A stretch of 26,861 nucleotides of DNA from an uncultured Anaerolineae bacterium (GTDB lineage Bacteria > Chloroflexota > Anaerolineae > Anaerolineales > UBA4823): assembly GCA_937129505.1 (NCBI GenBank), contig CAKZNJ010000527.1, positions 1 through 26,861 on the forward strand, in the 5' to 3' direction. A model generated the notes under the pieces. The model had not been told where the DNA came from. It worked only from the letters and a program-made list of their open reading frames with translations, and did no database searches. The position numbers were made by a program, and so were the translations under genes. The first letter of the stretch is position 1, and the number at the start of each line of letters is the position of its first letter. Positions 1 through 26,861 of this stretch are shown here, piece by piece.

Positions 1-176
1 GTGCGGGAGCAGGACGAGGAGGCACTGGCACGTACCCGGCAGAAGGTGCATGACACCATCGCGCAGTTCCTGGCACCGCTGATCGAGCGTGAGGTGCCGT
101 TCGCGGTCTGGACTGATGCCCTCGATTCATACGTCGCCGCCCATCCGCCGCCCATCGCGGCGGCAGACGGGCTCGC
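1..176 (+). other. High-GC segment of different apparent origin, carrying an open plus-strand frame (REQDEEALARTRQKVHDTIAQFLAPLIEREVPFAVWTDALDSYVAAH...)
   Basis: Counted 124/180 G+C (69%) over 1-180, above the rest of the window. Its boundary coincides with the loss of CoxM similarity. Confidence 0.6.
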
Positions 177-557
177 CGCGATCGTGCCGTCGGCGGCGGG
201 CAGGGTGTGGGCCACATTGCCGCCGAGGGTAGCGACATTGCGCACCTGCGGACCACCGATCAACCCTGCGGCTTCAAACAGAGCAGTGGCGAACTGGCGG
301 GTCGGTTGCCAAGAGACCACGCGGTTGAGCGGCACACCAGCCCCAATCCACAACGCCCCTTCTCTGATCTCAAGCATCTGCAGTTCGGCGATACAAGAAA
401 GGTCAATCAATGTTTTGACCGGCGCATGGCGGCCCTGTTGAAGCTCAAGAAGCAAATCCGTACCGCCCGCAATCACCTTGCTTTGCGGCTCGCTTTGCAA
501 GAGCGCCAGCGCTTCATTTAGTGTATGGGGAAGATAATATGAAGTCCAAGTTGGCAT
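1..557 (-). CDS. Xanthine/CO dehydrogenase-family FAD-binding subunit (CoxM/CutM/XdhB-like); no stop in window; recognisable only from 557 down to about 175
   Basis: Manual translation from ATG 557: MPTWTSYYLPHTLNEALALLQSEPQSKVIAGGTDLLLEL...LIDLSCIAELQMLEIREGALWIGAGV...LIGGPQVRNVATLGGNVAHTLPAADGTIA. Both FAD-binding motifs are present (AGGTDL and QVRNxATLGGN). AGGAG at 574-570. Missed by the ORF track because the frame runs off the window. Confidence 0.88.
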   Translation of the reverse strand, partial: MPTWTSYYLPHTLNEALALLQSEPQSKVIAGGTDLLLELQQGRHAPVKTLIDLSCIAELQMLEIREGALWIGAGVPLNRVVSWQPTRQFATALFEAAGLIGGPQVRNVATLGGNVAHTLPAADGTIAASPSAAAMGGGWAATYESRASVQTANGTSRSISGARNCAMVSCTFCRVRASASSSCSR

Positions 558-664
558 GGATCGGCGTAACTCCTGCTCCCATTAGATGAGAACGGCGGCA
601 CTTTTCGACGGAAACCCCTTCCGACGCCGACACAGCTCAACCTGCGCCGACCGCCGATCCAGAC
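557..664 (-). promoter_or_regulatory. Structured 5' leader with mutually exclusive pairings (candidate cis-regulatory RNA)
   Basis: Stems P1 656-650/599-593, P2 648-642/635-629, P3 623-619/613-609 and P4 592-586/582-576. A competing perfect 10-bp helix 661-652/566-557 includes the A of AUG. Confidence 0.45.
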
Positions 665-670
665 AGGGCT

Positions 671-679
671 ATTATAACA
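671..679 (-). promoter_or_regulatory. Extended -10 promoter (TGnTATAAT) for the coxM-like gene
   Basis: Minus strand reads TGTTATAAT at 679-671, just downstream of the terminator of the BMP gene. Confidence 0.6.
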
Positions 680-747
680 TACTCTACACCCCTTATCAGG
701 GTGCGAATTGGATAAAACTCAGAGCCGGCTTGTAGATTTTTCCAGAG

Positions 748-781
748 AAAAAATCGCAGGGCGAAAATTCATTCGCCCTGC
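748..781 (-). terminator. Intrinsic terminator of the BMP lipoprotein gene
   Basis: Perfect 10-bp stem GCAGGGCGAA (756-765)/TTCGCCCTGC (772-781), followed on the minus strand by a T6 run (753-748). Confidence 0.8.
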
Positions 782-821
782 AGGGTGTACAAGGTATGAA
801 ATGGCTGGCGTTGAGATCGAT

Positions 822-1979
822 TTAGTAGACACCCTCGGGGAGGGTTGCGATCTCGCCGTTGATGATCTTTTGCAGGATATCGGCAATTTCTTGCTTCAAC
901 GAATCGGGCACTTGGGCTTCCCATTCAGAGCCGTACTTGAGGCCAACGCCGCCGTTCTCAAGGGTGCCGATCCAGTTGCCGCTTTGGAAGTTGTTGTTGA
1001 TCAGCATCTCGATGGTCTCAAGGACGAAGAGATCCATGTTCTTCATGGCGTTGCTGAGGATGTATTTTGCCTTGTCGGGGTTGGCAAGAGACCAGTCGTT
1101 GTCCACACCGATCAACAGACCGAAATCGCGCTCTTCCATTACCGCCAGAGTGCCCAAGCCTACCGGTCCGGCAACAGGCATAATGATGTCTGCGCCTTCG
1201 TCCATGAGGGTCTCACCCATCTTGCGCCCGTCATCGGTGCTCTCAAAGTTACCCACCTCTAGGCCTTGGCGAGTTTCGACATCCCAGCCCAAAACCTGGA
1301 CGTTCGTGCCATGCACTTTGTTGTATTCAGCAACGCCGAGCGCAAAGCCATCCATAAATTTGGTGGTGGCAGGGAAGGCGATGCCAACATAGGTGCCGAC
1401 TTTGCCGGTTTTGGTTATGCCGGCTGCCAGATAACCGTTCAGGAAGGTCGCTTGGTCAATGGCAAAACCGGAGCCACGCAGGTTGGGGAACTCGAGATAG
1501 TCCACGTCGATGGTGGCGAAAAGCTGATCAGGGTTGGCTTGAGCGGCTGCAGCGGTAGCATCGGCAAGCAAGAAGCCAACGGTGATGATCAAATCACAAC
1601 CCTGCTCGAGGAAGGCGTTGATGTTGACTTCGTAGTCGGCCTGTTGTTGCGATTCGAGAAATTTTCCTTCAACCAAATCGGGATATTTCTTCATGGCGTC
1701 TTCGATGCCCTTCCATGCTGTGGCATTGAAGGACTTGTCGTCAATACCGCCAACATCGGTAACTTGACAGATCAACAGCTTCTTGGCGGGTGCCTCTGTG
1801 GCTACAGGTGCTTCCGTGGCGGCGGGTTCTTCTGTAGCAACAGGTGCCTCGGTAGCGGCAGGTGCTTCCGTCGCCGGCGGTTGCTGGGGTTCTGGCGTTG
1901 GTGTAGCCGCTGGCGCGCACGCTGCGACCAATAGAGACAACAGTACAAGCATCGATAGAATTTTTACAAATCGATTCAT
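822..1979 (-). CDS. BMP/PnrA-family ABC substrate-binding lipoprotein (probably purine/nucleoside-binding)
   Basis: Lipobox LVAAC; TDVGGIDDKSFNATAWKG, GCDLIITVGFLLADA, ADIIMPVAGPVGLG and IGVDND motifs; GGAG RBS; neighbours a xanthine-dehydrogenase-family gene. Confidence 0.92.
   Translation of the reverse strand: MNRFVKILSMLVLLSLLVAACAPAATPTPEPQQPPATEAPAATEAPVATEEPAATEAPVATEAPAKKLLICQVTDVGGIDDKSFNATAWKGIEDAMKKYPDLVEGKFLESQQQADYEVNINAFLEQGCDLIITVGFLLADATAAAAQANPDQLFATIDVDYLEFPNLRGSGFAIDQATFLNGYLAAGITKTGKVGTYVGIAFPATTKFMDGFALGVAEYNKVHGTNVQVLGWDVETRQGLEVGNFESTDDGRKMGETLMDEGADIIMPVAGPVGLGTLAVMEERDFGLLIGVDNDWSLANPDKAKYILSNAMKNMDLFVLETIEMLINNNFQSGNWIGTLENGGVGLKYGSEWEAQVPDSLKQEIADILQKIINGEIATLPEGVY
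1788..1877 (-). repeat. Five tandem 18-bp coding repeats (xATE[A/E]P linker)
   Basis: PATEAP-AATEAP-VATEEP-AATEAP-VATEAP, with a 36-bp super-period. Confidence 0.9.
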
Positions 1980-2041
1980 GGTGTTCTTCTCCTCTTCTAG
2001 AATAGGTGATTGGAATCGCTTGTCCTAGACAAGCCTAAGGT

Positions 2042-2207
2042 ATTATACTCGAAATTGATCGGCTTGATCCTTTGGATTGGAGGATAAGGGGAAATCTTTA
2101 GGGTGGATGAGAGGTTGATCCTAGGAGCACCGTTCGTCTTGCAACTCCCCAACGCGACTAGGCTGAACCCAATATCTCTCGCTGAAGCAGTGGTTTAGAC
2201 GTATAAT
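2042..2207. promoter_or_regulatory. Divergent promoter region
   Basis: TATAAT on the minus strand at 2047-2042 (towards the BMP gene) and TATAAT on the plus strand at 2202-2207 (towards the serA-like gene). Confidence 0.5.
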
Positions 2208-2246
2208 TAAAGAACGCGTATTTTTACATCGTGGAGGAATAACATC

Positions 2247-3188
2247 ATGAATAAATGGTCCGTGCTCATTACGGATGGTTTGGAGGACAAGGGACAAGCA
2301 ATCTTGCGTTCTGCTTGCGAGGTGGAGGACCGCAAGGGAATTGCTGCCGAGGAACTCATCCAAATCATAGAGAATTATGACGCTCTCATTGTGCGTAGTC
2401 GTACCAAAGTCACGGCTGAGGTGATCTCTCAAGCCAAGAAACTCAAGGCAATCGGTAGGGCAGGCGTCGGGGTGGATAACATCGATTTGGCGGCGGCTTC
2501 TGCTAAACAAATTACGGTGGTCAATGCCCCACAATCGACTACGATTGCAGTCGCCGAACACACAATAGCCATGATGGTTGCCCTAGCACGCAACCTTACC
2601 CAAGCGGATGCCAGCATGAAAAACGGCCAGTGGCTGAAAACGCAACTGATGGGCAGCGAACTTTATGGGAAGACGTTCGGTTTGATCGGGGTGGGCAACA
2701 TTGGAACCCAGGTTGCCCTGCGGGCGGCTGCCTTTGGCATGACCGTTTTGGGTTATGATCCCTACCTGAATGAGGATAAGATTCAGCAACGTGGCGCGCA
2801 GGCGGTTTCACTCCCTGATCTGCTCGCGAAATCCGACTTTATCAGCGTTCACGTCCCCCTTAATCCCGAAACGCGCAATATGCTCAATGGACAAACATTC
2901 GCAGCGATGAAACGGGGCGTGCGCATTATCTGCACCGCGCGGGGCGGGGTAATTGACGAGACAGCTCTGCTCCAAGCCCTTGAGTCTGGCCAGGTTGCCG
3001 GCGCTGCATTGGATGTTTTCGCTGTCGAACCGCCAGGATTAACCGCCCTGGTCGCTCACCCCCGCGTGATTGCTACGCCCCACATTGCTGCTCAAACGGC
3101 AGAAGCACAGGCGCGCGCCGCAGTGGATATCGCCGAAGAAATCCTCGCAGCCTTAGAGGGGAAGCCTCTGCGCTGGAAAGTGGTATAA
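2247..3188 (+). CDS. serA: D-3-phosphoglycerate dehydrogenase-like D-2-hydroxyacid dehydrogenase (short form, no ACT domain)
   Basis: GRAGVGVDNID, ELYGKTFGLIGVGNIG (Rossmann), ARGG, LDVFAVEP and TPHIA motifs; GGAGG RBS at 2233-2237. Substrate cannot be fixed from sequence alone. Confidence 0.8.
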   Translation: MNKWSVLITDGLEDKGQAILRSACEVEDRKGIAAEELIQIIENYDALIVRSRTKVTAEVISQAKKLKAIGRAGVGVDNIDLAAASAKQITVVNAPQSTTIAVAEHTIAMMVALARNLTQADASMKNGQWLKTQLMGSELYGKTFGLIGVGNIGTQVALRAAAFGMTVLGYDPYLNEDKIQQRGAQAVSLPDLLAKSDFISVHVPLNPETRNMLNGQTFAAMKRGVRIICTARGGVIDETALLQALESGQVAGAALDVFAVEPPGLTALVAHPRVIATPHIAAQTAEAQARAAVDIAEEILAALEGKPLRWKVV

Positions 3189-3231
3189 ATAAACTGATGC
3201 CTCGTTGCAAATCAAATTCGTTAGGAGACTC

Positions 3232-4734
3232 ATGACGACCAAAATTGAACAGCTAAAAACCCACCTTGCGGAGATCAGCGACTTGATGTACATTGGCAAT
3301 TTGCTCGGTTGGGATCAGGAGACCAACATGCCCCCTGCCGGCGTTAAGGAGCGGGGCGAACAGATGGCTACCATTGCCCGCCTGGTTCAGCAGCGTATCA
3401 CTTCGGATGAACTCTGCCGAGCCTTGGAAGAAGCCGAAGCAGAAGTTGTCGGTATGGACCCCGACTCGGACGAAGCACGCTTAGTCAAAGTCACCCGTCG
3501 GGAAGTGGACAAACGCCTTAAAGTTCCCAGCCGTTATTATGAAGAGCTCTCTCAATTAGCCGTCGAATCGTATGCCGCCTGGAAAGAAGCCCGCGAAGCA
3601 GATAACTTCGAGCGCTTTCGTCCCTATCTGGAACGAATGGTGGATTTGCGTCGCGAGTTTGCTTCTTACTTCAGCCCTTATGAGCATGTTTATGACCCGT
3701 TGCTCAACGAATTTGAACCAGGCTTGAAGACAAAAGAGGTTCAACAGATCTTTACCGAGCTGCGTCCGCGACAGGTCGCCCTGATTCAAGAGATCACCTC
3801 CCGCCCGCAAGTCGATGACTCCCCCCTGCGTCAATATTTTGATCCCCAAAAACAGTGGGATTTCGGCGTAGAAGTCCTAACCAAGTTCGGCTATGATTGG
3901 CAGCGCGGTCGTCAGGATAAAGCTGCTCACCCCTTCACGACCAGCTTTGGCTTGAATGACGTGCGCATCACGACCCGTATTCTCGAAGATTATGTCGGTT
4001 CGGCGTTATTTAGCTCGATGCATGAGTGCGGTCACGCGCTCTATGATCTCGGTTCAGATCCGGCGCTGGCGCGCACTCCCCTGGCTGGTGGAAGTTCACT
4101 TGCCTTGCACGAGTCCCAGTCTCGCTTGTGGGAGAATCTGGTCGGACGATCCAAGCCATTCTGGGAGCATTTCTACCCTCGCTTGCAGGAGTATTTCCCC
4201 CAGCAGTTAGGCAATGTGTCATTGGATGCTTTCTATAAGGGGATTAACAAGGTAGAGCCCTCGCTGATTCGAGTCGAAGCAGACGAAGCTACCTATAATT
4301 TGCATGTGATGCTCCGTCTGGAAATCGAAATCCAGTTGATGACAGGCGAATTGCAAACCGCTCACTTGCCCGAAGCCTGGAATACCCTGATGAACGAGTA
4401 CTTGGGGCTGACCCCACCCAACAACGCGAAAGGGGTGTTACAAGACGTGCATTGGTCGCATGGTTATATCGGTTATTTTCCCACCTATTCGCTAGGCAAC
4501 CTAATCTCTGCCCAGCTGTGGGATACGATTCAGAAGGAGATCCCCAATTTGGACGATCAGATCCGCAAAGGTGAATTTGGTGAGCTGCTAGAGTGGTTGC
4601 ACGCCAAGATACACCGCCACGGCTCGAAATTCGAGGCACCTGAACTCGTCCAACGCATCACCGGTCAATCGATCACCCCGCAGCCCTACATTCGCTATTT
4701 GCGCCAAAAGTACGGCGAAATTTACGGTTTTTAG
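3232..4734 (+). CDS. Carboxypeptidase M32 (Taq-type)
   Basis: HPF, HECGH (HEXXH), HESQSRLWEN, IRVEADE, QDVHW and YFPTYSLGN motifs. Start moved to ATG 3232 behind AGGAG. Confidence 0.95.
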   Translation: MTTKIEQLKTHLAEISDLMYIGNLLGWDQETNMPPAGVKERGEQMATIARLVQQRITSDELCRALEEAEAEVVGMDPDSDEARLVKVTRREVDKRLKVPSRYYEELSQLAVESYAAWKEAREADNFERFRPYLERMVDLRREFASYFSPYEHVYDPLLNEFEPGLKTKEVQQIFTELRPRQVALIQEITSRPQVDDSPLRQYFDPQKQWDFGVEVLTKFGYDWQRGRQDKAAHPFTTSFGLNDVRITTRILEDYVGSALFSSMHECGHALYDLGSDPALARTPLAGGSSLALHESQSRLWENLVGRSKPFWEHFYPRLQEYFPQQLGNVSLDAFYKGINKVEPSLIRVEADEATYNLHVMLRLEIEIQLMTGELQTAHLPEAWNTLMNEYLGLTPPNNAKGVLQDVHWSHGYIGYFPTYSLGNLISAQLWDTIQKEIPNLDDQIRKGEFGELLEWLHAKIHRHGSKFEAPELVQRITGQSITPQPYIRYLRQKYGEIYGF

Positions 4735-4761
4735 TCGCAACAATGGACATCGGGAGGCAGT

Positions 4762-5127
4762 ATGGCACGCATCCTCTTTATCGATGACGACCCCATGACG
4801 CTGGAAACGCTTTCCAAGGCAGTCGAGGTTTTTGGTCACCAAGCGCTTCACGCTCACAACGCGAAAGAAGGCTTGGAGATTGCCCGCCAACAGTCTCCCG
4901 ATTTGATTTTTACCGATTTGCGTTTGCCGGACATGGAAGGATTAGCGCTGGTCGGTCAATTACACAAGGATCCGTTGACGGCGCCAATCCCTATTTTGGT
5001 TTTGTCTGCTAGCCCTGCGCTCGATGAAATCGAGCGCGCCGAGGCTGCTGGCGCACGAGGGTTTGTCCATAAACCAATCCGTCTGCAGGCTTTACTCGAA
5101 CTGATCCAAAAACACTGCAACAAATGA
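4762..5127 (+). CDS. Single-domain CheY-like response regulator
   Basis: ILFIDDD, phospho-acceptor in IFTDLRLPDMEG, LSAS and HKP; GGGAGG RBS. Confidence 0.92.
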   Translation: MARILFIDDDPMTLETLSKAVEVFGHQALHAHNAKEGLEIARQQSPDLIFTDLRLPDMEGLALVGQLHKDPLTAPIPILVLSASPALDEIERAEAAGARGFVHKPIRLQALLELIQKHCNK

Positions 5128-6155
5128 GCCTGATTGCCTCATCGGCAAACAAACGCAAGCGAAGCTTTCTCCGGCGCGGGTGGAGTTGGGTAAGGTTGCT
5201 GTTTTCTATGACAATAATCGCCGGGTGCACCTTGCCTAACTCTTCCACCATCCCAACCCCTTATCCAACCCACCATCTCCCTACTCTGATTGCTCTGACG
5301 GTTCAAGCCCAGCGCACACAAGGTGGGTTTCCGGAGCCCGATGTCTCAATCAGCACAGTGGAACCAAACGCTCGTCCCCCTGAAGTTACAGCCAGCCCTA
5401 TCCCCGCCACTGTCACGCCCACCCTCACCGTCACCCCCCGACCGGAGCAACTGATCCCTGTGGCGGTGACGCCGCCCTCTCAGGCGACAATCCCCAATGC
5501 TGTTATCCAAATTAAACGTCCAGGACCATATTCCAAAGTCGTTTCGCCTATCTCACTCCTAGCCGATCTCAAGCCGGGCAAAGGAAAACAGGTTCAAATT
5601 GAACTGTTTGGCGAGGATCGGCGAGTTTTGGTTCGCCAGATCCAACCGGTTGTCTGGATCGACCGCTCGGGCTTTGCTCGGGTGTACCTCAGCATCCCCT
5701 TTGAGATTCGCGCCGTAGCTGAAGCTGGTTGGCTGACCCTTTCGGTCACCGATGACCTTGGCCGCATTACAGCAGTGAACTCCACACCGTTGATCTTGCT
5801 CTCGATTGGTGAAGCCGATATTATCCCCGCTGTCGATCTGCGAGCGCCGATTTTAATCCAACAGCCTCAACCCAATGCTCTTATTCAGGGGAAGAAGGTG
5901 GTCACCAGTGGTTTGGTGCGCAGTGGGGGGGATACGTATTTGATGATTCAGCTTCTGGATGCGGGGGGTAAAGTCCTAGGTCAGCGGGTGACCAACGTGC
6001 AGCCAGCCAAAGAATTAGGCTTCAGTTCGTTCAATACCGAAGTGCCTTATGTGGTTGCCGAACCAACCCCGGCCTTACTGGTGGTCTGGCAAGGAGTAGG
6101 TAGCCTAAGCAATGTCTTGTACCTCGCCAGCGTCGATGTGTTGCTCAGCCCCTAG
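5124..6155 (+). CDS. Putative lipoprotein with a Pro/Thr-rich linker and two Gmad2-like Ig domains
   Basis: IIAGC lipobox; TPTLTVTP linker; two repeats beginning IQIKRPGPYSKVVSP and ILIQQPQPNALIQG; ATGA overlap with the regulator. Start uncertain. Confidence 0.6.
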   Translation: MSLIASSANKRKRSFLRRGWSWVRLLFSMTIIAGCTLPNSSTIPTPYPTHHLPTLIALTVQAQRTQGGFPEPDVSISTVEPNARPPEVTASPIPATVTPTLTVTPRPEQLIPVAVTPPSQATIPNAVIQIKRPGPYSKVVSPISLLADLKPGKGKQVQIELFGEDRRVLVRQIQPVVWIDRSGFARVYLSIPFEIRAVAEAGWLTLSVTDDLGRITAVNSTPLILLSIGEADIIPAVDLRAPILIQQPQPNALIQGKKVVTSGLVRSGGDTYLMIQLLDAGGKVLGQRVTNVQPAKELGFSSFNTEVPYVVAEPTPALLVVWQGVGSLSNVLYLASVDVLLSP

Positions 6156-6301
6156 GTGGAAAAATGGAGGGGACAAACCAAGAAAAAGGGAGCAGTTCCA
6201 GCTTAATCCGTGGGCAAGGGGAGATGACTTCAAAGAATAAAAGCGATTTGGAACTTCATTCGAGCCAGCAAAAGGTACGGTGGCTAACAAGGTTCCTCCT
6301 T

Positions 6302-6428
6302 GACACGAAGGACACAAAGATCACTTTTCAATTTCTTGGTGTCCTAGTGTCTTTGTGTTAGTCCTCTTGAAACGTTTCACACCAAGACAGGAAGGAGCAG
6401 ATTTTTGTCCTTGGTGCTCTTTGTGGTG
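6302..6428. repeat. Two degenerate CAC(N)AAG/CTT(N)GTG-type palindromic repeats
   Basis: GACACGAAGGACACAAAGA (6302-6320) is inverted to TCTTGGTGTCCTAGTGTC (6334-6351); CACCAAG (6380-6386) is inverted to CTTGGTG (6410-6416), followed by CTCTTTGTGGTG. Confidence 0.65.
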
Positions 6429-6505
6429 GTCAGAGACATTGCCGCTTTCTGCGGCTGCCGCTACGCCCTGCTCTTTGCCATACACCACCTCAAAAACCAT
6501 TCGCC

Positions 6506-6598
6506 TTAGCGGATGATTGCAGGCAAAAAGATCAACTCGCCAACCAGCGGCTGAACATAGATCGGGGCATCATCGCGGATAATCACTAAAATCTGCAC
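6506..6598 (-). pseudogene. Possible C-terminal remnant or micro-ORF ending in an xLPxxxR motif
   Basis: VQILVIIRDDAPIYVQPLVGELIFLPAIIR*; no convincing start or RBS; the frame is closed by TAA about 23 codons upstream. Confidence 0.3.
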
Positions 6599-6752
6599 TG
6601 TTGAGATAATCCTTTTCAATCTCAAGGATGTTGCTTGTCTTTGGCATTCTTTTCGTATGCCATATTGTTAAGGAACTATGTTGGATTTACTTTAGCATCA
6701 AATCGCAAATCTATTCCATAAAGCACCGCAAAACCAGTAAAATTGGCAAACG

Positions 6753-7415
6753 ATGTTTGTTTTAGCCTCTACCTCACCCAGGCGGCGACAGCTTTTAGAG
6801 ATGCTCGCCATCCCCTTCACCATTCATCCTGTTGAGGTGGATGAGACGCCCCAACCCGATGAACATCCGGCGGAATATGTGCGCCGTCTTTCGCTAAGCA
6901 AAGCCCTTCAAGCGGCGGAGCAGTTGGATCGTCAGGCGATCATCCTTGCCGCCGACACAACCGTCGCCATCCAAACCGAGGCGGATAGGTGGTCTATTCT
7001 AGGGAAACCCGCTGATGCCCGCCACGCCGCAGAGATGTTGCGTTGTTTGCGCGGTCGGGTTCATTATGTCTTTACGGGTTTAGCCCTATTGCGCAATATG
7101 GATGGGCGGCTGTGGTCGGATGTCTGCACTTCAGAGGTACCCATGCGCAACTTCAGCGAGGAAGAGATGTATGCCTATATCGCCAGTGGTGACCCTTTAG
7201 ATAAAGCTGGTGCCTATGCCATTCAACACGAGGGTTTTCATCCCGTGGAAAAATTCGAGGGGTGCTTTGCGAATGTGATGGGGTTGCCGCTTTGCCATCT
7301 GGCGCAAATGCTCGATCAAGCAGGGATCAGTGTGCAAAATCAAATCTCCCTTCGTTGTGTTCGATCCTTGGGTTATCCCTGCGCTCTCGATCAAAGATAT
7401 GGGTTTCGCCGCTGA
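6753..7415 (+). CDS. maf: Maf-family nucleotide pyrophosphatase (YhdE type)
   Basis: LASTSPRR, VDE, AADTTV, LGKP, DKAGAYAIQ and NVMGLP motifs; the R/V/Q signature of the YhdE subtype. Confidence 0.93.
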   Translation: MFVLASTSPRRRQLLEMLAIPFTIHPVEVDETPQPDEHPAEYVRRLSLSKALQAAEQLDRQAIILAADTTVAIQTEADRWSILGKPADARHAAEMLRCLRGRVHYVFTGLALLRNMDGRLWSDVCTSEVPMRNFSEEEMYAYIASGDPLDKAGAYAIQHEGFHPVEKFEGCFANVMGLPLCHLAQMLDQAGISVQNQISLRCVRSLGYPCALDQRYGFRR

Positions 7416-7503
7416 GCGGCGTTGCGAACCTGTTTTCAAAACAATTTGGCATTAGCTAAAGAGAGCTTATAAAGGGCGACAATCCGCCGCCGCGCGACAT
7501 TTG

Positions 7504-7561
7504 TCATAATGAACTTTATGATGAATTTCCTATATCGCACATCGAGCTATTCATCTATAAT
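7504..7561 (+). promoter_or_regulatory. AT-rich promoter/operator region of the cytochrome gene
   Basis: Inverted repeat TCATAA-N6-TTATGA (7504-7521) and TATAAT at 7556-7561. Confidence 0.4.
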
Positions 7562-7731
7562 TAAAAAAAGTTAATCTTAGCGCTTCTCATCATCTTTGTT
7601 CCAGTTCGTTTTTTAATCGAAAAGTGTACTCTTTCCTGTTGTCAAGCAATTCGATAACCAGAGGAGGTGCAAATCGAGCCGACGAACCATAACTTGACCC
7701 TACCCATAAACTTTCTTATAGGAGAAGGAAG

Positions 7732-9900
7732 ATGAAGGTATCGATAGGTATCTTACTGGTGATAGTCAGTCTTGGACTAGCAGCTTGTCAATCCGCCCCC
7801 CCCGCCCCGCCCACCGAAGCACCGCAAATGCCAACCCCCGTATGTCCTACAGCCGTCCCCTGCCCGCCGGTTGTTGAACCGCTGGTCAAACAGGTGCCTT
7901 TTGAAGCTCAGTGGTCAGCTTCAGGTCATAACAAAGCTGACGCTTTAGCCTTTACCTACTGGAATGAAAGCGAGGAGAAGGCAATTCCCGTTGAATGCGC
8001 CAAATGTCATGGCGAGGCGGGTTTCTTGGACTTCCTCGGTGAAGATGGCACAGCAGCCGGCGTGGTAGACAAAGCCGCACCGCTTGGGACCACTGTGACG
8101 TGTGTAACTTGCCACAATGCTTCCACCGCTCAGATGACCAGCGTCAGTTTCCCCTCAGGTGCTGAAATTAAGGGACTCGGCGGCGAAGCGGTTTGTATGC
8201 AGTGCCATCAAGGGCGTGCTTCTAAGGTGAGTGTGGATCAGGCGTTGGAGCAGGCGGGCTTAACCACCGAGCTTGATAAAACCAATGCGGACCTTGGCTT
8301 CATCAACATCCACTACTACGCCGCCGCTGCTACCCTGTATGGAACACAGACCAAAGGTGGCTATGAATATGATGGAAAGAACTACGATGCAAAGAATGAT
8401 CACGTAGAGGGATTCGACACCTGCATCGGCTGCCATAACTCACACACCCTCGAGCTGAAGCTTGAAGCGTGCACTACCTGCCATCAAGGGGTTGCCAGCG
8501 TTGAAGATGTGCGCAAGATTCGCATGGCTGGCTCCGAGGCAGATTACGATGGTGATGGGGACATCCAAGAGGGTATAGCCAGCGAAATTGAAGGCTTGCA
8601 AGAGATGCTCTTCACTGCCATTCAGGCGTATGCCAGTGAGGTCGCTGGACAAGCAATCGGCTATAACCCCGAAGCGTATCCTTATTTCTTCAATGACACC
8701 AACAACGATGGATCCATCGATGAAAGTGAAGCTGTCTTCCCCAACCGCTATCAAAGCTGGACAGGGCGCTTGCTCAAAGCAGCTTACAACTATCAAACCT
8801 CTAAGAAAGACCCCGGCGCTTACGCACACGGCGGAAAATATATCGTTCAACTGCTCTATGACTCGATTGAGGACTTGAACACCAAGATCTCTTCCCCGGT
8901 CAGTTTGGCGAATGCACGGCGCATCGATCCCGGCCACTTTGCTGGCTCGGAGGAAGCTTTCCGCCACTGGGATGCGGACGGTGAAGTGCGTGGTGCTTGC
9001 GCCCGTTGTCATACTGCTTCTGGACTGCCCACCTATCTGAAGAACGGCGTTAACATTGCCGCGCCGCCCTCAAATGGTTTGAACTGTGCAAGCTGTCACG
9101 ATGACCTAGCTACTTTCACCCGCTTCCAAGTTGGGGCAGTCACCTTCCCCAGCGGGGCAAAATTAGACTTTGGCAACCCAGATGCTAACTTGTGCTTGAA
9201 TTGTCATCAGGGACGCGAGTCCACCGTCAGCTTGAATAGTGCCATTCAGGCGGCAGGTGTCCAAAATGACCAAGTGTCCGAAATGCTGAACTTCCGCAAT
9301 CCACACTACTTTGCCGCCGGAGCGACCCTGTTTGGCGATGAAGCAAAGGGCGCGTATCAGTTCAGCGGCAAGGAGTATGTGGGGCGTTTCCTGCATGTGG
9401 AGAAGTTTAGCACCTGCATCCAATGCCACAGCGCTCATGCCCTAGAAGTCAACGTGCAGGAGTGTAGCGGGTGTCATACGACAGTCAATACCAGGGCTGA
9501 TCTGCGCGCCATGCGTTTGAACACTCAGGGTGACTTCGATGGCGATGGGGACGAGGCAGAGGGCTTGGCTGGCGAAGTCCAGACCATGATGGAGAAGCTG
9601 TATGCTGCCATTCAGCAGTACGCCAGCACCAAAGTTCAGGCGCCTATCGTCTACGACCCACACGCTTACCCTTACTATTTCAATGACACCAATGGCAATG
9701 GGCAGGCAGACCCCGATGAGGTGGCTTTCCCCAACGCCTACAAGAGCTGGACTCCTAACCTGCTGCGCGCTGCCTATAACTACCAATGGGCACAAAAGGA
9801 CCCCGGTGCTTATGCTCACAATGCAAAATACATCTTGCAAGTCCTATATGACAGCATCCAAGCAGTGGGTGGCAGTGTCAGCGGCATGAAGCGCCCGTAA
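7732..9900 (+). CDS. Decaheme c-type cytochrome lipoprotein made of two tandem pentaheme units
   Basis: Lipobox LGLAAC; ten CXXCH motifs (CAKCH, CVTCH, CMQCH, CIGCH, CTTCH, CARCH, CASCH, CLNCH, CIQCH, CSGCH); duplicated AAYNY..KDPGAYAH..Y..Q.LYDSI helices. Confidence 0.93.
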   Translation: MKVSIGILLVIVSLGLAACQSAPPAPPTEAPQMPTPVCPTAVPCPPVVEPLVKQVPFEAQWSASGHNKADALAFTYWNESEEKAIPVECAKCHGEAGFLDFLGEDGTAAGVVDKAAPLGTTVTCVTCHNASTAQMTSVSFPSGAEIKGLGGEAVCMQCHQGRASKVSVDQALEQAGLTTELDKTNADLGFINIHYYAAAATLYGTQTKGGYEYDGKNYDAKNDHVEGFDTCIGCHNSHTLELKLEACTTCHQGVASVEDVRKIRMAGSEADYDGDGDIQEGIASEIEGLQEMLFTAIQAYASEVAGQAIGYNPEAYPYFFNDTNNDGSIDESEAVFPNRYQSWTGRLLKAAYNYQTSKKDPGAYAHGGKYIVQLLYDSIEDLNTKISSPVSLANARRIDPGHFAGSEEAFRHWDADGEVRGACARCHTASGLPTYLKNGVNIAAPPSNGLNCASCHDDLATFTRFQVGAVTFPSGAKLDFGNPDANLCLNCHQGRESTVSLNSAIQAAGVQNDQVSEMLNFRNPHYFAAGATLFGDEAKGAYQFSGKEYVGRFLHVEKFSTCIQCHSAHALEVNVQECSGCHTTVNTRADLRAMRLNTQGDFDGDGDEAEGLAGEVQTMMEKLYAAIQQYASTKVQAPIVYDPHAYPYYFNDTNGNGQADPDEVAFPNAYKSWTPNLLRAAYNYQWAQKDPGAYAHNAKYILQVLYDSIQAVGGSVSGMKRP

Positions 9901-9923
9901 TTTCCCTTTCGTAAACGCCTCAG

Positions 9924-9957
9924 AAAGCAGGTCGGAGCACCTCCGACCTGCTTTTAT
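9924..9957 (+). terminator. Intrinsic terminator, possibly bidirectional
   Basis: Perfect 14-bp stem AAAGCAGGTCGGAG/CTCCGACCTGCTTT with a CAC loop, then T-rich sequence; lies between convergent genes. Confidence 0.88.
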
Positions 9958-10093
9958 CTTGCCTTAACGTGCAATCCCCTGCCAATAGTGCATTGGTGGA
10001 CAAAGACGCTTGCCCTTGTGCCAGAGTATTTTGGCGCTTTCAGCGATGGGCGGGGATGTCCAGCCCTACAAATGCTTACCCCCTCACAACAAC

Positions 10094-10540
10094 TCAATAA
10101 ACAAAGCGAAAGGGGTAGAAGAAAGGTGTGTAGAGCCAGAATTTCATCATTTTTGGCTCGCCGGGATTGACAGGTATCACGCCGCATTTGGTAAATACGA
10201 CGCGTTGTTTGCCTCGCGCCAATAGGCGAGATTTCAGCACCAACCCGCCACAAGTGGGATAGCCGTAAACCGGATCCCAGGTCTCCATATAATAGACGAT
10301 CATTGAGTACATAGCCGGCTTAATCTCGAAGGTCTTCTCCTGTGGCTCGGCGCGGTCGCCCTTCTCGACAGTCAGAAAGTAAATGTTTTCACTATCCCGC
10401 GGATCAATCAATTGGATGCCGAGCTTGACCCCCGATTTGTTGATGATGGTCAATTGGGCACGTGGAGAAGGTTCGAAAGCGGTCAGAAACGTCACACTCA
10501 ACAAGCTCAAAAGGACAAGAACGAGAATCAGCTTCTTCAT
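10094..10540 (-). CDS. Hypothetical secreted protein (148 aa)
   Basis: GGAG RBS then MKKLILVLVLLSLLSVTFLTA signal peptide; beta-rich body with two Cys; extended -10 TGGTAAAAT at 10568-10560. Confidence 0.7.
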   Translation of the reverse strand: MKKLILVLVLLSLLSVTFLTAFEPSPRAQLTIINKSGVKLGIQLIDPRDSENIYFLTVEKGDRAEPQEKTFEIKPAMYSMIVYYMETWDPVYGYPTCGGLVLKSRLLARGKQRVVFTKCGVIPVNPGEPKMMKFWLYTPFFYPFRFVY

Positions 10541-10559
10541 TGTCAACTCCAATAGTTTC

Positions 10560-10611
10560 ATTTTACCAGCATGTTTAAGATTGTGTATCAGAAGGACGTT
10601 ATAATTTGTCT
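10560..10611. promoter_or_regulatory. Compact divergent promoter; the plus-strand promoter appears to give a leaderless transcript
   Basis: Plus-strand TATAAT at 10600-10605, 6 nt before ATG 10612, with no SD; minus-strand TGGTAAAAT at 10568-10560. Confidence 0.55.
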
Positions 10612-12717
10612 ATGCTGCCTCTTACTTCCCAACAACTGCAGGTTGTTCAACACCCGATTGGAGAGCGTTGGTTTTTAGAAGGGAAGGCGGGCTGTGGGAA
10701 GACCAGCGCGGCTGTCGAGCGATTGCTTTACCTAATGCAAGCTGGCGTTCCCGCCCATCACATTCTTATCTACGTTCCCCAACGCACATTGGCGCAACCT
10801 TATCGGCAAGCATTAGCCGTCCCGGGCGTGATGGCTGGCGGCGCGGTGACCATTCTGACGTTGGGCGGCTTAGCGCGACGCACCATTGAGACCTTTTGGC
10901 CGCTAGTGATCAAAGAAGCTGGCTTCGGACAACCTGACGAATGGCCGGTCTTCTTGACCTTAGAGACGGCACAGTATTTTATGGCAAAACTCGTTGAGCC
11001 GCTTTTGGCACAAGGCTTCTTTGCTTCGGCAAATGTCCACCGCAATCGCCTGTATAGCCAAATTTTGGATAATCTCAACAAGGCAGCTCTCGTCGGCTTC
11101 CCTCACACCGAGATCGGCGAACGCCTAAAAAGCGCCTGGAGCGGCAGCCCGGGACAATTGAGCATTTATGACGATGCCCAAACCTGCGCCAATCTTTTTC
11201 GGCAATTTTGTTTGGAGCACAATGTGCTGGATTTCTCGCTTCAAGTGGAGGTCTTTCTCCGCTATCTTTGGAAAAATCCCCTCGTTCAGGAGACTTTACA
11301 ACGCCAATACCGTCATCTGATTGCCGATAACATCGAAGAAGATGCGCCGGTTTCGCACGACATCCTGCGCCAGTGGTTGCCGAACTTCGAGTCGGCTTTG
11401 TTAATTTACGACCATGACGCGGGCTATCGCGTCTTTCTCGGCGCTGATCCGATTTCAGCGTACTCGCTCAAACAGGCCTGCCAGGTTCAGATAACCTTTG
11501 AGACCTCCTTTGTTCAACCAGCTCCCCTGCAACGCCTTGAGCAAACTCTGCGATGGACATTCGGTGAGCCGCCACCACCGCCTCAACCCAGCCCCGCTTC
11601 GCCGCCAGTGTACCCTCTCTTCGAGCGCTTTTACCCCCAAATGCTGGAGCGAGTTGCCGAACAAGCGGCGCACTGCGTCCATGAAGAGGGGATTCCCCCT
11701 TCCCAAGTTGTTATCTTAGCCCCCTATCTATCCGACGCATTGCGCTTCTCGCTGAGCGACTTGCTGGAGAAACGCCATCTGCCGGTTCGGTCACATCGCC
11801 CCTCGCGAGCCCTGCGTGAAGAGGCAACCATCCAATGTCTGCTGACGCTGGCTGCGCTGGCTTATCCGCACTATCTACAGCCAAATCGCCTGCAAGACTT
11901 TGACCTGACGATTACTTTGCTCCAAGCCATCGAGGGCATGGACCTCGTGCGCGCCCGCTTATTGACCAATATTGTCTCTCGCGAAGTGGATGGCTTACCC
12001 ACTTTGACTTCCTTTGAACAAATCAAACCTGATGTCCAAGAGCGGATTACCTACCGCATCGGTGAAGCTTATGAGCGCTTGCGGCGTTGGATCGAGGATG
12101 TGCGAGCGGCAGACCCCCAAGAATTGGAAGTCTTTTTTGTGCGTCTGTTTGAAGAAATTCTCTCCCAGCCTGGTTACGGCTTTTACCGCAACGAACGCGC
12201 CGGTGAATTGACGGCGAATCTCGTTGAATCGGCGCGCAAATTTCGCCAAGCCTTTCGGGAGAGCATGAAGGTCAGCTTGGAAGAGCGCAATCGGGAGTAT
12301 CTGCGCATGGTGAGCGAAGGCGTGATCGCAGCGCAATACCTGCGCAGTTGGCAACCAGAAAATGAAGAGGCGATATTGATCAGCCCAGCCTATACCTACC
12401 TGTTGAGCAACCGCCCTATGGAGGTGCAGTTCTGGCTCGATATCGGCAGCACAGGGTGGTATGAACGCCTCTTTCAACCGCTGACCCAGCCCTACGTCCT
12501 CAGTCGGCACTGGAAAAAAGGACAACCTTGGACAGCAGATGACGAAGCGCGAGTTGCCGAAGAAAACCTGCGCCGCATTACGCTCGGACTGGTGCGCCGC
12601 TGCCGCCGCTCGATTTACGTTGGTTACTCGGAATACAATGCCAGCGGCTTCGAACAGCGCGGCGATTTGCTGCGAGTCTTACAGGAAAGCGTGGAAATTT
12701 TCGCAAGGGCAGCATGA
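10612..12717 (+). CDS. UvrD/SF1A-like helicase with degenerate motor motifs (AddB/AdnA/RecC-like scaffold subunit), no nuclease domain
   Basis: Q motif LTSQQ, Walker A GKAGCGKT, Ia IYVPQRTLA, Ib LTLGGLA; motif II LIADNIEED, V ILISPAYTY and VI EENLRRITLGLVRRCR are all degenerate. Confidence 0.78.
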   Translation: MLPLTSQQLQVVQHPIGERWFLEGKAGCGKTSAAVERLLYLMQAGVPAHHILIYVPQRTLAQPYRQALAVPGVMAGGAVTILTLGGLARRTIETFWPLVIKEAGFGQPDEWPVFLTLETAQYFMAKLVEPLLAQGFFASANVHRNRLYSQILDNLNKAALVGFPHTEIGERLKSAWSGSPGQLSIYDDAQTCANLFRQFCLEHNVLDFSLQVEVFLRYLWKNPLVQETLQRQYRHLIADNIEEDAPVSHDILRQWLPNFESALLIYDHDAGYRVFLGADPISAYSLKQACQVQITFETSFVQPAPLQRLEQTLRWTFGEPPPPPQPSPASPPVYPLFERFYPQMLERVAEQAAHCVHEEGIPPSQVVILAPYLSDALRFSLSDLLEKRHLPVRSHRPSRALREEATIQCLLTLAALAYPHYLQPNRLQDFDLTITLLQAIEGMDLVRARLLTNIVSREVDGLPTLTSFEQIKPDVQERITYRIGEAYERLRRWIEDVRAADPQELEVFFVRLFEEILSQPGYGFYRNERAGELTANLVESARKFRQAFRESMKVSLEERNREYLRMVSEGVIAAQYLRSWQPENEEAILISPAYTYLLSNRPMEVQFWLDIGSTGWYERLFQPLTQPYVLSRHWKKGQPWTADDEARVAEENLRRITLGLVRRCRRSIYVGYSEYNASGFEQRGDLLRVLQESVEIFARAA

Positions 12718-12746
12718 CTACTCTGAATCCTATGGGTAGATAAACG

Positions 12747-15023
12747 ATGAGTATCCGACTTCGACAAGCCCAAGCAGAGATAGTGGCTTACCGCAGCGGC
12801 AAGATGGGCATCCTAGCTGTGCCGGGCAGCGGCAAGACACTTACCTTGGCTTATCTTGCGGCCGAGCTTCTGACGCACACAACGCTTAAGAGGGGTCAGG
12901 AAATCCTCATAGTCACTTTAGTCAACTCGGCTGTCGATGTATTCACTCAACGCATTCGTACCCTCCTTGAGGAACGCGGCTTATTGCCGCTCAACTTTCG
13001 CGTGCGCACCTTGCACGGTTTAGCCAACGACATCGTTCGCGAGCGTCCTGAAGCGGTGGGGCTGGATGAGCGCTTTGTCATCTTAGATGAAGGCGAATGC
13101 AATCGCATTCTAGAAAGTGCCGTCAAGAGCTGGTTGAATCAGCACGGCAGCTTTCTGTTGGATTATCTCGATGAGAACCTGTCGTCCTATAATAAGCAAA
13201 AAGTCAAGGACAAAGAACTGCCGACCTTAGTTAAAGAGATTGCAGTTGCCTTCATTCGGGTTGCCAAAGACCGCCGTCTCACCCCTGCTCAACTGCGTGC
13301 TAGGCTGGACCAATTGCCGTTTCCTCTACCCCTGTTGGAGATAGGCGTCGCCATTTATTCGGACTATCAACGTTCGCTCAATTATCGCGGGGCGGTGGAT
13401 TTCGATGACCTCGTCCGCTTGGCTTACGATGTCCTGCAATGGGAGCCGCAGCTCTTAGAGCGCTTACGCTACCGCTGGCCCTATATCCTCGAAGATGAAG
13501 CCCAAGACTCGTCCTATATTCAAGAGCAAATCTTGCGCACTTTAGTTGGCGAAAGCGGAAATTGGGTGCGCGTAGGAGACCCCAACCAAGCGATTTACGA
13601 GACCTTCACCACGGCAAATCCCAAATATCTGCGCCACTTTGTAAATGAAGGCGGTGTTATCCGTCGCGATCTGCCCAATTCGGGGCGCTCAAGCTTAAGT
13701 ATCATGGAGTTGGCAAACCAGTTGGTGCACTGGACGATGAATCAACATCCACTGGAAGCAGCCAGAGACGGTCTGCAGGCACCCCCTTTCATCATCCCCG
13801 CTCCACCTGATGACCCCCATCCTAACCCCCCCGATGACCCAGCTAAGGTAATTCTTTACCCGAGAAAATCGAAGGTGAGCGATGAGATCGAGCGGGTGAC
13901 GAAGTCGTTGAAAAGATGGCTAAAGGATCACCCCGCTTGGACGGTAGCGGTGTTAGCCCCCACTCATGAGCTGGCATTTAAGGTAGTGGAAGCATTGAAA
14001 AGGGAAAACATCCCTTTCGAAGACTCATTACTGCGTTCCAGCGCCTCCACGCGCCGCGCCGCCCAACGCCTGCGCGATGTATTGCATGCCCTGGCTGATC
14101 CCCTCTCACCAACAAAACTTGCTGCCGCTTATCGGGCTTGGCGAATGGATGATGCCGAAAACCCAACTCTGCACGCTCAAGTCGAGTCCGATCGGTTGTT
14201 GCTCAGCCGTTGTCCCTATGTAGAGACCTATCTCTACCCTTCGCGCACCAGCGATTGGCTGATGGAAGTTTGCCCCCCTGAGCATGACGAAGATTTGTCT
14301 TTGCCCTTAGCCCAGCAAGAAACGTATTATCGGCTGGCTTGCTTCCGTGAGCTGGTGCGCCGCTGGCAGGGGGCGGTGCTTTTACCGATTGATCAATTGG
14401 TGCTGACACTGCAAGGGGATTTGTTTCGTGAACCGGCCGAATTGGCTTTGAGCCACAAGTTAGCGTTGATGCTGCGTCAAGCCAGTGATGCCAACCCCCA
14501 GTGGCGCTTGCACAATTTAGCTCAGGAAGTCTCCCTCATCGCCAGTAACGAACGCCGCTTTCTTGGCTTCAGCCGCGACGACAGCGGTTTTGATCCCCAA
14601 GCGTATGCTGGGCGGGTGGTCGTCTCAACGGTGCATAAAGCCAAAGGGTTGGAATGGGATCGCGTGTATCTCATCTCGGTTAATAACTATGATTATCCTT
14701 CGGGGGCGCCGTATGATACCTACAAGCCCGAACGCTGGTTCCTGCGCCGCCATCTGAACTTACAGGCGGAGACCTTAGCCCAACTGGAGTGGTTGATTTC
14801 GCCTGATGAGTATGGCTTTCCCGAGGAAGGCGAAGCAACCCTGCGGGCGCGACTCGATTACGTGCGCGAACGTTTGCGATTGCTCTATGTCGGCATCACC
14901 CGCGCCAAGCGCGAACTCGTCATCACCTGCAATAGCGGTCGTAATGACGACAAACTACCTGCCCTTGCCCTGCTAGCTTTGAGCGAATACTGGGAGAAAA
15001 CTTATGCCCAAACTGCCTCCTGA
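12747..15023 (+). CDS. ATP-dependent UvrD/PcrA-like SF1A helicase with intact motifs, no nuclease domain
   Basis: AVPGSGKT, RTLHGLA, LEDEAQD, VGDPNQAIY, STVHKAKGLEW and ERLRLLYVGITRAK. Confidence 0.93.
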   Translation: MSIRLRQAQAEIVAYRSGKMGILAVPGSGKTLTLAYLAAELLTHTTLKRGQEILIVTLVNSAVDVFTQRIRTLLEERGLLPLNFRVRTLHGLANDIVRERPEAVGLDERFVILDEGECNRILESAVKSWLNQHGSFLLDYLDENLSSYNKQKVKDKELPTLVKEIAVAFIRVAKDRRLTPAQLRARLDQLPFPLPLLEIGVAIYSDYQRSLNYRGAVDFDDLVRLAYDVLQWEPQLLERLRYRWPYILEDEAQDSSYIQEQILRTLVGESGNWVRVGDPNQAIYETFTTANPKYLRHFVNEGGVIRRDLPNSGRSSLSIMELANQLVHWTMNQHPLEAARDGLQAPPFIIPAPPDDPHPNPPDDPAKVILYPRKSKVSDEIERVTKSLKRWLKDHPAWTVAVLAPTHELAFKVVEALKRENIPFEDSLLRSSASTRRAAQRLRDVLHALADPLSPTKLAAAYRAWRMDDAENPTLHAQVESDRLLLSRCPYVETYLYPSRTSDWLMEVCPPEHDEDLSLPLAQQETYYRLACFRELVRRWQGAVLLPIDQLVLTLQGDLFREPAELALSHKLALMLRQASDANPQWRLHNLAQEVSLIASNERRFLGFSRDDSGFDPQAYAGRVVVSTVHKAKGLEWDRVYLISVNNYDYPSGAPYDTYKPERWFLRRHLNLQAETLAQLEWLISPDEYGFPEEGEATLRARLDYVRERLRLLYVGITRAKRELVITCNSGRNDDKLPALALLALSEYWEKTYAQTAS

Positions 15024-15852
15024 TTTCATTTTCAGTCAAGCAAGTTTGCAGGATTTCCTGACCTGTCCACGGCGGTTTTATTTGCGTTATCTGCGCCGGC
15101 TGGCTTGGCCTTCTGCAGCAGGGGGTGAGTCTTTCGAATGGGAGCAGCATCTCTCGTTGGCACAGGATTTTCACCGCCTTGCCCAGCAGAAAGCTCTAGG
15201 GATCTCCGATGAAACGCTCGAACCGCTCGTTCAGAAGCGTTCAACCGAGCTTTTTGAGTGGTGGACTCATCTCTGCCACTATTGGCAAAACGCCGCAAGG
15301 GATGTCCTGCTCGGCAGACGGTATGCCGAGTTAACTCTCACGGCATCCCTCACCAATGCCCGTCTGTTGGCAAAATACGACTTACTGGTTGCCCACCCCG
15401 ATGGACGGTGGAGCATCATCGATTGGAAGACAAATCGACGGCGGCCGGCAGCCTCGGAGCTGCAAAACCTTGTCCAATCTCGCCTCTACCCTTATCTGCT
15501 TGTACGAGCAGGGACAAGTTTGACCGGCGGGCAGGCGATCGAGCCAGAAAACGTGACTATGCTGTATTGGTTCACTCATGACCCTACTTTCCCAGAAATC
15601 ATACCCTATTCTCGAGAACAGTATCAAGCCGATGAGGACTTCCTCTTGCGCCTGATCGAAGAGATTCTCGGCCGGCAGGAAGCCGACTTTGTGCTGACGA
15701 CCGATGAACGCCATTGCGCTTATTGTCCCTACCGCACCTACTGTGACCGTCCCTTCTTGCCGCTCAGCGAACTCAACCCAGAAGAGAACGCCGAGCTTTT
15801 GGAGCTATCCTTGCCCCCAGATTGGGAGCAAATTGGGGAGATCGAGTATTAG
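15004..15852 (+). CDS. PD-(D/E)XK nuclease, AddB/AdnB/Cas4-like, with a 4-Cys Fe-S signature
   Basis: FSQASLQDFLTCPRRFYL (Cys1), AKYDLL (motif II), IIDWKT (III), QSRLY (IV), CAYCPYRTYC (Cys2-4); own GGGAG RBS; overlaps the helicase by 20 nt. Confidence 0.9.
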   Translation: MPKLPPDFIFSQASLQDFLTCPRRFYLRYLRRLAWPSAAGGESFEWEQHLSLAQDFHRLAQQKALGISDETLEPLVQKRSTELFEWWTHLCHYWQNAARDVLLGRRYAELTLTASLTNARLLAKYDLLVAHPDGRWSIIDWKTNRRRPAASELQNLVQSRLYPYLLVRAGTSLTGGQAIEPENVTMLYWFTHDPTFPEIIPYSREQYQADEDFLLRLIEEILGRQEADFVLTTDERHCAYCPYRTYCDRPFLPLSELNPEENAELLELSLPPDWEQIGEIEY

Positions 15853-15855
15853 CCG

Positions 15856-18198
15856 ATGACGATTTGGTTAGAGCCGCTTGATGTTCATGTGCCAGAGGCT
15901 TTAAGCGGGGCAATTGACGGACACCCTCTGCTCTTGCAGACTCTTGTTCAACGGGGACTGACCGATCCACAAGCTGCGCTGGCTTTTCTCGACCCGCTAG
16001 CCTACCAGCCAAGCTCGCCTTTTGAGATGCCCGGCATGGAACAAACGGTCTGGCGGCTGCAGCGCGCTTTACGGGAGGGGGAGACCATTGGGGTATGGGG
16101 AGATTTTGACGTGGATGGACAGACGGCAACGGCCTTGTTGGTTTCCGCTTTGCGCCGTTTAGGGGGGCGGGTCATCTACCATATCCCGATTCGTGAGCGC
16201 GAGTCGCACGGCGTCAATGTGCCTAATCTCCAAAAGCTTGCAGAGCAGGGAGCAAATCTGTTCTTAACCTGCGATACGGGCGTCAGCGCTGACGAGGCCG
16301 CTGTAGCTGCCCGGCGGTGGGGGTTGGATTTTTTGGTCACCGACCATCATGAACTTCCCCACGAGTTGCCCCCTGCTACCGTTATTGTCAACCCTAAGTT
16401 TTTACCTTCCCATCATCCGTTGCGGCACTTACCCGGTGTCGGGGTTGCCTATAAGGTTATCGAAGCGCTGTATTCCGCCGTGGGGCGGGAAGAGGAGCTA
16501 AGTGACTTATTAGACTTGGTCGCGCTGGGCGTCATCGCAGATGTGGCCGTCCTGCAGGGGGATACTCGTTATCTAGCCCAGCTTGGCATCCAAGTATTGC
16601 GGCAGAACAACCGTCTGGGGTTGCGCCTGCTGTTGGAAAATGCCGAAATGTCTGCCGCAGATTTGACCGAAGAGCAAATTTCCTTTGGTTTGGCGCCGCG
16701 CTTGAACGCCGTGGGGCGTTTGGCAGATGCCAACCCCATGGTCGAGTTCCTCACCACTCGGGATGAGAATTTTGCCCGCCGCCTTGCCAGCGACATCGAG
16801 GGTTTCAATGAGATGCGCAAACGTCTCACCGAGGAAGTTTTTCAAGCTGCCCTGCACCAGATGGAGCAAGATCGCTCGCTGGCAGAACAGGCAGTGTTGG
16901 TCTTATACCACCCGCTGTGGCATCCTGGCGTGGTGGGGATTGTTGCCAGCCGTTTGGTCGAACGCTTTCAGAAGCCGGCGATCTTGCTGTGCGGAGACAA
17001 TGAAAGCGGCGGGCGCGGCTCTGCCCGTTCCGTAGAGGGGGTGAATATCACCCAAGCCATTGCTGCCCATGCCGAAATGCTGAGCAGCTTTGGCGGCCAT
17101 CCCATGGCGGCCGGTTTGGCTTTCGTCCCTGGCGCCGACCTGCCCGAACGCATCGCCCGGTTTCGCCAAGCGATTGCTTACACCGTCCGCGAGATGGTGG
17201 GCGGCCGCGGGTTCGAAGCGCGTTTACAGTTGAGCGCCTACCTGCCTCTCGATCAAGTAGATTGGCTGCTGGCAGAACAATTAGAACGGCTGGCACCATT
17301 CGGGGCGGGCAATCCGGCCCCTCTCTTCGCCGCCCAAAATCTTACTTTGATTGGCTATTCTGAAGTAGGTCGTCAAAACGAGCACCTCATAATGGATGTC
17401 GAAGATGAGCAAGGCAACGGTTATCGGCTGATCTGGTGGCAGGGTTCGGGTTGGTCGTTACCCGAAGGCAAATTCGACCTCGCTTACCGTCTGCGCGGAC
17501 GCAGTTACAGTGGTGAGCGCTATCTCCAGCTCGAATGGGTAGATTTTCGTCTCTCTCCCCAAAAAATCGTGGCGTGGACTTCGGTGGCGGAGATCGAGTT
17601 TGAGGATTACCGCAGAGAGGAGAATCCCGAAAGACGACTGCAAGCCTTACGGGCAGCAGAAGAGCCGCTCGTTTGGGCAGAAGCGGCGGAGAGGTCTGCT
17701 CGGCAGGGAAAAGATCGCACCGAGTTGGTGCAACATCCCCATCTGGTGATCTGGACGATTCCTCCCAGTACAGCCGAGCTGCGCCGTGCTGTCCGACAAG
17801 TGCGCCCGCAGCGCATTTCGTTTTTTGCCATTGATCCCCAAACCGATGACCCCAATCGCTTGCTGGAGCGGCTGCTCGGCTTGCTTAAGTTGGTTTCCAG
17901 CCGCCAAAACGGGCAAACGACCTGGTCTTGGCTAGCAGCGGCAACCTGTCAGAGGGTGGCTGTGGTTCGCCTTGCCGTTCAGGTGCTGGCGGATCAGGGC
18001 TGGATGGAAGTGTTAGCTGCGGATGATCAAGGCTTTACCTTTGAACTGCGCCGCGCAAGAGCCAGTCCAAATGCCGCCGCTCGGCTGTCGGAATTAAAAG
18101 AACAACTGGAGGAATGCCGCGCTTTTCGCCGTTTCTATAGCACATGTTCCATAGATGGCTTGCGCGCTCATCTAGATTGGGAGGGGAAACCGGCATGA
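15856..18198 (+). CDS. recJ: Single-stranded-DNA 5'-3' exonuclease RecJ with a C-terminal extension of about 210 aa
   Basis: GDFDVDG, TCDTG, TDHH, LGVIADV, PRLNAVGR, GSARS, GGHPMAAG and PFGAGNP. Confidence 0.95.
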   Translation: MTIWLEPLDVHVPEALSGAIDGHPLLLQTLVQRGLTDPQAALAFLDPLAYQPSSPFEMPGMEQTVWRLQRALREGETIGVWGDFDVDGQTATALLVSALRRLGGRVIYHIPIRERESHGVNVPNLQKLAEQGANLFLTCDTGVSADEAAVAARRWGLDFLVTDHHELPHELPPATVIVNPKFLPSHHPLRHLPGVGVAYKVIEALYSAVGREEELSDLLDLVALGVIADVAVLQGDTRYLAQLGIQVLRQNNRLGLRLLLENAEMSAADLTEEQISFGLAPRLNAVGRLADANPMVEFLTTRDENFARRLASDIEGFNEMRKRLTEEVFQAALHQMEQDRSLAEQAVLVLYHPLWHPGVVGIVASRLVERFQKPAILLCGDNESGGRGSARSVEGVNITQAIAAHAEMLSSFGGHPMAAGLAFVPGADLPERIARFRQAIAYTVREMVGGRGFEARLQLSAYLPLDQVDWLLAEQLERLAPFGAGNPAPLFAAQNLTLIGYSEVGRQNEHLIMDVEDEQGNGYRLIWWQGSGWSLPEGKFDLAYRLRGRSYSGERYLQLEWVDFRLSPQKIVAWTSVAEIEFEDYRREENPERRLQALRAAEEPLVWAEAAERSARQGKDRTELVQHPHLVIWTIPPSTAELRRAVRQVRPQRISFFAIDPQTDDPNRLLERLLGLLKLVSSRQNGQTTWSWLAAATCQRVAVVRLAVQVLADQGWMEVLAADDQGFTFELRRARASPNAAARLSELKEQLEECRAFRRFYSTCSIDGLRAHLDWEGKPA

Positions 18199-18213
18199 GC
18201 AGGCAGGGCAGAC

Positions 18214-19881
18214 ATGGATGACCGCCGCCTTAAAGCGCGCTATCGGCGCATCATGGCTTTCTTTACCCGCCTAACCGTGCGCTTTATTTTGTGGGAGATC
18301 CTCTTGCCTCGCCTAGGCTTGCGCGCTCTCACGCGTCGCACCCGTTCGCAGCGCATTCAGCAAGCAGCACGAGAGTTTCGCTTGCTCGCTGTGCAGTTAG
18401 GCGGTGTCATGATCAAGGTCGGGCAGTTTCTTTCGGCAAGGTTGGATATCCTCCCGCCCGAAGCGACTGAGGAGTTAGCAGGCTTACAGGACGAAGTCCC
18501 AGCCGAAGATTTCGAAGCCATCCGCCAATTGGCAGAGCAAGAATTAGGCGCACCATTAACCGAGCTTTTCGCTGTGTTTGATCCCTCCCCGTTGGCGGCT
18601 GCTTCTCTGGGTCAGGTCCATCGGGCTTGCCTGCGAGAAGATGCCCCTGCTGCGGCCGATTTCCGCAAAGTGGTTGTCAAAATCCAACGCCCTTATATCG
18701 AAAGCTTAATCGAGGTAGATTTGATGGCTTTGCGACGTTTCGGCGGCTGGTTACAGCGTTATGAGCCGATTCGCCGCCGGGCCGATGTGGCAGCATTAAT
18801 CGAAGAATTTTCCCTCACCATCCGCCGCGAGGTGGATTACCTTGAGGAGGGACAGAATGCCGAAACGTTTGCAGCCAATTTTCGCCAACGGGAGCGGGTA
18901 CATGTGCCCCGCGTGGTTTGGGAGCTGACCACGCAAAGGGTGCTCACCCTAGAAGACGTCTATGCCATCAAAATTACCGACTATGAGGCAATCCGCCAGG
19001 CCGGGATCGACCCCGCTGAGGTTGCCAAAGAACTGTTGGACACCTACTTGCAGCAGATCTTCGAAGACGGTTTTTTTCACGCCGACCCCCATCCCGGCAA
19101 TCTCTTCGTCACCCCGTTGAGTCCTTGTGACGAAGCGGGCTTAACTTGGCGCTTGACCTTTGTTGATTTTGGCATGGTGGGCGAGGTGCCCGCCAATCTG
19201 CGTCAGGGGCTGCGAGAGATGCTGATCGCTGTCGGCACCCGCGACGCTGCCCGTGTTGTGCGGGCTTACCAAACTCTGAATGTGCTGCTGCCCGGCGCGG
19301 ACTTGCAACTGATCGAGCAAGCCGAAGCCCAGCTTTTTGAGCGCTTTTGGGGGATGAACATGCGCGAGCTGACCCAAGTGAGCCACGCCGAGATGATGCG
19401 CTTTGCGCTGCAATTCCGTCAATTGCTCTATGATATGCCGTTCCAAATTCCCCATAATCTGTTGCTTCTTGGCCGCACTGTGGCAATCCTTTCGGGGATG
19501 TGCACGGGTCTGGATCCAAACTTCAACGTGTGGTATCAACTTCAACCGTATGCTGAGAAGCTCATTGCCGCCGAGGCTACCTCGAGCTGGCGAGAATGGG
19601 TAGCTGAAGCGACACAATGGGTACGCTTGCTGTTCATTGTGCCCGGCCGCGCAGACCGAGTGTTGCAGCTCGCCGAGAGCGGCAAGCTAAATGTGCAGAC
19701 CCCTGTGCTCGAGGAACAAATGCGCCGCATAGAAAAAAGCTTGCAACGGCTGTATCTCGCTTTCGTTGCGGGGATCTTCTTTCTCGGCGGAATTTTGTTG
19801 TTCCTTAATGGCGCAAGTGTGGGCGGCGCGCTCTGCCTTGCCCTAGCCGCCCTGTTGTTCTTGTGGTCTTTTGCAAAATAA
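18214..19881 (+). CDS. ABC1/AarF/UbiB-family atypical kinase with C-terminal TM helices
   Basis: IKVGQFLS, LQDEVP, AAASLGQVHRA, VVKIQRP, FHADPHPGN and DFGMVG. Confidence 0.92.
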   Translation: MDDRRLKARYRRIMAFFTRLTVRFILWEILLPRLGLRALTRRTRSQRIQQAAREFRLLAVQLGGVMIKVGQFLSARLDILPPEATEELAGLQDEVPAEDFEAIRQLAEQELGAPLTELFAVFDPSPLAAASLGQVHRACLREDAPAAADFRKVVVKIQRPYIESLIEVDLMALRRFGGWLQRYEPIRRRADVAALIEEFSLTIRREVDYLEEGQNAETFAANFRQRERVHVPRVVWELTTQRVLTLEDVYAIKITDYEAIRQAGIDPAEVAKELLDTYLQQIFEDGFFHADPHPGNLFVTPLSPCDEAGLTWRLTFVDFGMVGEVPANLRQGLREMLIAVGTRDAARVVRAYQTLNVLLPGADLQLIEQAEAQLFERFWGMNMRELTQVSHAEMMRFALQFRQLLYDMPFQIPHNLLLLGRTVAILSGMCTGLDPNFNVWYQLQPYAEKLIAAEATSSWREWVAEATQWVRLLFIVPGRADRVLQLAESGKLNVQTPVLEEQMRRIEKSLQRLYLAFVAGIFFLGGILLFLNGASVGGALCLALAALLFLWSFAK

Positions 19882-19940
19882 AAGCAAGCGGGGGGCGCGA
19901 ATCCTGTCGGGGCAAACAGCCAAATGGCAGAGCACCTGTC

Positions 19941-20174
19941 TTAGGTAGCTTTGGATTCGCTTTCTTCCATGCGTTCGAGCGCCGCGTCGATCAAACTGCG
20001 CCAAGCGAGTAACACTTCTTTGCGCGCTCTTTTCTGGTGAGTGACAAAACCCTGCGGCAACAACTCTTCGATGCTTTTGCGGAATTCTTTGGCCGCGGCG
20101 CGCAGGTGCTGGCGCGTTTCTTCGGGGAGGCAGGATTCGAACGCCTTAGGAGCAGGAGTTTTGTTCTCGTTCAT
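19941..20174 (-). CDS. Small amphipathic helical hypothetical protein (77 aa)
   Basis: GAGGTG RBS then MNENKTP...PEETRQHLRAAAKEFRKSIEELLPQGFVTHQKRARKEVLLAWRSLIDAALERME; TATAAT at 20208-20203. The longer track ORF extends through non-coding palindromes. Confidence 0.72.
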   Translation of the reverse strand: MNENKTPAPKAFESCLPEETRQHLRAAAKEFRKSIEELLPQGFVTHQKRARKEVLLAWRSLIDAALERMEESESKAT

Positions 20175-20271
20175 CTTCACCTCGCTTTCCGTAAGTGTCT
20201 TAATTATACTGCAAAACGACTGTTCTTGACATTGCGTCTCCGCCTGCGATCGTAGCTTTCGCAAGGACATC

Positions 20272-20409
20272 AGAGGAGGAGGATCTCCGTCCTCTACAGG
20301 GGTAGGCGCAGGAGTCCTCGCCTGTGCAGCGCCGCCCATGTCCTTCCGAAGGAGCGGAGCGGCGTGCTCCCTTGCGCCACTCGGCGAAAGGGGATCTCAG
20401 ATCTCCTAC
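20272..20409. repeat. Cluster of GTAG-headed REP-like palindromes
   Basis: Hairpins at 20272-20297 (minus), 20302-20327 (plus) and 20390-20409 (minus), each beginning GTAG; a further GGAGC/GCTCC stem at 20351-20370. Confidence 0.55.
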
Positions 20410-20448
20410 CTTAGGGCGAAGGCGGCCTACTCCCCCGCTTCAAGGAGT

Positions 20449-21261
20449 CTAGCGCCATAGCAAGATGAAAAGCACCGTGAAAGCGGTTGAGACCACCAAC
20501 TGTCGTATGCCTATTCTAGTGGGAGGGACTTTGAATGCCGGCCGCAAACTGCCATAGAGACTCTCCCCCCACTGCAATGCATACGCAAGCCAGAGGTTGG
20601 GTGGGATCAAACCACTCACCCCCAAGGAGAAAGTCAACAGGAAGTTAAAGGTTGTATATGCCAATACCCTCCTTGCCAGGCGCAAACGGTCACCGAGGCG
20701 CGCTGGCACCTCACTCCATTGTCTTTGTTCTAAGCGCAGGTACGCATACACAATGGAAGCTGCAGATTGAAGCCAGCACAACCCCCATAATAACCAGCCA
20801 ACAGGGCGATAACTGCCCTGCCCTACCCACAGCGCTGCCGGCGCAGCCAGCGCTAAGACACCGCTAGCGACCATTTCCATCCCCATCTGCCGCCGTTCAC
20901 TGCGTCGTCCGACCAACCACAAATACCAACCAAAAACCAACCCGGCCGGTACTCCTAACCAAAGCAAGCGTCCATGTCCTAACCATGCAAGCCAAGCGGC
21001 GAAAAACAACAACAAACTGCCATACGCTGCGCTCCAAAACAAAGCTGGGCCTAAATCCGCAGCAGCCCGGCGGCCGCTCCACACTTTGATCGCCATACTC
21101 AGCGGTTGGCGCAAGAGAAAAGCTGACACACTCGCGCCAAACAAGGCAAAGGACGATACACCGCTCGTCCCCCCTATCGACCAACCAATCAGCAAAGGGC
21201 TAAAGAGAAAAACCCAGGAACCATGGTCTTGAGGAATAGCAATGTGTTTTTTGAACACCAT
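20449..21261 (-). CDS. YwiC-like integral membrane protein
   Basis: N-terminal IPQDHGSWVFLFSP matches the YwiC-like PxxHGAW motif; several hydrophobic helices. Alternative TTG start at 21282. Confidence 0.8.
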   Translation of the reverse strand: MVFKKHIAIPQDHGSWVFLFSPLLIGWSIGGTSGVSSFALFGASVSAFLLRQPLSMAIKVWSGRRAAADLGPALFWSAAYGSLLLFFAAWLAWLGHGRLLWLGVPAGLVFGWYLWLVGRRSERRQMGMEMVASGVLALAAPAALWVGQGSYRPVGWLLWGLCWLQSAASIVYAYLRLEQRQWSEVPARLGDRLRLARRVLAYTTFNFLLTFSLGVSGLIPPNLWLAYALQWGESLYGSLRPAFKVPPTRIGIRQLVVSTAFTVLFILLWR

Positions 21262-21416
21262 TCGATAACACTTTTTTTCCAAGTACGAAGGATATTTTTA
21301 CACGAACCCAAAATTTGTCTGTGCTATGGCTAATAGTGGCGAGTTCGAGACCATTTATAACATAAATCATGCGGTTAGGCTCTCCCCAACGACAAACACA
21401 AAATGGTGTGCTTTAC

Positions 21417-21492
21417 AATCAGTAAAATATTACTGATTATGCCATATAATCAGTAAATTTACCTTGACATTATTAACGATTGCATATATAAT
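21417..21492 (+). promoter_or_regulatory. Consensus sigma70 promoter with an upstream palindromic operator and a phased half-site
   Basis: TTGACA (21464-21469)-N17-TATAAT (21487-21492); AATCAGTAA-N4-TTACTGATT (21417-21438); AATCAGTAAA repeated at 21448-21457. Confidence 0.85.
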
Positions 21493-21535
21493 AGATATAT
21501 GAGATAAATATTATTTAGTTTGCAAGGGAGAACCT

Positions 21536-22012
21536 TTGCCCACCTTCCGTAAGCCCATTGACTCGATCGACTTGAAAATCATCCAGCATCTCCAGCAGGA
21601 TGGGCGCAAATCTTACGCCCAAATCGCAGAGGAACTTCAACTCTCCCCCTCATCGATTCAACAGCGGGCTAATCGCTTGATAAAAGAAGGAATACTGATT
21701 GTGAAGGGCATTGTGCATCCTGCCGACTTGCAAGATGTGATCATGGCAATGGTAGCCATCAAAGCGGATGGCAGCAAGATGCACGAGGTCGCCCAAGCTC
21801 TAAGTCATCTGCCAGAAGTACGCTGGGTAGTCATCTGCGCCGGTCAATATGATATTCTGCTCGAGTTGGTCTGCGAGAGCACCGAACATCTGCTGGATAT
21901 CCTTTCTCACAAGATATCGCCCATTGAGGGCGTGCGCGAGACGGTCACTTTTCCGTATCTAGAAATTACCAAACGCACCTATGAATGGATTTGGAGAAAT
22001 GACTCCCAGTAA
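21536..22012 (+). CDS. Lrp/AsnC-family transcriptional regulator
   Basis: IDSIDLKIIQHLQQDGRKSYAQIAEEL..SPSSIQQR HTH plus RAM domain (AGQYDILL); TTG start behind GGGAG. Confidence 0.93.
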   Translation: MPTFRKPIDSIDLKIIQHLQQDGRKSYAQIAEELQLSPSSIQQRANRLIKEGILIVKGIVHPADLQDVIMAMVAIKADGSKMHEVAQALSHLPEVRWVVICAGQYDILLELVCESTEHLLDILSHKISPIEGVRETVTFPYLEITKRTYEWIWRNDSQ

Positions 22013-22097
22013 TTGTCCCAAAACACACCCTTAATCCAACGCCATTTGGAGCCTTAATTAGGAAATCCCTACCAAAGACGAAAGGAGAAAACAGACG

Positions 22098-23612
22098 ATG
22101 ATAGCACCTTCCCCCCTTCCAAAACTTGCTGAACCCAAAACAACCGAAATGCCGCAGGCGCGGCACTATAAGCTGCTCATCGATGGTCAATGGACGGAGG
22201 GCAGCGGCGGTGAGGAAATCGCAGTGCATAGCCCGATCACTGGTGAAATCCTTGGCTATTATCCCAAGGCTAGTCAGGAAGACGTTGACCGTGCCGTCAA
22301 AGCTGCCCGCCGCGCCTTCGAAAAGTGGTGTCTTACGCCACCGTTCGAACGCGCAGCGATGGTACACCGCATGGCAGACGCCATTGAGCGCAATCTGGAA
22401 AAACTCGCTCGCTTGGAGTCCCTCGAAAACGGCAAACCGTATCAAAGCGAAGCAATCCCTTGCGTTCAAGAGACAGCCGAAAACTTCCGCATCGCCGCCG
22501 AAGACATCAAGCGCTTAGAAAGTCCCATCATCCCTTCTCGCGATGGCCACAAACGCATCCTCACCTTCTACCGCCCCTATGGCGTTTGGACCGTGATCAC
22601 ACCGTGGAACTTCCCAACCCTCATCCCCTCCGAGCCGATTGCCCCAGGGTTGGCATCGGGCAACGTCATTATCTTCAAACCCTCCGAGTACACCCCCTTG
22701 ACGGGCATTGCCTTGGTTGAAGCCCTGTTAGAAGCTGACATTCCACCGGATATTATCCAATGCATCCCCGGTGAAGGTCCGACAGTTGGCGATTGGCTGG
22801 TCGCCCATGACGGCGTAGATGCTATCGCCTTCGTCGGTTCCGATCGCACAGGGCGGATGATCGCCTCTCGCGCCGGGCTCAAACATACCTTGTTAGAAAT
22901 GGGTGGCAACGGACCGACGATTATTTTAGACGACGCGGACTTGGAAAAAGCAGCCGAACTGACCGCCTTTGGTTGCTTCTACGACGCTGGGCAGGTTTGT
23001 TGCGCCACCGAGCGCATCCTCGTCCATAAAAAAGCCCATCGAGATTTTGTTGACCTGATCACCGAAGAGGCTAAGAAGATTGTGCTAGGTGATCCCTTCG
23101 ACGAGAACGTCACAATGGGCCCGCTCTGTAATGAAATGACCGCCCTTAAGATGGAACGCCATATTGAAGATGCAGTCAAAAAAGGCGCCAAGCTGATCTA
23201 CGGCGGCAAGCGAGCTAGTGGTTTCCCCACCAATCTCTACTTCGAACCGACAGTCATCGACCAGGTCCCCGAAGATGCGCTCATCCAATACGAAGAATCG
23301 TTCGGGCCCTTAGCGGCTATTACCGTAGCTGCAGACGATGATGAATTAATTCGCCTAGCAAACATGGATCGGTACGGCTTACAAATGGGGCTCTTTACTT
23401 CCAGCCTACATCGCGCTTTCTACTTTATCGAACGTCTGCGCACGGGCAATCTCGTCATCAACGACAACACCGATTACTGGGAACCGCATGTGCCTTTTGG
23501 CGGCGCTGGCGGCACGGTCAGCGGCCATGGCCGCATTGGCGGCAAATATACCATGCTCGATATGGTGTATTTGAACACGGTTGTCATTGACTTTATGAAT
23601 GTCAAGAAGTAG
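22098..23612 (+). CDS. NAD(P)-dependent aldehyde dehydrogenase (probably an aminoaldehyde or succinate-semialdehyde type, from context)
   Basis: ITPWNFP, KPSEYTP, FVGS, LEMGG, GQVCCATER (catalytic Cys), EESFGP and PFGG; AGGAG RBS. Confidence 0.93.
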   Translation: MIAPSPLPKLAEPKTTEMPQARHYKLLIDGQWTEGSGGEEIAVHSPITGEILGYYPKASQEDVDRAVKAARRAFEKWCLTPPFERAAMVHRMADAIERNLEKLARLESLENGKPYQSEAIPCVQETAENFRIAAEDIKRLESPIIPSRDGHKRILTFYRPYGVWTVITPWNFPTLIPSEPIAPGLASGNVIIFKPSEYTPLTGIALVEALLEADIPPDIIQCIPGEGPTVGDWLVAHDGVDAIAFVGSDRTGRMIASRAGLKHTLLEMGGNGPTIILDDADLEKAAELTAFGCFYDAGQVCCATERILVHKKAHRDFVDLITEEAKKIVLGDPFDENVTMGPLCNEMTALKMERHIEDAVKKGAKLIYGGKRASGFPTNLYFEPTVIDQVPEDALIQYEESFGPLAAITVAADDDELIRLANMDRYGLQMGLFTSSLHRAFYFIERLRTGNLVINDNTDYWEPHVPFGGAGGTVSGHGRIGGKYTMLDMVYLNTVVIDFMNVKK

Positions 23613-23680
23613 CACGGCTGAATAGTATCCTAACAACATAAATCCAGCTGAGTTGATGTTTTTTTTGAAGAATCACTCTT

Positions 23681-23737
23681 GGGCGAGGCGAGGCAAAGTC
23701 CATTCCCTCTTCAGCTTTGATCTCCCTCGCGTCGCCC
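23681..23737 (+). other. Long intergenic stem-loop upstream of potD
   Basis: GGGCGAGGCGAGG/CCTCGCGTCGCCC (12 of 13 paired) plus an inner CAAAG/CTTTG stem. Confidence 0.6.
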
Positions 23738-23771
23738 CAATTTCATCATTGTTCGGTAAGGAGTATAGGTA

Positions 23772-24884
23772 ATGAACCGCAATCTGTTTCTTCTATCAAG
23801 TGTGCTTGTTTTTGTCTTGCTCTTGAGTGCTTGTGCTACCGCTACACCGCAGCCCACACAACCCCCGCCACCAACCGAAGCACCAGCTACAGAGAGTCCG
23901 CCCGCCCAGACGACAGGCAAAATCGTGATCTCCAACTGGGATGCATACATGCCTGCCGATTTGGTGGATAAGTTCAAAGCTGAGACCGGCATCGAAGTAG
24001 AAGTTGCCCTTCACGCCACCAACGAAGAGATCGTCGGTAAGCTGGTTGCCTCGAAGGGGCGCGGCTTTGACGTGGTCTTCATGACCGGTCAGTTTGCCGA
24101 TGCAATGGCGAAACTAGGCTTGCTTAGTGAGATCGATTACGGCAAACTCTCTAACGCAGCGAATTTGTATGACGAAGTGCGCCAAATCTCCTTTACTCGC
24201 TATGCTGTTCCCTATACATGGGGAACGACGGGCTTGTGTTACCGCAGCGATTTAGTGAACTATGAGCCTGATAGTTGGTATGATTTGCTGACACCACGCG
24301 AAGAATTAGTCGGTAAGGTGACCATGCTACAAACCGACCGCTGGCTGCTTTTACCTGCTCAGAAAGCGCTTGGATTCTCCGCTAACACCAACAATCCAGA
24401 AGAGATGGAACAGGTTAAAGAGTTGCTGATCCAAGCGAAAAAGACACTCCTCGCCTACGATGACACAACCTTTTACTCGAAGTTGGTTTCAGGCGAAGCT
24501 TATTTGGTCGAAGCTTGGGATGGGTGGTGCAATTATGGTATTGCCGAAAACCCAGACATCCGCTTTGTCATTCCCAAAGAGGGCAGTGACTTGTGGGTAG
24601 ATACGATGGTCATACCGGCTGCTTCTGAGAACAAAGATGCTGCCTATCAATTCATTGACTACATCCTACGCCCTGAGATCGGAACATGGGTGGTTGAAAA
24701 CATCCTCTATAAAGTACCGAGCCAGGCAGTCATGTCGGCAATCGCGGCTGATCTGTTGACTGCCTTCCCCAATTTAGGGATAACCCCCCAAGAATTGCTC
24801 CAACAAGAAGCCCTGCAGGATGTGGGCGAAGCCCAGCAGCTTTATTCCAACATTGTTGCGGAAGTCCTTGCCAGTGGACAATAG
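23772..24884 (+). CDS. potD: Spermidine/putrescine ABC substrate-binding lipoprotein (PotD/PotF-like)
   Basis: Lipobox LLSAC; NWDAYM, TNEE, VPYTWGTTG, WDGW, IPKEGSDLWVD and AYQFIDYILRPE. Confidence 0.9.
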   Translation: MNRNLFLLSSVLVFVLLLSACATATPQPTQPPPPTEAPATESPPAQTTGKIVISNWDAYMPADLVDKFKAETGIEVEVALHATNEEIVGKLVASKGRGFDVVFMTGQFADAMAKLGLLSEIDYGKLSNAANLYDEVRQISFTRYAVPYTWGTTGLCYRSDLVNYEPDSWYDLLTPREELVGKVTMLQTDRWLLLPAQKALGFSANTNNPEEMEQVKELLIQAKKTLLAYDDTTFYSKLVSGEAYLVEAWDGWCNYGIAENPDIRFVIPKEGSDLWVDTMVIPAASENKDAAYQFIDYILRPEIGTWVVENILYKVPSQAVMSAIAADLLTAFPNLGITPQELLQQEALQDVGEAQQLYSNIVAEVLASGQ

Positions 24885-24906
24885 ACAAGGGTCAAATCTT
24901 CGAAGC

Positions 24907-24935
24907 GTGAGAGGTGGGTCCCGCCCATCTCTCAC
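24907..24935 (+). other. Intra-operon stem-loop after potD
   Basis: GTGAGAGGTGGG/CCCATCTCTCAC 12-bp stem (one G:U), 5-nt loop, no U tract. Confidence 0.7.
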
Positions 24936-24967
24936 CTCACAGCCATGTACAGGTTGAAGAAAAGCTG

Positions 24968-25810
24968 ATGAAAAAGCTTTTGCCAAGGCTTGTCCTGTTG
25001 GGACCAGGTTTAGGTTGGTTGGTCATTTTCTTGCTCGCCCCCTTAGCGCTGATCTTTGCCTACAGCTTTTTCCATCGCGGCGCCTACGGGCAAATTGTCT
25101 ATACTTTCTCGCTCGATAACTATGCGCGCCTTTTCAACCCAACCGTCTTGCGGGTTTTTCTCAACTCGACCCGTCTTGCCTTGTTGGTGACAGGGCTTGC
25201 ATTGTTGCTGGGCTATCCGATGGCTTATTTCATCGCCAATCGGTCGCCGCGCTGGCGGTCACCGCTGCTCATTCTCGTCATTTTACCTTTCTGGACGAGC
25301 TATCTCATCCGTACGTACGCTTGGATTGTGCTTCTCAACCGAGAGGGTGTTCTAAGCCGTCTCCTGCTCTCGCTAGGGATCACGAACGAGCCAATTTCCT
25401 TTTTGTATAACGATGGGGCAATCTTGGTAGGCTTACTTTACGGCTACTTGCCCTTTATGGTGCTTCCTCTTTACTCTTCCATTGAGCGCTTGAACCCGGA
25501 GCTGAGGGAAGCCTCTTATGACTTAGGAGCGACTCCCCTGAGAACCTTCTTTCAAGTGACCCTGCCACTTACCTTGCGCGGTATTGTCACCGGCTCAATT
25601 TTCGTCTTCGTGCCCAGTTTGGGCAATTTCTTCGTCCCCGAACTGCTTGGCGGCGGACAGCGTTTCATGATCGGGAACATGATCAACAACCAATTTCTGA
25701 AAGGGCGCGATTGGCCGTATGGCGCAGCGATGGCTTTTGGGGTGATGACCATCGTATTCTTATTGTTGATCTTTCAGGCTTGGATCATGCGCCACACCGA
25801 TGAGGGATGA
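24968..25810 (+). CDS. potB: Polyamine ABC permease PotB
   Basis: LGYPMAY, LPFWTSYLIRTYAW, YLPFMVLPLY and EASYDLGA (EAA loop). Start placed at ATG 24968. Confidence 0.92.
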   Translation: MKKLLPRLVLLGPGLGWLVIFLLAPLALIFAYSFFHRGAYGQIVYTFSLDNYARLFNPTVLRVFLNSTRLALLVTGLALLLGYPMAYFIANRSPRWRSPLLILVILPFWTSYLIRTYAWIVLLNREGVLSRLLLSLGITNEPISFLYNDGAILVGLLYGYLPFMVLPLYSSIERLNPELREASYDLGATPLRTFFQVTLPLTLRGIVTGSIFVFVPSLGNFFVPELLGGGQRFMIGNMINNQFLKGRDWPYGAAMAFGVMTIVFLLLIFQAWIMRHTDEG

Positions 25811-25817
25811 TCGTGCC

Positions 25818-26597
25818 ATGGCAACGAAACTCCACCGACACGGATTAAGCTTCCACGCTGCAATCGTTTATACCTTTTTGTATGGACCGATTCTCATGTT
25901 GATTGTGTTATCGCTTAACCGCTCTGGCTTACCCACCGCATGGGGAGGCTTCTCGCTTCATTGGTACGCCGAGCTGGTCAAAAACAGAGACTTGCTCGCT
26001 GCTGCGCTAAATTCTCTCCTTGTAGCGGGAGGCTCGACCTTGGTCTCTGCAATTTTCGGCACCTTGCTTGCCTTAGGGTTAGAGCGTGCAGCGCGCAACA
26101 TGGTTTTGGATGCCTTCGTTTTTTTGCCCATGATTATTCCCGATATCGTTCTCGCCATTGCCTTGCTCTCATTCTTCACCTTTCTCGAAATGCCCTTAAG
26201 CCTGCTCACGATAACGATCTCCCATATCGTCTTTAACATTGCTTTTGTAGCGGCAATCGTCCGCACCCGATTGAGCTATTTTGACCTGTCCCTCGAGGAA
26301 GCCTCGATGGATCTCGGTGCTCCCCCTTTAAAGACATTTTTCAAGATCACCTTACCGCTCATTATGCCCGGTGTCATTGCCGGTTCGCTCTTAGCATTTA
26401 CCATCTCACTGGATGAGTTTGTGATCGCCTTCTTTACTGCTGGGCCCTCCCGTCCTACCTTACCGATTCTCATCTACTCGATGGTGCGGTTTGGGGTGAC
26501 ACCAGATGTCAACGCCTTAGCTACGGTGGTGCTCGCTATCAGTGTCATGCTCATCTTGCTCTCTCAACGCCTTGGTGGAACGGAGAAGCTGTTCTAA
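25818..26597 (+). CDS. potC: Polyamine ABC permease PotC
   Basis: [32 protein letters not shown] and [18 protein letters not shown]. Alternative ATG at 25800. Confidence 0.92.
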
Positions 26598-26861
26598 TGA
26601 ACACCAGTCGGGAACTCATTCGAATCGAGGATGTCGTCAAGCGCTTCGGACAAACGATCGCTGCTGACCACATTTCTCTGAATATTCACGAAGGCGAATT
26701 TTTCGCCCTGCTGGGTCCGAGTGGTTGCGGCAAAACTACCCTGCTGCGCATGTTGGCGGGCTTTGAGATCCCCGATTCAGGCCGCATTTTGCTCGATGGC
26801 AAAGATTTGGTGCCGATTAAGCCCTGGCAGCGCCCAGTGAACATGATGTTTCAGTCATATG
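26597..26861 (+). CDS. potA: Polyamine ABC ATP-binding protein PotA (5' part; runs off the window)
   Basis: TAATG overlap with potC; [18 protein letters not shown]...[25 protein letters not shown]...[10 protein letters not shown]. Confidence 0.93.

Follow-up and report, generated by a model that had tools for sequence, protein, structure and literature searches.

We lean, with modest confidence, towards the reading that four adjacent genes of a hot-spring Anaerolineales bacterium encode a single DNA-end-processing machine, an unbundled motor-nuclease of the AdnAB/AddAB type that would resect double-strand ends. The genes lie in the window, the whole stretch of 26,861 nucleotides analysed here (Table 1), and no description of this four-gene module was found in the searchable literature. 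As the preliminary description had noted, the genes are co-oriented and separated in the ORF list by a 29-nt gap, a 20-nt overlap and a 3-nt gap; the overlapping layout suggests translational coupling. The ATG of gene 1, in frame with the TTG and also the start in the ESM Atlas record, is the likely start. About 45 nt are free between the end of the divergent neighbour (10561) and gene 1, and the TATAAT hexamer found there is a possible leaderless-type operon promoter. The consensus scan listed no full -35/-10 pair at the hexamer, no LexA-type box was found 5' of the operon, and a search for RNA runs gave none.

Table 1. Features of the four-gene cassette, in positions of the window.
Feature	Position	Strand	Basis or remark
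Gene 1 (P0001)	10606..12717 (TTG) or ATG 10612	+	ORF list; 703 aa
Gene 2 (P0002)	12747..15023	+	ORF list; 758 aa
Gene 3 (P0003)	15004..15852	+	ORF list; 282 aa
Gene 4 (P0004)	15856..18198	+	ORF list; 780 aa
Long-RecJ C-terminal extension, residues 566-780	17551..18198	+	specific to module-linked paralogue
TATAAT hexamer	10600..10605	+	direct sequence reading; 6 nt 5' of ATG 10612

The first gene had been described as encoding a degenerate UvrD-like protein, and the profile searches bear this out. In Pfam and NCBIfam P0001 gave a weak match to the UvrD-helicase N-domain (PF00580, only 29.9 bits). Its motifs were mapped by a profile-profile alignment to the family of gene 2, which has 97% probability and runs colinearly over 653 columns. 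The Walker A residues G26, G31 and K32 are invariant and motif II reads D-N-x-E-E; in the alignment N242 faces the catalytic Glu and A272 the motif III Gln, motif V is deleted and the motif VI Arg is retained. The AF2 model (pLDDT 89) matches the folds of UvrD, PcrA, AddB and AdnA/B at E values of 1e-18 to 1e-22, with no separation from plain UvrD by Foldseek, and ADDB_N (PF21445) gave no match in P0001. Judged by its motifs, P0001 is an SF1A helicase-fold protein which has kept its ATP-binding site and lost the motifs for hydrolysis and translocation. Its family comprises more than 5800 proteins, nearly all from Chloroflexota.

The second gene, in agreement with its first assignment as an intact UvrD-like helicase, has full UvrD/PcrA-like domains (PF00580, 153 bits; UvrD_C, 81 bits) and all its helicase motifs are readable (GSGKT, DEAQD, GDPNQ, HKAKGLEWD, GITRA). 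The domain matches of genes 1 and 2 include no nuclease, so the claim that neither helicase-like chain carries a fused nuclease holds. P0002 is presumed to be a 3'-5' motor. That it is the housekeeping PcrA/UvrD was ruled out (its score of 137 bits falls short of the 911-bit cut-off); a separate PcrA-like gene is found on contig C340 of the same genome. Since the sequence of P0002 is closer to UvrD/PcrA/Rep than to AddA/RecB, and Foldseek cannot tell P0001 from UvrD, the likeness to AdnAB may be convergent.

P0003 matches PDDEXK_1 with 99.9 bits, and its four cysteines (C21, C238, C241 and C247) and nuclease residues (D126/D140-W-K142/Q158/Y162) are invariant in 21 homologues, as expected of the stand-alone 4-Cys PD-(D/E)XK nuclease originally proposed. 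From these residues, it is a free-standing nuclease of the Cas4/AdnA/AddB type with four putative iron-staple cysteines. The C-terminal tail is acidic and conserved, and its last residue is F or Y. The structure nearest to the AF2 model (pLDDT 84) is the AdnA nuclease domain 7sjr_A (TM 0.63, rmsd 3.8 Å), and the flap- and end-processing enzymes EXO5 and MGME1 also appear among the structural neighbours. Orthology with the Argonaute-associated ACE1, a solved cyanobacterial Cas4-family enzyme, was rejected (E 0.14), ACE1 being only a distant relative. A complex, which had been put forward as a check, is predicted between the gene 1 protein and the nuclease, with an ipSAE of 0.81 (best control, 0.00). 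Of 80 solved complexes 58 attained the former mark, as did 2 of 110 mismatched pairs; this was the sole interface folded, from shallow own alignments.

The fourth gene was rightly named as a RecJ, the 5'-3' exonuclease of single-stranded DNA. P0004 scores 469 bits with TIGR00644 (cut-off 396.9), has the DHH, DHHA1 and RecJ_OB domains of Pfam, and its motifs DFDVDG, DHH and GGH are intact. Complete Anaerolineales genomes possess two RecJs, a short one of about 600 aa and a long one of about 760-770 aa, the latter being the neighbour of the module; the short one is apparently present in the window's genome too. The extension of the long form occurs in 54 of 121 genomes of the class, and 52 of these carry gene 1 as well (2 have the extension alone, 14 have P0001 alone and 53 have neither); in one genome (G094) the long RecJ still follows the nuclease gene, genes 1 and 2 being located elsewhere. 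Because this long paralogue is dedicated to the module, the membership of RecJ in the unit is supported. The extension has no Pfam match, and a RAFR(R/K)(F/Y) motif within it is kept in the copies from the window, Salinibacter and L138. A language model gave PF10141, the C-terminal domain of Bacillota RecJ, as a look-alike of the extension, which serves as a lead only.

The four-gene arrangement is far beyond chance and recurs in dozens of genomes. Of 301 Chloroflexota genomes, 34 carry P0001, 33 an orthologue of P0002 and 33 P0003. Apart from one genome each the sets are identical, also where the genes lie scattered; these counts are drawn from related genomes and represent few independent events. 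The synteny asked for at the outset is seen at 32 of the 57 Anaerolineae loci that extend 8 kb or more downstream, where genes 2, 3 and recJ are co-oriented, and 10 more have genes 2 and 3; the four-gene order is unchanged in L138, a relative at only 28% identity. Plasmid pSR56 of Salinibacter ruber M8 (Rhodothermota) also bears the full cassette, 38-43% identical and with the 20-nt overlap of genes 2 and 3 retained. In a quick tree this copy branches within the Anaerolineae diversity, which shows that the entire unit was transferred into another phylum. It is very unlikely that these are four DNA-repair genes with separate functions, merely co-transcribed. The cluster is indeed split in many genomes (gene 1 stands alone or with gene 2 only at 15 of the 57 loci), stand-alone RecJ and UvrD-like enzymes are common, and a single interface was modelled. 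Such independence is nevertheless at odds with the near-identical phyletic patterns of genes 1-3, the RecJ paralogue that tracks the module, the transfer as a unit, the order preserved in L138, the overlapping genes and the strong P0001-P0003 prediction; moreover P0001, lacking its catalytic residues, could hardly function alone.

In the single machine that we favour, P0002 would be the sole working motor, tracking 3'-5' on the 3'-ended strand. Its colinear paralogue P0001, with which it would form a heterodimer, would bind ATP with neither hydrolysis nor translocation and serve, in the manner of AdnA or AddB, as a motor-like scaffold. The separately made nuclease would dock on P0001, thread and cut the displaced 5' strand, and the long RecJ, presumably coupled physically to the module, would then processively degrade the freed 5' single strand. 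The product would be a long 3' tail ready for RecA loading, with no need for regulation of the Chi type. The preliminary description of a split AddAB/AdnAB-like machine is thus upheld as to a conserved unit with a detached nuclease, given the shared phyletic pattern, the transfer, the predicted binding and the AdnA-like nuclease. RecJ as the supplier of the second-strand activity is not supported, since RecJ acts 5'-3' and the Fe-S nucleases of the AdnA/AddB type cut the 5' strand too. These nucleases cleave the displaced 5' strand (PMC13000450, PMC12094033), and in AdnA the nuclease domain holds the Fe-S cluster and makes that cut (PMC13000450). With both activities assigned to one strand and the cassette lacking a 3'-strand nuclease of the AdnB/AddA/RecB type, the module is probably a Chi-independent machine resecting the 5' strand only. 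Both this polarity and the role, in double-strand-break resection and perhaps in the degradation of incoming linear DNA, are inferred.

Mycobacterial AdnAB (PDB 6PPJ, 6PPR, 7SJR, 9NP6) likewise has two colinear paralogous SF1A subunits. AdnB is its 3'-5' motor, AdnA binds ATP with hydrolysis not evidenced, and the pair can be likened to P0002 and P0001; its Fe-S PD-(D/E)XK nuclease, tied to the motor-like subunit, cuts the displaced 5' strand (PMC13000450), as P0003 on P0001 might. In the module, however, this nuclease is a separate gene and neither helicase-like chain carries one, the C-terminal 3'-strand nuclease of AdnB is absent, a dedicated RecJ paralogue is included, and P0002 is nearer in sequence to UvrD/PcrA than to AdnB/AddA. 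The motif set of AdnA is seemingly intact, whereas P0001 is without the catalytic Glu, the motif III Gln and motif V. AddAB (RexAB) of Bacillota such as Bacillus subtilis (PDB 3U44, 3U4Q, 4CEH-4CEJ) similarly joins a working SF1A motor to an inactivated subunit that keeps Walker A, and acts on the 5' strand with an iron-staple nuclease. The addB-addA genes of Chloroflexota even share the order of the module, inactive subunit and then motor. AddAB differs in its fused nucleases, in the AddA-type 3'-strand nuclease and in PF21445, unmatched in the module.

The combination of a 3'-5' helicase with 5'-strand nucleases, giving a 3' tail with no Chi switch, also underlies RecQ-RecJ (RecFOR) and the eukaryotic or archaeal pairs for 5' resection, Sgs1-Dna2 and HerA-NurA, and RecJ itself is common to RecQ-RecJ and the module. 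The module differs in that its helicase is SF1A and not RecQ (SF2), in its additional dead paralogue and Fe-S endonuclease, and in its special long RecJ. RecJ is established as a partner of the helicases RecQ and, in mismatch repair, UvrD, and the complex might act on nicks, gaps or stalled forks instead of double-strand ends, UvrD and RecJ carrying out excision or enlarging gaps as in mismatch repair or RecFOR and the Fe-S nuclease cutting flaps like Dna2/EXO5. The UvrD/PcrA/Rep-like sequence of P0002, the EXO5 and MGME1 neighbours of P0003 and the lack of a RecQ over the family cut-off in the window's genome would fit, and coexistence with AddAB would be simpler if the substrates differed. 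We regard this as quite unlikely, given that end-resection machines (AddAB, AdnAB, RecBC) are typified by just such a set of live SF1A motor, dead colinear paralogue and Fe-S nuclease, that no structure matches the nuclease better than AdnA, and that the PcrA-like helicase and apparently the short RecJ are available for housekeeping excision.

Operons of an unfused UvrD plus a Cas4-like nuclease, and a monophyletic group of solo-Cas4 in Chloroflexi, were reported by Hudaiberdiev et al. 2017 (PMC5704561). RSF1010 maintenance and natural transformation of Synechococcus elongatus both rise when a Cas4-like nuclease, a UvrD paralogue or the RecJ paralogue recJcy is lost (PMC10653904). In both studies, as here, a stand-alone Cas4-family nuclease not located at a CRISPR locus is linked genetically to a UvrD-type helicase, and in S. 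elongatus a RecJ paralogue has the cas4-like/uvrD phenotype too; neither study describes a dead-helicase partner or a four-gene cassette. The same complex could act mainly against foreign DNA, degrading plasmid, transforming and phage ends like destructive RecBCD and possibly feeding ssDNA guides to defences. The Salinibacter cassette adjoins an XRE regulator and a SocA-type antitoxin gene, one distant gene 1-gene 2 pair adjoins ParA and Replic_Relax genes, and P0002 matches GajB models, although these are generic UvrD models. Cyanobacteria, named in the preliminary description, contain close structural look-alikes of P0001 (TM 0.86), the only backing found for that part of the claim. A mainly anti-foreign role is nonetheless unlikely. 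The S. elongatus genes are comparable by gene type, not as established homologues of the cassette, and P0003 is no ACE1 orthologue. The module is single-copy and vertically inherited, being present in 27/27 genomes of two families, 5/6 other genomes of the window's genus and 10/15 of its family (completeness is 53-86% in the five family members lacking it; the module is also absent from several high-quality genomes in this order), and every part is kept even where the cluster is split. The surroundings in the window are housekeeping genes and not the defence island that had been weighed as a possibility; the 50,697 phage records gave no match and one plasmid only bears the whole cassette.

An anti-correlation with AddAB, as had been anticipated, fails in the class sample of 121 genomes, where addB occurs in 28 of 66 module-bearing and 8 of 55 module-free genomes. 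Complete AddAB in the same genomes, raised earlier as an objection, is real in that two genomes with the module were confirmed to carry whole addB-addA operons. It does not extend to the window's own genus and family, which lack AddAB; addB is found in 0/7 genomes of the genus and AddB in only 2 of the 25 nearest relatives, and the window's genome yielded no AddAB, RecC or RecQ over the family cut-off. The module is hence no general replacement of AddAB, and resection may already be covered in the 28 genomes with addB. Because canonical addB-addA coexists with it in many genomes, the module is a system in its own right rather than a diverged form of AddAB.

Bacterial break resection is taught as the work of three fused motor-nucleases (RecBCD, AddAB and AdnAB) together with RecQ-RecJ. 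The module found here, made of a dead helicase (P0001), a live helicase (P0002), a free Fe-S nuclease (P0003) and a long RecJ (P0004), would be a natural version of a motor-nuclease with its parts on separate chains, and we lean towards regarding it as a four-part, 5'-strand-specific end-resection machine whose design is related to that of AdnAB/AddAB. It is encoded in an Anaerolineales MAG of 3.26 Mb in 631 contigs (completeness 88%, contamination 6.9%), obtained from a hot-spring metagenome. The ORF list confirms the preliminary description of four co-oriented genes, all on the + strand and separated, from gene 1 to gene 4, by a 29-nt gap, a 20-nt overlap and a 3-nt gap. The operon's neighbours in the window are housekeeping genes (2-hydroxyacid dehydrogenase, M32 carboxypeptidase, Maf, multihaem cytochrome, ABC1 kinase and aldehyde dehydrogenase), not the defence island that had been considered as an alternative setting.

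Features of the module, its surroundings and its relatives. Positions without a prefix are those of the window; C160 and C452 are other contigs of the MAG, L136 is the Salinibacter ruber M8 plasmid pSR56 (NC_014028.1), L138 carries the cassette of a distant relative and L137 is a JGI metagenome contig
Feature	Position	Strand	Description
Gene 1, P0001, 703 aa	10606/10612-12717	+	weak UvrD N-domain match only
Gene 2, P0002, 758 aa	12747-15023	+	full UvrD/PcrA-like helicase, without nuclease
Gene 3, P0003, 282 aa	15004-15852	+	PD-(D/E)XK nuclease
Gene 4, P0004, 780 aa	15856-18198	+	RecJ, over equivalog cut-off
Acidic tail of P0003	15769-15852		consensus D-F-E-Q-I-A-E-I-E-F/Y, terminal aromatic
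TATAAT hexamer	10600-10605 (10600-10614 with the ATG)		6 nt 5' of the ATG at 10612
ABC1 atypical-kinase gene	18214-19881	+	begins 15 nt past the recJ stop codon
Multihaem cytochrome gene, 722 aa	7732-9900		upstream of the operon; Cytochrome_C7, c3 and MtrC-like matches
Third UvrD-like ORF, at least 584 aa	C160:748-2499		runs off a 2.5-kb contig
Second RecJ-like gene	C452:1455-2630		38% identical to P0004; cut by contig end
pSR56 cassette	L136:10001-17884		all four genes
pSR56 nuclease	L136:14533-15417		acidic tail retained
L138 nuclease	L138:13051-13860		acidic tail retained
Dead + live helicase pair	L137:7865-13198		distant; no nuclease or recJ nearby

The P0001 and P0002 families are colinear across 653 columns in a profile-profile comparison (hhalign probability 97%, E 1.2e-10). 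Among 21 diverse members of the P0001 family, Walker A residues G26, G31 and K32 are invariant and motif II reads D-N-x-E-E. When the two profiles are aligned, N242 of P0001 occupies the position of the catalytic Glu of DEAQD and A272 that of the motif III Gln, motif V is deleted and the Arg of motif VI is retained, so that Walker A and the motif VI Arg are the only helicase motifs left. Given the losses seen in this alignment, P0001 is taken to be a paralogue of the motor that binds ATP but is expected to lack both ATP hydrolysis and translocation. AddB has been described in this condition, and the same is suspected of AdnA (PMC13000450). The AF2 model of P0001 (pLDDT 89) shows a complete four-domain SF1A fold, roughly equally like UvrD, PcrA, AddB, AdnA and AdnB in Foldseek and without discrimination among them; likewise, a PDB sequence search did not distinguish AddB/AdnA from UvrD/PcrA, and the family profile reached AddB at only E 2e-4, confined to the Walker A region. 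Family members are about 700 aa long throughout. Neither P0001 nor P0002 has a PDDEXK match, and both chains end with the helicase fold.

The nuclease is instead encoded by gene 3. P0003 matches PF12705 with 99.9 bits and follows the pattern of the Cas4 / RecB-family Fe-S nucleases (D...D-x-K, QxxxY and four Cys), with invariant active-site residues D126, D140-W-K142 and Q158-x3-Y162 and with one N-terminal (C21) and three C-terminal (C238-x2-C241-x5-C247) invariant cysteines. It is not a CRISPR Cas4 (TIGR00372, 24.7 bits vs a cut-off of 65), nor an orthologue of cyanobacterial ACE1 (E 0.14). A PDB sequence search with P0003 gave no match. The nearest structure to its model (pLDDT 84) is the nuclease domain of AdnA (7sjr_A; TM 0.63, rmsd 3.8 Å), followed by EXO5, ACE1 and AddB. 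In AdnA and AddB, the nuclease contains an Fe-S cluster and its cleavage is directed at the displaced 5' strand (PMC13000450, PMC12094033). When P0001 and P0003 were folded together, the ipSAE was 0.81 over three runs, the best of three controls giving 0.00; this value is reached by 58 of 80 solved complexes and by 2 of 110 mismatched pairs, counts that hold only roughly here because our own alignments were used. The predicted contact supports, without proving binding, the view that P0001 and P0003 together are a split AdnA/AddB. The conserved acidic tail of P0003 has no ordered structure in the model and takes no part in the predicted interface with P0001. Similar to the docking tails of SSB, it may serve as a tether for RecJ or the motor.

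P0002 has all SF1A helicase motifs. It is not the housekeeping UvrD/PcrA, with scores far under both NCBIfam equivalog cut-offs (137 bits vs 911 on pcrA; 126 bits vs 1144 on uvrD), and a better PcrA-like gene was found on another contig of the MAG (C340). An assignment as AddA was rejected as well, given 62.6 bits on addA_Gpos vs a cut-off of 707 and the lack of a nuclease domain. The GajB models of Gabija (GajA-GajB) match P0002 as they would any UvrD-like protein, and no GajA-type gene adjoins it. The MAG also contains a third UvrD-like ORF.

P0004 scores 469.2 bits on the RecJ equivalog TIGR00644 (cut-off 396.9), has the DHH, DHHA1 and OB-fold Pfam domains, and keeps the motifs DFDVDG, DHH and GGH intact. 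Complete Anaerolineales genomes have two RecJ proteins, one short (~600 aa) and one long (~760-770 aa), and it is the long one that neighbours the module. Its C-terminal extension (215 aa in P0004) is present in 54 of 121 Anaerolineae genomes, 52 of which also have P0001; P0001 occurs without a detectable extension in 14 of the 121, and 53 have neither. Pfam gave no significant family for this extension in nine homologues, with only weak winged-helix-like matches and one PF10141 match at E 0.18. The second RecJ-like gene of the MAG lies on a contig with a GC content of 45%, vs 53% for the window, and could be the short housekeeping RecJ or contamination.

The preliminary description had proposed RecJ as the second-strand activity. 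This role fails: nucleases of the P0003 type and RecJ both act on 5' strands, and therefore RecJ cannot serve the other one. The machine would have no 3'-strand nuclease anywhere, from which a Chi-independent production of the 3' tail is predicted; a Chi-type switch may thus be unnecessary.

With AdnAB, the module shares a pair of SF1A paralogues, P0002 as lead motor and P0001 as its motor-like partner. It differs in that the RecB-type nuclease fused to the C-terminus of each AdnAB subunit is absent from P0001 and P0002, and the Fe-S nuclease of the motor-like subunit would be represented by a separate chain, P0003, with an AdnA-like predicted fold and a predicted affinity for P0001. The ADDB_N region that AddB carries fused to its iron-staple nuclease is also absent; PF21445 (ADDB_N) has no match in P0001 or anywhere in the MAG, whereas true AddB proteins from genomes of this class give a match. 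Unlike AddA, P0002 has no fused 3'-strand RecB-type nuclease.

An anti-correlation with AddAB had been expected and is not observed. Of the 121 class genomes, 66 have the module and 36 AddB; 28 have both, 38 the module only, 8 AddB only and 47 neither. In two module-bearing genomes (G076 and G259) the addB-addA operon was confirmed to be complete. The module is therefore a separate system rather than a divergent form of AddAB. What stands of the original interpretation is thus the conserved AdnAB/AddAB-like unit, without the second-strand RecJ and the avoidance of AddAB. Searches of the MAG itself (88% complete) revealed neither AddB nor RecC, and no additional fused nuclease. AddB was found in none of the 7 genomes of the genus and in 1 of 15 others of the family; the module is present in 5 of the genus's 6 other genomes. 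In this lineage, the module may be the sole machine of its kind. It is absent from several high-quality genomes that belong to other families of the order.

The components are inherited together. Of 301 Chloroflexota genomes, 34 contain P0001, 33 contain P0002 orthologues and 33 contain P0003, the genome sets being identical but for one each, even where the genes lie far apart; related genomes are not independent, and such phyletic counts, those of the RecJ extension included, therefore reflect few evolutionary events. The gene order is kept in many relatives: among the 57 Anaerolineae loci whose downstream sequence extends for 8 kb or more, genes 2, 3 and recJ are co-oriented in 32, genes 2 and 3 are present in 10, gene 2 only in 10 and none in 5. 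All four genes are present at the locus of Anaerolinea thermolimosa IMO-1, and in L138 the same set, again tightly coupled, opens with a P0001 family member of just 28% identity. Plasmid pSR56 of Salinibacter ruber M8 (Rhodothermota) has all four genes in the same order, at 38-43% identity and with an identical 20-nt overlap. A quick tree places the P0001 homologue of pSR56 within the Anaerolineae clade, at the end of a long branch, which fits a block transfer of the cassette. The plasmid copy and the cassette of 28% identity each confirm the unit independently. The plasmid (56.5 kb) is non-mobilizable; the cassette has a GC content of 64%, vs 60% for the rest of the fetched stretch, and adjoins an XRE regulator, a SocA-type antitoxin gene and a large DEAD/DEAH helicase. 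The helicase pair of L137 adjoins ParA, Mor and Replic_Relax genes, a setting that points to mobile elements as the context of some members of the P0001 family. The module had no match in 50,697 phage records.

With few exceptions, the named relatives of P0001 belong to the Chloroflexota (Anaerolineales, Ardenticatenaceae, Caldilineae and Thermoflexus), and ten distant family members carry Chloroflexota labels plus one Acidimicrobiales label. In the Atlas, a language-model search with P0001 returned a 688-aa cyanobacterial 'recombinase family' cluster with no Pfam family (score 0.99), and a structure search three such cyanobacterial clusters of 730-763 aa, with TM 0.86 to P0001 over ~664 residues vs 0.65 for an ordinary UvrD. 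In Synechococcus elongatus, plasmid maintenance and natural transformation both increase when a Cas4-like nuclease, a UvrD paralogue or the RecJ paralogue recJcy is lost (PMC10653904), and many cyanobacteria have two RecJ genes and no RecBCD (PMC5101192). We regard the cyanobacterial link as a lead. It is possible, though we think it rather unlikely, that the cassette is the Chloroflexota form of a wider unnamed resection system that Cyanobacteria have as well, where the 'recombinase family' look-alikes of P0001, the Cas4-like nuclease, the UvrD paralogue and RecJcy would correspond to the four parts of the cassette. Such a system would stand in for RecBCD/AddAB where these are absent, performing Chi-independent 5' resection of chromosomal breaks and destroying incoming linear or plasmid DNA, and possibly supplying Argonaute guides. 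Full-text literature searches found no description of the cassette. The nearest published mentions are a monophyletic solo-Cas4 in many Chloroflexi together with operons of unfused UvrD and Cas4-like genes in Clostridiales (PMC5704561), and the plasmid-uptake screen in S. elongatus (PMC10653904).

The module may explain how recombination starts in abundant Anaerolineae lineages without AddAB/RecBCD, and perhaps in many Cyanobacteria too. With only a 5'-strand nuclease and its own RecJ, it would show that the Chi-regulated dual-nuclease design is not obligatory, and it would give a simple system in which to tell the contribution of the dead helicase subunit from that of the Fe-S nuclease. The cyanobacterial genetics hint at a role in limiting plasmid uptake (PMC10653904), which is relevant to the genetic tractability of such organisms.

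With regard to expression, no LexA/Cheo box (GAAC-N4-GTTC) was found upstream of gene 1 near 10560-10612, and across the whole window 10 such sites are observed vs 10.1 expected. The intergenic space between gene 1 and the divergent gene upstream is only ~45 nt. The position of the TATAAT hexamer suggests a leaderless transcript of gene 1, and the ABC1 kinase gene may be co-transcribed with the operon.
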